DNA of 64,000 bases from Spirochaetia bacterium (GCA_965208575.1 CBDBOV010000005.1:96001-160000), one strand, 5' to 3'. Positions 1 to 64,000 are shown, numbered from the stretch's first letter. Notes: generated by a model not told the origin, from the sequence alone. A program made the numbers and translations.

Positions 1-1
1 C

Positions 2-595
2 TGGTACACCGACAACCGGCTGATGTGCTGGTACCCGGAGTTGGGCCCGATTGCCGGCTACGCGGTGACCTGCACCTACAGCGTCACCGACCCCGGCTAC
101 TCCGGGGTGTCGCTGATGGACGTGCTGGAGGCGGCGGACCGGCAGGACGGGCCCTCCATCTTCTGCTTCGAACAGCGCTTCCCCGCGGAATTGGCCGACA
201 AGGTGGGGCTCTCCGGCGGCAACATGACCTCCGCCCTGCGCGCCTGTGGGGCGATCGGGGCCATCACCAACGGCCCGTCGCGCGACATCCACGAGATCCG
301 CCCGATGAAGTTCCAGTACCTGACGCGCGGCATCTGCGCCGGGCACGGCCCGCAGGCGATCCAGGGCGTGCAGGTGCCGGTGAGCCTGTGCGGCATGGAC
401 GTGGCACCCGGCGACATCGTGCACATGGACGAGAACGGCGCGGTGAAATTCCCCGCCAGCCGCCTCGAAGAGGTGGTGACCAACGCCAAGCTGCTGCTGG
501 CCAAGGAGGATGTCCGGGTCGGGAAGCTGCTGCAGGCGGAGGGGCTGGCGGAAGTGCGCGCGATCATGGGCGGGCACCAGTACGTGAAGAAGTAG
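2..595 (+). CDS. RraA/HMG-aldolase-like family protein, 5' end outside window
   Basis: Motifs GYAVT, GGNMT..GAIGAITNGPSRD, PGDIVHMDENG; frame is open to the window edge. Confidence 0.8.
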   Translation, partial: WYTDNRLMCWYPELGPIAGYAVTCTYSVTDPGYSGVSLMDVLEAADRQDGPSIFCFEQRFPAELADKVGLSGGNMTSALRACGAIGAITNGPSRDIHEIRPMKFQYLTRGICAGHGPQAIQGVQVPVSLCGMDVAPGDIVHMDENGAVKFPASRLEEVVTNAKLLLAKEDVRVGKLLQAEGLAEVRAIMGGHQYVKK

Positions 596-605
596 CGCGC
601 GGCCG

Positions 606-1723
606 ATGCGGGTAACCGGCCTCACCGCGGCCACCCTGGTCATACCGTTGCGCAACCCCACTTCGATCGCCGCCCGCACCATGACCGAGCGCCACTACAC
701 GCTGGTCAGGGTGGCCACCGACGCCGGCGTGGAGGGCCTCGGTTTCTGCTACTGCGGCAACGCCGCCGGCTGGGTGGTGACCGGGACGGTGCGCGACCTG
801 CTCGCCCGCCACGTGGTGGGACGCGACTCGCACGACACCGAGGCGATATGGGACGACATGTACGCCGATGCCCTGCTGGTGGGACGGCGCGGGGCCGTGC
901 TGCGCGCCATGAGCGCCATCGACATCGCCCTGTGGGACGCCAATGCCAAGGCGGCGGAGTTGCCGCTGTACCGCTACCTGGGCGCGGCGCGCGGCGAGGT
1001 GGTGCCGGCCTATGCCAGCGGCGGCTATTACGTGCCAGGCAAGGGCGAGCAGGATCTGGCCGCCGAGTGCGCGCGCTACGTCGACGCCGGCTTCACGGCC
1101 GTCAAGATCAAGGTGGGCCGCACCGACGCGCGGGCGGACGCGGCGCGCATCGCCGCGGTGCGGGATGCGGTCGGCGAAGAGGTGGAGTTGTTCGCCGACG
1201 CCAACAACGCCTGGTACGACGCGGCCAGCGCCATCCGCGCCAGACGCGCTGGGAGGAGTACGACCTCGGCTGGATCGAGGAACCGAACCCGCCTGACGAG
1301 CTGGCCGCGCATGCGGCGGTGGCCGCGGCGGTGGAGCCGCCGGTCGCCACCGGGGAGATTCACCAGACGCGCTGGGACTTCCAGCAGATCCTGGACCTGG
1401 GCGCCGCCGCCATCCTGCAACCCGACGCGGCGGTGTGCGGCGGCGTCACCGAGTTCCGGCGCATCGCCGCCCTGGCGGCGGCACAGGGCATTACCGTCGC
1501 CCCGCACTGGCTGGCCGACCTGCACGTACACCTGGTGGCCGCCACGCCGAACGCCACCTGGGTCGAGTACTTCACCGACACCGAGGTGTTGAACCTGATG
1601 GAGGTGTTCCGGAACCGCCTGGAGGTGCGCGGCGGCGCGCTGGTGCTGCCGCAGGAACCGGGCCTCGGCATCGTGCTCGACGACGACGCGGTAGAGCGCT
1701 TCTCGTCCGACGGCTGGCGCTGA
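606..1723 (+). pseudogene. Mandelate racemase/muconate-lactonizing (enolase superfamily) enzyme, split by a 1-nt frameshift near 1240
   Basis: N-half in ORF 606..1592 (DIALWD, AYASGG, KIKVG, DANN); C-half in the frame of ORF 848..1723 (WIEEP, ATGE, QPD, EPGLG). The frameshift could be a sequencing error. Confidence 0.8.
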
Positions 1724-1781
1724 GCCGCACGCGTCTGGTACGGTGCAGATAGCCGGATCCAGGGTTCGGAGGAGGGTCTAC

Positions 1782-2888
1782 ATGAAAGCCGCGGTATTGC
1801 ATGAGGTTGGCGGTCCGTTCGTGATCGAGGAGCTGGACCTGCAGCCGCCCGAGCCGGGCGAGGTGCGCGTGCGGCTGGCCGCCGCCGGCATGTGCCACAG
1901 CGACTGGCACTTCGTGACGGGCAAGCTCGACCGGCCCAAGCCGCTGGTGCTGGGCCACGAGGGCGCCGGCATCATCGAGGAGGTGGGCAGCGAGGTGACC
2001 CGCGTCAAGCCTGGCCAGCACGTCATCCTCAACTGGGCTCCCTCCTGCGGCAGCTGCTTCTACTGCCTGCGCGACCAGAACGGGCTGTGCGAAACCATGT
2101 GGTACTGGCACAACGGCACCATGCACGACGGCAGCACACGGCTCAGTTTGAACGGCGAACAGGTGACCCAGTTCAGCGTGGTGTCCACCTTCGCCGAGCA
2201 GGCGATCGCGCCGGAGCAGTCGTGCGTGGTAATACCGGATGACATCTCGTTCGACGTCGCGGCCCTGGTAGGGTGCGCGGTGACCACGGGCGTCGGGGCC
2301 GCGCTGAACACCGTGCACATCCGCCCCGGCGAGAGCGTCGCGGTGTACGGCTGCGGCGGCGTGGGGCTGAACTGCGTACAGGGCGCGCGCCTGAGCGGGG
2401 CCAACCCGATTATCGCCGTGGATACCGACGCGGCCAAGCTGGAGATTGCCCGCCAGTTCGGCGCCACCGACGGGGTGGTGGCCGGCGACGACGCGCACGA
2501 GCAGGTAAAGGCGCTCACCGGCGGGCGCGGCGTGGACTTCGCGTTCGAGGCGGTCGGAGCGCCGGCGGTGCAGGAGGCTGCCTACAAGGCCGCCCGCCGG
2601 GGCGGCGCCCTGGTGGTGGTGGGCGTGGCGCCGGCGAAGTCGGTCACGCGCTACTCCGGCCTCGACCTGCACGTAAACGAGAAGCGCATCCTCGGCTCCT
2701 TCTTCGGCTCAACGGACCCGCACCGGGAGTTCCCGCGCCTGCTGGCGCTGTACCGTGCCGGCAAGTTGCTGCTCGACGAACTGATCTCCCGCCACTACCG
2801 CCTCGACCAGATCAACGACGCCTACGCCGACCTGCTCAAGGGCGGCCACAAGCGCGGCGTAATCCTGTTCGACTCAGCCGCCGCCTGA
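1782..2888 (+). CDS. Zn-dependent alcohol dehydrogenase (MDR)
   Basis: CHSD, GHEGAG, four-Cys Zn cluster, GCGGVG; RBS GGAGG upstream. Confidence 0.92.
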   Translation: MKAAVLHEVGGPFVIEELDLQPPEPGEVRVRLAAAGMCHSDWHFVTGKLDRPKPLVLGHEGAGIIEEVGSEVTRVKPGQHVILNWAPSCGSCFYCLRDQNGLCETMWYWHNGTMHDGSTRLSLNGEQVTQFSVVSTFAEQAIAPEQSCVVIPDDISFDVAALVGCAVTTGVGAALNTVHIRPGESVAVYGCGGVGLNCVQGARLSGANPIIAVDTDAAKLEIARQFGATDGVVAGDDAHEQVKALTGGRGVDFAFEAVGAPAVQEAAYKAARRGGALVVVGVAPAKSVTRYSGLDLHVNEKRILGSFFGSTDPHREFPRLLALYRAGKLLLDELISRHYRLDQINDAYADLLKGGHKRGVILFDSAAA

Positions 2889-2905
2889 CGGGCCGGGACA
2901 CCACA

Positions 2906-3922
2906 CTAGCGGACTTTGATTACCAGCTTGCCGAAGTTGGCGCCGGCGAGCAGGCCGATGAATGCCTCGGGGGAGTTCTCGATGCCCTCGACCACGTCCT
3001 CGCGGTACTTCAGGGTGCCGTCCTGCACCCAGCCGGCCAGGCGGCGCAGCGCCTCCTCGTGCTTGCCGGTGAACTGAAACACCAGAAAGCCCTCCATGCG
3101 CGCCCGCCTCGTGAGCAGCATGCGCGGGATGTTGCGCGGACCCTGCGGCGGCGAGGTGGCGTTGTAGAACGCGATCTGGCCGCAGATCACGGCGCGCCCG
3201 AAGATGGCGATCTGGTCGATGGCGGCGTCGGTCACCGGCCCGCCGACGTTGTCCCAGTACACGTCGATGCCGTGCGGACACAGCTCGCGCAGGCGTGCCG
3301 GCACGTCCTCGGCCTTGTAGTCGATGGCGGCATCGAAGCCGAGCTCGTTCACCACGTATCCGCACTTCTCCGGAGAGCCGGCGACGCCGATCACCCGGCA
3401 GCCGTTGTGCTTCGCGAGCTGGCCGACCACGGCGCCCACCGCCCCCGAGGCCGCGGTCACCACCACGGTGTCGCCCGCCACCGGCTTGCCGACCTCGAAC
3501 AGGCCGTGGTAGGCGGTGAGCCCCGGCATGCCGAGGATGCCCACGGAGGTGGAGACCGGGGCCACGGCGGGATCGATCTTGCGTACGTCGCGCGCGTCCA
3601 TCACCCCGTACTCCTGCCAGCCGATCTTGCCCATGGCGAAGTCGCCGGCGGCGAACCGGTCAGAGTTGGAGGCGATCACCTCGCCGACCGCGTCCGCCTC
3701 CAGCACGCCGCCCTCGGCGACCGGCGCGGCGTAGGCGGCGGGAGTCGGAGGATTCATGCGGCCGCGCATGTAGGGGTCGAGCGAATGGTAATGGGTGGCG
3801 ATCAGCACCTCGCCCGGACCCGGCTCCGGGACCGGGCGCTCGACGAGTGCGAAATCGGACAGCTTGGGGACGCCGCGCGGGCGCGCCGCCAGCGTCCAGG
3901 CGCGATTGGTTTGTGTTGCCAT
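2906..3922 (-). CDS. NADP-dependent oxidoreductase (CurA/PTGR-like MDR)
   Basis: SLDPYMRGRM, GMPGLTAY, AASGAVG, DNVGG, GANFGK motifs. Confidence 0.92.
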   Translation of the reverse strand: MATQTNRAWTLAARPRGVPKLSDFALVERPVPEPGPGEVLIATHYHSLDPYMRGRMNPPTPAAYAAPVAEGGVLEADAVGEVIASNSDRFAAGDFAMGKIGWQEYGVMDARDVRKIDPAVAPVSTSVGILGMPGLTAYHGLFEVGKPVAGDTVVVTAASGAVGAVVGQLAKHNGCRVIGVAGSPEKCGYVVNELGFDAAIDYKAEDVPARLRELCPHGIDVYWDNVGGPVTDAAIDQIAIFGRAVICGQIAFYNATSPPQGPRNIPRMLLTRRARMEGFLVFQFTGKHEEALRRLAGWVQDGTLKYREDVVEGIENSPEAFIGLLAGANFGKLVIKVR

Positions 3923-4088
3923 AACGGTTCCGCAGGATAGCACCGCCGGCGCCCGGTTGGTAGGCCGCCACGGCAGGTGCGGACGACTGGCGTTCGGTGC
4001 AGGTGGCAGCGACCACGGCTGCGGAGGCGCTTGCCAATGGCGCGGCGGCTCGCAGCAGGCGGCGCATGTGGCGTATCATCGGCTGACC

Positions 4089-4994
4089 ATGGCATCGCTC
4101 CCTGTCGCGACGCTCGGCAACACCGGCATCGAAGTGACGCGCCTCGGGTTCGGCGCGGCGTTGCACCATCCCGACAAGCCGTACTGGAACGACCAGACCG
4201 CCGAACCGCTGCACCACGCGGTGCTGGACGCCGGCATCAACTTCATCGACACCGCCTACGACTACGTCGACTCGGAGCGGCGCATCGGCGACTTCCTGGC
4301 AGTTCGCTACGGCGAGTTCACTCTGGCCACCAAGTGCGGCTGCACCGACACCCGCCCCACCGACAACAGCTCCGACCACGTGTGGACGCGCGACAACCTG
4401 TTCCGCGGCCTGGAGGGCAGCCTCGCCCGCCTGCGCCGCGACAGCGTCGACGTGATGCAGATGCACAACCCGACGGTGGCGGAGTGCGAGGCCGGCGGCC
4501 TCGTGGACGCGCTGCGGGAGATGCGGCGCGGCGGCCAGGTGCGCTTCATCGGCGTTTCCACCACGTTGCCGCACCTGCCCACCTACCTGGAGTGGGGCGT
4601 GTTCGACACCATGCAGATCCCCTACTCGGCCCTGCAGCGCGAGCACGAGGAGTGGATAACGCGCGCCGCCGAGGCGGGCGTGGGCATCATCATCCGCGGC
4701 GGGGTTGCGCAGGGCGATCCGGTTGCCGGACACGGGCTGAAGGACCGCTGGGCCGCCTTCGAGCGCGCCGGTCTCGACGAGCTGCGCGAGCCGGGCGAGA
4801 GCCGTTCGGCGTTCGTGTTGCGCTACACGCTGTCACACCCGCACACCCACACCATCATCGTCGGCACCACGCGCCCGGCGCACCTGCAGGAGAACGTCGC
4901 CACGGTGCTGCGCGGCCCGCTGCCCGCCGACACCTACGCGGAGGCCAAGCGCCGCCTCGACGCCGCCGGCGAGCGGCCCGCCCCCGCCGGGTAA
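4089..4994 (+). CDS. Aldo/keto reductase
   Basis: LGNTG..VTRLGFG, GINFIDTA..Y, LATKCG, RFIGVS. Confidence 0.88.
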   Translation: MASLPVATLGNTGIEVTRLGFGAALHHPDKPYWNDQTAEPLHHAVLDAGINFIDTAYDYVDSERRIGDFLAVRYGEFTLATKCGCTDTRPTDNSSDHVWTRDNLFRGLEGSLARLRRDSVDVMQMHNPTVAECEAGGLVDALREMRRGGQVRFIGVSTTLPHLPTYLEWGVFDTMQIPYSALQREHEEWITRAAEAGVGIIIRGGVAQGDPVAGHGLKDRWAAFERAGLDELREPGESRSAFVLRYTLSHPHTHTIIVGTTRPAHLQENVATVLRGPLPADTYAEAKRRLDAAGERPAPAG

Positions 4995-5020
4995 CCCGGG
5001 CCGCCGCCGGAACATCGCCC

Positions 5021-6508
5021 GTGAACTACGACGACCTGCTCATGGCCACCTACGAGCTGCGCGAGAAGCTGGTGGCCGACAAGCACCGTCCGCGCTACCA
5101 CTTCGTGCCGCCGGAGGGCCGCTGGAACGACCTCAACGGCATGCTGTACTGGAAGGGGCGCTACCACATCGGCTACCTGCAGAAGATCCGCAACGCGCCC
5201 GGCGAGCGCGACTTCTCGAGCTGGCAGCACATCTCCAGCCGTGACCTCGTGCACTGGCGCTACCACCCCGCATCGCTGCGCGAGCCGCTCGCCGGCGCCA
5301 AGGGTGACTACTTCAACAGCGGCGACGCCATGGCGGGCATGGAGGTGCCCACCATCATCGCCAACATGCCGCGCCGCGGCATCTGCATCTACCAGGCCGT
5401 CGACGACGACCTTGACCACTGGGAGCCACTGGCGGCCAACCCGGTGATCGCCCTCGATCCGGGCGAGCGCGGCGAGCGCAAGCTGTCGGCGGCGTTCCCG
5501 GAGTGCGTGATCTTCGACCCGAGCGGCTGGAAGCAGGGCGACATCTACTACGCGCTGGTCGGCAACAAGAACTATCGCCCCGGCTACGAGGGCGACTGCA
5601 CCAGCCTGTTCAGGTCGCGCGACCTGGCGCACTGGGAGTACGTCGGCCCGTTCTACCGCTCCGACCGGCGCTGGACCGCGGAGGAGGAGGACTGCGCGTG
5701 CAGCGACTTCTTCCCGTTCGGCGACCGCCACATGCTGCTGATGCACACCCACCGCCCGTACGGCAAGTGCCAGTACTACCTCGGGCGCTACGAGGGCGAG
5801 CGCTTCATCCCGGAGCGCAACGGCCAGCTCAGTTGGCTCGGCTCCATGCTCGCCGGCCCGGAGACGCTGGCCGACGACCGCGGCAGGCGCATCTTCATGG
5901 GCTGGATCGCCGACGCCCGCGACTGGCAGGCCACCGGCTGGACCGGCGTGGTGACCCTGCCCTGGCACTTCTTCCCCGGCCCGGATGGGGACCTGAAGAT
6001 CGCGCCGGTCGACGAATTGGCCGTGCTGCGCCACGGCGAGGTCCGGGTCGGCGACGTGCGGCTGGCGGCCGGCGAGGAGACTGCGCTCGACGCGCTCGCC
6101 TCAGACTGCATGGAGGCCAGGATGACGCTGGCGCCGGAGGGCGCCGCCGAGTTCGGCATCAAGCTGCTGTGCTCCCCGGACGGCGAGGAGGAGACCATCG
6201 TCACCTACCGCGCCGGCGCCGGGGAGTTCGTCGTCGACTTCTCCGGGTCCAGCACCGACACTTCGCTGCGCTATCCGCACGGCGTCACCCGGCAGGTGGT
6301 GCCCTACGCCGCCGGCGAGACGCTGGACCTTGACATCTTCGTCGACCGTTCGGTGATCGAGATCTTCGTGAACCGCGACCTGGTGCTGGTGCAGCGCGTC
6401 TACCCGCTGCGCGCCGACAGCCGGCTGTTCAAGGTATTCACACGCGGCGGCGGGTTGACCGCGTCCGGCATCGTCAAGTGGGAGATGGACGCCGCCAACC
6501 CCTGGTGA
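5021..6508 (+). CDS. Glycoside hydrolase family 32 protein
   Basis: RPRYHF..WNDLNG, FDP, C-terminal FVDRSVIEIFVN beta-sandwich. Confidence 0.85.
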   Translation: MNYDDLLMATYELREKLVADKHRPRYHFVPPEGRWNDLNGMLYWKGRYHIGYLQKIRNAPGERDFSSWQHISSRDLVHWRYHPASLREPLAGAKGDYFNSGDAMAGMEVPTIIANMPRRGICIYQAVDDDLDHWEPLAANPVIALDPGERGERKLSAAFPECVIFDPSGWKQGDIYYALVGNKNYRPGYEGDCTSLFRSRDLAHWEYVGPFYRSDRRWTAEEEDCACSDFFPFGDRHMLLMHTHRPYGKCQYYLGRYEGERFIPERNGQLSWLGSMLAGPETLADDRGRRIFMGWIADARDWQATGWTGVVTLPWHFFPGPDGDLKIAPVDELAVLRHGEVRVGDVRLAAGEETALDALASDCMEARMTLAPEGAAEFGIKLLCSPDGEEETIVTYRAGAGEFVVDFSGSSTDTSLRYPHGVTRQVVPYAAGETLDLDIFVDRSVIEIFVNRDLVLVQRVYPLRADSRLFKVFTRGGGLTASGIVKWEMDAANPW

Positions 6509-6527
6509 CCGCCGCATACCGGAGCGG

Positions 6528-7685
6528 TTACGGGTAGATCGTCTCGCCGGTCTTGTGGGCGTCGATGAAGTCCCAGTCCAGGGGCACGCCCAGGCCCGGC
6601 TCCTGCGGGACGTCGATGCAGCCGTCGGCATCGACCGAGTCGAGTTCGTCCATCCACTGGCGGTCGGGGTAGATCGGCGCCTTGGTTTCGCGCACCTTGT
6701 GGATGCCCACGCCCATCTCGAAGTAGTTGGTGTTGCGGATCGAGGCCATGCAGTGGCGGTGCGCCAGTCCGCCGCCGTGCAACTCGACGTCGAGGCCGCT
6801 CGCCTCGGCGACCGCCGCGATCTTCATCACCCCGGTGATGCCGCCGTCGGCCTGCGCGTTGGCGCGTACGTAGTCGGTGGCGCCGGCGTGGATGGTGTCC
6901 ATCTTCGCCTCCAGACCGCGCACGTGCTCGCCCATCAGCAGCGGCGTCTTGATCAGCTCGCGCAGCTTCGCGTGGGCGAACGCCGACAGGCCGCCGCCGC
7001 GGAACGCGTCTTCGTACCACATGTAGCGCGCCTCGTCGCACGCCCGTCCCACCCGCAGCACGTCGTCGAACGTGCCGAAGCCGCCGGCCGGGTCGAGCAT
7101 CAGGTCGAACTCATCGCCCACCGCCTCCCGGATCGCCAGCACCGCCGCCACCTCGCGATGGATGGAGCGGTTCACCCAGCCGTGAATCTTGAACGCCGGG
7201 TAGCCGTAGCGCTCCTTGCACAGCAGCGCGAACTCGGCGTAGTCCCGCGGCGTGGTCAGCCCGCCGTTCTCGTCGCCGTGGTAGCTGCTCGCGTAGCAGG
7301 GCAGCTTCCTGCGCCAGCCGCCGAGGAGCTGGTATACCGGTACGCCGTGGAGCTTGCCGGCGATGTCCCACAGGGCTATGTCCACCGCCCCCGGCGGCGT
7401 GCCGTCCGGCGAGCGCCGCGACCGCTTCAGGTCGTGCCAGATGATCTCCCGCTGCAGCGGATCGCGCCCGATCAGGTATTGCGCCGTGCGGGCGTCCACG
7501 TCGCCCGGCACCTCGCCGGTGATGCCGGCGTCGGTCTCGACGGTGAGGATGCTGCCGCCGCTCCGCCACGTCGCTCCGGGCGTGTACAGCGTATCCCACC
7601 CGTAGCGCGGATCCATGCTCAGATCCGCCAGCTCGTACTCGAAATGGGTCACCACGACCCCGGTTATGCTCAGTGTCGATGCCAC
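6528..7685 (-). CDS. Enolase-superfamily (mandelate racemase-like) enzyme
   Basis: DIALWDIAGK, KIH, LMLD, WYED, EPGLGV. Confidence 0.88.
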   Translation of the reverse strand: MASTLSITGVVVTHFEYELADLSMDPRYGWDTLYTPGATWRSGGSILTVETDAGITGEVPGDVDARTAQYLIGRDPLQREIIWHDLKRSRRSPDGTPPGAVDIALWDIAGKLHGVPVYQLLGGWRRKLPCYASSYHGDENGGLTTPRDYAEFALLCKERYGYPAFKIHGWVNRSIHREVAAVLAIREAVGDEFDLMLDPAGGFGTFDDVLRVGRACDEARYMWYEDAFRGGGLSAFAHAKLRELIKTPLLMGEHVRGLEAKMDTIHAGATDYVRANAQADGGITGVMKIAAVAEASGLDVELHGGGLAHRHCMASIRNTNYFEMGVGIHKVRETKAPIYPDRQWMDELDSVDADGCIDVPQEPGLGVPLDWDFIDAHKTGETIYP

Positions 7686-7866
7686 GGTCCCCCCTTGCGG
7701 GCCCATCATACCGCCCGCAAGCCGCCGTGAGCACCGCTTCGCCCAGCCCGCGTCCAGCGCCAGCCGGTCGTGGCCGCCGGCTACCAGATCCGAAGCAGCC
7801 GCCCGGCGGGCTCCGCCGGCGCCGAGCGTGGCATCGCCTTCGGTACCTCGGAGCGACCGCGCCGGC

Positions 7867-8577
7867 TCACGCCAATCCGTACACCGGGATACCGGCGCCG
7901 TGGACCGCGGCCGCCGCGTCCGACGCGAGGAACACGATGACGTTGGCCAGGTGCGCCGGCGCCACCCACCTGGCGGGGTCGGAGTTGGGCATCGCGGCGC
8001 GGTTCGCGGGCGTGTCGATGATACTCGGCAGCACCGCGTTCACGTTGACCCCGGCATCCTTCAGCTCCGCCGACAGCGCTTGCGTGAGCGCCAGCACCGC
8101 CGCCTTGGTCGCGCCGTAGACGCCGTTGCCGGCCTCGCCCTGCAGCGCCGCCCGCGCCGACACGTTGACGATCGCGCCGCCGCCGCCAGCGGTCAGAATC
8201 GGGGCCGCCGCCCGGCACACCGTAAAGGTGGTGCGCAGGTTCAGGTCCAGCAGGTGCTCCAGGGCGGCGTCGTCCGCGTCCGCCACCCGTGTCCAGGTGT
8301 AGCCGCCGGCCAGGTTGACCACCGCGCGCAACGAGTCCGGCGCCACCCGCCCGAGCAGCGTCTCCACCTCATCGGCACGGCGCAGGTCGCAGCGCCGCAG
8401 CTCCACCCGCGCCTCCCGCCCGGCGAACCGCTCCCGGAACGGCGCCACCTCCGCCTCCACCACGTAGGTCACCAGCACCCGCGCCCCCGCCTGCAGGAAC
8501 CCCTGCACCACCGCCCCGCCCAGCGCGCCGCTCCCGCCGGTGACAATCACCTTCCGTCCGCCAAAGTCGATCCGCAT
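7867..8577 (-). CDS. SDR family oxidoreductase
   Basis: TGGSGALG, YGATK, PSIIDT; TTGACA-16-TACGAT promoter ends 7 nt before the ATG. Confidence 0.88.
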   Translation of the reverse strand: MRIDFGGRKVIVTGGSGALGGAVVQGFLQAGARVLVTYVVEAEVAPFRERFAGREARVELRRCDLRRADEVETLLGRVAPDSLRAVVNLAGGYTWTRVADADDAALEHLLDLNLRTTFTVCRAAAPILTAGGGGAIVNVSARAALQGEAGNGVYGATKAAVLALTQALSAELKDAGVNVNAVLPSIIDTPANRAAMPNSDPARWVAPAHLANVIVFLASDAAAAVHGAGIPVYGLA

Positions 8578-8680
8578 GCCGCCCATCGTAGGCCGAAGCC
8601 TCCGGGTGTCAAGGTCATCACCACCGGTCGGTGGGCGGCGTGCGACGCACCTGTCGGTTTCATGCAGAATCGAGCACGAA

Positions 8681-9181
8681 ATGGGAGCGCAACCAGATTG
8701 TTGCATCGAACGGCTGAACGAGGGGGATGCGGGGTGGCGGGAGCTGGTGGAGGTCATTACCGGGGAGGGGCAGGCGAAGGAGGCGTTCGATCCGTTCTTC
8801 GGCCGGTTTCCGCGCTACTTCGTCGCAGCGCGACAGAGTGGGCGGGTGGTAGGATTCCTGATGTTCGTGGTGTGGGAGATCGGGCCGCATGACCGCGGAC
8901 ATCCGGTGGTAAAGCGTGACGGGAAGGCCTTGACGGAGGCGAAGATCATCGCGTTCGGGGTACCGCCGGCATACCGCCGGCAGGGCATCGGGCGAGCGCT
9001 GCAGGAATACGTGCTGCGCCGCGCGCGGGCGCTCGGCTGTTACCAGGTGCGGTCGGTGAGCCGCCCGAGCCGGCAGGCAAACCACCAGCTCAAGCTGTCG
9101 ATGGGCTTTGCCGTCGAGCCGATGGAGCGCGACGAACCGAGCCTGGCGTTCGTCATGCCGCTGGAAGGCCATGGAGGTTAG
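8681..9181 (+). CDS. GNAT family N-acetyltransferase
   Basis: Acetyl-CoA motif V..AYRRQGIGRAL; C-terminal N..L..SMGF. Confidence 0.8.
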   Translation: MGAQPDCCIERLNEGDAGWRELVEVITGEGQAKEAFDPFFGRFPRYFVAARQSGRVVGFLMFVVWEIGPHDRGHPVVKRDGKALTEAKIIAFGVPPAYRRQGIGRALQEYVLRRARALGCYQVRSVSRPSRQANHQLKLSMGFAVEPMERDEPSLAFVMPLEGHGG

Positions 9182-9302
9182 CCGCCGTGCCGCCGACGAG
9201 CGGACGTCTTGCGGCGAATACCGTTGGCAATCGCCGCATGCGGTGCGGTGATTAGCTTGCCCCAACTGGCGCACCGTACTATTATCCACCGCAGATGTTG
9301 CG

Positions 9303-10469
9303 GTGAATATGGGCTGGATTCATGACAGGCCGGAGTGGCCGCGGTTCACCTGGGACGACGCGGCTCTGACGAGCGCGCTCGCCGACGTGCGACACCGGCA
9401 GGGCCGGCACCTCGGGACGATGGAAGCGCTCGGATTCGACGTGCGGGCCGAAACCAGCGTTGCCACGCTCACCGACGAGGTGGTGCGCTCGTCGGCCATC
9501 GAGGGCGAGCACCTCGACCCACGCGAGGTGCGCTCGTCGGTCGCCCGCCGACTCGGGTTCGATAGCGGCGGCCTACCCTCTCCAAATGACGGAGTGGAGG
9601 GCGCGGTTGCGGTGACGCTCGATGCGACGCGCAACTTCGATGCGCCACTCACGGCGGAGCGCCTGCATGGCTGGCACGCGGCGCTGTTTCCCACCGGACG
9701 CAGCGGCATGACTCGCATTACCGTGGGAGCTTGGCGCACCGACGCGGCTGGACCGATGCAGGTGGTCTCAGGTCCGGTCGGCAGAGAGCGGGTGCACTTT
9801 CAGGCCCCGGGGGCAACCCGGCTCGACTTCGAGATGCAGCGATTCCTCGATTGGTTCGCCGCCACCGATCTCGATCCCGTGCTCAAGGCCGGCGTGGCCC
9901 ATTTCTGGTTCGTGACCATTCATCCGTTCGATGACGGCAACGGCCGGATTGGCCGCGCCGTCGCCGACATGGCGCTGGCACAGGCGGACGGCACGAAGGA
10001 GCGCTTCTACAGCCTGTCGAAGGGCATCGCCGCGCGGCGTGCGGCGTACTATCGCCAGCTCGAGGCGGCGCAGCGAGCCGGCCTCGACATTACCCTGTGG
10101 CTGCGATGGTTCCTTGATTGCCTCGGCGAGACGATCCGGGACGCCGGCACGCAACTCGGTGCGGCGCTCGACAAGGCGCGGTTGCGGCAACGGATTCTCC
10201 GGCACGCGCTGAACGAGAGGCAGCGCAGGATCGTCGATCTGCTGCTCGACGATTTCCAGGGCCACCTCACCACGTCGAAGTACGCCAAGCTGGCCAGATG
10301 CTCGAACGACACCGCGCTGCGCGACATCCGCGACCTGCTCGAACGCGCAATCATCGCCCGCAACCCCGGCGGCGGCCGCAGCACCAGCTACCGGATCGCC
10401 GAGGGGTCCGAACGCGCCGCTCAACGCACGGCGGAGCTCGATCATTCTTCGGGTATGACCGAAGTTTGA
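9303..10469 (+). CDS. Fic family protein (DUF4172-type N-terminus, C-terminal HTH)
   Basis: HPFDDGNGRIGR Fic motif, SSAIEGE, GGRSTSY tail. Confidence 0.92.
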   Translation: MNMGWIHDRPEWPRFTWDDAALTSALADVRHRQGRHLGTMEALGFDVRAETSVATLTDEVVRSSAIEGEHLDPREVRSSVARRLGFDSGGLPSPNDGVEGAVAVTLDATRNFDAPLTAERLHGWHAALFPTGRSGMTRITVGAWRTDAAGPMQVVSGPVGRERVHFQAPGATRLDFEMQRFLDWFAATDLDPVLKAGVAHFWFVTIHPFDDGNGRIGRAVADMALAQADGTKERFYSLSKGIAARRAAYYRQLEAAQRAGLDITLWLRWFLDCLGETIRDAGTQLGAALDKARLRQRILRHALNERQRRIVDLLLDDFQGHLTTSKYAKLARCSNDTALRDIRDLLERAIIARNPGGGRSTSYRIAEGSERAAQRTAELDHSSGMTEV

Positions 10470-10522
10470 TTGTTGCCGACGGTTTCTTTCGGTTACAAAC
10501 GAAGAATCTCCGCGTACGATCC

Positions 10523-11848
10523 TCAGTCGCGGCCGGCGGCGGCGCGGATGTTGGCGCGGGTGCCGGGCACGTCGAAGCAGGCGTACTGGTTGGCGCGCAT
10601 GATGCGGGTGGCGACCTCCATCGCCTGGCGCTCGGTCAGGTCGCCGGCGGCCACCTCGGCCGCCAGCGCCCGCCGGATGCCGCGGCGTGCCTGCTGCGCA
10701 TAGGCCAGGGCCGCGGTCGGCCACGTGGTGTCGCCGCCGAACGCGAACAGCTTGTTGATCGGCACCGCGTGGATGAAGCGGCGCAGGAAATCGCCGGCGC
10801 TGTAAGGGTCGATGCTCCACGCCCAGCACAGGTCGACCCAGATGTTGCGGTAGTGCTTGGCCAGGGCGGCCAGCTCGTCGCTGTACGGGTAGGCGATGTG
10901 CATCAGCACGAAGCGCGCCTCGGGATAGCGGGCAAACAGCGCGCACATGTTGCCGGCCGGGATGTAGGCGGTCGGCATGCGGTCGTTGCCGGCGTAGTAG
11001 CCGGTGTGGATCTTGAACGGCAGGTCGTGCTCGATCGCCAGCTCGATGCCGCGCGCCCAGCACCAGTCCCCGAGGCACAGGTGGGCGGCGGAGTCGACCT
11101 CCCCTGGAGCGGGCCGCAGCACCTTCTGCAGCGCCGCCTCCGCATCGGCATCGCTGCGCTCGCTCCAGGCCAGCGTGCGCGCATAGGCGTGCTGCGCCTT
11201 GACCGCGATCGCGCACGGCGCGTGGCGCGCGAAGATCACCTCCATGGCGCGCCGCAGCGAGGCCAGGCCGCCCACCTCGATGCCGGTCTCGGCGGCAACG
11301 GCGGGCACGTCGACGTCGCCCATGCAGAAGGTGAACCACGACAGGTCGTAGAGAAAGAACTCCGGGCCCGAGGCGTCCGGCGGGCACGGCCAGCGCAAGT
11401 CGTCGGTCTGCACCTGGTCGAGATTGGCGACGTCGTGCAGCAGCCGGTAGCGCTCACCGGGACGGCGCAGTTCGGCGGTGCGGCCCGCGGCGGCCGCCAG
11501 AGCGTCGGGGGTGATCTCCTCGAGGCCGTACACCTGGCTGGCGATCAGGCGCACCGCCTCGCCGTAGCCGGTGAACTGCGCAGCCTGCCACCCTGCCTCC
11601 ACGCCCCGGAAGCGGGCGGCGATGTCCGGGGCGGAGGCGTCCATGAGCCGCCGCATCGCCTCCCGGGACGCTCCCGCGGTGTGCAGGTCGGCGCGCACGT
11701 AGTTGTCGAACAGGTCCTGCAGAATGTCGGGCCCATCGTCCAGCCACTCCGACTCCCGCCGCAAGTGCTCGTGGGTGTCCACCAGCGGCGTCTGCTCGAC
11801 GTGCCTGGCCAGATCGGTGGTCAACTCCTTGTTCATCACGGGACTCAC
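10523..11848 (-). CDS. Amidohydrolase family protein
   Basis: DTHEH, KIHTG, LMH..YP, FGGD metal-binding motifs. Confidence 0.85.
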   Translation of the reverse strand: MSPVMNKELTTDLARHVEQTPLVDTHEHLRRESEWLDDGPDILQDLFDNYVRADLHTAGASREAMRRLMDASAPDIAARFRGVEAGWQAAQFTGYGEAVRLIASQVYGLEEITPDALAAAAGRTAELRRPGERYRLLHDVANLDQVQTDDLRWPCPPDASGPEFFLYDLSWFTFCMGDVDVPAVAAETGIEVGGLASLRRAMEVIFARHAPCAIAVKAQHAYARTLAWSERSDADAEAALQKVLRPAPGEVDSAAHLCLGDWCWARGIELAIEHDLPFKIHTGYYAGNDRMPTAYIPAGNMCALFARYPEARFVLMHIAYPYSDELAALAKHYRNIWVDLCWAWSIDPYSAGDFLRRFIHAVPINKLFAFGGDTTWPTAALAYAQQARRGIRRALAAEVAAGDLTERQAMEVATRIMRANQYACFDVPGTRANIRAAAGRD

Positions 11849-11854
11849 CTTACC

Positions 11855-12406
11855 TCAGATCGCTCCGGCGGCGGCCAGCAGGTCGGTAACGAGCCGGTCC
11901 AGTTCCGCCGCCGCACCGGCATCGCGCAGCGTTTCGCCCGCCAGAGCTTCGCTGGCGGAGGGCAGGCTGAATTGCCGGTCGAGCAGCGGCACGCGCATGT
12001 GTTCGAGCGCCAGCCGGAGCACCACCAGGCCACGCCGGCCGCCGCGCGGGCCGGGTGACGCGCTCAGCAGTGCGGTGGGGCGCACCCAGATGCCGCGATC
12101 GATGCGGGTAAGCCAGTCGATGGTGTTCTTCAGCAGCGCGGGAAAGGAGCCGTTGTACTCGGGCGAGGCGATCATCAGCCCATCCGCCGCCGCCACCTGC
12201 TCGCCGAGGGCGAGCGCCGGGCCGGGTACGCCGTTGGCGGTCTCGTAGTCGCCGTCGTACAAAGGCATCCGGTAATCGGCAAGGTCCAGGAACACCCCTT
12301 CGCCGCCGAGCGCCGGCACGCGCGCCGCAGCCGCCCGCGCCAGGCGCTTGTTGAGCGATTCCCGGCGCGCGCTCCCCGCCAAAACCACAATCCGCCGAGT
12401 CCCCAC
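11855..12406 (-). CDS. NADPH-dependent FMN reductase
   Basis: GSARRESLN, SPEYNGS..LKN.IDW, SASPG..GG. Confidence 0.9.
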   Translation of the reverse strand: MGTRRIVVLAGSARRESLNKRLARAAAARVPALGGEGVFLDLADYRMPLYDGDYETANGVPGPALALGEQVAAADGLMIASPEYNGSFPALLKNTIDWLTRIDRGIWVRPTALLSASPGPRGGRRGLVVLRLALEHMRVPLLDRQFSLPSASEALAGETLRDAGAAAELDRLVTDLLAAAGAI

Positions 12407-12495
12407 CGCACACCAGTATACCAGTCGAACTTGGGGCAGACCTCGCTTGGATCACCGGGTTGTATGGCTATATCAAGTCAGATATGTTGACTGCC

Positions 12496-12999
12496 ATGAA
12501 TCTGGTTGCTCGTCTGCGGCGACGCGCCGGTCTGACGCAGGCCGCATTGGCGGATTTGGGCGGCACTTCGCAACCAACGATCGCAGCGTACGAGACCGGA
12601 ACCAAGCGTCCGAGCTTGCGCACACTCGAACGGCTGGCCTCCGCCGCCGGTCTTGGTATCCATGTTGCGCTCGTTCCGCACATGACACGGGAAGATCGCC
12701 GTAGCCTGGCGCTGCACGAGAGGATCGCCGACAGGCTTCGCGCTGCTCCGGTCGAGACGCTGGCGCGGGCGGAGGCCAACCTCCGGCGCATGCGCGGCCT
12801 TCACCCAGGCGCATCCGCGCTGCTTGACGAGTGGGAACGCCTGCTGCACAGCTCCCCCGATGTACTGATGGACGCGCTCATGAACCCTGGCCTGCACTGT
12901 CGCGACCTGCGTCACGTTACGCCGTTCGCCGGTGTGCTGAGTGCGCCGGAGCGCGCTGCCGTGTACCGTGAGTTCCGGCGCGACGAGATGCGGCGATGA
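12496..12999 (+). CDS. XRE/HTH protein, probable antitoxin
   Basis: RRRAGLTQAALA..GTSQPTIAAYETG HTH; C-terminal R..PFAGVL...ER; ATGA overlap with a truncated partner. Confidence 0.75.
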   Translation: MNLVARLRRRAGLTQAALADLGGTSQPTIAAYETGTKRPSLRTLERLASAAGLGIHVALVPHMTREDRRSLALHERIADRLRAAPVETLARAEANLRRMRGLHPGASALLDEWERLLHSSPDVLMDALMNPGLHCRDLRHVTPFAGVLSAPERAAVYREFRRDEMRR

Positions 13000-13070
13000 A
13001 GCGCGCCCAGTTCGAGCATGCGGTCCGGGCAGCGGCCGCGGTCGCCGGGGAGCGGTCTTACAGCACGTAG
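12996..13070 (+). pseudogene. N-terminal stub of the partner gene (resembles DUF6036-type nucleotidyltransferase starts), cut off by the ggt 3' end
   Basis: MKRAQFEHAVRAAAAVAGER is translationally coupled to the HTH gene and runs into the convergent ggt stop. Confidence 0.5.
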
Positions 13071-14758
13071 GTCGCGCCGGCCGAGCCGGGTTTCGCCGGG
13101 CCGCCGCTGATGCCGATGGGAGTGCCGTCGGCCCGCCAGCATGCCGCGCCGTGAATCAGCCCCCGGCCGTGGTCGAACCGTACGCCGTTCATGCCGCCGG
13201 CTACGCGGGGGACGACCTGCAACTCGTGGCCCATACCGCGCAGTCGTTCGCGGGTCGCCTCGGCGATGCCTGGTTCGACTTGCAGTTCCTGCCCCTGAGT
13301 CCAGACGCGCGGTGCTTCGACCGCTTCCTGCAGCGTCATGCCGAAGTCGATCACGTTGACGATCGCCTGCAGCACGGATGGGAAGATTCGCGTGCCGCCG
13401 GGCGTGCCGAGCGCCATGAACGGCGTGCCATCCTGCAGGACGACGGTCGGCGACATGCTGCTGAGCATGCGCTTGCCGGGCGCGACGGAGTTGGCGTTGC
13501 CGGGGTGCGGGTCGAACAGCGCCATGGTGTTGTTGAGGAGCAGGCCGGTGCCGGGCACGGTGACGCTGGAGCCGAACAGCTCGTTGATGGTCTGCGTCAT
13601 GGCTACCACGTTGCCCTGGTCGTCGGCCACGGTGAGGTGAGTGGTGTTGCCTGACTCGCCGCCGAACGCCGCCGGATCGCCGGCGCTGTGCGTGGATGGG
13701 CGGCTGCGGTCAATGTCGCCGCGGCGGACGCCGGCGTACTCCTTGGACGTGAGGCCGGCGATCGGCATGTGCACGAACGCCGGATCGGCCATGTACTCGA
13801 ACCGGTCGGCGTACGCGACCGTCATTACCTCGGAGAGCAGGTGGACGTACGCCGCGGTGCCGAATCCCAGGGCGGCGACGTCGAACGCCTCGAGCAGGTT
13901 GAGCATCTGCACGATGTGGGTGCCGCCGCTGCTGGTGGGGGGCGCCGACACGATCTCGTAGCCGCGGTAGGTGCCGCGCACCGGCACGCGGTCTTGAATC
14001 TCGTACTCGCGCAGGTCCTGCAGCGTGACGAGCCCGCCACCGGCCGCCATCTCCTCGGCAACCGCCGCGCCGAGGGCACCGCCGTAGAGCACGTCCGGCC
14101 CGTGCGCGGCGATCAGCTCCAGGCTCGCGGCCAGATCCTCCATGACGATCACGTCACCCGGTGAGGGCACCGCGCCCCCCGGCAGGAACAGGGCCGCGGT
14201 GGCGGCGAACGCGGCGAGGTCCTCCCGGCTGTCCCTTATGCAGTCGACCAGGTAGCGGCTGGCGGGGAACCCGTGCCGCGCGCGGCGGATGGCCGGCTGC
14301 ATGACCACATCCAGGCCCAGGCGGCCGTGCCGGTCCGCGATCTCGCACCACGCCTTGAGATTGCCGGGCACCCCGACCGCGAGATGGCCGACCTTGTTCC
14401 TGCGGCCCACCGTCTCCATGTAGTCGGGCCAGACGTCGGACACCGGTTCGAACATGTCCGGCGTAGCGCCGCCCGGCGCGGTGGAGTAGTTGTCGATGAC
14501 GGTGCACTCGCCGGTGGCGCCGTGATGGATGGTGACGAAGCCGGCTCCGAACGGTCCGACCATCATCGGCTCGACCACGCTCAGCGCGAACGCGGTGGCC
14601 ACCGCCGCGTCGAAGGCATTGCCGCCGAGCGCCAGCATCTCGGCGCCGGCCGCCGACGCAAGGGGATGGTTGGAGGCGACCATGCCGCGCGATGCCGTGC
14701 CGCCCCGCTTGAGCAGATCGAAGGTGCTTCCAGCACTGTCGCGCCACGAGCGCTTCAT
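13058..14758 (-). CDS. ggt: Gamma-glutamyltransferase
   Basis: GGNAFDAAVA, catalytic TTHLTV, LNNTM, PGKRMLSSMSPT, GTPGG. Confidence 0.93.
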   Translation of the reverse strand: MKRSWRDSAGSTFDLLKRGGTASRGMVASNHPLASAAGAEMLALGGNAFDAAVATAFALSVVEPMMVGPFGAGFVTIHHGATGECTVIDNYSTAPGGATPDMFEPVSDVWPDYMETVGRRNKVGHLAVGVPGNLKAWCEIADRHGRLGLDVVMQPAIRRARHGFPASRYLVDCIRDSREDLAAFAATAALFLPGGAVPSPGDVIVMEDLAASLELIAAHGPDVLYGGALGAAVAEEMAAGGGLVTLQDLREYEIQDRVPVRGTYRGYEIVSAPPTSSGGTHIVQMLNLLEAFDVAALGFGTAAYVHLLSEVMTVAYADRFEYMADPAFVHMPIAGLTSKEYAGVRRGDIDRSRPSTHSAGDPAAFGGESGNTTHLTVADDQGNVVAMTQTINELFGSSVTVPGTGLLLNNTMALFDPHPGNANSVAPGKRMLSSMSPTVVLQDGTPFMALGTPGGTRIFPSVLQAIVNVIDFGMTLQEAVEAPRVWTQGQELQVEPGIAEATRERLRGMGHELQVVPRVAGGMNGVRFDHGRGLIHGAACWRADGTPIGISGGPAKPGSAGATYVL

Positions 14759-14763
14759 CGGAG

Positions 14764-15972
14764 CTACTTCAGCGCCTGGAATGCCTTCGCGGTTGCCGCG
14801 AGCGCCTGTTCGATGTCGGCTTCGGTGTGCGCGGTCGACAGGAACATGTTGTGCCAGGGGTGCAGGTAGACGCCCTGGTGCAGGGCGTGGGTGCAGAACG
14901 CCTTGCCCTTTTCACGGTTCGGGTCGTCCTCGAACATCACGGTGGGCATCTGCGGCGGGCCGCTCTGGCGGATCGCGTGGCCGTAGCGGGCGGACTGCTC
15001 GGCGAGGCCGTCGCGGAACAGCCCACCGAGGCGCTCCATCAGCGCCGGGGCGTCCACCTCGGCGAGCAGGTCGAGCGTCTCGATGGCCGCCGCCAGCGGC
15101 GCCGCCTGGTACCAGAACGACCCGGTCACGAAGATCGACTCGGCCGCTTCCCGGTAGGGATCGCTGCCGAGGATGGCGGCCAGCGGCTCGCCGTTGGCGA
15201 TCGCCTTGCCCCAGGCCGACAGGTCGGGCTGCACTCCCAGCAGCGACCAGCTCGCATCCAGGGACAGGCGCAACCCGGCGCGCACGTCGTCCAGGATCAG
15301 CGCCGCACCCTCGGCGTCGCAGATGGCGCGCGCCGTGCGGGCGAAGGCCGGGTCGGGCAGCTCCTGGTGGTAACCGGCGTCGTGCCGGAACGCCGACACC
15401 ACGACGCCGGCGAGGTCGCCGGACACCGCCGCGGCAGCCGCGGCCAGGCTGTCGGCGTCGTTGTAGGTGTACCTCGGAAACAGAGCGTGCTCCTCGGCCG
15501 GCGTGCCGGGCGACATGCGGTTCGCCCACGGCTGCGCACCGTGGTAGGCGCCGGCCGCGACCAGGATGTTGCGCTTTTCGCTCTTCGCGCGCGCCACCAT
15601 GTTGCACACGGTGGTGGCGTCGTTGCCGTTCTTGGCGAAGATCGCCCAGTCGGCGTGGCTCACCTGGCCGACGAAGCGCTCGGCCAGGGCGACGATGGCC
15701 GGCGGCGGGCCGTTGGCGATGTCGAGCAGATCGCGCTGCGCCTCGGCCGCGGCGGCGATGCGCGGGTTGCCGTAGCCGGCGATCATCGGGCCGTACGCGC
15801 ACATGAAGTCGATGTACTCGTTGCCGTCCACGTCCCACAGGCGGCAGCCGTCGGCGCGATGAAAATACTGCGGATAGCCCGCCGGCATCTTCCGGTTCAC
15901 CGACATGTGGCCGTACATGCCGCCGGGGATCACGCGCTCGGCGCGTGTTCGAAGTGCTGCGTCGTCGTGCAT
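14764..15972 (-). CDS. Class III PLP aminotransferase (GSA-aminomutase-like)
   Basis: LWDVDGNEYID, YHG, LILDDVRAG, WGKAIANG. Confidence 0.88.
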   Translation of the reverse strand: MHDDAALRTRAERVIPGGMYGHMSVNRKMPAGYPQYFHRADGCRLWDVDGNEYIDFMCAYGPMIAGYGNPRIAAAAEAQRDLLDIANGPPPAIVALAERFVGQVSHADWAIFAKNGNDATTVCNMVARAKSEKRNILVAAGAYHGAQPWANRMSPGTPAEEHALFPRYTYNDADSLAAAAAAVSGDLAGVVVSAFRHDAGYHQELPDPAFARTARAICDAEGAALILDDVRAGLRLSLDASWSLLGVQPDLSAWGKAIANGEPLAAILGSDPYREAAESIFVTGSFWYQAAPLAAAIETLDLLAEVDAPALMERLGGLFRDGLAEQSARYGHAIRQSGPPQMPTVMFEDDPNREKGKAFCTHALHQGVYLHPWHNMFLSTAHTEADIEQALAATAKAFQALK

Positions 15973-16049
15973 GGTTCCAACTCCCCCGCCGTGCGAGCGG
16001 GCATGCCTACCATACCCCGGCCGTGCTCCATGACAACAGCTACCAGCTA

Positions 16050-16937
16050 CTACGCGCCGGTGGCCCCGATGCGTCCGCCGCCACCCCTGAGCCGCGGGTC
16101 GAGCAGGTCGCGCAGCGCATCGCCGAACATGTTCAGACAGTACACGGTAACCGTCAGGGCAAGACCCGGCCACAGCGCCAGCCATGGGGCGATCTCCATG
16201 AACTGGCGCCCTTCCCGGCTCAGCATGGCGCCCCAGCTCGGCACGCTCGGCGGCAGGCCGAAGCCGAGAAAGCTCAACGACGCCTCGCTGATGATCACGC
16301 CGCCGATGTTGATGGTGAATATGACGATCACCACCGGCGCGATATTGGGCAGCACATGGCGAACGAAGGTTCGCCATCCGGCGGAGCCGATCGACTGCGC
16401 CGCGTGGAAATAGGCGTTCTCCTTGATGTCGATGACGGCGCCTCTGACCGTTCTGGAGCCGACGATGCCTCCCGTTATCCCCAGCACCACTATTATCTGC
16501 AGCATGCCGCGCCCCACTATCGACATTACGGTGAGCAACAGGAGCAGTCCGGGAAAGGCCATCCAGGCGTCGACGAATCTCTGCACGGTCAGGTCCAGCT
16601 TGCCGCCGAAGAATCCGGAACTGCCGCCGATCAGCACCGCGACGACCACGTTCAGCGTGGTCGCCGCCAGGCCGACGATCAACGAAAGCCGGGCGCCGTG
16701 GATGAGGCGGCTCAGGAAGTCCCGCCCCACGTAGTCGGTGCCCAGGAGAAACTGCGCCGACGGGGCCTGCAGAATGTCTTCCGTGTGTGGCTCCATGTGG
16801 TCGTACGGCGCCAGAACGTCGGCAAGGATACCGACCAGAATCAGCATCAATATGATGATCCCGCAGACGCTGCCCAGCGGCTTCTCGCGCCACAGCCTGG
16901 TAAGGAAAGCAGCGGATGTGTCAGGTCCTCTAGGCAT
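16050..16937 (-). CDS. Peptide/nickel ABC permease (DppC-like), orphan
   Basis: LGTD..GRD, RHVLPN, EASLSFLGFG, DALRDLLDPR. Confidence 0.9.
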   Translation of the reverse strand: MPRGPDTSAAFLTRLWREKPLGSVCGIIILMLILVGILADVLAPYDHMEPHTEDILQAPSAQFLLGTDYVGRDFLSRLIHGARLSLIVGLAATTLNVVVAVLIGGSSGFFGGKLDLTVQRFVDAWMAFPGLLLLLTVMSIVGRGMLQIIVVLGITGGIVGSRTVRGAVIDIKENAYFHAAQSIGSAGWRTFVRHVLPNIAPVVIVIFTINIGGVIISEASLSFLGFGLPPSVPSWGAMLSREGRQFMEIAPWLALWPGLALTVTVYCLNMFGDALRDLLDPRLRGGGGRIGATGA

Positions 16938-17070
16938 AGCGGACCCTGGGGTCCAAATACGGATAGACGAGGTCGATCACCAGGTTGATCGCCACCACCG
17001 CGACGGCGAACAACAGGTTTATTCCAGACACCACCGGGTAGTCTCGCTCGCTGAGGGCGAGCACCATGAC
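16930..17070 (-). pseudogene. 3' remnant of a DppB-like permease
   Basis: Reads ..ERDYPVVSGINLLFAVAVVAINLVIDLVYPYLDPRVRYA*; 5' part is replaced by leader repeat 17074-17194. Confidence 0.8.
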
Positions 17071-17073
17071 CCG

Positions 17074-17194
17074 GCTCCCTCGCCTGCTCCCGCGGCCCGC
17101 GAGCCGACTATTCCGACGAGGGCGACAACAACTTCAGGTCGACGGCGGGCGATGAGCCAGCACGGCGTCGACCGCGGCCCCTGGTGCGGATGCG
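17074..17194 (-). repeat. 121-bp SBP-leader repeat, copy 1 (identical to 21364-21484)
   Basis: Exact direct repeat 4290 bp apart, containing a GGTCGACG/CGTCGACC stem. Confidence 0.9.
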
Positions 17195-17446
17195 CGGATT
17201 AATATGGTGCTCATGGTATTGCGTCGTCCCACATAAGCCGTTCTCCGACAGAGGAGCAGCCTATTCCACGCGCAACGAGCTGTCAAGTCGCGCGGAGCAC
17301 GATCCCCCCAGGTTGCTCAACCAAAGCGACCTGGTGCCGAGCTTCGACTCGATTCGCAGCCTGGCCCGTGACGAGTAGTACGTATCCGAGCCGAAGCCCA
17401 GGAAGCTCAGCGCCGCCTCCGACACAATCACTCCGCCCACCTCGGC

Positions 17447-18379
17447 TCAAGCCGACCGGGCACCAAGGGCGCCAAGACGCCCCGCACCGCCCCTGAGCCT
17501 CGGATCAAGCAGGTCCCTCACCGCATCGCCGAACATGTTCAGACTGTAAACGGTAATGGTCAGGCAAAGACCAGGCCAGAGGGCCAGCCATGGCGCCGAC
17601 TCCATGTACTGACGTCCTTCCCGGCTGAGCATGGCACCCCAGTCGGGAATCTGGACTGGCAGACCGTATCCGAGGAAGCTCAGAGAAGCCGCACTGATAA
17701 TCGCCCCCCCGATGTTGATGGTGAATATGATGATTATGGGAGCCGCAATATTAGGAAGGACATGGCGGACAAGTGTTCTCCATTTTGAGCTGCCAATCGC
17801 CTCCGCCGCCTGAAAATAGACTTTCTCTTTGACGCCAATCACGGCACCTCTGACTACTCTCGAGCCGCCGATTCCTCCTGCTATCCCCAGAACCAATATT
17901 ATCTGTGGCAGACCCCGCCCCACTATGGACATTATGGTTAACAACAGGAGCAGTCCTGGAAAAGCCATCCAGGCATCGACAAATCTCTGGACGGCCATGT
18001 CCAGTTTACCGCCAAAGAATCCCGAGATGCCGCCTATCAGGATAGCCACCACGACATTGACAGTAGTCGCGGCCAGGCCGACAAGCAACGAAATGCGAGC
18101 GCCGTAGATAAGGCGGCTCAAGAGGTCTCGCCCGGCATGGTCGGTGCCCAGCAGATACCGGGTTGATGAGCCCTGCATCCTGTCTGCCAGGTGCGCTTCC
18201 CAGAATGGATAAGGAGCCAGAACATCGGCAAAGATCGCCACCAGAATCAATATCAATACAACGATCCCGCAGCCAGCACCTAGTGGCTGCTCCTTCCACA
18301 GCCTGTTAAGGAAATCAGCGAGCCCGGTACGTCGCTTTGGCTCACGTACTGCTGATGGTATCCCTAGAGCACCACTCAC
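17447..18379 (-). CDS. ABC permease (DppC-like), cassette 1
   Basis: Same motifs as 16050-16937; visibly lower GC. Confidence 0.92.
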   Translation of the reverse strand: MSGALGIPSAVREPKRRTGLADFLNRLWKEQPLGAGCGIVVLILILVAIFADVLAPYPFWEAHLADRMQGSSTRYLLGTDHAGRDLLSRLIYGARISLLVGLAATTVNVVVAILIGGISGFFGGKLDMAVQRFVDAWMAFPGLLLLLTIMSIVGRGLPQIILVLGIAGGIGGSRVVRGAVIGVKEKVYFQAAEAIGSSKWRTLVRHVLPNIAAPIIIIFTINIGGAIISAASLSFLGYGLPVQIPDWGAMLSREGRQYMESAPWLALWPGLCLTITVYSLNMFGDAVRDLLDPRLRGGAGRLGALGARSA

Positions 18380-18396
18380 ACTCGCTTTCTTCTCCT

Positions 18397-19398
18397 TTAT
18401 CTATAACGGACCGCGGGGTCCAAATAAGGATAAATCAGGTCGATCATGAGATTGATTCCAATAACCGCCGTGGCGAAGAGCAGGTTTATCCCGGAGACCA
18501 ACGGGTAGTCTCTGACTTGCAGTGCATCGAGCATGAGACGACCTAATCCTGGCAGATTGAAGATGTTCTCCATGATCACCGAGCCGCCTACCAGGATAGG
18601 CATTTGCAGTCCTATCAGGGTAACTACCGGGATGAGGGCATTCTTGACGGCGTGTCTCATAACAACGACCCGCTCCTTGAGTCCCTTGGACCAGGCCGTC
18701 CTGATATAGTCCTGCCTGAGCACCTCCAGCATCATGGTGCGGGTCATGCGCATGGTGGCTGCAGACAGGTAGGTCCCCAGAATCAGGCTGGGAATGAGGA
18801 ACATCCCCAGATTCCCCAGCGGGTCTTCGCGGAAAGGAATCAGCTGCATCGGTGGCGACCAACCCCACCAGATGACCGGGTAGATCATGACCATGATACC
18901 CAGCCAGAAGTTAGGCGTTGCCAGGCCAACGACGGCGATCGAGCGCCCCACGTAGTCGGCGACCGTATACTGGCGAATCGCCGAGTAGATGCCGACCGGC
19001 AGCGCTATCAAGAGCCCGATTGCGATCGCCAGAACACCAAGCTCAATGGTTACCGGCAATCTGGACAGTATCCTCTGCTGTACTGTTAAACCGCCAAGCA
19101 GTGATTCGCCAAGGGTGCCCTGGAGGATACCGTTGAAGTGGGACTCCTCGATCGTCGGGTCAGGGGTCGGCAACACTCCTATCCAGCGTCCATACTGCAC
19201 GTAGACCGGCACGTCCAATCCCAGCTTACGCTCAACAGCTTCACGGTCTATATCGCCGGCACCCATATACGCCAAATCTCCAACCATGACGTCGATGATA
19301 TCGCCGGGGATGAAGCGGACGGAGAGAAAGACGAGGATGGTCAATATCAACAAGGTGGGGATTATCAGCAATAACCGCCTGTTGATGTAGGCTCTCAT
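18397..19398 (-). CDS. ABC permease (DppB-like), cassette 1
   Basis: RLPVTIELG, TPNFWLG, DYIRTAWSKG, RDYP. Confidence 0.92.
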   Translation of the reverse strand: MRAYINRRLLLIIPTLLILTILVFLSVRFIPGDIIDVMVGDLAYMGAGDIDREAVERKLGLDVPVYVQYGRWIGVLPTPDPTIEESHFNGILQGTLGESLLGGLTVQQRILSRLPVTIELGVLAIAIGLLIALPVGIYSAIRQYTVADYVGRSIAVVGLATPNFWLGIMVMIYPVIWWGWSPPMQLIPFREDPLGNLGMFLIPSLILGTYLSAATMRMTRTMMLEVLRQDYIRTAWSKGLKERVVVMRHAVKNALIPVVTLIGLQMPILVGGSVIMENIFNLPGLGRLMLDALQVRDYPLVSGINLLFATAVIGINLMIDLIYPYLDPAVRYR

Positions 19399-19454
19399 GT
19401 GACAACCTGTCGTTTGGAGTCCCTCGGGCGGTCTCCTCGCAAAGAGATCTTGGG

Positions 19455-19500
19455 TGGGAGCTGGGAAGCTTGCCCCTCGTGGGGTTTACTCCCAGCTCCC
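19455..19500 (-). terminator. Intergenic stem-loop between SBP and permease genes
   Basis: GGGAGCTGGGA...TCCCAGCTCCC inverted repeat; related stem at ~28368-28409. Confidence 0.6.
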
Positions 19501-19535
19501 TTTTCCCTCATACAAGTCACAAGGGATGAAAACCC

Positions 19536-21320
19536 CTAATGACCCATTGCTTCCTTCAGCTCACTATCAATCCAGAGACGGGCCAGGATGGGAAGACGGT
19601 GCTGGCCGCCAAAGTGGACTTCTCCGTTATAACCTTCGACCCACGGCTGGACCGCCATGTACTTGCCGGCTTTTGGACCCCATAAGTACACATGCTTCTC
19701 TATCATGTACATATCTGCCTCCCTCGCCAGTCTCTGCTCCTCTGCAAGCGAGGCAGCGGATTCACCGGCTTCAATCATGGCGTCCAACTCAGCGTCCTTG
19801 AAGCTGGGAATGTTCCAAATTGACGTCGAGTGACCATTGTTGCGTAGAACCGGCACAGCACCATAAGGATGACTCCAGCCGGTAACTGCGCCAGCCATAC
19901 CTCCATAGTCCCCTCCTGTAAGCAGAGGGATAAGCTGAGGTCGGTCCATACCCCTGATCTCTACGTCAACGCCAATTGCCTTCCAGTATCCCGCGGCTAT
20001 TTCGGCGTACCCCAGATCTCCCTCACTGCTCCAGACCAAGGCAGTCTCGAAGCCATCGGGATAGCCAGCTTCCGCCAGAAGCTGCCGCGCCCGTTCCGGG
20101 TCATAGGCATAGTTTTTCTTGACCTCGTCCGGCCACTCGTCAAACGGCGTGTAGTATCCTTTGAGACCTTCCCCTACGGGCCCCTGAGGTTTCCACATCG
20201 CAGTGCCCTTGTAGTAGGTATCGTTAATGGTCTGTAGGTCCAACGCAATCTGCATCGCCTTGCGCACCCTGATGTCGTCAAACGGCGGCTTGGTGGTGTC
20301 AAGGGCGACAGAGTTTTCCGAACGATCCCACCACGGGACCAGATCGATTTCAGGGTCGGTCTTGCGGAGGCTATCAAGCACGTCGGCCGACACGATATCA
20401 GAGACCCCCGCAGGGAAACCCAGGAAATCGATCCTGCCGGAGCGCAGTCCCGCCAAGCGCGTGGCTTCCTCCATGATGAAAAGGCCCACTAACTTGTCAG
20501 TGTAAGGCAAGCGGTTTTGCGGGTACTTTTCGTCGAAGCCCCAGTAGTCTGGATTCCTGGTGTGGGTGATAGACGTACCTTGCACCCAGTCAGTCAGCTC
20601 ATAGGGCCCAGTGCCGACGAAGTTCCTCCAATCCGAAATGTCGCCGTGTTGTTCGATTACCTCGCGGGGCAATATAAATCCGATATGTACAACCATGATC
20701 TTATGCAGCGCACCGGGGTTTGGTTCCTTCAGCTTGAACTCCACCGTCCATTGGTCGGTGGCCGTTACCGATTCGGTCCCTATAGCCTCCAGAAGGGAAC
20801 CTGGCAAAGGCTCGGTGTAACCGCTGCCGAGTCCCCAGATACGGTGATAGTTGTACTCGATATCCTGGGCGGTCAGTTCGCGACCGTTCATCGGCGCCTT
20901 ATTATGCCAGTGAACGCCCTTGCGGATGTGGAACGTATAGGTGAGGCCGTCCGGGGAGATTTCCCAGCTTTCCGCCAATTGCCCGGCCGCGACGTCTACC
21001 GGGATATACTGGTTCGAGAAATCATATTGGTCCCTATCCACTGCCCAATTGGGGATAACCAGCTGCTCTGCAACGCCACCGATGGCCAGTCCTGCGCTGC
21101 CGTACACAAGGGTATCAGCACTCGGTGGCTCGAGCATGGTGGCGAAGGTCAAGGTCCCGCCATACTGCGGCGCGGTGACCATCTCGCCGGTGGTGGGGTC
21201 GGTCACCATCTCCTTCTCCATCGCCGCCGCCGGCTCCTCCTGTGCGGCAGCCGCCCAGGCTCCGGTTGCGGCCAGAACCAGGCCCGCCAGTACGGCGAGG
21301 CACGTTCTTGCATGATTCAT
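19536..21320 (-). CDS. ABC substrate-binding protein family 5, cassette 1
   Basis: Signal peptide, YGGTL, LAESW, GTGPY, DIRVRKAM, AGYPDG. Confidence 0.92.
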   Translation of the reverse strand: MNHARTCLAVLAGLVLAATGAWAAAAQEEPAAAMEKEMVTDPTTGEMVTAPQYGGTLTFATMLEPPSADTLVYGSAGLAIGGVAEQLVIPNWAVDRDQYDFSNQYIPVDVAAGQLAESWEISPDGLTYTFHIRKGVHWHNKAPMNGRELTAQDIEYNYHRIWGLGSGYTEPLPGSLLEAIGTESVTATDQWTVEFKLKEPNPGALHKIMVVHIGFILPREVIEQHGDISDWRNFVGTGPYELTDWVQGTSITHTRNPDYWGFDEKYPQNRLPYTDKLVGLFIMEEATRLAGLRSGRIDFLGFPAGVSDIVSADVLDSLRKTDPEIDLVPWWDRSENSVALDTTKPPFDDIRVRKAMQIALDLQTINDTYYKGTAMWKPQGPVGEGLKGYYTPFDEWPDEVKKNYAYDPERARQLLAEAGYPDGFETALVWSSEGDLGYAEIAAGYWKAIGVDVEIRGMDRPQLIPLLTGGDYGGMAGAVTGWSHPYGAVPVLRNNGHSTSIWNIPSFKDAELDAMIEAGESAASLAEEQRLAREADMYMIEKHVYLWGPKAGKYMAVQPWVEGYNGEVHFGGQHRLPILARLWIDSELKEAMGH

Positions 21321-21363
21321 GAATTGGTCCTCCTGTGCTTTCGAGAACACGGATTTCAGTGCC

Positions 21364-21484
21364 GCTCCCTCGCCTGCTCCCGCGGCCCGCGAGCCGACTA
21401 TTCCGACGAGGGCGACAACAACTTCAGGTCGACGGCGGGCGATGAGCCAGCACGGCGTCGACCGCGGCCCCTGGTGCGGATGCG
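21364..21484 (-). repeat. 121-bp SBP-leader repeat, copy 2
   Basis: Lies just upstream (about 45 nt) of the SBP start at 21320. Confidence 0.9.
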
Positions 21485-21770
21485 TGGTTTACATGTTCAC
21501 TCCTCCCCCCGTCCGCCGCGCGCAGGCGGGAGGCGGAGCGGCGGCTCGCCGGTGGTTGGTTCCCATGTCCGGCAACGCCGGGGGATTGGAGATGGTGGGC
21601 AGAGGGCTGCGACGTCGTTGCATCACCTGGCAGGAACGCTGAGTCCTATGGTCGCACATCGTCGGCATGAGTCCGGAACCCTGAATGATCCACCATGCAA
21701 CGCCCGCCGCAGCCTGTCAACTGAACGTTGCGCGCATCGTCGTCGATTCGCCCCGCTTCAAGCATCCAGC

Positions 21771-21807
21771 TTGACGCATGCCAACTTTGACACTATCAAT
21801 AGTGTCA
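21771..21807 (+). promoter_or_regulatory. hicAB promoter with palindromic operator
   Basis: TTGACG at 21771; perfect inverted repeat TGACACTAT-CA-ATAGTGTCA (21788-21807) over the -10 and start codon. Confidence 0.7.
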
Positions 21808-22103
21808 TGCCCGAGACCGGGGCGAAGGTTCACGCTGCAATCGCCGTCCTGTCAACCGGTGCCGACATTCGATGCAACGCGATGGTCCGGCTGCTCACAG
21901 GACTGGGGTTTTCCGTACGGGACGGCAGGAAGCAGGGGCACAAGGTTGTCACCCATTCCGGACTCGCGGCGTTCACGTCGGCGGCATTCTCTTGCGGCCA
22001 TGGAGGGAATCCGCACGTCAAGCGGGTGTACGTGGCGAGCATCCGCTCGTTGCTCGCATCGTACGCAGACGACTTGCAGAAGTGGTCAGGAGGGCAGAGA
22101 TGA
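21807..22103 (+). CDS. hicA: HicA-like toxin
   Basis: 98 aa, LGF..R.G..GH..H dsRBD-like pattern, ATGA-coupled to hicB. Confidence 0.7.
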   Translation: MPETGAKVHAAIAVLSTGADIRCNAMVRLLTGLGFSVRDGRKQGHKVVTHSGLAAFTSAAFSCGHGGNPHVKRVYVASIRSLLASYADDLQKWSGGQR

Positions 22104-22492
22104 CGGCGAGACCCAACCCGTATGCGTACAACATCACGGTACGAGAATGCGAGTTCGAAGGCGAACCGCTGTTCGAGGCGCGAATCAAGGAGTTGCCGGA
22201 CGTTCGCGAGTTTGCGGAGTCGGCACAGGCGGCCTACGCTCTGGCCATCGACACTATCGAAACCGCCGCCGCGATGTTTGCCGAAACCGGTCGCCCCTTT
22301 CCGCCTCCCGTCCGCCCGCAGGATCAGTACAGCGGTCGCGTGACGCTGCGTCTTCCGAAGAGCTTGCATCGGGAGCTGGCGAGCGCCGCCGAAGAGGAAG
22401 GCGTGAGCCTCAACCAACACCTCGTAACGGCCCTGGTCAGCCACGCGCGGGGTCTGCCGGCGCAAGCTCCGGACCGTCGCACCAGGATCTGA
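22100..22492 (+). CDS. hicB: HicB antitoxin (RHH type)
   Basis: ELPD...E..A, then YSGRVTLRLPKSLHRELA..AEEEGVSLNQ. Confidence 0.88.
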   Translation: MTARPNPYAYNITVRECEFEGEPLFEARIKELPDVREFAESAQAAYALAIDTIETAAAMFAETGRPFPPPVRPQDQYSGRVTLRLPKSLHRELASAAEEEGVSLNQHLVTALVSHARGLPAQAPDRRTRI

Positions 22493-22544
22493 ATCCTCGA
22501 CGGACAACGGCACGGCGTCCGTGGTACGGTGACTGCGCCCAGAG

Positions 22545-23675
22545 ATGAATGGTTCGTCCCTCATCGACGCGGATGTGCACGTCGAGGTCCCGTACCTGGA
22601 AGCGCTCCATCCCTACCTGTCCGACCACTGGATCGAGCACTTCACGCAGTCGCTCGACCGCGGCGCCAGCCCGCCCGCGCCGCCGGCCCCCGGCGCGCCC
22701 AAGCTGACGCGCCACACCTGGCACGCGCCGCCGTACTACCCGCCCAACTCGCCGGTCGCCGACCGTGCCGGCGGCGCACGGGCCGGCGACGGCGGCGGCC
22801 TGGAGCGGTTGCGGCGCGAGGTGCTGGATGCGGGCGGCGTGGAAACGGCGGTGACGAGCTGTCTCTACCCGGTGGACCGCCTCGGCAACCCGGACGCCGC
22901 CGACGCCCTGGCGCGGGCGGTCAACGACTGGCAGATCGAGCACTGGCTGGAGCGCGAACCGCGCCTGCGCGGCTCCATCGTGGTGCCGATCCAGCTTCCC
23001 GAGCTGGCGGTAGCGGAGATCGAGCGGGTCGGCGGCCACCCCGGCTTCGTGCAGGTGCTGCTGCCCGTGCGCACCGAGCATCCCCTGGGCAACCGCCTCT
23101 ACCACCCGCTGTGGGCGGCGATCGAGCGCCACGACCTGGTGGCGGGCGTGCACTTCGGCGGCCAGCCCAACACGCCGCCGACGCCGACCGGCTGGCCTTC
23201 CTACTTCATCGAGACCTACGCCGCGATGGCGCAGGTGTTCGCCACCCAGCTCACCAGCATCATCGTGGAGGGCGTGTTCGACGCCTGCCCCGGCCTGCGG
23301 GTGGCGTTCCTGGAGTCCGGCTTCACCTGGCTGCCGGCGCACCTGTGGCGCATGGACAAGGAGTGGAAGAACCTGCGCCGGCTGGTGCCGTGGGTGCGGC
23401 GGCCGCCGTCCGACTACGTGCGCGAGCACGTGCGGATCGGCATTCAGCCGCTCGACGCGCCGCCCACCGCGGCCCAGATGCTGCAGGTCTTCGACCAGCT
23501 CGGCTCGGAGGATCTCTTGATGTACGCCAGCGACTTTCCGCACGTGCACCTGTTCGACGCCGGCGGCAAGCTGCTCGACCTGTTGCCGCGGCCGGTGCAG
23601 AATAAGGTGCGAAGCGAGACCGCCCGCCGTCTCTATCGCCTGGACGGCGGCAAAGGAGCGCAGGAACATGGCTGA
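22545..23675 (+). CDS. Amidohydrolase_2 family protein
   Basis: IDADVH, NDWQ, LESGF.W, YASDFPH. Confidence 0.88.
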   Translation: MNGSSLIDADVHVEVPYLEALHPYLSDHWIEHFTQSLDRGASPPAPPAPGAPKLTRHTWHAPPYYPPNSPVADRAGGARAGDGGGLERLRREVLDAGGVETAVTSCLYPVDRLGNPDAADALARAVNDWQIEHWLEREPRLRGSIVVPIQLPELAVAEIERVGGHPGFVQVLLPVRTEHPLGNRLYHPLWAAIERHDLVAGVHFGGQPNTPPTPTGWPSYFIETYAAMAQVFATQLTSIIVEGVFDACPGLRVAFLESGFTWLPAHLWRMDKEWKNLRRLVPWVRRPPSDYVREHVRIGIQPLDAPPTAAQMLQVFDQLGSEDLLMYASDFPHVHLFDAGGKLLDLLPRPVQNKVRSETARRLYRLDGGKGAQEHG

Positions 23676-24768
23676 CACGCCCACCGCGGACACCGAAACG
23701 AGGCGGCCGCCCACGGCCGCCGGGGCGCAGGCGTTTATCGACTGCGACCTGCACAACGAGCTGGACTCGATACGGGATCTCTACCCCTACCTGTCCAGGC
23801 ACTGGCGCGACCACATCGACACCTACGGCACGGGCGGTCCCAACGCCGGCTGGTATCCGCGGTTTCTCGACCACCGGGAGGAGAGCCGGCCGCCGTCCGG
23901 CCGCACCGCCGGGTCGGACGTGGCGTTCACGCGCACCGACTTCATCGAGCCGCACCACGTCGCCTACGGCATCCTGAACCCGCTCGGGCCGGCCGGGGGC
24001 CAGCTCAATCACGAGCTGGGCGCCGCGCTGGCCACGGCGACCAACGACTGGCAGGTGGCGGAGTGGCTCGATCCGGAACCGCGGCTGCGGGCGTCGATCG
24101 CGGTGGCGTCGGAGGACCCGGTCGGGGCGGCCGCGGAGATCCGCCGCCGCGCCGCCGACAAGCGGTTCGTGCAGGTGCTGTTCAAGGGCCGCGGCCAGGA
24201 GCCGATGGGGCGCCGCAAGTACTGGCCGATCTACGAAGCGTGCGCCGAGCACGGCATCCACGTCGCCTCGCACGCGTTCGGCCAGTACGGGTTCCCGATC
24301 ACCGGCGCCGGGCACGCCTCCTACTACATCGAAGACCACACCAGCCCGTCGCAGGCGGTGCAGGCCAACATCACCAGCCTGGTGATGGAAGGCGTGTTCG
24401 ACCGCTTCGGCATCAAGTTCGTGTCGGTCGAGAATGCGTTCGGCTGGGTGCCGTCGCTGATGTGGCGGCTCGATGCCGCCTGGAAGCTGCTCGGCGGCGA
24501 GATCCCGCACCTGGCGCGGCCGCCGTCGGAGGTGATCGCCGAGCACGTGTACGTGGCCACCCAGCCGGTCGAGGAGCCGCCGCGCCTGAGCGACTACGCC
24601 GCGCTGATGGAGCAGTTCGGCCCGATGACCGACAACCTCCTGCTGGCCAGCGACTACCCGCACTGGGACGCCGACGACCCCGGCGTCACCCTGCCGCACG
24701 TCCTGCCGGAGGAGCTCAAGCACAAGATCCGCTTCGCCAACGGCGCCCGCCTGTACGGGCTGCAGTAG
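23668..24768 (+). CDS. Amidohydrolase_2 family protein (paralogous partner)
   Basis: IDCDLH, NDWQ, QPVEEP, SDYPHWD. Confidence 0.88.
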   Translation: MADTPTADTETRRPPTAAGAQAFIDCDLHNELDSIRDLYPYLSRHWRDHIDTYGTGGPNAGWYPRFLDHREESRPPSGRTAGSDVAFTRTDFIEPHHVAYGILNPLGPAGGQLNHELGAALATATNDWQVAEWLDPEPRLRASIAVASEDPVGAAAEIRRRAADKRFVQVLFKGRGQEPMGRRKYWPIYEACAEHGIHVASHAFGQYGFPITGAGHASYYIEDHTSPSQAVQANITSLVMEGVFDRFGIKFVSVENAFGWVPSLMWRLDAAWKLLGGEIPHLARPPSEVIAEHVYVATQPVEEPPRLSDYAALMEQFGPMTDNLLLASDYPHWDADDPGVTLPHVLPEELKHKIRFANGARLYGLQ

Positions 24769-24880
24769 CCGCCCGGCTAACGGCACGTCCCTGCCGCGCG
24801 ACACGGCGAGCAACCCCGCGGGCGCCGGTCGGCAGGCCTCAGAACCGTCCGACGGCACGCCGCGCCACGGAACCGCGGAC

Positions 24881-25303
24881 GTGCTGAGCGGCGCGGCACG
24901 GCGGTTCGTCGCATCGATGCGCGTCGCCCGGCTCGCGACGGCAGACGCGAACGGCGCTCCGCACGTGGTGCCGGTGTGCTACGCCCTGCTCCGCGACAGC
25001 CTGTACGTGACCATCGACGAGAAGCCGAAGCGCTCCGCCGGGCGCGCGCTGCGGCGGCTGCGCAACATCGCCGAGAACCCGCACGCTGCCGTGGTCGTGG
25101 ATCGCTACGACGAAGACTGGTCCCGGCTCGCCTGGGTGATGCTGCGCGGCCGTGCCGACATCCTCGACCGCGGCGGCGAGCACGACCGCGCGCAGGCGGC
25201 GCTGCGTGAACGCTACGCTCAGTACCGCGCGATGGCGATCGAACCGCTGCCGGTCATCGCCGTGCGGATCACCCGCGTGAACGCGTGGGGCGCCCTCCGG
25301 TAG
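24881..25303 (+). CDS. PPOX-class (TIGR03668-like) probable F420/FMN-dependent protein
   Basis: VARLATAD..G.PHVVPV, DEKPK, LRRLRNI.ENP, DRYDEDWSRL.WV. Confidence 0.85.
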   Translation: MLSGAARRFVASMRVARLATADANGAPHVVPVCYALLRDSLYVTIDEKPKRSAGRALRRLRNIAENPHAAVVVDRYDEDWSRLAWVMLRGRADILDRGGEHDRAQAALRERYAQYRAMAIEPLPVIAVRITRVNAWGALR

Positions 25304-25481
25304 CTCGCTCGGTGGCGGTCTCGAGGCGACAAATTTGCGGGAGGCGCGGCTGAACTCGCACTACCTCGCACTACCCGGTAGCGGTTTCGTGCCGCCGCGC
25401 GGTGCGGTAGGATCTGGCGTGCCCCGGCGAATCTGGAACGTCCGGTTTGCATGCCCGCGCGAGATCGGTTACGCTGGCGGT

Positions 25482-26477
25482 ATGGCCAGCACCAAAGCAC
25501 CGCCCACCGGGCGCTACCAGGCAGCGCAACCCCGGCCCGCCGAGCCCGCCGAGCCGCCGGCGTTCCCGGGCTGCAAGCCGGTGCACCTGCCGCGCACCGA
25601 GATCGACCGCTTCGAGGGACGCCTCGAGTATTGGGATTCGGCCACCGAGACCGCCTGGATCAGCGAGTCCGCCACGGCCTACCACGAGCGCCCGTCGCGC
25701 CTCCTGACGCGCTTGGCCGAGCGCATCGCCGAAGTGCGCGGCTCGCCGATCGAGTCGTACGGCTCGACCGACCTGCTGCTGCGCGACCCCGGCGGCGAAC
25801 CGCGGCGCATCATGCAGGCCGACGAGTCGGTATACCTGCATCCGGCGCAGGCCAGGCGGCCGGGGGCCGCCATGGTGGTCGGCGAGGACGACTTTCCCGA
25901 CGTGGTGCTGGAGGTTGACCACACCACCGACGTCCACCGCGGCAAGCTGGCGCTGTACGAATCGTGGGGCTTCCCGGAAGTGTGGGTGGAAGTACCGGAC
26001 ACGCCGTCGCCGAGCCGCCCGCACCGGCGCCGCCCGGGACTGACCATACATGTGCTGGAGCACGGCCGGTTCCGGGTTGCGGCCGAGAGCCGGGCATTTC
26101 CCGGCTGGCGGGCGGACGAGATTCACGTGGCGTTGAACGAACCGGAGCCGTCCGCGCGCACCAGCGCGGTGGTGGAGCGGGTCGGAGCGGCGCTCGGCGC
26201 GCGCGAAGGCACCGGCCCCGACGATGACCCGCTGCTGCGCTCGCAACGGCGCCAGGGGTACGAGCGCGGCCATGCTGCAGGTCGCGCGGAAGGCCGTGCA
26301 CGGATGGTCCGGCAGATCCTGCGGTCGCGCGGCATTGCAGTGTCGGCGGGGTTCTCCGCCGCTACCGAAGCGTTCGCCGCGGCGTCCGAGGAGGCGCTGC
26401 TGGCGGCGGCGCTTGGCTGCGCCGATGAGGGGGAGTTCCTGGCCGCGCTCCGGCGCCCGCGCGACTCGGACGGCTGA
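25482..26477 (+). CDS. Uma2-like PD-(D/E)XK family protein, copy 1
   Basis: YHE, QAD, PDVVLEVD, KLALYESWGFPEVW; promoter TTGCAT-17-TACGCT ends 6 nt before the ATG. Confidence 0.8.
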   Translation: MASTKAPPTGRYQAAQPRPAEPAEPPAFPGCKPVHLPRTEIDRFEGRLEYWDSATETAWISESATAYHERPSRLLTRLAERIAEVRGSPIESYGSTDLLLRDPGGEPRRIMQADESVYLHPAQARRPGAAMVVGEDDFPDVVLEVDHTTDVHRGKLALYESWGFPEVWVEVPDTPSPSRPHRRRPGLTIHVLEHGRFRVAAESRAFPGWRADEIHVALNEPEPSARTSAVVERVGAALGAREGTGPDDDPLLRSQRRQGYERGHAAGRAEGRARMVRQILRSRGIAVSAGFSAATEAFAAASEEALLAAALGCADEGEFLAALRRPRDSDG

Positions 26478-26481
26478 CCTT

Positions 26482-27372
26482 CTATGGGGCGCGGTGCGCG
26501 TCGAGGCGGCCGGCGGCGCCTCTGAGCCGCGGGTCGAGCAGGTCTCGCACCGCGTCGCCGAACATGTTGAGGGAGTAGACGACGATGGTCAGGCAGAGCC
26601 CCGGCCACAGCGCCAGCCAGGGCGCCTGCTCCATGTAGTGACGCCCTTCCCGGCTCAGCATCCCGCCCCAACTCGGAATCTGGGGAGGCAGACCGAAGCC
26701 GAGAAAGCTCAAGCTGGCTTCACTGATGATCACGCCGCCGATGTTGATGCTGAAGATGATGATCAGCGGCGCCATGATATTGGGCAGTACATGGCGGAAC
26801 AGGGTTTCGGTCCTGCGCGTTCCCACGACCCTGGTGGCCAGAAAGTAGTCGTTCTCCTTGACGCCGATCACCGCCGCTCGGGCTACTCTCGAGCTGCCGA
26901 TACCTCCCGTTATCCCCAGCACCAGGATGATCTGGGTCAGGCCCTGGCCCGCTATGGACATGATCGTCAACAACAGCAGCAGACCCGGAAAAGCCATCCA
27001 GGCATCCACGAAGCGCTGCATGACCAGGTCCGGTTTGCCGCCAAGAAATCCTGAAACGCCGCCGATCAGCACTGCCACCAGCACGTTCAGCGTGGTCGCG
27101 GCGAGGCCGACCAGCAACGAAATGCGGGCCCCGTAGAGCAGCCGGCTCAGAAAGTCTCGCCCGATGTAGTCGGTGCCCAGGAGATAGCGGGCAGATGAGC
27201 CCTGCAGCCGGTCCGCCGGGTGCACCTCGGCATAGGGATAAGGGGCGATAACGTCGGCAAAGATCGCCACCACGATCAGGATCAGGATGACCATGCCACT
27301 GATCGTCCCGAGCGGCTTTTGCCGCCACAGCCGGAGGAAGAAATCGGTAAACCGGCCGGTTCGCTCAATCAT
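26482..27372 (-). CDS. ABC permease (DppC-like), cassette 2
   Basis: Permease motifs as above. Confidence 0.92.
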   Translation of the reverse strand: MIERTGRFTDFFLRLWRQKPLGTISGMVILILIVVAIFADVIAPYPYAEVHPADRLQGSSARYLLGTDYIGRDFLSRLLYGARISLLVGLAATTLNVLVAVLIGGVSGFLGGKPDLVMQRFVDAWMAFPGLLLLLTIMSIAGQGLTQIILVLGITGGIGSSRVARAAVIGVKENDYFLATRVVGTRRTETLFRHVLPNIMAPLIIIFSINIGGVIISEASLSFLGFGLPPQIPSWGGMLSREGRHYMEQAPWLALWPGLCLTIVVYSLNMFGDAVRDLLDPRLRGAAGRLDAHRAP

Positions 27373-28324
27373 ACCGCACCCTCGGATCCAGGACCGCGTA
27401 CACCAGGTCGATCAACAGATTGATTGCCAGAACAGCGACGCCGAAAAACAGGTTCGTACCCTGGACCACCGGGTAGTCCCGGTCTCGCAGGGCATCGAGC
27501 ATGAGACGACCGAGCCCCGGCAGGTTGAAGATGTTCTCCATGATCACGGCGCCGCCCACCAGGATCGGCAACTGCAGGCCGACCAGGGTCACCACCGGGA
27601 TCAGGGTATTCTTGATGGCGTGTCTGATCACCACGACCCGTTCTCCCAATCCCTTGGACCAGGCGGTGCGGATGTAGTCCTGGCGAAGCACCTCCAGCAT
27701 CATGGTGCGCGTCATCCGCATCGTGCTCGCCGACATGGCCGTGCCCAGAATCAGGCTGGGAATGAGGAATACGCCGATATTGCCGAGCGGGTCTTCGAAG
27801 AACGGAATAAGCTCCATCGGGGGTGACCAGCTCCACCAGATGCCGGGGTATATCATGACCATGATTCCGAGCCAGAAGTTCGGCATGGCCAGGCCGATGA
27901 TGGCGATGGAACGCCCCGCGTAATCAGCGGCCGTGTCCTGGCGAACGGCAGAGTAGATGCCGACCGGCAGCGCAATCAGGAGGCCGAAGAAGATGGCCAG
28001 GAGGCCGAGTTCCAGCGTGACCGGCAATCTCCCCAATATCCGCTCCGCTACCGGCACCTCGTGCATCAATGAGTTGCCAAGGGTGCCGTGCATGAAAATA
28101 TCTCTTGACCAGCGTCCGTACTGCACCCACACCGGCACGTCCAGTCCCAGCTTCTTGGCCAGCGCTTCCCGGTCCACCACGCTGACGTCGAAGTAGCCCA
28201 GCCTCAGCACCATGGCGTCCATGACATCGCCCGGGATGAAGCGCACCGAGAGAAAGACCAGAACGCTCAATATGAACAGGGTTGGGATGAGCAGCAACAG
28301 TCTCCTGATGATATAGGCGCGCAA
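27365..28324 (-). CDS. ABC permease (DppB-like), cassette 2
   Basis: Permease motifs as above; TTG start. Confidence 0.9.
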   Translation of the reverse strand: MRAYIIRRLLLLIPTLFILSVLVFLSVRFIPGDVMDAMVLRLGYFDVSVVDREALAKKLGLDVPVWVQYGRWSRDIFMHGTLGNSLMHEVPVAERILGRLPVTLELGLLAIFFGLLIALPVGIYSAVRQDTAADYAGRSIAIIGLAMPNFWLGIMVMIYPGIWWSWSPPMELIPFFEDPLGNIGVFLIPSLILGTAMSASTMRMTRTMMLEVLRQDYIRTAWSKGLGERVVVIRHAIKNTLIPVVTLVGLQLPILVGGAVIMENIFNLPGLGRLMLDALRDRDYPVVQGTNLFFGVAVLAINLLIDLVYAVLDPRVRYD

Positions 28325-28453
28325 TCACTTCTCCGTTGATGCTCAGAACTGTCGCTCCGACAATGCGGAGGAGCCGGGAAATCCACGCGGCGGCGGTTCC
28401 CAGCTCCTCGCTGTCAGATACGTGGGCGAGGCTGCTCTCGCCGGCAGCCCGGG

Positions 28454-30265
28454 CTAGAAGCCCATCGACTCCTTCAATTCCTGGTCGATCCAGAGGCGGG
28501 CGAAGATGTTCACGGAGCGGTCCTGGCGTGAAACCTGGCCTTCCCCGTTGTAACCCTTCACCCAGGGCTGGGTCGCGCTGTAGCTGGGCGCTTTTGGCCC
28601 CCACAGCACCCAGTGTTTCGCCATGATGTACATGTCAGCCTGTTTGGCCGCCTGCTGCTGCTCCTCGACGGTGGTAGCGGCTGCGGTGGCCTCATACAGG
28701 GCGTCATACTCCGGGTCCTGCGGTCCGGGGGGGCTCCAGGAAGCTTGCGAGTAAAACGTCAGCAGCGGCACCAGCGGCGGATAGTCAAAGGCGCCGGCGG
28801 TCAAACCGAACAACAAGCCATCGAACGTATGTTCTCGCGCCATGGCGGCGCCGGTCGGCGTGTCCATCGTGGTGATCTCGGCTTCAATGCCGATGGCGGA
28901 CCAGTAGGCGACCTGCAATTCCGCATAGCCCAGATCGGCGCGGATGCCCGGATCGACGAGGTTGAAGGGAAGCCTGAATCGAACACCGTCATCGCCGCGC
29001 GGGTAACCCGCCTCATCGAGCAATGCCTCCGCACCTTCCGGGTCATACCGATAGGTTCTTCGGACCTCTTCGGGCCATTCGTCGAGTGGCGTGTTGTAGC
29101 CGGGGACGCCCGTTCCTATCATCCCCTGAGGCTGCCAGTCGGCCGCTCCCCCCAGGTAGGTTTCGTTGATCGTCTCGAGGTCCAGGGCCATCTGCATGGC
29201 TTGGCGCACCCTGACGTCGTTGGTGGGCGACTCCACGCGCGCGTTGAAGGTGGGATTCAGACGCGCCAGGACATCCCAACTGTGCAGCGTGATTTCGGGG
29301 TTGGTCTTGCGCAGGCTCTCGGCGTCGTCAAGAGACCTGATCGCGCCGCCAATGAACCCAAGGTGATCCACCTTCCCGGAGCGCAGTGCGGCCAGCCATG
29401 TTGCCTTTTCCTTGATGATCAGGGCCTTCAACTCGTCGATGTAAGGCAGGCGGTTCTCCGGGTACTTCTCGTCGTTGCGCCAATAGCCGGGGTTCTTCGT
29501 ATGGGTGAAGGAACTGCCCTCGACGAAGTCGGTCAGCTCATAGGGTCCGGTGCCGACCACGTTCCGCCAGTCATTGACATCGCCGTGTTGCTCGACCACC
29601 TCGGGAGGATTGATGAACGCACCCCAGTGGTTGAGGGAATCGCTCAGGAACGTGATGCTTGGCCTGCTCAGCTTCATCACCACCGTCCATTCGTCGGTGG
29701 CCGTTACCGATTCAACGGGTTCCCTGCCGAATTCTTCAAGAGCGGTGCTCCCTGCTCCACTGAATTCGCCCAGGCCGTAATAGCGGTGAAAGTTGTATTC
29801 GATGTCCTTGGCGGTGAGCTCGCGACCGTTCATCGGCGCCTTGTCGTGCCAGTGAACACCCTGGCGGATTGTGAAGACATACGTCAGCGGGTCGGGCCGC
29901 GACCAACTTTCCGCCAGCAGCCCGGTAAAGGCAAATTCTGGAATGAACAGGGGATGGAAGTTGAAGACGTCCCGGTCTATGGCCCAGTTTCCGATGCCGA
30001 GCTTCTCGATAACGCCACTGATGAGGTAGCCCGCACCAGCCCCGAACCAGGCGTCAGTCCGATTCGGATCGCCCGAAAAGACGTAGGTCAAGGTGCCGCC
30101 GTACTCGGGCGCAGTGACCATCTCGCCGGTGGTCGGATCGAGCACCATCTCCTTCTCCATCGCCGCGGCCGGCTCCTCCTCTGCGGCGGCAGCCCAAAGG
30201 CCGGTCGCGGCCAGGCTGAGCACGAGCGCAAACACGAAGGTGTGTGCGATTCTCGAAAGATTCAT
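28454..30265 (-). CDS. ABC substrate-binding protein family 5, cassette 2
   Basis: Signal peptide, APEYGGTLT, GTGPY, RVRQAM. Confidence 0.92.
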   Translation of the reverse strand: MNLSRIAHTFVFALVLSLAATGLWAAAAEEEPAAAMEKEMVLDPTTGEMVTAPEYGGTLTYVFSGDPNRTDAWFGAGAGYLISGVIEKLGIGNWAIDRDVFNFHPLFIPEFAFTGLLAESWSRPDPLTYVFTIRQGVHWHDKAPMNGRELTAKDIEYNFHRYYGLGEFSGAGSTALEEFGREPVESVTATDEWTVVMKLSRPSITFLSDSLNHWGAFINPPEVVEQHGDVNDWRNVVGTGPYELTDFVEGSSFTHTKNPGYWRNDEKYPENRLPYIDELKALIIKEKATWLAALRSGKVDHLGFIGGAIRSLDDAESLRKTNPEITLHSWDVLARLNPTFNARVESPTNDVRVRQAMQMALDLETINETYLGGAADWQPQGMIGTGVPGYNTPLDEWPEEVRRTYRYDPEGAEALLDEAGYPRGDDGVRFRLPFNLVDPGIRADLGYAELQVAYWSAIGIEAEITTMDTPTGAAMAREHTFDGLLFGLTAGAFDYPPLVPLLTFYSQASWSPPGPQDPEYDALYEATAAATTVEEQQQAAKQADMYIMAKHWVLWGPKAPSYSATQPWVKGYNGEGQVSRQDRSVNIFARLWIDQELKESMGF

Positions 30266-30546
30266 ACTGATCTCTCCTCCATTTTCCGATTTGAGAGTTC
30301 TACCGTGGCGAGTTGCCGGTTCTCTGCCACTCTCGCGCCCGCAACGCGGGCGGCCAAACAGGGAGGGCAATCTCCGGTGGTCACGCACGCGACCCGAGCT
30401 TCATGAACTCGGGCCGCGCGCATGGTGAGGTTCGTGCGGTTAGTGCGGTTCTTTGAGTATCAGCGTGCACCTCCCTGTTGAGCGGACTTGGGCGGAAGCC
30501 GCTGCGTCATCAGCGGCACAGGTGGCGACAGAGTGGTGGATGTGGC

Positions 30547-30735
30547 TCGGTGAGCGTAAAGAGCGGTCAGTTACCGGGTGCCTGGTTTGTTGCGGAGCAG
30601 GACGGAGCAGGACGGAGCAGGACGGAGCGCTAGCGTTCGCGGCTAACGGGCGGCTGCGGTGGGCTGTGTGATCGCGCTTCATCCGCGTACCAAGCCGCCA
30701 TTCTACCACGCGCCCGGCACCCGTCAAGCGCGCGG
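30547..30735 (-). promoter_or_regulatory. Conserved promoter plus long leader upstream of SBP2 (repeat of 43180-43360)
   Basis: TTGACG-16-TAGAAT (30727-30700) and a 10-bp tandem GCAGGACGGA x3. Confidence 0.75.
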
Positions 30736-30736
30736 C

Positions 30737-30840
30737 CCACGATGGAAGCGTTCGGCCAGCTCGATCTGCTGGTGAACAACGCCGGGGTCGCGCAGCCGGG
30801 CAAGACACTGGAGCTCACGATGGACGACTGGCACTGGGAT
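30737..30840 (+). pseudogene. Internal fragment of the SDR gene
   Basis: Near-copy of ~47281-47385 (DLLVNNAGVAQPGKTLELT.DDWHW). Confidence 0.8.
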
Positions 30841-30872
30841 GGGGCCTCGTCATCCTCCTGAGCGGCGACGGT

Positions 30873-31202
30873 CTATTGCCGGGGGCTGCCGGTGCCGGTC
30901 GCTGGCACCGTCTCCTGGCGCGCTTCCCGCTCCGGCGGCGGTTCTGTGGAAGGCTCCGGGCGCCACGGCCCCAACACCGCTCCTTCGATGCGCGACAGGC
31001 GGCGATCGATATCCGTCACGTCTCGCCTCAGATCGTTCAAGGTCGCTTCCATGCGGTCCATGCGCTGATCCATGGGGTCCATGCGGGCGTTCAGGGTGGC
31101 CTGCGTGGTGCGGTGCGCGCCCAGCAACGCGAAGCCGAAGGTCAGGATCGCCGCCAACAGCGTTACTCCGACGCCCAGCACCGCGATGGTATCGCCGCTC
31201 AT
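30873..31202 (-). CDS. Small single-TM coiled-coil protein, copy 1
   Basis: Hydrophobic N-terminus plus heptads; duplicated with its flanks at ~31688-32205. Confidence 0.7.
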   Translation of the reverse strand: MSGDTIAVLGVGVTLLAAILTFGFALLGAHRTTQATLNARMDPMDQRMDRMEATLNDLRRDVTDIDRRLSRIEGAVLGPWRPEPSTEPPPEREARQETVPATGTGSPRQ

Positions 31203-31350
31203 GCCGTTATCACCTCACCCACTCCTGATGATCACAGCATATACCGATGGGGAGGATAGCGTCACGCCCGTACAGGCGAACGAAGGCGAACGAGGCGAAC
31301 CCACCATCCAGCCATGCGCGAGGTCTGCCGCCGCAGCGCCCCGACCGATA

Positions 31351-31691
31351 GCGCTTGCAGCCGGGACCACGGTCGCGGTGGGTCACCTTCGCGCGGGAGG
31401 TGTAGTCGCCCCACCTTTCCAACCGCCTGTGCGCCGTAGGCGCCGAGCCGGCCGCTGCCGCCGCGCAGCCGCGGCTTGGAACTCTTCGAACTTGGCCCTG
31501 TACCACTCGTTGTCGACCTCGGAGGTGTTCCATGATGTCCCGAGGAATTTCCCCAAAATGCCACGTGCGGCGCCCTTGTAAGCCCCTTCCGCGGTGATGA
31601 GCTCATAGCTCTTTCCATCTGTTCTTGCGGCCACGTGCTCAGCCGGCGCGGGCTCAGAATATCGTCCAGGAGAACAACCCACCCATCTCGT
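31351..31691. pseudogene. Mosaic scar: DppC 3' end with downstream flank (31351-31468), SBP internal fragment (31478-31612), SDR 3' end (31649-31691)
   Basis: Matches ~36816-36933, ~41510-41640 (diverged) and ~47850-47892 respectively. Confidence 0.8.
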
Positions 31692-31713
31692 CATCCTCCT
31701 GAGCGGCGAGGGT

Positions 31714-32064
31714 CTATTGCCGGGGGCTGCCGGTGCCGGTCGCTGGCACCGTCTCCTGGCGCGCTTCCCGCTCCGGCGGCGGTTCCGTGGAAGGCTCCGG
31801 GCGCCACGGCCCCAACACCGCTCCTTCGATGCGCGACAGGCGGCGATCGATATCCGTCACGTCTCGCCTCAGATCGTTCAAGGTCGCTTCCATGCGGTCC
31901 ATGCGCTGATCCATGCGGTCCATGCGCTGATCCATGCGGTCCATGCGGGCGTTCAGGGTGGCCTGCGTGGTGCGGTGCGCGCCCAGCAACGCGAAGCCGA
32001 AGGTCAGGATCGCCGCCAACAGCGTTACTCCGACGCCCAGCACCGCGATGGTATCGCCGCTCAT
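31714..32064 (-). CDS. Small single-TM coiled-coil protein, copy 2 (one extra heptad)
   Basis: Nearly identical to copy 1 except for an extra 21-bp unit encoding MDRMDQR. Confidence 0.7.
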   Translation of the reverse strand: MSGDTIAVLGVGVTLLAAILTFGFALLGAHRTTQATLNARMDRMDQRMDRMDQRMDRMEATLNDLRRDVTDIDRRLSRIEGAVLGPWRPEPSTEPPPEREARQETVPATGTGSPRQ

Positions 32065-32215
32065 GCCGTCATCACCTCATCCACTCCTGATGATCACAGC
32101 ATATACCGATGGGAGGATAGCGTCACGCCCGTACAGGCGAACGAAGGCGAACGAGGCGAACCCACCATCCAGCCATGCGCGAGGTCTGCCGCCGCAGCGC
32201 CCCGACCGGTAGCGC

Positions 32216-32645
32216 TGGCCACACCGCCAGCCGCGGCGCGATCTCCATGTACTGGTGTCCCTCCCGGCTCAGCACGCCGCCCCAGCTCGGCACCGTGGTC
32301 GGCAGCCCGAACCCCAGGAACAGCGCGTACGAGAGGTCGGTAACGAGATTGACCAGCACCACCACGGCGGCGAACACCAGGTTGACGCCCGACACGATCG
32401 GCGCCTCGTTGCGGCTGCACACCGATGCCGGCCGCTACCGGCGCGACGTGCAGGTGACCAGCGGCTACCTGTCGAGCAACCCGCCCCGAGTCCACTTCGG
32501 CTTGCCCGCCGGCGAGCGCCCGAGGCGGCTCACCATCCGCTGGCCGGACGGGTCCGAGGACGTGGTCGACGCGGCGCACGGCCTGGCGGCCGACACGCTG
32601 CTGACCGTCACCCGGTAACACCCCACCGGGGGACCTGCAATCTTG
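32216..32645. pseudogene. Mosaic scar: DppC fragment, DppB 3' fragment, FG-GAP 3' end with downstream flank
   Basis: Matches ~39433-39530, ~40228-40308 and ~50533-50782; ATCGG microhomology at the DppB/FG-GAP joint. Confidence 0.8.
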
Positions 32646-32741
32646 CCTGCCCCCGAGGATACGAGGATGAGTCAGGCGCCAAGTTGGAGTGGGTTGCGCC
32701 GCCGCTGCTCGACGTGCTGGCGAAGCGCGAGCCGTGGACGA

Positions 32742-33686
32742 TTATCCCCGATCCCTCACCAGCCGCAGAAAGTCCGCTTCGTCCCGGCACTCCAGCGCCG
32801 CCCGCACCAGATCCTCGGCCGAGACGCCGTCAAGCTCGGCCAGCCGCCGTGGCAGCGCGGCCGACACCGGCACGCCCCGGGTCTCGAATACCTGCAACAC
32901 CGCCGCGGTCAGCGCCTCCACCCGACCTTCCCGGCGCTCGGCGCGCAGCAACGGGTCGTCTTCCGGCCCCGTGCCTTCCGCCGCACCCAGCGTTCGCCCC
33001 ACCCGGCGCAACGCCGCGATGGTTGCGTCCGCCAGCTCGTCCTCGTTCAGCGCGATGTGAATCTCCGCCGCCGTCCAGCCCGGAAACGCCCGGCTACTCG
33101 ACGCCGTGCGATAGCCTTCGTCCGCCAACAGGTGAATCGTCAAGCCGGGACGCAGCCCCGCCGGACGGCTCGGCGACGCCGTGTCTGGCACCTCCACCCA
33201 CACTTCCGGAAACCCCCACGACTCGTAGAGTTCAAGCTTGCCGCGGCGTACGTCGGTGGTGTTGTCCACCTCCAGCACCACGTCCGGCAGCACGTCGCTG
33301 CCCACCTCGATGGCGGGACCCCAGGGCCGCGTCGCGCGCGGCCGCAGATACACCGTCTGGTCTGCCTCAAGGATACGCAGATAGGCGCCGTCCGCATCGC
33401 GCATCAGCAGGTCCGCGGCACCGAACGTCTCAATCGGCGAACCCCGCGTCTGGGCGATCAGCGTGAGCAGCGCCGCCAAGCGCTGCGGTGGCCGTTCGTG
33501 GTAGGTGCTGACCGGCTCGCACACCATGGCGACTTCCGTAGCGGCGTCCCAGTACTCGATGCGACCGTCGTAAGCGGCAATCTCATCACGCGATATACGC
33601 ACCGGCCGACAGCCGGGAAACTCCGGCCGCTCCGGCTCGCGCCCATCCGCCGGCCGCGGCACCGCGGTCACACTGTACTCAGCCAT
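32742..33686 (-). CDS. Uma2-like protein, copy 2 (different subtype)
   Basis: PEFPGC, YHE, IEVGSDVLPDVVLEVDNTT, GFPEVW. Confidence 0.8.
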   Translation of the reverse strand: MAEYSVTAVPRPADGREPERPEFPGCRPVRISRDEIAAYDGRIEYWDAATEVAMVCEPVSTYHERPPQRLAALLTLIAQTRGSPIETFGAADLLMRDADGAYLRILEADQTVYLRPRATRPWGPAIEVGSDVLPDVVLEVDNTTDVRRGKLELYESWGFPEVWVEVPDTASPSRPAGLRPGLTIHLLADEGYRTASSSRAFPGWTAAEIHIALNEDELADATIAALRRVGRTLGAAEGTGPEDDPLLRAERREGRVEALTAAVLQVFETRGVPVSAALPRRLAELDGVSAEDLVRAALECRDEADFLRLVRDRG

Positions 33687-33848
33687 GGCGCCGATCTTAA
33701 CACATGGCGGCTCCTGCAATGCAGGCGCTATGACGCGCGGCACGCGGCTGAAATCCCTCGGCAGCTTGGTTGTATGAACGGGGCGATGCTTTGCGTTTGA
33801 CAACTACCGTCCGCCGCCGTGATTATCGGTGCCATGCATGGAGGCGCC

Positions 33849-34688
33849 ATGAAAGACTATAGAGACAAGGTAGCGGTGATCACCGGCGCAGGGCGCGGCA
33901 TCGGCCGAGGGATCGCCCTCCGTTGTGCCAAGGAGGGGATGAAGGTCGTCTTGGCCGGATTCGGGATGGAACCCCTCACCAGGACCGCCGCCGACCTGGA
34001 GGCGCTGGGGGCGGAGACGCTGATCGTCCAGACGGATGTATCCGAGGCAGCACAGGTGGAGAACCTGGCAGCAGCCACGATCGAAGCCTTTGGCCACGTC
34101 GACCTGCTGGTGAACAACGCCGGGGTCGCCCAGCCGGGCAAGACACTGGAGCTCACACTGGACGACTGGAACTGGGTAATGGGGGTCAATTTCTACGGAG
34201 TGCTTCATGGCCTGCGTGCATTCGTCCCCCGCATGATCGAACGGAAGCAACCCAGTCACGTGGTCAATGTCTCATCCCTTTCCGGCGTGCTCCCGGCGGG
34301 CGGGTCGTACGGGGTCTCGAAACATGCCGTACTGGTGCTGACCGAGTCGCTATATCGGGAGTTGGCCGAGTCGGCGCCCCACGTCAAGGTTTCGGTGCTC
34401 TGCCCGGGTTGGGTGGCGACCGAGTTTTACCGCGTGGATCAATCTCGTCCCGAACGTTTCAAAGGGGCGACGACCGAGGTCACCGACGAGTACCGGGAGA
34501 CTTGGCGCGGGTGGCTGACCGCAGGAATCACGACCGACCAGCTCGCCGGGATCCTGTTCGACGGCCTGGCGCACGACCAACTGTACATCGGCGTCCAGGG
34601 CTTCCGGGCAGCGGGGCAGGATGTCGGAGAGTCGATTATGGCCCGGGCTCAGAATATCGTCCAGGAGAAGAATCCACCCATCTCGTAA
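33849..34688 (+). CDS. SDR oxidoreductase, copy 1
   Basis: TGAGRGIG, NNAG, YGVSK; close paralog of 47055-47894. Confidence 0.92.
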   Translation: MKDYRDKVAVITGAGRGIGRGIALRCAKEGMKVVLAGFGMEPLTRTAADLEALGAETLIVQTDVSEAAQVENLAAATIEAFGHVDLLVNNAGVAQPGKTLELTLDDWNWVMGVNFYGVLHGLRAFVPRMIERKQPSHVVNVSSLSGVLPAGGSYGVSKHAVLVLTESLYRELAESAPHVKVSVLCPGWVATEFYRVDQSRPERFKGATTEVTDEYRETWRGWLTAGITTDQLAGILFDGLAHDQLYIGVQGFRAAGQDVGESIMARAQNIVQEKNPPIS

Positions 34689-34759
34689 CCTGATCTATCC
34701 CGTTCTCGATGTCGGCCAAGTGCTTGATCAGCGTCCGTGCGCTGGGGACCAAGGTTGCT

Positions 34760-35030
34760 GACCGCCTGTGCGCCGTAGGCGCCGAGGCGGCCGCTGCCGC
34801 CGCGCAGGCGCAGGTCGAGCAGGTCGCGCACCGCGTCGCCGACCATGTTCAGGCAGTACACCACCACCGTCCGGCGATTGTCGCCCTCCGCGACATCTTC
34901 ACGGTGGTACCGCTTGACGCGCAGATTCTCGATCAATCGATCGACTCTGCCCGTGGCGACTTCGAGGATGCGATCCAGCTTCACTCGGCGGTCAGGGTTG
35001 GAGCACGCTATCTGGTGACGAGGAACAGGG
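34760..35030. pseudogene. DppC 3' fragment (34760-34870, minus) fused to a PIN-domain C-terminal fragment (34875-35030, plus)
   Basis: DAVRDLLDLRLRGG; then LRDIFTVVPLDAQILDQSIDSARGDFEDAIQLHSAVRVGARYLVTRN (PIN-like DFEDA..TRN). Confidence 0.7.
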
Positions 35031-35177
35031 CGCGTTCTCACGCCACGGCGGCATCCCCCTGCGCGTGGTCGACCTGCCGGGACGCGCGGATCGCCGCCCT
35101 GATCGGCAGATCGGCAGCACCGCCTTCATGCGCAAGCAGGCCGGCTTCGCCTGTTCCGTGCCAGGTCGCGTCGCCGG

Positions 35178-36725
35178 TCAGGCGTCGGCGGTCTCGAAGG
35201 CGGTGATGTTGCGGGAGGCGCGGCTGAACTCGACGCCGATGAGATGGATGGGGGCGCCGGCCGCGCGGTACTTGTCGGCGTAGCGGCGCTCCTGCAACTG
35301 GGCGAGCGCGGAGCCGGGCGGCGCCATCTCCGCCACCTTGAACTCGAACAGGTAGACGTGGCCGGCGGTGCGCACCGCCATGTCCAGCCGCCCGTGGCTG
35401 CTCGACTCCTCCACGGCGATGTCGTAGCCGAGCGCGGCGAAGTAGGAGTAGAACACGCTGGCGTAGAAGCCTTCGTAGTCGGCGATGTCGTTGTTGGTGT
35501 ACCAGTGGTACGGGATGCTGGCGAAGAAGGCGTGGAACAGCACCTTCAGGCCGGCGCAGTCGTGCGCCTCCAGCAGGCTTGCAAGGCGGATGCTGTTGGT
35601 GGTCTGGTGCGCGGTGTCCCGCACCAGGTGGCGCAGCAGGACCCGGTTCAGGCTCTGCCGCACCTCCCGGTTGGGATAGCCGAGCCGGTACAGCGCCTCG
35701 CCGCCCAGCCGCTCTTCGGCGGTGATGGTCAGGTAGCCGGTCTGGAACAGCAGCGCCTCGGTGCCGATCTGATCCACGTCGAACGTGGACAACAACTCGG
35801 CGGTGCCGACCATGTCATCGAGCGACACCGTCGAGACGCGGCGTTCGAACAGCTTGTCGACCAGGAACGCCGGTGTACCAGTCTCGAACCAGTGATCGGC
35901 GAACTTGCGGCGGCGCAGGAACAGCAGCACGTCGTAGGGGTTGTACACCTTCTCCGTGCCCAGCCAGCTATAGCCGTTGTACCACTCGCGCACCCGCTCC
36001 CGGTCCACCCCGCCGAACTCGGGCGCGAACACCTCGTCCAGGTCGTCCTCCGTGTAGCCACAGATCGACGAGTACACCGGATCGAGCGTGATGTCGGTGA
36101 GGTTGTTCAAGTCCGAGAAAAGGCTCACCTTGGTGAATTTGCTCACTCCCGTCACGAACGTGAACCGTACGTGGGCGTCGCTCGACTTGATCATCCCATA
36201 GAAGCCGCGCAGGAAGTCGCGGTTGGCCACTGCCATCTCCGGGTCGGCGAGCGCATCGAGGATCGGCTTGTCGTACTCGTCAACCAACACCACGACCCGC
36301 TGCCCGGTCCGGCGATGCATGGTCTGCAGAAGTCGCCGTAAGCGTCCCGGCGCGCCCACCTCGCGCGCCGGAACACCCGCCGTCTCTTCCAGGTACTCCA
36401 GTTGGAGCGTCACGTCCTCGTTCAGACTCCCCGGTTCCTTGAAGCTGCCGCCGGCGAAGTCCAGCCGCACTACCGGGCAGCGTTCCGACCAGTTCCAGCG
36501 GTCGTGCACGTGCAGGCCCCTGAACAGTGGTTCGTTGCCTTCGAACAGTTCCTTCAGCGTGTCCAGGAACAGGCTCTTGCCGAACCGGCGGGGACGTGAC
36601 AGGAAGTAATGGGCGCCTTCGTCGAGCAGACGTTCGATGAAGTTCGTCTTGTCCACGTAGTAGCAGTCCTGCTCCCGCAGCTTGCGGAACGTCTGCATGC
36701 CGATCGGCAGTCTACGCCTGGTCAC
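35178..36725 (-). CDS. AAA-ATPase-like protein with C-terminal PD-(D/E)XK nuclease domain
   Basis: LPIGMQTF, RPRRFGKS, LVDEYD, GRLD..FEFK. Confidence 0.9.
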   Translation of the reverse strand: MTRRRLPIGMQTFRKLREQDCYYVDKTNFIERLLDEGAHYFLSRPRRFGKSLFLDTLKELFEGNEPLFRGLHVHDRWNWSERCPVVRLDFAGGSFKEPGSLNEDVTLQLEYLEETAGVPAREVGAPGRLRRLLQTMHRRTGQRVVVLVDEYDKPILDALADPEMAVANRDFLRGFYGMIKSSDAHVRFTFVTGVSKFTKVSLFSDLNNLTDITLDPVYSSICGYTEDDLDEVFAPEFGGVDRERVREWYNGYSWLGTEKVYNPYDVLLFLRRRKFADHWFETGTPAFLVDKLFERRVSTVSLDDMVGTAELLSTFDVDQIGTEALLFQTGYLTITAEERLGGEALYRLGYPNREVRQSLNRVLLRHLVRDTAHQTTNSIRLASLLEAHDCAGLKVLFHAFFASIPYHWYTNNDIADYEGFYASVFYSYFAALGYDIAVEESSSHGRLDMAVRTAGHVYLFEFKVAEMAPPGSALAQLQERRYADKYRAAGAPIHLIGVEFSRASRNITAFETADA

Positions 36726-36815
36726 CAGTTCATCCTACCCCACCGCGCGGCGGCACGAAACCGGGCGCATCGCCTCACGCCAATCCACACGAACGGTAAC
36801 CGTCGCCGACCGGCA

Positions 36816-37115
36816 GCGCTTGCAGCCGGGACGACGGGCTCCGTGGGTCACCTTCGTGCGGGAGGTGTAGTCGCCCCTCCTTTTCCGACCGCCTGGGCGC
36901 CGTAGGCGCCGAGGCGGCCGCTGCCGCCGCGCAGGCGCGGGTCGAGCAGGTCGCGCACCGCGTCGCCGACCATGTTCAGGCAGTACACCACCACCGTCAG
37001 ACACAGGCCCGGCCACACCGCCAGCCGCGGCGCGATCTCCATGTACTCGCGCCCCTCCCGGCTCAGCATGCCGCCCCAGCTCGGCACCGTGGTCGGCAAT
37101 CCGAACCCCAGGACC
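36816..37115 (-). pseudogene. DppC 3' fragment (about 75 codons) plus downstream flank
   Basis: Near-identical to ~39305-39530. Confidence 0.82.
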
Positions 37116-37136
37116 ACGGCCTTGAAGGATGGCACC

Positions 37137-38156
37137 ATGACCTCACCGATGTTCGACCTGGAGCACGTCGAGGTCTCGCCCAGCGGGCGCTACCAAGCAG
37201 CGCAACCCCGGCCCGCCCAGCCCGCCGAGCCGCCGGCGTTCCCGGGCTGCACGCCGGTGCACCTGCCGCGCACCGAGATCGACCGCTTCGAGGGGCGGCT
37301 CGAGTATTGGGATTCGGCCACCGAGACCGCCTGGATCAGCGAGCCCACCACTTCCTATCACGAACGCCCGTCGCGCCTGGTGACCCGCTTGGCCGAGATG
37401 GTTGGCCGGGTGCGCGGGTCGCCGATCGAGTCGTACGGCTCGATGGACCTGCTGCTGCGCGACCCCGACAGCGAGCCGCGGCGCATCATGCAGGCCGACG
37501 AGTCGGTGTACCTGCATCCGGCGCGCGCCAAGCTGCCGGGGGCCGCCATGGTGGTAGGCGAGGACGACTTTCCCGACGTGGTGCTGGAGGTGGATCACAC
37601 CACCGACGTGCACCGCGGCAAGCTCGCGCTGTACGAATCGTGGGGCTTCCCGGAAGTGTGGGTGGAGGTGCCGGACACTCCGTCGCCGAGCCGGCCGCAC
37701 CGGCGCCGCCCGGGACTGACCATTCATGTGCTCGAGCACGGCCGGTTCCGGGTTGCAACCGAGAGCCGTGCATTTCCCGGCTGGCGGGCCGAGGAGATTC
37801 ACTTGGCGCTGAACGAGCCGGTGCCGTCGGCGCAGACGAGCGCGGCGGTGGAACGGGTTGCAACGGCGCTCGGTGAGCGCGAAGGCACCGGCCCGGACGA
37901 CGACCCGCTGCTGCGCTCGCAACGGCGCCAGGGGTTCGAGCGCGGCCTGGCGGAAGGTCGCTTACGGATGGTCCGCCAGATTCTGCGGTCACGGGGCATT
38001 GCAGTGTCGGCGCGGTTCTCCGCCGCTGCGGAAGCGCTCGCCGCGGCGTCCGAGGAGGCGCTGCTGGCGGCGGCCAACCTGCAGTTGCTGACCGGCGGCC
38101 GCTACGGTGTTCGGCATCGGTGCCGGATGGGTCGAGCGCGAGTACCACGCCTATGA
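37137..38156 (+). CDS. Uma2-like protein, copy 3; C-terminus fused to an LLM fragment
   Basis: Highly similar to copy 1; switches to LLM sequence (ANLQLLTGGRY) at CGGCGGC microhomology near 38070. Confidence 0.75.
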   Translation: MTSPMFDLEHVEVSPSGRYQAAQPRPAQPAEPPAFPGCTPVHLPRTEIDRFEGRLEYWDSATETAWISEPTTSYHERPSRLVTRLAEMVGRVRGSPIESYGSMDLLLRDPDSEPRRIMQADESVYLHPARAKLPGAAMVVGEDDFPDVVLEVDHTTDVHRGKLALYESWGFPEVWVEVPDTPSPSRPHRRRPGLTIHVLEHGRFRVATESRAFPGWRAEEIHLALNEPVPSAQTSAAVERVATALGEREGTGPDDDPLLRSQRRQGFERGLAEGRLRMVRQILRSRGIAVSARFSAAAEALAAASEEALLAAANLQLLTGGRYGVRHRCRMGRARVPRL

Positions 38157-38456
38157 CTACGAGTTCCCGAAGCCGGCCGTGCGCATCGCCCAACTGGACG
38201 AGGCCGTGCAGATCGTCAGAAAGCTCTGGACCGAAGCGCCCGCCACCTTCCACGGCAGCTACTACCGGGTCACCGACGCCTACTGCGAACCGCGGCCGGA
38301 CCCCGCACCGCCACTGTTGATCGGCGGTGGCGGCGAACAACTGACCCTGCGGGTGGTGGCCAAGTACGCCGACTGCACGTACTGGCGCCCCTCGCGGCTC
38401 ATCATGCCCCCAGCTCGGCACCGTGGTCGGCAGCCCGAACCCAAGGAAGCTCAGCG
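38068..38456. pseudogene. LLM internal fragment (38068-38376) plus DppC fragment (38377-38456)
   Basis: Matches ~44402-44708 and permease LSFLGFGLPTTVPSWG. Confidence 0.8.
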
Positions 38457-38474
38457 ATTCTCCCGGGCGGGCGT

Positions 38475-38837
38475 TCACCCTGTTCGAAGTCGGACGCGGC
38501 CTGCTTCGACAACTGCTAGTTTGCCCTCAATCATCGACAGTATTTCTTCCCGTCGGAGGAATGTCGTCAGCAACCTTAGTATGAAGGAAGTCGTTGCGTG
38601 ACGAGGTAGACGCAAGACCACGATGCCAGCATGACTTGACGGAGGATATCGCCGGACATCCCCGAACCCCGAATCGCCAGTGAGTAGGCATAACTCTTTC
38701 GACCGCGCATATTCCGCGATCTGCTCGTCACTGGAGGCCGCCATCCCTATGTCCCGAACGTCAACCGACTCGTGACCGCTAGCGGCGATCACACTACCTA
38801 CAGCGCGGGGTAGATCCGCGTCGATGATGAATCGCAA
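38475..38837 (-). CDS. DUF5615 PIN-like toxin (VapC45-like)
   Basis: MRFIIDADLP..GH....D...D..I...LLTGD..FG..GIVVLR. Confidence 0.82.
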   Translation of the reverse strand: MRFIIDADLPRAVGSVIAASGHESVDVRDIGMAASSDEQIAEYARSKELCLLTGDSGFGDVRRYPPSSHAGIVVLRLPRHATTSFILRLLTTFLRREEILSMIEGKLAVVEAGRVRLRTG

Positions 38838-38842
38838 ACCGA

Positions 38843-39067
38843 TCAGGTTGCAGGTAGAGGAAAAACCTCTTCTGCTTCGACGAGTTCCTCGGCGTACTCA
38901 AGAGCGGCCCGTACATCTGCGTCTACAACGTCATATTCTTCGCAAATCTCTTTTCGCGTTGCCCCACCTGCAAGGCTTCCAATAATTCGATGCACAGGCA
39001 CCCGAGTCCCTCGCACCACCGGCTTCCCATGACGGATAGAGGGGTCGATCATTATTCGTTCATTCAT
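38843..39067 (-). CDS. DUF433 antitoxin
   Basis: IDPSIRHGKPVVRGTRVPV..I...L..G...EI..EY..DVRAALEYA. Confidence 0.88.
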   Translation of the reverse strand: MNERIMIDPSIRHGKPVVRGTRVPVHRIIGSLAGGATRKEICEEYDVVDADVRAALEYAEELVEAEEVFPLPAT

Positions 39068-39268
39068 CCTGTCACCTCCATGCGAGTGAGACGTTGCAAC
39101 TCTCACAACAGCGGAAACCCATACGCCACGCTGGGAGGCTCTGCTTGTATCTGCTTGTACCAGCGTAACACCGCAGGGACTCTCCGCGAGTGATTCGGCT
39201 GCCATACTACGCTTCAGGCGGCACCTCAGCAAGCGCGCCGGCCCTCCCTGGACTGACCGCTCGGTGGT

Positions 39269-40189
39269 TCACTTCCGCGCGGGCCGTGCGGTCGAATCGG
39301 CTTGTCCGACCGCCTGCGCGCCGTAGGCGCCGAGGCGGCCGCTGCCGCCGCGCAGGCGCGGGTCGAGCAGGTCGCGCACCGCGTCGCCGACCATGTTCAG
39401 GCAGTACACCACCACCGTCAGACACAGGCCCGGCCACACCGCCAGCCGCGGCGCGATCTCCATGTACTCGCGCCCCTCCCGGCTCAGCATGCCGCCCCAG
39501 CTCGGCACAGTCGTGGGCAGGCCGAACCCCAGAAAGCTCAAGCTGGCCTCGCTGATCACCACCGCGCCGATGTTGATGCTGTAGATCACGATCAGCACCG
39601 GCGCGATGTTGGGCAGCAGGTGGTGCAAGAGGGTCCGCCAGCGCGAGCTGCCCACCGCCCGCGCCGCCTCGAAGTAGACCTGCTCCCTGGCGCCGATCAC
39701 CGCGCCCCTTACCACCCGCGAGCCGCCGATGCCGCCCAGCACCCCCAGCACCACGATGATCTGCAGCACCCCCCGGCCGACCACCGACATCACCGTCAGC
39801 AGGATCAGCAGGCCGGGAATCGACATCCAGGCATCGACCAGCCGCTGCACCGTCGGGTCGAGCCGGCCGCCGATGAAGCCGGACGCGCCGCCCACGACCA
39901 GCGCCACCAGCACGTTGACGGCGGTCGCGGCCAGGCCGACGCCGAGGGTGAGGCGGGCGCCGTAGATCAGCCGGCTGGCGAAGTCGCGGCCCAACTGGTC
40001 GGTGCCCAGCGGGTAGCGCGCCGAGGAGCCCTGCAGCCGGTCCATCAGGAACACCTCGTTGGGACCGAAAGGGGCCAGCACGTCGGCCAACAGCGCCACC
40101 AGGATCAACAACAGCAGCACGATCCCGAGCACCACCGCCAACGGCTTCTCCCGGCGCAGCCGGACAAAGAAATCGGCGAACGCGCCCAT
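39269..40189 (-). CDS. ABC permease (DppC-like), cassette 3
   Basis: Permease motifs; closest match to most DppC fragments in the window. Confidence 0.92.
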   Translation of the reverse strand: MGAFADFFVRLRREKPLAVVLGIVLLLLILVALLADVLAPFGPNEVFLMDRLQGSSARYPLGTDQLGRDFASRLIYGARLTLGVGLAATAVNVLVALVVGGASGFIGGRLDPTVQRLVDAWMSIPGLLILLTVMSVVGRGVLQIIVVLGVLGGIGGSRVVRGAVIGAREQVYFEAARAVGSSRWRTLLHHLLPNIAPVLIVIYSINIGAVVISEASLSFLGFGLPTTVPSWGGMLSREGREYMEIAPRLAVWPGLCLTVVVYCLNMVGDAVRDLLDPRLRGGSGRLGAYGAQAVGQADSTARPARK

Positions 40190-40200
40190 CGGCGCCTTCC

Positions 40201-41172
40201 CTACCGATAGCGCACGCGCGGGTCGATCAGCGCGTACGAGAGGTCGGTAACCAGATTGACCAGCACCACCACGGCGGCGAACACCAGGTTGACGCCCGAC
40301 ACGATCGGGTAGTCCCTGATCGAAAGCGCATCCACCAGCAGCCGCCCCAGCCCCGGCAGGTTGAAGATGTTCTCGATGATCACCGAGCCCCCCACCAGGA
40401 TCGGCACCTGCAGGGCGACCAGGCTGACCACCGGGATCAGGGTGTTCTTGACGGCGTGGCGCAGGATCACCGATCGCTCCAGCAGGCCCTTGGCCCACGC
40501 GGTCCTGATGTAGTCCTGTCTGAGCACCTCCAGCATCATGGTCCGCGTCATCCGCATGGTGGCCGCGGACAGATAGGTCCCGAGGATCAGGCTGGGCACG
40601 GCGAATCCCGCCAGGCTCCCGAGCGGGTCGTCCGCGAAGGAGACCAGCACCAACGGTGGGGACCAGCGCCACCAGATGGCGGGAAACAGGATCACCATGG
40701 TGGCCAGCCAGAAGTTGGGCGTGGCCAAGCCGAGGATGGCCAGCGAACGGCCCACGTAGTCGGCGGCGGTATCCTGGCGGATCGCCGAGTAGATACCGAC
40801 CGGCACGGCGATCACCAGCCCGATGACGATCGCCATCAGGCCGAGCTGAACGGTCACCGGCAGCCGCTGGGCGATGCTCTGCTCCACGGTGTCGCCGCCC
40901 ATCAGTGGCTCGCCGAGCGTGCCGCGCAGCACGATCCCGCCCACCCAGCGCCCATACTGGACGTAGACCGGCACGTCCAACCCCAGCCGGCGCTCCATGG
41001 CTGCGCGGTCGATCCCCTCATGCCCGAGTCTCGACCAGGAGCGTTCCATTTGCATTTGCATGACGTCGATGACATCGCCCGGGAGGAAGCGGACCAACAG
41101 AAACACCAGGACGGTCACGAGGAACAGGGTCGGGATGACCATCAACAGCCGCCGGACGGCATACGCCCTCAT
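40201..41172 (-). CDS. ABC permease (DppB-like), cassette 3
   Basis: Permease motifs. Confidence 0.92.
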   Translation of the reverse strand: MRAYAVRRLLMVIPTLFLVTVLVFLLVRFLPGDVIDVMQMQMERSWSRLGHEGIDRAAMERRLGLDVPVYVQYGRWVGGIVLRGTLGEPLMGGDTVEQSIAQRLPVTVQLGLMAIVIGLVIAVPVGIYSAIRQDTAADYVGRSLAILGLATPNFWLATMVILFPAIWWRWSPPLVLVSFADDPLGSLAGFAVPSLILGTYLSAATMRMTRTMMLEVLRQDYIRTAWAKGLLERSVILRHAVKNTLIPVVSLVALQVPILVGGSVIIENIFNLPGLGRLLVDALSIRDYPIVSGVNLVFAAVVVLVNLVTDLSYALIDPRVRYR

Positions 41173-41294
41173 GCATTACGCTCCATCGTTTGTGGGGGAC
41201 TGAGCTAGCAGCCCGTGGCGAAACTCCGGCTGCTAGGAGCAGGGCCGGCCGCCGGCCGTGCGCGACCCCACCCCAACTGCACACGCGCCGCGCG

Positions 41295-43040
41295 CTACGG
41301 CTTCAGGCTGCTGTCGAACCAGATGCGCCAGAAGACTGCTCTGGCCCATCCCATCGTGGACTCGCCGTTGAATCCCGCGACCCACGGCTGGACCACGTTG
41401 AACTGCGGCCCAATTGGCCCGAACAGCTGCCAGAACTGCTCGATCGAGTACATATCCAGCTCGCGGAGCGCTGCGTTTTGCTCGTCCAGCGTGGTCGCGC
41501 CAGCGGCCTCGTCGAACTTGGCCTGGTACCACTCGTCGTCGACATTGGAGGTGTTCCATCCTGCCGTCGGAAGGAATTTCCCCAGAATCTGGATTGCGGG
41601 GCACTTGCACGCCCCTTCCGCGGTGATGAGCTCATATTCTCGTGCGTTTCTTCTCGCCCCGTACTCAGCTCCCCCTCGCACCTCGGCCTCTACCTTGACG
41701 CCGATGGCGTCCCAGTAACTGATCAGGAGCTCTGTGTGGTTCAGGTCGAATCGCTCCTGGTGCAGAATCTCGGTCTTGAATCTGACGCCGTCGTCGCCGC
41801 GCGGATAGCCCGCCTCGTCGAGCAGCGCCTCGGCACCGGCCGGGTCATACTCGAATACCTTCCTGACATCTGCCGGCCAATCCTCGAACGGGACCGCGAC
41901 GGCCGCATTGAAGCGGCTGACCTGCCCCTGCGGGATGGTATCTGCAAAGCCCTTGTAGAATCCCTGGTCGATCTCCTCGAGGTTGATCGCCATCTGCAGC
42001 GCCTTGCGTACCCGGATATCGCCAAAGGGCTCCACCTGGGTGTTCGGGGCCACCGCATTGTCCGACCGCAGGCCATACGGAGACGGCACCAGCTCCGGGT
42101 TGGTCCGCTGCAGGCTCTCGAGCTGATCGATAGTCCGCAATTGGGTGAGCGTGAGCGCCCCCACGTAGTCGAGCTGGCCGGTGCGCAGCGCCGACAGGTA
42201 GGTCGCCGCTTCGGGCATGATCAGCCCGCGTAACTGGTCGAAATAGGGGAGGCGGTTGTCCGGAAACTTCTCGTCGAAGCCCCAGTAGTCGGGATTCTTG
42301 TCATAGGTGATTGAACTGCCCTTGGTCCAGTCGGTCAGGGAATAGGGTCCGGTGCCGACCAGATCCCGCCAGTCCTCGCCGTCCCCCTCTGCCCGGATGA
42401 CCTCGGGCGGGTAGATAAGGTTAATCGGCCCCTGGATGATCTTGGCAAGAACAGAGACGCTTGGCCTCGCCAGCTTGAACTCCACTGTCGAGTTGTCGGT
42501 GGCCGTTACCGACTCGACCTCGACGCCGGCCAAGAGATCGGATCCGTACAACCGCTCGGTGAAGCCGCTGCCGAGGCCCATCATCCGGTGGTAGTTGAAT
42601 TCGATGTCCGCGGCGGTCAGCGCGCGACCGTTCATCGGCGCCTTGTCATGCCAGCGAACGCCGTCGCGGATGTTGAGGATGATGGTGAGTGGGTCGGGTT
42701 GCGACCAGCTTTCAGCCAACGCCCCCGTCGTGTTCGCCGGCGCGACGAGCACGTTGAAGTCGAACTCATCTCTCGGCAGCGCCCAATCCGCGATGCTCAC
42801 CAGCTCCAGCACGTGACTGACTATCGTAACCGCTCCGAAGCTGTCGGTGCTGGCTGGCTCTTCCTTGAGTGCAAAGGTGAACGTGCCGCCGTACTCGGGC
42901 GCGCTGATCATCTCGCCGGTGGTGGGGTCGAGCACCATCTCCTTCTCGACCGCGGCCGCCTCCTCGCCGGCGGGGGCGGCAAACGTAACGGTAGCCACCA
43001 GCGCGAACACCAGCGGCAGCACCATGAGTCTGGGAGTCAT
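41295..43040 (-). CDS. ABC substrate-binding protein family 5, cassette 3
   Basis: Signal peptide, APEYGGTFT, GTGPY; RBS GAGGAG. Confidence 0.92.
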   Translation of the reverse strand: MTPRLMVLPLVFALVATVTFAAPAGEEAAAVEKEMVLDPTTGEMISAPEYGGTFTFALKEEPASTDSFGAVTIVSHVLELVSIADWALPRDEFDFNVLVAPANTTGALAESWSQPDPLTIILNIRDGVRWHDKAPMNGRALTAADIEFNYHRMMGLGSGFTERLYGSDLLAGVEVESVTATDNSTVEFKLARPSVSVLAKIIQGPINLIYPPEVIRAEGDGEDWRDLVGTGPYSLTDWTKGSSITYDKNPDYWGFDEKFPDNRLPYFDQLRGLIMPEAATYLSALRTGQLDYVGALTLTQLRTIDQLESLQRTNPELVPSPYGLRSDNAVAPNTQVEPFGDIRVRKALQMAINLEEIDQGFYKGFADTIPQGQVSRFNAAVAVPFEDWPADVRKVFEYDPAGAEALLDEAGYPRGDDGVRFKTEILHQERFDLNHTELLISYWDAIGVKVEAEVRGGAEYGARRNAREYELITAEGACKCPAIQILGKFLPTAGWNTSNVDDEWYQAKFDEAAGATTLDEQNAALRELDMYSIEQFWQLFGPIGPQFNVVQPWVAGFNGESTMGWARAVFWRIWFDSSLKP

Positions 43041-43179
43041 AACGTACTCCTCCTCGTTGTCGGGATCGGGACCGCGCCCCGTTGCCCGTGGTTCTCTTGG
43101 GCCGAAGACTTCGGCCTTCTCGCATGGTCGTGGTAGTGGTCGCACCCGAAGCGGGAGACAGCGCCGCGAGCGCCGGTTT

Positions 43180-43360
43180 CTCGGCGAGCGAGACGAGCGG
43201 TCAGTTACCGGGTGCTTGGTTTGTTTCGGAGCAGGACGGAGCAGGACGGAGCGCTTAGCGTGCGCGGCTAACGGGTGGCTGCGGTGGGCTGTGTGATCGC
43301 GCTTCATCCGCGTACCAAGCCGCCATTCTACCACGCGCCCGGCACCCGTCAAGCACGCGG
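43180..43360 (-). promoter_or_regulatory. Conserved promoter plus leader upstream of SBP3
   Basis: TTGACG-16-TAGAAT (43352-43325); GCAGGACGGA x2. Confidence 0.75.
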
Positions 43361-43551
43361 AATCTGTCGGCTGGAACGAGGCCAAGTCGCAATACCTGCC
43401 GCGCCTGCGCTCCGGTGCCGCCGCCGACGCCGGCGATCGGTCGCTGCAGAAGATGGCGCAGACGGTCACCCCGGAGGACCTGTTCGCGCCGGTGATCCTG
43501 GCCCTGGTCTGAGCGAGCAATCCGGGGCGAGACCCAATCAACCCGTTGGTA

Positions 43552-44007
43552 CTACGTCTCAGACGCTCGAAGCGGAGTCAACGCCCTATCTCCCACGATC
43601 AACCCGCGGCCAACCGCACGCAGGCCGGCCTCGACTTGGCCGATGTGCGAACGGTGACGCACGTCCAGCAGGCGGCGTACCGCAGACTGGCTTACCCCAA
43701 GCCGTCTTGCAAGCTCAACCTGGGTCACGTTCTGCCGCCGCATCGCCGTGTACAATGCGAGCTTGGCCGCCACAACCGACGGCACTGCTACCAACTCCTG
43801 GCCGGCGACGACATCACTCGGAACGGGGATCTCGCGGCGCCCATCCACGTAGAAGCTCAGCGCGACGGCGAGCGCATCCGTGGCCTTCTCAAGGGCTTGG
43901 GCTCGATCATCGCCACACGTCAACGCTTCGGGCACGTCGGGGAACGACACCGAGAAGCCTCCGTCGTCCAATTCCGGGGTCAGTACGCAGGGGTAGGTGT
44001 ACCGCAT
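43552..44007 (-). CDS. hicB: HicB antitoxin (HTH type)
   Basis: DGGFSVSFPDVPEALTCGD..AL..A.DAL; C-terminal HTH, RLLD..H.S. Confidence 0.88.
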   Translation of the reverse strand: MRYTYPCVLTPELDDGGFSVSFPDVPEALTCGDDRAQALEKATDALAVALSFYVDGRREIPVPSDVVAGQELVAVPSVVAAKLALYTAMRRQNVTQVELARRLGVSQSAVRRLLDVRHRSHIGQVEAGLRAVGRGLIVGDRALTPLRASET

Positions 44008-44060
44008 CAGAACTCCTCCTTGCTGATCCCGAGTTGTTTGAGCATGGCATGATAGGTTTA
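44007..44060 (-). pseudogene. C-terminal stub of HicA
   Basis: ..TYHAMLKQLGISKEEF* overlaps the hicB start; the rest is replaced by LLM upstream DNA. Confidence 0.6.
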
Positions 44061-44112
44061 CAACCGTCAGCCAGGTGCTTGATCAGCGTCCGGGCGCGGG
44101 GGACAATCGGTC

Positions 44113-45054
44113 ATGAGCACGTTGAGATTCGGCTGGCATATGCCCTCGTTCCCGGTCGACGGCAGCAGCGGGCCCCGGTTCGTGGAGCAGGTTCGTGCTT
44201 CCCTGGACCGGCTGCATCCGCACTTCGAATCGGTCTGGGTCGACGACCACCTGTGGCCGTGGGCCAGTTGGCAGCCTGCCGACACGCCGTTCCTCGAGTG
44301 CGTCAGCACTATCGCCCACTTCGCCACCGTCTATCGCGACCTCACCTTCGGATCTTTCGTGTTCTGTCAGAGCTACCGCACCCCGGCCGTACTGGCGAAG
44401 ACGGCGGCCAACCTGCAGTTGCTGACCGGCGGCCGCTACGTGTTCGGCATCGGTGCCGGATGGGTCGAGCGCGAGTACCACGCCTATGACTACGAGTTCC
44501 CGAAGCCGGCCGTGCGCATCGCCCAACTGGACGAGGCCGTGCAGATCGTCAGAAGGCTCTGGACCGAAGCGCCCGCCACCTTCCACGGCACCTACTACCG
44601 GGTCACCGACGCCTACTGCGAGCCGCGGCCGGACCCCGCACCGCCACTGCTGATCGGCGGTGGCGGCGAACAACTGACCCTGCGGGTGGTGGCCAAGTAC
44701 GCCGACTGGTGGAACGTCACGGCGGGCACGCCCGAATCTTACGCCCACAAGCTCGAGGTGCTGCGCGGCCACTGCGCCGCGGTCGGACGCGACTACCACC
44801 GGATCGTCAAGACCTGGGCGGCGGAGGCACTTGCCGTGGCCGCCACCGAGAAGCAGGCGCGGCGCATCGCCGAGGCCTCGCCTCACAAGAGTGATCCGAT
44901 CGTCGGCACCCCGGAGCAGGTCGCCGAACGGGTGCAGGCCTACATCGATGCCGGCGTGCAGTACGTCATCGTGCGCGCCATCGACTTCCCGAGCACCGAG
45001 GGCATCGAGCTGTTCGCCCAGGAGGTGATACCGCGCCTGTCGCTCCCGCGCTGA
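44113..45054 (+). CDS. LLM-class flavin/F420-dependent oxidoreductase, copy 1
   Basis: VWVDDH, GRYVFGIGAGW..EY, LLIGGGGEQLTLRVVAKYADWWN. Confidence 0.9.
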   Translation: MSTLRFGWHMPSFPVDGSSGPRFVEQVRASLDRLHPHFESVWVDDHLWPWASWQPADTPFLECVSTIAHFATVYRDLTFGSFVFCQSYRTPAVLAKTAANLQLLTGGRYVFGIGAGWVEREYHAYDYEFPKPAVRIAQLDEAVQIVRRLWTEAPATFHGTYYRVTDAYCEPRPDPAPPLLIGGGGEQLTLRVVAKYADWWNVTAGTPESYAHKLEVLRGHCAAVGRDYHRIVKTWAAEALAVAATEKQARRIAEASPHKSDPIVGTPEQVAERVQAYIDAGVQYVIVRAIDFPSTEGIELFAQEVIPRLSLPR

Positions 45055-45078
45055 GGTCTCAGCTTCCGGTATCGGGTA

Positions 45079-45264
45079 TGCGGCTGGACACCGATGCCGC
45101 CAACTACCGGCGCGACGTGCGGCCGTGGAGAGGCGCTGAACTCGACGCCAATGAGATGGATGGAGTCGCCGGCGGCGCGGTACTTGTCGGCGTAGCGGCG
45201 CTCCTGGAGCTGGGCGAGGGCGGAGCCGGGGGGCGTCATCTCGGCCACCTTGAACTCGAACAGG
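45079..45264. pseudogene. FG-GAP fragment (45079-45119) plus AAA/nuclease 3' fragment (45135-45264)
   Basis: Match ~50546-50586 and ~35223-35353. Confidence 0.75.
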
Positions 45265-45370
45265 TTGACGTCAAGCGCGCGGAATCACGCTACCATGAAG
45301 ATTGGAGTTATGAAGATTGGAATTCAGCACATGGAAAGATGCCCAGTCCGGTTCTGCGTACCGCGACCCG

Positions 45371-45601
45371 TCAACCCGTTGGTACTACGTTACGGCTGCC
45401 TGACGCTTCGTTCACGAATGTCAGGAAACCCTCGCCGGCGAGTTGCCGATTGGCATCCAGCAACTCGACTCCGTACACCTTCCCGTCGGGCGAAAGGTCA
45501 ACATGCAAACTTTCGCTCACCTTGATCGTCTCAACTTCCCCCGTAGACTCGCGAAATCGGATATAGCCGATATTATAGCGTGGGTCATAGGTGACGGTCA
45601 T
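45371..45601 (-). CDS. DUF2283 protein (orphan antitoxin-like)
   Basis: YDPRYNIGYIRF..T....VD...DGKVYGVELLDA. Confidence 0.82.
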   Translation of the reverse strand: MTVTYDPRYNIGYIRFRESTGEVETIKVSESLHVDLSPDGKVYGVELLDANRQLAGEGFLTFVNEASGSRNVVPTG

Positions 45602-45890
45602 GTTGCTCCCTGATCGCACTCAATAGAACTTCAACATCCGCCGGGGCGCACCGCCGGCAGCTCGAAGCCGGCACGCCAAGAGGTGTCGAGGCGGGTTGAG
45701 AACGCATGTAGATCAGGATTCGTAGAGAGTAGTAGCATTCTCAAGCCCGCTTCCACCAACACCGCACGAGGACGCGTGCAGGGTGATCCCATGCTGACGG
45801 AGGTGATGGAGGGACAAACGCCGGCTCGGTGAGCAAGCAAGTTCGTGACGGCGAATTCGTCGGGCCTCAGTCTCCGCCTGCGCACGGCCG

Positions 45891-46907
45891 TCACCCCGAC
45901 AGGACGCGCCGCACCTCGTCCGCATCCACCGCCAGCGCCCGGGCGATCGCCTCGGCATCCTGTCCCAGGCCATGCAGGCGGCGGATCGCCTGCGCGAGCA
46001 GCAGGCGCCGCTGCTGTTCCGCCTGCTGTTGCGCCTGTTCCGCCTGCTGTTGAGCCCGCTCCGCTCGCCGTGCCCGCTCCCGCTCCTGCTGCGCCTGCTG
46101 CCGCTCCTGCTCCGCACGACGCTCGTGATGCTCCACCTGCCGCGCCAGCAGCATCGAGTCCCGAAACAGCAGGTCCTCACCCTCCATGTTGCGGCGCACC
46201 CCCTCCTCCGCCATCGCCTGCCGCAACTGCCGCAGCACGAAGGCGCACTCCACCGGGTACTCCCCTTCCTCGATCGTCAGCACGTGCGCGTCCCCCCGCC
46301 CGTTGCCTTTCACCAGGCCTTGGTCGAAGATCGCCAGCAGCCGCTCCAGCTCGTCCCGCCGCCGGCTCGCCAGCCGCGGGATCTGGATGATGTGGCTGCG
46401 GTGATGAATCCCCTCCACCAGCGGATGGCTCGCCTCAAGCTCCCGCCCCGTGCGCCGCTCGGTCACCTGCGGGCACACGTCGATCACCGCCTCGTCCGAC
46501 AGGTCATCCAGGGCGTAGCCCAGGAAGTAGATGGTCACGATCGGCACCGCCTCGGTGCGGCCCGACGGATGGGTAAGGATGTTGTCGCCGCTGCCGATCT
46601 GCTGGCCCAGGTAGCGCCGGAAGCGCTCGATCACGGTCGGCGCGTTGGCCTTCTGAATCTCGATCAGCACCTGCCGCTCACTGCCGTCGCGGGTCTGAAC
46701 CCGAGCAGCGAAGTCCATGCGCAACAGCGTCAGCGGCAGGTCGTGCTGCGGGTCTTCGGGGGTGCGGCGCACGGCGGTCTCCTGCGGGCTGACGGTGAGC
46801 GACTGCACCGCGAGGCCGGTGATCCTGCCGATCAGCAGGCGGGCGACGCGCTGGTCCTGCATCAGGTACTTGAACACCACGTCGTAGATCGGGTTGGCGA
46901 CGTCCAC
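45891..46907 (-). CDS. Rpn/PD-(D/E)XK-like protein with Q/E/R coiled-coil tail
   Basis: NPIYDVVFKYL, RMDF..LIEIQK; repeat-rich C-terminus. Confidence 0.7.
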   Translation of the reverse strand: MDVANPIYDVVFKYLMQDQRVARLLIGRITGLAVQSLTVSPQETAVRRTPEDPQHDLPLTLLRMDFAARVQTRDGSERQVLIEIQKANAPTVIERFRRYLGQQIGSGDNILTHPSGRTEAVPIVTIYFLGYALDDLSDEAVIDVCPQVTERRTGRELEASHPLVEGIHHRSHIIQIPRLASRRRDELERLLAIFDQGLVKGNGRGDAHVLTIEEGEYPVECAFVLRQLRQAMAEEGVRRNMEGEDLLFRDSMLLARQVEHHERRAEQERQQAQQERERARRAERAQQQAEQAQQQAEQQRRLLLAQAIRRLHGLGQDAEAIARALAVDADEVRRVLSG

Positions 46908-47054
46908 GCCCGCATTGAACCTGCGCCCCGCGCGGTCAGTCAATCGCCGTGCCCGTGTTGCGGATGATCGGTGCGGCGTATGAACGGGGCGATGCTTTGC
47001 GTTTGACAACTACCGTCCGCCGCCGTGATTATCGGTGTCGTGCATGGAGGCGCC

Positions 47055-47894
47055 ATGAGAGACTACAGAGGCAAGGTCGCGGTGATCACCGGCGCAGGGC
47101 GCGGCATCGGCCGGGGGATCGCCCTCCGTTGTGCCAAGGAGGGGATGAAGGTCGTTGTGGCCGGATTCGGGATGGAACCCCTTACCAGGACCGCCGCAGA
47201 CCTGGAGGCGCTGGGGGCGGAGACGCTGATCGTCCAGACGGATGTATCCGAGGCAGAACAGGTGGAGAGCCTGGCAGCAGCCACGATCGAAGCCTTCGGC
47301 CAGGTCGACCTGCTGGTGAACAACGCCGGGGTCGCGCAGCCGGGCAAGACACTGGAGCTCACACTGGACGACTGGCACTGGGTAATGGGGGTCAATTTCT
47401 ACGGCGTGCTCCATGGCCTGCGTGCGTTCGTGCCCCGCATGATCGAACGGAAGCAGCCCAGTCACGTGGTCAATGTCTCATCCCTCTCCGGCGTGCTCCC
47501 GGCGGGCGGGTCGTACGGGGTCTCGAAACATGCCGTGCTGGTCCTGACCGAATCGCTGTACAAGGATTTGGCCGAGTCGGCGCCCCACGTCAAGGTTTCG
47601 GCGCTCTGCCCGGGTTGGGTGGCGACCGAGTTTTACCGCGTGGATCAATCTCGTCCGGAGCGTTTCAAAGGGGCGACGACCGAGGTGACCGACGAATACC
47701 GGGAGACTTGGCGCGGGTGGCTGACGGGTGGAATCACGACCGACCAGTTGGCCCAGATCCTGTTCGACGGCCTGGAGCAAGACCAGTTGTACATCGGCGT
47801 CCAGGGCTTCCGGAAAGCGGGCCAGGATGTCGGAGAAGCGGTTGTGGCCCGGGCTCAGAATATCGTCCAGGAGAACAACCCACCCATCTCGTAA
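47055..47894 (+). CDS. SDR oxidoreductase, copy 2
   Basis: Paralog of 33849-34688, including upstream and downstream flanks. Confidence 0.92.
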   Translation: MRDYRGKVAVITGAGRGIGRGIALRCAKEGMKVVVAGFGMEPLTRTAADLEALGAETLIVQTDVSEAEQVESLAAATIEAFGQVDLLVNNAGVAQPGKTLELTLDDWHWVMGVNFYGVLHGLRAFVPRMIERKQPSHVVNVSSLSGVLPAGGSYGVSKHAVLVLTESLYKDLAESAPHVKVSALCPGWVATEFYRVDQSRPERFKGATTEVTDEYRETWRGWLTGGITTDQLAQILFDGLEQDQLYIGVQGFRKAGQDVGEAVVARAQNIVQENNPPIS

Positions 47895-47963
47895 CCTGGT
47901 CGTTCCCGTTCTCGATGTCAGCCAGGTGCTTGCTCAGCGTTCGGGCGCCGGCGACAATCGGTC

Positions 47964-48906
47964 ATGAGCACGTTGAGATTTGGCTGGCATTATGCCCTCG
48001 TTCCCGGTCGACGGTAGCAGCGGGCCCCGGTTCGTGGAGCAGGTTCGGGCTTCCCTGGACCGTCTGCATCCGCACTTCGAATCGGTCTGGGTCGACGACC
48101 ACCTGTGGCCGTGGGCCGGTTGGCAGCCTGCGGACACGCCATTCCTCGAGTGCGTCAGCACTATCGCCCACTTCGCCACCGTCTATCGGGACCTCACCTT
48201 TGGATCCTTCGTGTTCTGTCAGAGCTACCGCACCCCGGCCGTGCTGGCGAAGACGGCGGCCAACCTGCAGTTGCTGACCGGCGGCCGCTACGTGTTCGGC
48301 ATCGGTGCCGGATGGGTCGAGCGCGAGTACCACGCCTATGACTACGAGTTCCCGAAGCCGGCCGTGCGCATCGCCCAGTTGGACGAGGCCGTGCAGATCG
48401 TCAGAAAGCTCTGGACCGAAGCGCCCGCCACCTTCCACGGCACCCACTACCGGGTCACCGACGCCTACTGCGAGCCGCGGCCGGACCCCGCACCGCCACT
48501 GCTGATCGGCGGTGGCGGCGAACAACTGACCCTGCGGGTGGTGGCCAAGTACGCCGACTGGTGGAACGTCACGGCGGGCACGCCCGAATCCTACGCCCAC
48601 AAGCTGGGGGTGCTGCGCCGGCACTGCGACGCGGTCGGCCGCGACTACCACCAGATCGTCAAGACCTGGGCGGCGGAGGCACTGGCCGTGGCCGCCACCG
48701 AGAAGCGGGCGCGGCGCATCGCCGAGGCGTCGCCCCACAACAGTGATCCCATCGTCGGCACCCCGGAGCAGGTCGCCGAACGGGTGCAGGCCTACATCGA
48801 TGCCGGCGTGCAGTACGTCATCGTGCGCGCCATCGACTTCCCGAGCACCGAGGGCATCGAGCTGTTCGCCCAGGAGGTGATGCCGCGCCTGTCGCTCCCG
48901 CGCTAA
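47964..48906 (+). CDS. LLM oxidoreductase, copy 2, with a +1 frameshift near 47990 (CATTATG vs CATATG)
   Basis: Near-identical to 44113-45054; in frame from the ATG at 47992. Confidence 0.8.
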
Positions 48907-49017
48907 GGTCGATCGACCCGCGGCGGGCCGGCCGGGCGTCCGCCAGCGCGAACTGCCGACCGCCCGCGCAGCCTTGTAGTTGTAGGCGTACCGGCGCGTG
49001 TGGTCTCATGTCCGCGT

Positions 49018-50754
49018 ATGCTGGGACGTTGGAGCCGGGCGATGTGGGCAGTGACGGCGGCGGCTCTGCTGGGCGCGGGACAGCTCGGCGCGGCTCCCCA
49101 CGTGGCAGTTATCCCGGTCAGCACCGAGACGAGTTGCGCGGGAGCGTTCGTTGCGCGCCCGCTGCCGCACTCGGTGGAGCCGATGCCGAACCTGCCGATG
49201 CCGTTCGACAGCAACGGCTCGGGGGTCGCGATCGCCGACCTCGATGGCGACGGCTGGCTGGACGTGCTGCTCGGCGGGCTGCACGGCCCGGCGACGGTGC
49301 TCTGGAACCGCGGCGACCCGGGCGGTCCGGCGTTCGATGCCGTGGCGCTCGAACTGGTCGGGGCGCGCGCGGTGGCCATCGTGGACGTGGACGGCGACGG
49401 ACACCAGGACATCGTCGCCACCCGGCCCGACGAACGTCCGCGGTGGCTGCGGGGAAGCGGCGGACGCACCTTCCGGATCGTGGACGACGAACGGTTCGTC
49501 GCCCGCTATCCCATCTACACGATGGCGTGGGACGATCTCGATGGCGACACCGACCTCGACCTGGTCGGCGCCACCTACGACGCCGAGTTGGAGCGATACG
49601 AGGCGATGGAGGCATACCGGAACTTCGTGACGACCAACGTTTCCACCGCCCGCACCCGGCAGCGGGGGGTGTGGTACTACGAGAACCTCGGGCCGCGCGA
49701 CCGGCGCAGCGCCTTCGAGCCGGGTGAGTTCCAGTTCCTGGCATGGCCCCTCGCCGCCGGCGCGATGGCACTGGCCATCGTGCTGACCGACGTCGACGGC
49801 GACGCGCTCAGCGACATCGTCGTGGGCAACGACTACGACGTCCCGGACAACGTATTCCTCCGCACCCCCGATCGGGTGCGCCCGCACCGGTCGTGGTGGC
49901 GCCCCGGCAGTCCGTTCCCGGTGACCACCCGCAACACCATGGCATTCGCCACCGGCGACGTGGACAACGACGGCCGCATCGAACTGTTCGCGGCGGACAT
50001 GAGCCCGTACCGCGCGGGTGCGGACATCGACGAGGCGTGGGGGCCGCTGCTGCAACCGGGCGGCGCGGCGACCCCGGTGGGCGACGGCGTGCAGGCCGCG
50101 GCCAACGTGCTGCAGACCCGGCAGGAGGACGGCTCCTACCTGGACACCGCCGGCCGCGCCGGGGTGGCCGCCACCGGCTGGAGCTGGTCGGCGCAGTTCG
50201 GGGACTTGGACAACGACGGCGACCTGGACCTGTACGCCGTCAACGGCATGGTCGGCGACCCGTTCCGCAAGCTGGCGAACGCCGAGTTGGTCGAGGAGAA
50301 CCAGGCGCTGCGCAACCTGGGCGGAGGGCGCTTCGTGGCCGCGCCGGAGTGGGGGCTGGGCGCCACCGAGAGCGGGCGCGGCATGGCGCTCGGCGACCTC
50401 GACCGCGACGGCGACCTGGACATCGTGGTCAACAACTACCGGGCGCCGTCGCTGCTGTTCGAGAACCGCCTGTGCGGCGGGGCGAGCGTGCAGGTGGACC
50501 TGGTCTGGTCCGGCACGGACAACCGGTTCGCAATCGGCGCCTCGTTGCGGCTGGACACCGATGCCGGCCGCTACCGGCGCGACGTGGAGGTGACCAGCGG
50601 CTACCTGTCGAGCAACCCGCCCCGCGTCCACTTCGGCTTGCCCGCCGGCGAGCGCCCGAGGCGCCTCACCATCCGCTGGCCGGACGGGTCCGAGGACGTG
50701 GTGGGCACCGCGCACGGCCTGACGGCCGACACGCTGCTCACCGTCACCAGGTAG
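49018..50754 (+). CDS. Secreted FG-GAP repeat/CRTAC1 (ASPIC-UnbV) family protein
   Basis: Signal peptide, repeated DxDxDGxxD motifs, C-terminal AIGA..SGYLS..HFGL..IRWPDG. Confidence 0.88.
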   Translation: MLGRWSRAMWAVTAAALLGAGQLGAAPHVAVIPVSTETSCAGAFVARPLPHSVEPMPNLPMPFDSNGSGVAIADLDGDGWLDVLLGGLHGPATVLWNRGDPGGPAFDAVALELVGARAVAIVDVDGDGHQDIVATRPDERPRWLRGSGGRTFRIVDDERFVARYPIYTMAWDDLDGDTDLDLVGATYDAELERYEAMEAYRNFVTTNVSTARTRQRGVWYYENLGPRDRRSAFEPGEFQFLAWPLAAGAMALAIVLTDVDGDALSDIVVGNDYDVPDNVFLRTPDRVRPHRSWWRPGSPFPVTTRNTMAFATGDVDNDGRIELFAADMSPYRAGADIDEAWGPLLQPGGAATPVGDGVQAAANVLQTRQEDGSYLDTAGRAGVAATGWSWSAQFGDLDNDGDLDLYAVNGMVGDPFRKLANAELVEENQALRNLGGGRFVAAPEWGLGATESGRGMALGDLDRDGDLDIVVNNYRAPSLLFENRLCGGASVQVDLVWSGTDNRFAIGASLRLDTDAGRYRRDVEVTSGYLSSNPPRVHFGLPAGERPRRLTIRWPDGSEDVVGTAHGLTADTLLTVTR

Positions 50755-50846
50755 CACTCCACCGGGGGACCTGTAATCTTGCGCGCCCCGACGGATCTTG
50801 AACGTTCGGTTTGCATACCTTACGTGGGACGGGCTAACATGGCGCC

Positions 50847-51284
50847 ATGGCCAGCACCAAGGCACCACCCACCGGGCGCTACGAAGCGGCGCAACCCCGG
50901 CCCGCCGAGCCCGCCCAGCCGCCAGCGTTCCCGGGCTGCAAGCCGGTGCACCTGCCGCGCACCGAGATCGACCGCTTCGAGGGACGGCTCGAGTATTGGG
51001 ATTCGGCCACCGAGACCGCCTGGATCAGCGAGTCCGCCACGGCCTACCACGAGCGCCCGTCGCGCCTCCTGACGCGCTTGGCCGAGCGCATCGCCGAAGT
51101 GCGCGGCTCGCCGATCGAGTCGTACGGCTCGACGGACCTGCTGCTGCGCGACCCCGGCGGCGAACCGCGGCGCATCATGCAGGCCGACGAGTCGGTGTAC
51201 CTGCATCCGGCGCACGCCAAGCTGCCGGGGGCCGCCATGGTGGTCGGCGAGGACGACTTTCCCGACGTGGTGCTGGAGGTGGAT
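50847..51284 (+). pseudogene. Uma2-like gene, copy 4, truncated by island integration
   Basis: Nearly identical to copy 1 up to ..PDVVLEVD, then an abrupt switch to AT-rich island DNA. Confidence 0.88.
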
Positions 51285-51294
51285 TCCAACACCA
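51268..51294 (+). mobile_element. Putative att junction core site
   Basis: TGGTGCTGGA-ggtggat-TCCAACACCA: inverted 10-bp arms around a 7-bp spacer at the exact Uma2 breakpoint. Confidence 0.75.
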
Positions 51295-51305
51295 TAGCGT
51301 ACCAG

Positions 51306-51395
51306 TAGACCCCTCATAGTTCCTTTAAGTTACTGTATATCAGCCCTTTAGACCCTACATAGTTCCTTGACGTTTCATCGATTCTTGCTTAGAAT
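51306..51395 (+). promoter_or_regulatory. Two 20-bp direct repeats (possible arm-type sites) and the integrase promoter
   Basis: TAGACCCCTCATAGTTCCTT (51306) and TAGACCCTACATAGTTCCTT (51349); TTGACG-17-TAGAAT (51367-51395). Confidence 0.65.
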
Positions 51396-51469
51396 ACCAC
51401 TAATGGTGATACTTAAGGTTACTCTCCATCAGACTGCTTGAACCGCTCTTCGTCCTGGAGGAACTGATC

Positions 51470-52657
51470 GTGAAACGTCCCAAGAGACTGTCCGCTGCTT
51501 TCGTTCGCACCGTCAACCGTCCCGGCCGCTACGGCGAGGGACGTGGCGGGCTCGGTCTGTCGCTCATGGTGAAGGAGCGGAAAGGTGGTGGCCTGGCGAA
51601 GTCATGGAGCCAGCGGCTACGCATCAACGGCAAGCCGTCCAACGTGGGCCTGGGCCGCTATCCCATCGTGACGTTGGCGGAGGCACGTGAGAGGGCGTTG
51701 GAGAATGCGCGAGCGGTCGACCAAGGGCGCGACCCACGCGACCGATCGCGGATCCCTACGTTCGAGCAGGCCGCCGAGAAGGTGATCCGACTTTACGAGC
51801 CGACATGGCGCACCAGCGGCGCCGACTCGTCGGCCGCGGTATGGCGTTCGTCTCTGGAGCGATACGTGTTCCCAAAGCTCGGCAGGAAGCCGGTGAGCGA
51901 GATCACCACTGCCGACGTGCTCGCGGTGATCGTGCCGATCTGGCACACCAAGGCGGCGACGGCGAGCCGGGTGAAGGGCCGCATCTCGTCGATCATGAGA
52001 TGGGCCATCGCGCAGAACTACATCGAGAACAACCCTGCCAGCGACGTGGTGGCGGCGGCGCTGCCGCGAGCCAGAACCCCGAGACAGCATCACCTGGCCC
52101 TACCTCATGAGGAGGTCGGAGCAGCTCTGCAGAAGGTGCGCCACTCGGACGCCAGCCCGGCGGCGAAGCTGCTGTTCGCGTTTGCTACTTTCACGGCGAG
52201 TCGAACCGCCGAGGCTCGGCTCTCTCGTTGGTCCGAGGTCGATCTTGAGAAGCGCGTCTGGACCGTCCCGGCGGAACGCATGAAGGCCAAGCGGGAACAC
52301 CGGGTGCCGCTGGCCACGCAGACGTTGCAGGTACTGGCGAACGCTCAGGACTTGGCTGACGGCTCGGGACTGATCTTCCCGTCGCCCACCCGACCGGGAC
52401 CGCTGGGCACGAATACCCTGAGCAGATTATGCAACCACCTGCGCCTGGGCTGCACACCGCACGGGATGAGAAGCAGCTTCAGGACGTGGTGCGGCGAGAC
52501 GGAGCAACCTCGCGAACTGGCCGAGCAGGCACTTGCACATGTCAATCCGAACCGCGTCGAGGCAGCCTACATGCGCTCTGATCTCTTCGAGCGACGAAGG
52601 GAGTTGATGGAAGCCTGGAGCGATTACCTCGTCAACCGATTGGACAGAAGGGGTTGA
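51470..52657 (+). CDS. Tyrosine integrase, P4/IntA-like with N-terminal arm-binding domain
   Basis: GLGRYP.VTLAEAR arm domain; catalytic R (ASRTAE), K (MKAKREH), HGMR, LAH, Y (AAYMRS). Confidence 0.95.
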   Translation: MKRPKRLSAAFVRTVNRPGRYGEGRGGLGLSLMVKERKGGGLAKSWSQRLRINGKPSNVGLGRYPIVTLAEARERALENARAVDQGRDPRDRSRIPTFEQAAEKVIRLYEPTWRTSGADSSAAVWRSSLERYVFPKLGRKPVSEITTADVLAVIVPIWHTKAATASRVKGRISSIMRWAIAQNYIENNPASDVVAAALPRARTPRQHHLALPHEEVGAALQKVRHSDASPAAKLLFAFATFTASRTAEARLSRWSEVDLEKRVWTVPAERMKAKREHRVPLATQTLQVLANAQDLADGSGLIFPSPTRPGPLGTNTLSRLCNHLRLGCTPHGMRSSFRTWCGETEQPRELAEQALAHVNPNRVEAAYMRSDLFERRRELMEAWSDYLVNRLDRRG

Positions 52658-52771
52658 CCAATCGCCGTCTACGAGGTAGGACAGGGTTCGGCGGACGCAA
52701 GGCAATGATTTGGCCCAAAACATCGTGCCGACCGGTCGACAGAATCGGTCGTATCTTCGTCTATTGTAATC

Positions 52772-52935
52772 TTGAGGAAGCCAGATGTACTGAAGCTGAT
52801 CAGTTTATCACCGACTACGTTGCGGCGCGCCGGGTACGTGCCGGGGACTTTCCGGCACCTGTCCGGCTCGGGGGCCGGGGGTCACGCGCCGTCGGCTGCG
52901 ACGCGCGGACGTAGAGCGATGGTTGGAGGAACGGC
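52772..52935 (+). pseudogene. alpA: AlpA-family excisionase/regulator, frameshifted
   Basis: Across frames: LRKPDVLKLISLSPTTL/RRVRAGDFPAPVRLGGRGSRAVG/ADVERWLE. Confidence 0.7.
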
Positions 52936-52940
52936 CGAAA

Positions 52941-53073
52941 GCTTAGTGCTCTGATTCGTAAGTTCGGTGACGTATTCTCGACCGCGTGGCCTCATGGCTA
53001 GCATCACGGTGCCGACGCGATGCGGCGATCATGCAATATCCAATCGCAACCATACTTACGAAATGCACTAAGC
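52941..53073. repeat. 133-bp imperfect palindrome (MITE- or attC-like), copy 1
   Basis: Ends GCTTAGTGC..TTCGTAAGT / ACTTACGAA..GCACTAAGC; second copy at 54436-56011. Confidence 0.8.
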
Positions 53074-53394
53074 TAAGCGTTCAGACGAATCCATGATTCG
53101 GTCGGTAGTCGGTCCGCATCGATGGCATCTGTGTTCGAAGTACTGCGTAACGGGCAGAGTACCGGCAGGGCACCTCTTCTCTGCCTCTCAGGCGTATCGG
53201 GTCAGAGCAATCTCGTACCGCCTAGTGGGTTGTTCTTCGCCGGGAGTTCTCACTTTGACAAGCGATCCCTTAGGAGTCAAACATGCCGTATCGGTTGACA
53301 TGTCTTCGCAAAGTTTCGCCAGGCCGCGACGTCCCGCGGACCGTTCTGGCTCCATCTGTACCGTGCTGCTCTCTCTGCCGCCGAAGAGACAATC

Positions 53395-54390
53395 TTGAGG
53401 AGTCCGGTAGTGTTGGTATCGCCTTGGTTGCAACTATTCCAGGCACATCTGAGCGTTCTGCAGCCACGAACGCTGACTTGGCGTTGCGATCTCGGCACAG
53501 GCGCAGAAATGAGGCGCGCATACTCTGGCTTGTATGGCCGTTACTTTGCCCGTGCGCTCCTCGCGAGCGTACTCGGGTTCACGGACTTCATCCCGCTAGA
53601 GAGGAATCGCACCAATATAAACGGAGGCGTGACGGTGAACCGTGTCGCGAATGGTGATATCCCGGACTGGATCGCTTGGGATCCGCAGGGAAAAGGCTAT
53701 GTACTTGGTGAAGCCAAAGGCAGGTTGACGGGTAATCTGCAGGACTATCTTCTTGGGACGCCAGTGTGTATCACTAATGGGAAACAACAATTCGGGCGAG
53801 TCGAAGTGAGAGACTCTGCGAATAGAGTAATTTCGACCCGCGATTGGGTTGCGGTGAACCGTTGGTCGACCGACCGGCGTGGCGAGCCGCCAGTCTCGCT
53901 GTTGTGGGATCCACCGGGTGATGGCGAGCCCCTCACGGGTGAGGAGGCAAGTCGCCATGCCACCGCGATCCGCCGGCACCGCCTTGAGGCAATTGCCCAG
54001 CGGCTGGGACATTCAGATTTTTTCGTGCGGATCGGCGCAACGGGTTCCACAGACGGTCCGCCGTTGTTGGACACTGGTGACGAACAAGAGAATCCCTTCG
54101 GACAGTTTGATCGACAGTCCGCCGAACCGTACGAGGACTACTACCAGGCGGCGATCGTGACGGCGCTGGGGATACGCCCGATACGTGACCGAAATGACTT
54201 CGAGGACGCTTTGACCATCCAGGTACGCACGTCCGACAATGACGAGCCCGCTATGATTTTTGGCTTGGCGAAAGGGGCATCCACGATGTCGGAACGTGGA
54301 CAAGCACCATGGTTATCGGCGAATGGGATCGCATCCACTGATGGCTCGGCTCTATTCGACCTGAAGAGCGTGGAGATCGAGCGTGCATAG
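53395..54390 (+). CDS. Hypothetical PD-(D/E)XK nuclease-like protein (start uncertain)
   Basis: PDW.AW...YVLGEAKG motif; lower GC than the host. Confidence 0.6.
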   Translation: MRSPVVLVSPWLQLFQAHLSVLQPRTLTWRCDLGTGAEMRRAYSGLYGRYFARALLASVLGFTDFIPLERNRTNINGGVTVNRVANGDIPDWIAWDPQGKGYVLGEAKGRLTGNLQDYLLGTPVCITNGKQQFGRVEVRDSANRVISTRDWVAVNRWSTDRRGEPPVSLLWDPPGDGEPLTGEEASRHATAIRRHRLEAIAQRLGHSDFFVRIGATGSTDGPPLLDTGDEQENPFGQFDRQSAEPYEDYYQAAIVTALGIRPIRDRNDFEDALTIQVRTSDNDEPAMIFGLAKGASTMSERGQAPWLSANGIASTDGSALFDLKSVEIERA

Positions 54391-54514
54391 GTATGCCCAC
54401 TTTGTGCAATGCTCATCCTGATCGCGTTCCACTTACTAAGTGCTCTGTGAGCTGGTCCCGGAAAAACGGACGGTATGGTAGAGTGTATCCAAGGCCACGA
54501 GGAGGGCCAGCAAG

Positions 54515-54799
54515 ATGGCGACGAAGAGGCGTCGGTTCACAGCGGAGTTCAAGGCGAAGGTAGTGATGGAGGCGCTGCGGGGAGACCGGACGATCCAGGC
54601 GATCGCGGCCAAGCACGAAATACATCCGAACCAGATCAGCAGTTGGAAGCGGCAGGCTCAGACCGGTCTGCGGGACCTGTTCGCCGACGGCCGGAGCCGG
54701 CGGCAGAAGGAGCACGATGAGACCATTCACGACCTGCATGCCAAGATCGGGGAGTTGACCGTGGAGCGCGATTTTTTAGCACGCGGGCTCGGGCGCTGA
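54515..54799 (+). CDS. IS3 OrfA
   Basis: RRFTAEFKAKV..IHPNQISSWK; T6 slippery site near 54772. Confidence 0.9.
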   Translation: MATKRRRFTAEFKAKVVMEALRGDRTIQAIAAKHEIHPNQISSWKRQAQTGLRDLFADGRSRRQKEHDETIHDLHAKIGELTVERDFLARGLGR

Positions 54800-55656
54800 G
54801 CCGGGCCGAGCGACGAGAGATGATCGACCGCGAGCACGAGGGTCTGAGCATCAGCCGGCAGTGCCACCTGATCGGGCTGAACCGGTCGACGCTGTACTAC
54901 CGAGCGGTGGGCGAGAGCGCTGACACGCTCGCGTTGATGCGCCGCATCGACGAACTTTATCTGGAATGTCCGTTCTACGGCAGCCGGCAGATGATGCGCC
55001 ATCTGGCACGCGAGGGAAAGCGGGTCGGTCGGCACCGGGTGCGGCGGCTGATGCGGCTGTTGGGGCTGGAGGCGATCTACCGCAAGCCACGCACCAGCGT
55101 CGCGCACCCGGACCATCGGGTGTATCCGTATCTGCTGCGAGGGCTTACGATTGAGCGCCCGAACCAGGTGTGGTGCGCGGACCTGACCTACATCCCGGTG
55201 CAGGGAGGATTTCTGTACCTGGTGGCGATCATGGACTGGGCGAGCCGGCGGGTGTTGGCCTGGCGGCTGTCCAACACGATGGACACCTCCTTCTGCCTGG
55301 AGGCGTTGGCGGACGCTCTGGAAGACTTCGGCATTCCCGAGATCTTCAACACCGATCAGGGCAGCCAGTTCACCAGCATCGCGTTCACCGGCCAGTTGGA
55401 GGCGACCGGGATACGGTGCTCGATGGACGGGCGCGGTCGTTGTCTGGATAACGTATTCATCGAACGGTTGTGGCGCTCGCTGAAGTACGAGTCGGTATAC
55501 CTGCACGATTTGGAGGATGGCTTCGAGGCGCAGCGGGTGATCGACGGGTGGATGGCATTCTACAACGAGACCCGACCACACTCGGCGCTCGGCGGGCGTA
55601 CGCCCGCGGAAGCGTACCGCGACGGGGTGGCGGAACAACAGCAGGAGGTGGCGTAG
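54796..55656 (+). CDS. IS3 OrfB (DDE transposase)
   Basis: WCADLTY, NTDQGSQF, DNVFIERLWRSLKYE. Confidence 0.92.
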   Translation: MSRAERREMIDREHEGLSISRQCHLIGLNRSTLYYRAVGESADTLALMRRIDELYLECPFYGSRQMMRHLAREGKRVGRHRVRRLMRLLGLEAIYRKPRTSVAHPDHRVYPYLLRGLTIERPNQVWCADLTYIPVQGGFLYLVAIMDWASRRVLAWRLSNTMDTSFCLEALADALEDFGIPEIFNTDQGSQFTSIAFTGQLEATGIRCSMDGRGRCLDNVFIERLWRSLKYESVYLHDLEDGFEAQRVIDGWMAFYNETRPHSALGGRTPAEAYRDGVAEQQQEVA

Positions 55657-55886
55657 CGAACAGGAACGGCAGGCGCTTGGCATGGGGTGCAAGGGCATCC
55701 GAGGACCAACGGGAGCGCGAGCAGTGGGGACGAAGTATCCACATATCCACAGGCTCGCTCACCCCCTCCCCGGACCCCACCCCCATTACCGCCGCCTGAT
55801 CATCTCGACCAGGAGGGTGGGTTGACAACGAACGAGATGCACTCTACAATATCCCATCCACTGTCCAACCTATCGGGTCCACGTCA

Positions 55887-56011
55887 CTGATTCGTAAGTT
55901 CGGTTACGTATTCTCGACCGCGTGGCCTCACGGCTGGCATCACGGTGTCGACGCGATGCGGCGATCATGCAATATCCAATCGCAACCATACTTACGAAAT
56001 CGTGTACTTAG
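55887..56011. repeat. Palindrome copy 2 (left tip 54436-54447 displaced by IS3)
   Basis: Only a few substitutions versus 52951-53064; removing the IS3 restores CTAAGTGCTCTGATTCGTAAG. Confidence 0.8.
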
Positions 56012-56839
56012 GCCGATGCCTTGTGTGCACAGCGGACCGGATGTGACCCTATCCTGTGTCTTCATCAAACGTCAGAGGGTCGGCACGACGACCATTGTGC
56101 CAGCCTGCCAGCGCGCCCGTGATGCTCGGACACTCGTGACTGGCCATCCATAGAGTGCGTCCGAACTGCGCGGGCTCCTCCATCCGGACGATACTCACCA
56201 TGGCCGGTTCGGCGGTGCACCTCGCAATGCCCGCAGCGGTCGAGTGCTCGCGCGGCGTGCCAAGCCCTGGAGAACAGAGATCGTCCCGGCGCCGTCGCAT
56301 AGGTGCTGAATGCCACCTCACCGGGCCGCGACTTCGTAGTTGCTCTCATAGCGGGTCGGATTCGCGGGAGTCTCGTCCTACCCTGTACTCGGATCCGGCG
56401 GGCGTCTTGAGATGATCCGTTTGCCTTAGGCTGTTCGACTACGCCATTATCTTATCTATTTGTAATATCTGTAAGGGTTTACCTGTTGTACCAATATCCC
56501 GTTATTGCTTTCGCAACCCCTTGATCGTTTCGGATCATCCTTGATTCGCTTCGAGCTGGCGCCGTGACGCGTGCGTAGCCGGTAATCGCAACCGTGGCCG
56601 GCTCCACCATCGCGGCGCCCACAATCCCTGAACATCTCGCACGCGACTTGGGACACCGTCAAGACGGTCGACCTGAGCGGCCTGAGCGGTCCGACGCTGA
56701 CGTTGTACCGCCGTCGGCACCGACTACAGCGGCGGCGTGAGCGAGCCGTAACATGAGCCTTCGCGGCAACGGCCGGAGGCTGCGCCGGTGGCGGCACTCG
56801 ACGACGAGCTGGCGACCTCCGTGCGTCTCGACTACTTTC

Positions 56840-56930
56840 GTGATAAGGGGGGGCGACTCTCCGCGGCCGTCAGGCTCGGGGGTCGGGGTCACGCGCAGTT
56901 GGCTGACACCACGCGGACGTAGAACGGTCG
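56840..56930 (+). pseudogene. Second decayed AlpA-like relic
   Basis: GGCTCGGGGGTCGGGGTCACGCGCAGTTGGCTG..CGCGGACGTAGA aligns with ~52865-52915. Confidence 0.55.
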
Positions 56931-57176
56931 TGAGAGACGCTGTATCAAGCGTAAGCGATCGCTGTGGCCGGAAGCGGAGGAACCCGATCCGGGGGGCCTG
57001 TCAGACATCAGCGAATGGGCACGGCTGCCATTCGAGATTTTCGTCCAGATCAGCCGCACTCGCTTGAACCCAGGTCTACCGGTCTAAGCGCGCGTGTGGC
57101 GTCCGGGTAGCCCAGGGCGGTTGCCCGCCCCAGGCCCCCACAGTCCCGTGCGAGCGCGATTGACGCACACGGTTCC

Positions 57177-58493
57177 TCAGGTCGTAGAGTTCGCTGCATA
57201 GATGGACTGGACGACACGAACGGCCGGCAGCGGATATCGGGCCAGCAACCGCGCAAAGCAGGCCCACGTGAGGCGTCGTCCACCGCGCCGGTTCAGCCAC
57301 TTCAACCAGAGGCGCTTGGCGGCGTCGTGGAAGTACCCCAACGAGCGCCCATTGCCGGTAATGCCGTAATACCCATAGTGGCCCAGCAGCTTGCGCCGGA
57401 GGGCCGCTTGCTGCGCCCGCAGAGGCTCGTGCCGATGGCGCTTACACCACACGGCGAGTGCTCGTAACGCACGGGTCAGCCGGTCGGAGGCGGTTTTCCG
57501 CTTCACGATCCACTTCCCGTTGCGCGAGCGCCCCCAATAGTGCGTGAATCCCAAGAATGGAAAACTCGCCCCGTGGTGGGCTGTCGCGTTCCCTCCCGGC
57601 GGTCGAAACTGAAGCATCCGTGTCTTTTCCTCGTGCACGGTCAACCCGTACTTCGCGAAGCGCTTTGGTAACACGCGCAGCACGTTCTCGGCATCGCGCC
57701 GGTCGCTGAACGTCAGTACCGCATCGTCCGCAAAACGCACCAGGAACGCCCGCCCCCGCAGGCGCGGTCGGACCACCTCATAGAACCATCGGTCGAGTAC
57801 CTCGTGCAGATAAACATTGCTGAGCAACGGCGATAGTACGCCACCTTGCGGTGTCCCCTGCTCCGGGTAGGTCACTGAGCCATCTTCCATGACCCCTGCC
57901 TTTAGCCATTTTCCGATCAATCGTGTGATCACTCCATCTCGCATCCGCTGTGCCAGAATCGTGCGCATGGTAGCGTGTGACAGCGTGTCGAAATACTTTC
58001 GTATGTCCAGGTCTATCACCCAACCGCCCCCTTGACCCATCATCTGGTCCCAGAGTGCTTGCAGCGCCGTGTGCGGCGATCGCTTCGGGCGAAAGCCGTG
58101 TGCACAGCTTAGAAAGTCTCGCTCGTACAGGGGCTCAAGCAGCATCTGTACCGCCCGCTGAAGTACCTTGTCCTCGAAGGTCGGTATCCCGATCGGGCGG
58201 GTTTCTCCGCCCTTCCCTTTCGGAATGTGCGCCCGCCTTACCGGCGGCGCGCGGTACGTTCCCGCCTTCGCCCGCTCCAGCAGTGATTTCAAATTCTGCT
58301 CCAGGTTCTCCCCGTACTGCTCGGCAGTCTGTTCGTCAACTCCAACTGCACCATCCTTCCGGGTACGCCGGTAGGCTTCGTACAGCCACTCCAGATCCAT
58401 GTGATACGCCAGCGACGTGAATGCCACGCCGGCGTGGATTCTCGCGTTCTCTGCTATCTGCTGCTGTTTCGTTAACACGTTCCCGGATTCCAT
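57177..58493 (-). CDS. ltrA: Group II intron reverse transcriptase/maturase
   Basis: RPIGIPTFEDK, GFRP, GTPQGG..SP.LSN, FADD, FLGF, X domain GHYGYYG. Confidence 0.95.
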   Translation of the reverse strand: MESGNVLTKQQQIAENARIHAGVAFTSLAYHMDLEWLYEAYRRTRKDGAVGVDEQTAEQYGENLEQNLKSLLERAKAGTYRAPPVRRAHIPKGKGGETRPIGIPTFEDKVLQRAVQMLLEPLYERDFLSCAHGFRPKRSPHTALQALWDQMMGQGGGWVIDLDIRKYFDTLSHATMRTILAQRMRDGVITRLIGKWLKAGVMEDGSVTYPEQGTPQGGVLSPLLSNVYLHEVLDRWFYEVVRPRLRGRAFLVRFADDAVLTFSDRRDAENVLRVLPKRFAKYGLTVHEEKTRMLQFRPPGGNATAHHGASFPFLGFTHYWGRSRNGKWIVKRKTASDRLTRALRALAVWCKRHRHEPLRAQQAALRRKLLGHYGYYGITGNGRSLGYFHDAAKRLWLKWLNRRGGRRLTWACFARLLARYPLPAVRVVQSIYAANSTT

Positions 58494-58971
58494 CGCATCC
58501 TCCATGTTTCCCCGCACCAGTTCTACGACTTGACGCCCTCCTTCCCTCCGCCGGGTCCGGTGCGGCGACCGTTCCCCCGCTTCCTCGGTACTATGGGGGC
58601 GCTAAGACTGCTCGTTGCCCTTCCCGCCGCGCTTCGTTGCCTTCGCTTGGCGGTACCACGACCGCACCCGCTGCTTCGCTCCTGCACGTTCACGGGCGCT
58701 CTCCCGTGCAGGCCCGGACGTTGGTGTGCCGGCGTCCCTCCGGCTCTCCCGTCATGGAGACATCGAGCTCTCCCAGGTTCCTGGGCCACCCGCTCCGCAT
58801 CTGCCCTGCTCTCCGACCCCGACCGGGCCGCCGTGCCTCGCCATTTCGGCACGTACGGTGCTGCCCCCGCATTTGTCGACTACGAAGGCCCCAGCGAGCA
58901 TTCTCCTTTCGAGGCTCAATCACACGGCTTCTGCGGTCGCTGTCTACGCTTCGCCCTCAGGGTCGCCCCTG

Positions 58972-59541
58972 GGGTGCCAATGCCAAAAGCGGCAACAGGG
59001 GTTGACACGATCAGGCGGCTTTGATCTGGCAGTCGTCAGGAGGACTGAAGTAACGCTTGAGATCGCCGTTGAGCAGAGCCAGACGGGTGCGTAGCACGCA
59101 GCGGTTGTCGTGCGGTCGCCATCTCATCCCGTTGCCCTTGAAGCGCCGACCGACAACCAATTTGCACTGCCCTTCGACCAAGCCACTGCCGATCGGCCAC
59201 CCGAGATCGCGGTAACGGGCATAGTCCATACGGTCCTGGCCACCTCACCGCCAACCGTGATCTGGTTGGCGGATGTCGGCTCAGCGAGTCCGGCAACCAC
59301 TTCCTGCACCATCTCGTCGCCGATCCAGTTCACCATCTCAAGGATCTTGGCTTCCGCCTCCTGGAGATCCATCCGGCCGCCGTTGATGCGCCCTTGCAAC
59401 TCCTTGACAAGGCCCTCGGCGGCCGCTATAAGTCCTTCCGTATTCATGGTCTACCTCCCCATGGTGTGGTGTCGTGGGGTAGGTAGACCTTTTTTCTGCC
59501 CCAGAGTCAATGATTTGCTACCGCTTTCGGCGTTCGCACCC
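58972..59541 (-). mobile_element. Internally deleted ISKra4/ISLre2-like element (570 bp)
   Basis: 26-bp TIRs GGGTGCCAATGCCAAAAGCGGCAACA / GGGTGCGAACGCCGAAAGCGGTAGCA; 9-bp TSD TCGCCCCTG; transposase N-terminus joined out of frame to C-terminal PIGSGLVE..K..GMRW. Confidence 0.85.
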
Positions 59542-60348
59542 TCGCCCCTGCCGACGCAAGACTCGCTTCCGGCTGCTTGCTATGCTTTACCGGATGGGAT
59601 TGGCTACCCACGGGGTGGCTAAGAAAGGTTTCTGATGTCTATTTCATCTTCCTCCTTCCCCAGGCTTGGCCTGGCGCGACGACAATTAGGATGAGAATCA
59701 GTGTCGCAACGAGACACAGGGTGGGCGTAGGTTGGTTGCGTTGTGCAAGGGGCTCCAAATGTACAGTCCCTGTCGCTGAGCGCGCCGGTCAAGAATGAGC
59801 CAGAATGCCGGTCAGGCGTGCATTTTATTGCATAAATGCTCAGGACATGGGGGTATCGGACCCCAGCCCGACTCGTGGAGGGGCCTTGGCGGGCCGCTGA
59901 GAGCGATTTCGCTTCGTCGGCGGGCGCCGATATGCAGATATGCAGTGCACGGGTCACTGATGGCCGCCCGGACCAAGTTGTCGGCGTTCTCCAACTCGCC
60001 GCCGGTGGCGCCGGCGCGGTCATCCCTGGCTTCCAGGAGTTGTCGGACCAGTTCGGCAGTGACCGTGAGGAATCCCGGTCGGCATCGTAGCGGTCCCAGG
60101 GCCGCCGGGGGCGGCCAGGTCAGGACTTGAGGAGCGCAGCGTACGTGCGGCGGGTTCGCTCAGTCCCGCCGGAACCGGCGGGCCGGTTCGACGCCCTCCA
60201 GTGTGGCAAGATCAAGGGTGCCAATCGCGTGCTGTGCGGGCGCGGACTCCAGGAGACTGTCGAGCAGGCCGTCGAAACCACGCTTGGTACCCATCCTGAA
60301 GGTGGAGCAGGGTCGTGCTGCATCTGCCAGAGTTGCGGTCGAGTCGGA

Positions 60349-60630
60349 TCAAGACCATCGGTCACTGTCGACCTCGGCAGCCGCTGCGCGCCGGCGTTTG
60401 TTTTCGATGGCGGTGCGCCGGCGTTTGTTTTCGACGTTGAGTTCAAAGATGGTGGCCCGGTGCACCAAGCGGTCGATGGCGGCGACGGTCATGGAGGGCT
60501 TGGGGAAGATCTTGTCCCACTGGCCGAACGGCTGGTTGGCGGTGATCAGCGGGGAGCGCTGTTCATAACGTGTACTGATCACAGCTCGAACAGGACGCTG
60601 GTCTCGGCGTGATCCTTGGTGACGTAGGCC
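60349..60630 (-). pseudogene. istB: IS21 IstB C-terminal relic
   Basis: ETSVLFEL/ISTRYEQRS.LITANQPF..WD..F...AAIDRLVH; frameshifted. Confidence 0.8.
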
Positions 60631-61326
60631 GATGCGTTGCGTCACAGGGGACCAGATGTGACCCTGTCCTGCGTCTTATCAAACGTCAGAGAGTCGATAC
60701 GACAGCCATCCCAATGGGCCAGCCCTGCCCGCGCGCCGTGATGCTCGAACATCCGTGACGGGCTATCCTCGAGCGCGTCCGAGGCGGACCCGAGGGCGGC
60801 CCGCACATTCCAGCCGCAGCCGCCGTGCGTGCGTATCTGACGTGGCGGCGAGCCGAATCAGGACGGAGCTGTGCGGGCGCCTCCATCCGCCGATACCCAC
60901 AGCCGGTGCGGCGGTGCACCTCCCGAAGTCCGACAGCGGTCGAGCTCCTGTTCGGCGTACCTGGCAGCAAGTCGACGCTCGCACGAGGCCGTTCTGCCCA
61001 AATGCTCCGCAGAACGGAAATGCAACGGGGACGGTGACACTGAGCGACGTGCGCTCTGTTTGACGTAAGCGCCGGACCTACCACACGATAGGCCTCATGA
61101 GAAAGTTTGACCAAACCGCAAGAGTAAGGGGCGGACGCCTACATGAAGGAAGAGCGGCGGCCCACACTCAGCGTATCGCGAAGGCAGAGGACGACGCCGC
61201 GGCCTCAAACGTTCAACGGGCCGCATCGACACTCAGTGCACCGGCGGTCGCCGTCGCTCGCCATTTCGCGGATGCCTCATCGCGTCTGTAAAGCCTCCGT
61301 GCCGTAGGCCCTACGGTGTCCCCAAG

Positions 61327-61962
61327 ATGAGCAACGATCCAAAAGCGCCGGAGATCACGATTGACGAGCTCACAAAAAGCGTCGACGAAATTGCTCAAAC
61401 CCAAAAGGCGAGCAAGAAAACGGAACGTCGGAGGTTCGTAGTCCTCGCGATAGCGCATCTTGTAGTTGCCGCATGCACGGCGTTCAGTCTCTATCTTCAC
61501 TACGACGAAAAGCGAAGGTTAGAATCCCAAATACAGAGGACGATGCGTACCGACTTGGAGCTCCAGATCCTACCATATAGCATAGTAAAGAGCCGCATGA
61601 ACGGTAACTCATTCGAATGGCGCGATGCCATCGTTGATCTTCCCGATCACCTCAACACGACAGAAAATGAGGCTGTCATCGTGGTTGTAAATCCTAGTGA
61701 CGTAAGCACAGGAGATGGATGCATCCGCGGTTCTCTGTGGGTTCCCCCAAAGCCGAAAATAACACTAGGCGATATGTTCAAAACTGAGATGGCGTTCTCA
61801 CCAAAGAGGGGCGAGGCTTATTTCACTGGGTATGTTTATGACAAAGACTTTAAGTCGGAGAATCTCCGGTTTCTTAAAGATTGCAAGAAAGAACAACCAC
61901 TCGTAAGGGTCAAGTTTATCCCATTCACACCACCAACAACCTCGAAGCCGAAAGAAGGGTAG
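61327..61962 (+). CDS. Hypothetical single-TM protein (low GC cargo)
   Basis: 211-aa ORF with a hydrophobic helix; operonic with the next gene. Confidence 0.65.
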   Translation: MSNDPKAPEITIDELTKSVDEIAQTQKASKKTERRRFVVLAIAHLVVAACTAFSLYLHYDEKRRLESQIQRTMRTDLELQILPYSIVKSRMNGNSFEWRDAIVDLPDHLNTTENEAVIVVVNPSDVSTGDGCIRGSLWVPPKPKITLGDMFKTEMAFSPKRGEAYFTGYVYDKDFKSENLRFLKDCKKEQPLVRVKFIPFTPPTTSKPKEG

Positions 61963-61968
61963 TAGAAT

Positions 61969-63147
61969 ATGTCGATAAAGAGCGTATTATTGTACTTCAC
62001 AGTCGCCACCTGGATTACACACGCAGTCATCGCGGACGATCATCAGTTCCTTTACACACCGCACAACAGTGCGGCCGTCCAAGATGGCTTGATTGTATAC
62101 TACACACAACAGCGATCCGAGCAAATCGATAGGATAACTAGACATCCGATAGACGCTGACTTTTACCTAAAGCGCCTTACGGTTAGGAGTTTCCATCACT
62201 TGACCTCGGTCGACATTGTATCCGTGATTTATGATGTTGCTAACTTCTATGGGTCTGATCGGTTAAACGAACTTGGTATCACCCGGTTGAATATCCTCTG
62301 GGGGTCTCAACAGACATCGGACGGAGTCTTCAGCTATGATGGCGGCGTGGTCGTTGAACGCGAACTTCTTGATGCGATGTTGTCGAACACAGAGCAAGTT
62401 GCGCAGATTAGAGAGTTCGCGAATGGAATCAGACGTATCGTTCCGCCTGATAGCTTCGATCCGATAGATGATCAGTTCTCAGGGGCGAACGAGAAGCTTG
62501 GGACAATACATACACTGAATGAGGAAGATGAGGATTGGTTCAGTTATCGAATAGCTCAAGGAGGATATTATGCTGTAGAGACGTTACCGGTCGAAAGCAG
62601 GCAACGGGTAGACACAGTAGTGGAGGTTCGTACCGACGATCAGACAATTGTAGACGACGATGGGAGTGACGAGTTTCTATACTCTCGCGCGTTGATAGAG
62701 GTAGTTGACAACGCGGCGGTGGTAGTGAAGGTGACCAGCTACGGTACAGCTGGGGGGTACTACGTCCTCAGTATAAGCTCCGTACCGTTGGATGAGATTC
62801 TCATAGATCCGTACGAACCGAACGACACGATTGAAACAGCAAAAGATATAGTCTCGGGATCTGAGATCACGGCGATGCTGAATTCGAATGAAGATGTCGA
62901 TTGGTTTGAAGTCCAAGGCCTAAAGAGAGGACGGACGTACGAACTTCTCATTTTTTCCGACGACTATGATACGACGGCAACTCTCTTCGTGGGAGATCGC
63001 GCTGGGCCGTCGCTTGAATTCTCTGAATTTTCGCCATCAGGGAGGTTTCAACTCGAGTCGAAGGGGCGGATTTTTTTGATGGTGGTCGGGGGATGGAGCG
63101 GCGAGTACACGATCGTTATTCAGGAGGATGACCCGCCAAGACTGTGA
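61969..63147 (+). CDS. Secreted protein with two PPC-like beta domains (low GC cargo)
   Basis: Signal peptide; DEDWFSY..DDDG..YYVL and DPYEPNDT..DVDWFEV repeats. Confidence 0.7.
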   Translation: MSIKSVLLYFTVATWITHAVIADDHQFLYTPHNSAAVQDGLIVYYTQQRSEQIDRITRHPIDADFYLKRLTVRSFHHLTSVDIVSVIYDVANFYGSDRLNELGITRLNILWGSQQTSDGVFSYDGGVVVERELLDAMLSNTEQVAQIREFANGIRRIVPPDSFDPIDDQFSGANEKLGTIHTLNEEDEDWFSYRIAQGGYYAVETLPVESRQRVDTVVEVRTDDQTIVDDDGSDEFLYSRALIEVVDNAAVVVKVTSYGTAGGYYVLSISSVPLDEILIDPYEPNDTIETAKDIVSGSEITAMLNSNEDVDWFEVQGLKRGRTYELLIFSDDYDTTATLFVGDRAGPSLEFSEFSPSGRFQLESKGRIFLMVVGGWSGEYTIVIQEDDPPRL

Positions 63148-63459
63148 TACCGGATGCAAAACTGGAAGCCCATCATTCTATTCTATATGGACCGAAATAG
63201 TCCGTCTCGACGACGTCGAGACTGAGAGTAGCCAGACGTTCGAGGCTGTGGTGCCGTTAGAGTTAGAGGTTGCGGGGAGGTGCGCGCCCAGCATAGGTTG
63301 GGATTAGCTGTTACGGGCAGCTTTTGCACGTTCTACACGGTGGCTGAATCACCGCATCGTTGAGCTTAGTGGAGCGGCCGCGACGCCATCCGGCGTATCC
63401 TAACTAAACGGAGATTGCACCGCACAGCCAAGCGACTGACGACAACCTAGTGGCAGTTC

Positions 63460-63583
63460 CCGCGACGAACGCGAACACGCCATGCAGGTCAGCCAGATAC
63501 TTTTTCGCTGGCGCCCACCACCGCGGGGAGCGAGATCGAGGTAAGCAGTGACACGCGGCCCGGGCGTGGTGATGGAGGAATAC
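63460..63583 (+). pseudogene. Decayed 5' half of a Uma2 gene (copy-2 subtype)
   Basis: ATCGAGGTAAGCAGTGACACGCGGCCCGGGCGTGGTGATGGAGG aligns with copy 2 ATCGAGGTGGGCAGCGACGTGCTGCCGGACGTGGTGCTGGAGG. Confidence 0.65.
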
Positions 63584-63953
63584 TCCACCACCATGACATG
63601 CCACTAGGTCCCTCATATTTCCGGTGGGTTACCTAATAGCAGCTCGTCATACTCGATGTCTGTTACTTGACGTTTCATCAACTCTTGTCCTAGTGTGATG
63701 CCGAAGATTACTTTCCCATTCGAACGCTTCAGCCGCCACTTCGTTCTCGAGAACACCTGTCGTGAAGCGTCCCAACGATTCTCCGCTGCTTTGTTCGCCC
63801 CGGCAGGCGAGGCTCGTCGCTGTTGGTGAAGGAGCGGCAACGTGTTGGACCGGCGAAGTCCTGGCGCCGACGCTGCGCATCAACGGCAAGCCGTCCAACG
63901 TGGGCCGGGGCGTTATCTCACCGGGACGCTGGCGGCGCAGACGGCCGACATAA
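63567..63953 (+). mobile_element. Decayed second att core, promoter and integrase 5' relic
   Basis: TGGTGATGGA-ggaatac-TCCACCACCA; colinear similarity to 51268-51660 (CTTGACGTTTCATC, GTGAAGCGTCCCAA, CGCATCAACGGCAAGCCGTCCAACGTGGGCC). Confidence 0.8.
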
Positions 63954-64000
63954 GGTCGCGCCCGGTATCGGCTTGTCATCTCGTTCGGCCGCATGGCCAG

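Follow-up and report, generated by a model that had tools for sequence, protein, structure and literature searches.

The region described here lies in a window of 64,000 nt (the whole stretch of Spirochaetia DNA that was analysed) from a metagenome-type assembly, termed G000, with 95% completeness and 5.75% estimated contamination. A host gene for an FG-GAP/ASPIC-UnbV repeat protein is followed by the N-terminal half of an Uma2-like gene, which is cut within an inverted-repeat core; beyond this come an intact tyrosine integrase gene (int1), a broken excisionase gene, cargo and mobile elements, and a second, decayed copy of the core arrangement (Table 1). Segmental duplications make a patchwork of the surrounding 100 kb.

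Table 1. Features of the analysed region; positions are counted from the first letter of the window.
Feature	Position	Strand	Remarks
FG-GAP/ASPIC-UnbV repeat protein gene (host flank)	49000..50754	+	Pfam FG-GAP_3, UnbV_ASPIC
Uma2-like N-half (H-type), first 146 codons	50847..51284	+	cut after EVD
attL core	51268..51294	.	10-nt arm TGGTGCTGGA / 7-nt overlap GGTGGAT / 10-nt arm TCCAACACCA
Island left end	51295..51469	+	direct repeats, promoter-like site
int1, intact P4-type tyrosine integrase, 395 aa	51470..52657	+	Pfam domains
AlpA-like excisionase pseudogene	52713..52945	+	two frameshifts relative to the intact G010 gene
Cargo ORF, 331 aa	53395..54390	+	no Pfam or PADLOC match
IS3-family insertion sequence	54515..55656	+	orfA 54515-54799, orfB 54820-55656; rve, HTH_21, rve_3
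Group II intron	57177..59022	-	reverse transcriptase 57177-58517, ribozyme D1-D4 58807-59022
Two low-GC ORFs, 211 and 392 aa	61327..63147	+	no family match
Decayed N-type Uma2-like fragment	63483..63566	+	ends at the same codon position; nhmmer
Second core	63567..63593	.	TGGTGATGGA - GGAATAC - TCCACCACCA; arms 9/10 complementary
Decayed island left end and first ~60 integrase codons (from ~63774)	63594..63935	+	frame breaks

The open reading frame of the truncated Uma2-like gene (copy 4; 50847-51308) reads FPDVVLEVD and then SNTIAYQ*, the seven codons beyond the cut lying in the island and the stop codon at 51306-51308. Intact paralogues (304-355 aa) read on as PDVVLEVD(H/N)TTDV(H/R)RGKL, full-length paralogues having HTTDVHRGKL after the cut position, which bears out an earlier note on this DNA that had the gene stop exactly after PDVVLEVD. 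On the DNA profile of the family copy 4 occupies positions 6-418, and blastn matches of its region to intact paralogues end at 51283 or 51293, inside the core. We consider this N-half chromosomal rather than island-borne because it shares 96.6% amino acid identity with the N-half of a neighbouring intact copy (window 25482-26474) and because the FG-GAP gene, which paralogous units have ahead of their Uma2-like copies, also precedes an intact copy at C5:204743-207546 (94% identical).

The family comprises 24 intact copies in this genome. Its PD..EV motif, which we take to be catalytic from general knowledge of PD-(D/E)XK enzymes, is conserved together with the D..K..Y and G.PE.W positions behind it, with P139, D140, E144, V145, D146, D150, K155, Y159, G163, P165, E166 and W168 invariant in eight paralogues, and this stretch aligns (E 0.022) with PDLLVEILS of PDB 9y1l_A, annotated as a 'putative restriction endonuclease domain' protein. 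For the designation Uma2 used at the outset, Pfam membership is only borderline: the full protein scores 26.4 bits against Uma2 (PF05685; gathering cut-off 27), a six-frame search places several family copies at 27-28 bits and others at 21-26.9 bits, and truncated copy 4 alone gives no Pfam Uma2 match. 'Uma2-like' is therefore the safer name. The stretch at which copy 4 is cut is widely shared: the left arm TGGTGCTGGA is present in 20 of 23 intact copies and the overlap GGTGGAY in 17 of 23, and the exact 26-mer target occurs 14 times in G000, eight times in the congeneric genome G010 and in 19 of the 24 family genomes (including G000) that formed our comparison set (control 0). Six partial Uma2-like copies were found genome-wide, four of which break at profile positions 394-420 of 947.

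The core, the direct repeats, a promoter-like site and the intact integrase were all present as first described. The arms of the core are complementary at nine of ten positions, and core columns are conserved in an alignment of five loci. Inverted repeats of the 10-7-10 format are not rare per se (12 in the window versus 3.6 in shuffled sequence); only the cores at 51268-51294 and 63567-63593 share the arm sequence and precede an integrase start by ~190 nt. The island left end carries two 26-nt direct repeats that are 85% alike (51306-51331 and 51349-51374) and represent candidate arm-type sites, as well as a promoter-like TTGACG-17-TAGAAT at 51367-51395; TTGACGTTTCA and the ribosome-site region are conserved among the first site, G010, the second site and a further integrase locus, int3. 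Judged by its domains, namely Arm-DNA-bind_3 (48 bits), Phage_int_M (94.2 bits) and Phage_integrase (57.6 bits; cut-off 27.1), int1 is a heterobivalent tyrosine recombinase of the lambda/P4 type with predicted N-terminal arm-binding, central core-binding and C-terminal catalytic parts. Its residues R245, K272, H331, R334, H357 and Y367, invariant in seven homologues, presumably form the catalytic R-K-H-R-H/W-Y set known from the family. A serine recombinase of the phiRv1 type was rejected for this element, since the Pfam domains found are those of tyrosine recombinases only.

The closest integrase, 84% identical to int1, is that of G010, where it sits behind the N-half of an N-type Uma2-like paralogue cut at the same codon. 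The N-half (2554481-2554894, residues 12-147) is directly upstream of the integrase gene, and an orphan C-half (2485299-2485925, residues 142-326) lies on the same strand at a distance of 68.5 kb, behind a matching right-end junction. The left junction reads GTGCTGGAGGTGGAC followed by TCCAAA; the right junction, with right-end arm and overlap GGTGGAC, reads GATGGTGGTGGAC followed by AACACCACCGAC and the Uma2-like C-half. GGTGGAC is the sole exact block common to both, and joining the left part of attL to the right part of attR yields the site most frequent among N-type paralogues. This sister island is thus bounded by attL and attR around two gene halves, which is not true of the window island, and the right end with an Uma2 3' half that had been predicted exists there. 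In G000 itself, an N-type N-half at C4:672505 runs into 30 nt of island left end, and at C3:530739 ~35 nt of island right end precede an orphan C-half whose first residue is the one after EVD. Such junction patterns were confined to G000 and G010 among the 24 family genomes, with reversed-pattern controls giving none. The spacing to the integrase gene is 185-186 nt at both the first window site and G010, and the G010 island retains an intact AlpA gene beside its integrase gene (Pfam Phage_AlpA, 43 bits) as well as cargo that includes a type I-E CRISPR-Cas system and a D5_N primase-like gene.

We are therefore quite confident that the region corresponds to the portion of a P4/CP4-57-type, site-specific integrative island that lies next to the integrase gene, the attB being in multicopy Uma2-like genes; islands of this kind have so far been seen in two genomes. 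The chromosomal att site would be a 27-bp stretch coding for VVLEVD(H/N)TT within the conserved nuclease motif PD..EV(D), with a core of two inverted 10-bp arms (consensus TGGTGNTGGA) around the 7-bp overlap GGTGGAY. The heterobivalent, three-domain integrase would bind arm-type and core sites and catalyse strand exchange in the overlap, island entry would split the gene after EVD, and the AlpA-like excisionase adjoining the integrase gene may drive excision; crossover within GGTGGAY, use of the arm sites and any activity are deduced here from sequence features. Selection on the protein motif would keep the att stretch near-identical in about two dozen paralogues, making each a possible landing site. 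The proposal of the earlier note that the VVLEVD(H/N)TT codons act as a multicopy attB is supported by the same-codon insertion with both junctions in G010 and by the junctions at C4:672505 and C3:530739, and a relative with the same insertion and both ends intact indicates that the repeated gene acts as a landing pad present in many copies.

The window island itself is a fixed remnant: int1 is intact, while the excisionase gene has frameshifts, neither the right end nor the C-half is left, and IS elements and a group II intron have invaded. The AlpA-like pseudogene differs from the G010 gene by +2 and -1 indels that spread its reading over three frames, and neither of its fragments matches Pfam. 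The IS3-family element has high contig depth in four metagenome runs and is repeat-like, the group II intron was recognized by RVT_1 (Pfam, 111 bits) and RF02005 (Rfam, 91.9 bits), and the two low-GC ORFs have a GC content of ~0.49-0.52 versus 0.67 for the genome. The other end that had been expected downstream, consisting of arm, GGTGGAT and an Uma2 3' half, is absent, and a matching H-type C-half was found nowhere in the 95% complete G000 assembly; integration of the window copy is for this reason inferred from one end only. Neither an excision product nor an empty site was found, the metagenome runs covered being assembled contigs; the intact sites found were paralogous only, such as C5:204743-207546, and a joint between 51.28 and 63.58 kb was not among the 15 listed (of 59) in those contigs.

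Other origins of the split gene were weighed against site-specific integration. An element-borne Uma2-like segment might have brought the island in by homologous, RecA-type recombination, given that the second site has 60-110 nt of Uma2-like DNA adjoining a core and that a highly repeated target sits in a mosaic of segmental duplications. We judge this very improbable in view of junctions at identical nucleotides in four different paralogues, the limitation of the match between the G010 junctions to a 7-nt exact block plus imperfect arms, the fading of Uma2 likeness within ~10 nt of the junction at the first site, and the dedicated integrase and AlpA genes that adjoin the site. A regulated gene-integrity switch of the heterocyst/sporulation type, in which conditional excision restores the Uma2-like nuclease, also appears very unlikely to us, as the 8-14 intact paralogues with the same site leave no obvious value in restoring one of them, and the window copy has a broken excisionase gene and has lost its C-half; this notion draws on the position of the insertion in the catalytic motif and on the G010 copy, whose retention of integrase, AlpA and both junctions means that precise restoration is possible there. 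Mere coincidence, i.e. a gene cut by an IS element or a deletion and an unrelated island that abuts it by chance, could be imagined in a region crowded with IS elements, an intron and duplications; it is exceedingly improbable considering that G010 shows the same codon, core and integrase spacing along with a matching right end, and that remnant junctions occur at the same position elsewhere.

The second site is harder to read. The architecture recurs at 63567-63593, as had been observed: an inverted-arm core is present, and 63565-63935 is 68.7% identical to 51266-51680 over 419 nt. The earlier note had counted a significant alignment of 63460-63583 to Uma2 among its checks, seeing ahead of the core a decayed copy of a different subtype broken at the same codon; 63483-63593 indeed matches the DNA profile of the 24 intact paralogues (positions 304-420, in the same register as the first site) with nhmmer E-values of 1.7e-6 in 12 kb and 0.0017 genome-wide, and the 60 nt left of the core give z = 7.9 against an N-type paralogue. 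Of the decayed promoter and integrase start assigned to the right flank, the integrase part (~60 codons) was recovered as tblastn pieces covering residues 11-50 and 39-62 in two frames, whereas no promoter-like site scored any more. That the two sites are independent insertions is supported by the real Uma2 remnant but is uncertain, since the 16-mer GGTGATGGAGGAATAC recurs in G002 with no detectable Uma2 flank and the arm carries the GATGG signature of element-derived arms. For the same reasons the site (63483-63935) may be an element-borne attP-type or tandem joint of a second lineage with overlap GGAATAC, which captured a diverged Uma2 fragment on its right-arm side; in that case the window would comprise attL, island 1, the joint and the decayed island 2. 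GGTGATGGAGGAATAC has only one other exact occurrence in the 24 genomes (G002:C109:10533-10548, beside a decayed integrase), and at both places it lies ~190 nt before a decayed integrase, while the rest around the core is far less alike, left flanks plus cores sharing one 23-nt match (95.7%). Moreover, the arm reads GCTGGA at all three junctions with a true N-half, GATGGA at the second site, G002 and int3, and GATGGT at the G010 and C3 right ends, i.e. GATGG in all five; the arm and overlap of the second site are absent from every intact paralogue, and in both G000 and G002 the DNA immediately to the left is foreign and low in GC. Conversely, the left 60 nt are clearly N-type Uma2, whereas the G002 and int3 flanks reach z ~0 to 0.6 and comparison of the second-site flank with that of G002 gives only z = 1.6; the true right ends (G010, C3) are AT-rich and without Uma2 likeness beyond the core, and the three differences within the 7-nt overlap accord with a region that diverges by ~31% overall from the first site. 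On balance, we regard a joint as nearly as probable as its opposite.

Integrase relatives delimit how far the preference for Uma2-like genes extends. In a quick tree, int1 and the G010 integrase group with an SH-aLRT of 98, int3 (73% identical to int1) joins at 100, and each target type is monophyletic. The int3 locus has a core-like site only, with no Uma2 half, and an Uma2 flank was not detectable at int3 or at the decayed G002 copy, so the core can sit outside Uma2 genes. Clades of at most 60% identity use other target genes; sister clades are located in multicopy nuclease genes, namely HNH genes (a 551-aa family, cut about 74 codons in) and DUF222 genes, which are cut after RTIPP and which we take to be the family encoded by REP13E12. 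No tRNA was found on the att side at the 60 homologue loci scanned (of 80), no identity above 60% occurred beyond the G000/G010 clade (two genomes, one genus) at the 79 other loci retained out of 239 relatives from GTDB species genomes, and the 38 metagenome relatives stayed at or below 58% identity. The neighbourhoods of homologues, suggested earlier as a check, hence agree with Uma2 targeting for the closest relative and in the lack of tRNAs, but not for the more distant clades or int3. Uma2-like targeting holds only for a small integrase clade.

Site-specific islands are usually mapped to tRNA or single-copy genes, and P4/CP4-57 islands classically use, and restore, the 3' ends of tRNA/tmRNA genes. 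The present element resembles the latter in its set of Arm-DNA-bind_3, Phage_int_M and Phage_integrase domains, the AlpA gene next to the integrase gene (G010), inverted arms around a ~7-bp overlap, and variable, partly defence-type cargo with a D5_N primase-like gene (G010); it differs in that the site is inside a protein-coding gene, is present in many copies, and the gene is not restored. The dusA-specific islands, in the part of the account used here (PMC4482086), likewise have a family of tyrosine integrases that is characterised by insertion at a single site in a conserved gene for a protein, yet dusA is a single-copy housekeeping gene, while the nuclease-like family targeted here is expanded and probably dispensable, and several of its paralogues were hit (H-type and N-type copies in G000, N-type in G010). 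The mycobacterial prophage phiRv1, as presented in the consulted portion of PMC9317374, has its attB in the REP13E12 repeat with several sites per genome, which is reminiscent of our repeated chromosomal target and of the sister clade that cuts DUF222 genes; unlike this serine recombinase system, a tyrosine recombinase and an inverted-arm core are involved here, and organisms and elements are unrelated. An integrase clade repeatedly targeting prophage late genes, to the extent covered by the section of PMC10111431 drawn on, also illustrates tyrosine integrases shifted among related protein-coding targets, its helper-prophage targets and regulatory arrangement differing from the chromosomal multicopy nuclease-like genes seen here.

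The att site here consists of the codons for a conserved enzyme motif, with 8-14 exact copies per genome, and its constancy stems from selection on a protein rather than on an RNA. An element of this kind has many places to land, can stack up and can seed rearrangements between copies. It is conceivable, if still tentative, that one P4-type integrase radiation in this sponge-metagenome bacterial family has come to specialise in nuclease genes that are multicopy and probably selfish or defensive, with three clades using three gene families. In that case, codons for the conserved motifs of these expanded families would be many-copy 'safe harbour' landing pads, and islands with defence cargo, such as the type I-E CRISPR-Cas system in G010, would spread at the cost of resident nuclease genes, which they would knock out. 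If the HNH and DUF222 preferences are confirmed, target choice in an integrase radiation would follow expanded nuclease families, which would provide natural integrases with short, well-defined cores of differing specificity and would bear on the interplay between islands and resident nuclease genes in host-associated bacteria.

The island in the window is inserted into a Uma2-like gene, a conclusion that rests on the chromosomal origin of the N-half (the gene part before the cut after EVD), the two-ended arrangement in the congeneric genome G010, two further junctions in the source genome G000, and genome-wide counts that agree with these. Intact copies read PDVVLEVD-(H/N)TTDV(H/R)RGKL, versus PDVVLEVD-SNTIAYQ-stop in copy 4, the truncated gene at 50847. 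The window corresponds to G000:C5:96001-160000, and we retraced in it what had been described from the sequence before, namely a gene that stops after PDVVLEVD at a core (inverted 10-nt arms around a 7-nt overlap) and is followed by repeats, a promoter-like site and an intact tyrosine integrase. Residues 1–146 of copy 4 share 84–93% identity with nine copies on the same contig and 46–82% with about twenty more, and all copies compared with it extend to 304–355 aa. When a full-length copy was divided after LEVD and the halves were searched in G000, 29 N-half and 26 C-half matches were obtained, 24 of them abutting as intact genes; copy 4 is present as the N-half alone, without its C-half. This N-half is chromosomal, sharing 96.6% identity with a paralogue at 25 kb distance; the FG-GAP/ASPIC gene ahead of it is also the one that heads the intact unit at C5:204743-207546. 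At C4:672505 in G000, an N-half of the N-type (the subtypes H and N are named after the residue following PDVVLEVD) runs into 30 nt of island left end, and at C3:530739 an IS copy abuts ~35 nt of the island's right end, which in turn lead into a C-half beginning with the residue next to EVD. Four of the six partial copies in the whole of G000 break at profile positions 394–420 of 947. Junction-specific patterns, searched in the 24 genomes of the family set, were found three times for the left and twice for the right end, confined to G000 and G010, with 0 hits for reversed-pattern controls.

Judged by sequence, the target family appears to be a divergent relative of Pfam Uma2. Several copies scored 27–28 bits in a six-frame search, and the stretch FPDVVLEVDHTTDV.RGKLALYESWGFPEVWVEVPD of the family aligns to a 39-residue stretch of PDB 9y1l_A (E 0.022), which places the copy 4 break within the conserved PD...EV(x) motif. 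The motif is presumably catalytic, as in PD-(D/E)XK enzymes. Of the target proposed in the earlier note, the multicopy nature and the cut at the motif codons are borne out; the assignment to Uma2 is borderline, as the whole protein reaches 26.4 bits versus a cut-off of 27. The protein encoded at 25482-26474 in the window and its paralogues also carry a C-terminal extension of ~150 aa, made up of a variable G-R/H-A-E-G repeat run and a conserved terminal domain and absent from ordinary Uma2 proteins of ~190 aa; for these extended proteins, PADLOC returned a weak PDC-S17 match alone (E 7e-4). At G010:C1:2325662-2326099, unrelated DNA truncates another H-type copy after FPD, a few codons short of the EVD cut; we rejected it as an element junction, its break differing in kind and position.

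Features of the window island and of its complete relative in G010 (window positions unless a genome is named)
Feature	Position	Description
Copy 4 ORF	50847-51308	153 aa
Core, site 1	51268-51294	TGGTGCTGGA-GGTGGAT-TCCAACACCA
Direct repeats	downstream of copy 4 break	two, 26 nt each
Promoter-like site	downstream of copy 4 break	TTGACG-17-TAGAAT
P4-type tyrosine integrase (int1)	51470-52657	395 aa; arm-binding, core-binding and catalytic domains
AlpA-like excisionase pseudogene	52713-52945	adjoins int1; +2 and -1 indels versus intact G010 gene
IS3-family element	54515-55656	
Group II intron	57177-59022	RT and ribozyme domains D1-D4, Rfam RF02005
Other island content		331-aa ORF, two low-GC ORFs
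Core, site 2	63567-63593	
Complete sister island	G010:C1:2485926-2554480	68.5 kb (L054-L057)

The R, K, H, R, H and Y positions of int1 are invariant across its homologues, and the integrase gene is itself intact whereas the excisionase is broken. The group II intron and the IS3 element are invaders of the island; in the four metagenome runs, contig depth over both is high, as is typical of repeats. No Pfam or PADLOC match was obtained for the window ORFs of 331, 211 and 392 aa. Both cores lack a 6-nt exact seed and were hence missed by the inverted-repeat search, so that they were counted by script. The other island end, predicted to carry a Uma2 3' half, did not turn up for this island in G000, be it with the C-half protein, the DNA profile or the right-junction pattern. 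The sole orphan C-half in G000, at C3:530739, was rejected as the partner of copy 4, since it is N-type and lies behind an IS copy and copy 4 is H-type. Without a right end, without a C-half and with its excisionase broken, the window island is a fixed remnant. The surrounding 105 kb form a duplication patchwork in which no ancestral gene order could be recovered; G000:C5:110000-215000 (window included) is a mosaic of segmental duplications of 80–99% identity, with FG-GAP/ASPIC and Uma2-like genes as the repeated units and FG-GAP 3'-end fragments at C5:128397 and C5:168571. Among assembled contigs of the four runs, one run covers all 30 bins, with a contig spanning 60502-63905 without difference, and no joint between the two cores was among the joints listed. 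Another run contains a 14-letter loose end at 51284 that continues as an intact H-type copy, for which any paralogue is a possible source. These contig data weigh neither for nor against excision.

A junction with a Uma2 3' half, as the earlier note had anticipated, does exist at the right end of the sister island in G010, where the arm and the overlap precede the C-half. The G010 assembly is a single 7.0-Mb contig. Its integrase is 84% identical to int1, and the break of an N-half from a different subtype (56% identical) falls at the same codon, 186 nt ahead of the integrase gene, versus 185 nt in the window. Only one orphan C-half starts at the cut position; it is 68.5 kb distant and encoded on the same strand. 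Its junction reads AT-rich DNA, then GATGGTGGTGGAC, then AACACCACCGAC; GGTGGAC is the exact block common to the left and right junctions, and the outer junction parts, when joined, yield the commonest N-type site among intact paralogues. A cargo scan of 20 of the 69 candidate ORFs of at least 120 aa detected Cas3, a Cas7-type CT1975 protein, a GmrSD_C-like protein, a methyltransferase, a D5_N primase-like protein, a second tyrosine recombinase and several transposases; seven of the 20 gave no match. Cas3 and the CT1975 protein constitute a type I-E-like CRISPR-Cas set. Overall, the sister island looks like a defence-type island. Cargo is not conserved between the G000 and G010 islands, tblastx matches being limited to integrase and IS-type sequences. 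The insertion events in the two genomes are likely independent, because the G010 island is flanked by repeats for which G000 has no clear orthologue.

Site 2 had been read as a second, independent insertion, and part of this reading stands: 63565-63935 repeats the core, the leader and the beginning of the integrase (68.7% identity), and the preceding 60–110 nt align in register with the Uma2 DNA profile, so that the Uma2 stretch assigned to this place aligns significantly. Its independence is evenly balanced against the view that site 2 is an element-borne joint, of attP type or tandem, with a captured Uma2 fragment. N-type Uma2 is clearly recognisable in the left flank (z = 7.9), which argues for an old independent insertion, but the site 2 16-mer GGTGATGGAGGAATAC recurs exactly at one other place in the 24 genomes (G002:C109:10533-10548; L043, L213), where it precedes a decayed integrase of ~86% amino acid identity to int1 and no Uma2 flank is detectable, in line with an element-borne joint. 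The G002 locus is syntenic with G000 contig C2 at ~575–585 kb, and its upstream 1.4 kb has nothing in common with window 59–63.6 kb except the core. Likewise pointing to an element-borne joint, the GATGG of the site 2 left arm recurs at both right-end junctions and at two loci that possess only a core, in G002 and at int3. The latter is an integrase elsewhere in G000 (C4:120778; 73% identical to int1) whose core-like site adjoins a PNPOx/DUF2470 gene; a Uma2 half is absent there.

Relatives at 50–60% identity abound in metagenome-assembled genomes, whose labels name at least seven phyla; several runs are labelled 'sponge metagenome', and the flanks of the homologues are mostly unique. In the 60 of 80 homologue loci scanned, no tRNA was present on the att side; the lone tRNA, at L116, lies ~1.7 kb past the integrase 3' end, away from that side. 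In L038, L047 and L051 of G008, a further genome of the set, and in L046 of G010, an HNH-domain gene is broken ~74 codons in, next to integrases ~60% identical to int1. The interrupted protein (PF01844, 22 bits versus a cut-off of 21.4; 551 aa; intact copy at L196:1279-2931) has 64 matches in G008, ~40 of which reach at least 81% identity across most of the query length, and three separate paralogues are interrupted in this one genome. Six other loci (L119, L126, L130, L131, L139, L160) have one upstream flank in common, ...RTIPP in the five printed loci, which at L119, the one scanned with Pfam, is a DUF222 gene. Two phylum labels, Pseudomonadota and Gemmatimonadota, occur among the near-identical integrases of this clade, suggesting transfer or a binning error. 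A quick tree, leaving out L060 and L078 (same loci as L037 and L046) as well as L099, L111 and L165 (internal stops), gave one clade per target type, the HNH clade being the neighbour of the Uma2 clade. Based on one junction each, the two sister clades sit, like the Uma2 clade, in nuclease-type genes, with HNH and DUF222 genes as their putative 'targets'. A conserved inverted-repeat motif resembling TGGCGGAGAGGGAGACCGCCA stands before many homologues of 55–59% identity (L061-L076, L112, L123, L125, L129 and others); to the left of the motif the DNA is unrelated. One genome can have several such loci, seven stemming from OZ242265.1 (L085, L086, L089, L091, L093, L097 and, counted only if from the same genome, L099). 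The motif start resembles the reverse complement of a tRNA 3' end; this identity was rejected, as ARAGORN calls no tRNA there.

By domains and layout, the element belongs to the P4/CP4-57-type integrase islands, from which it differs in that its site is internal, unrestored and in a multicopy protein-coding family. Among protein genes, dusA is described as a single-copy target (PMC4482086), and phiRv1, which uses a serine recombinase, as having a repeat-embedded attB in REP13E12 (PMC9317374). By title and abstract, none of the papers searched presents a Uma2 or DUF820 gene as the place where an element integrates. The Uma2-targeting island is documented in two genomes.

All arms match TGGTGNTGGA, inverted around 7 nt, and inverted arms around ~7 nt are the classical core layout of tyrosine recombinases. 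Among intact copies, the left arm is identical in 20 of 23 and the overlap is GGTGGAY in 17 of 23; counts of the exact 26-mer are 14 in G000 and 8 in G010, and 19 of the 24 genomes, which represent two genera, contain it. The interrupted gene is H-type at site 1 of the window and N-type in G010 and at C4:672505 and C3:530739. Selection at the protein level would keep the chromosomal site constant and, since the site is conserved across paralogues, the gene family offers many equivalent landing sites.
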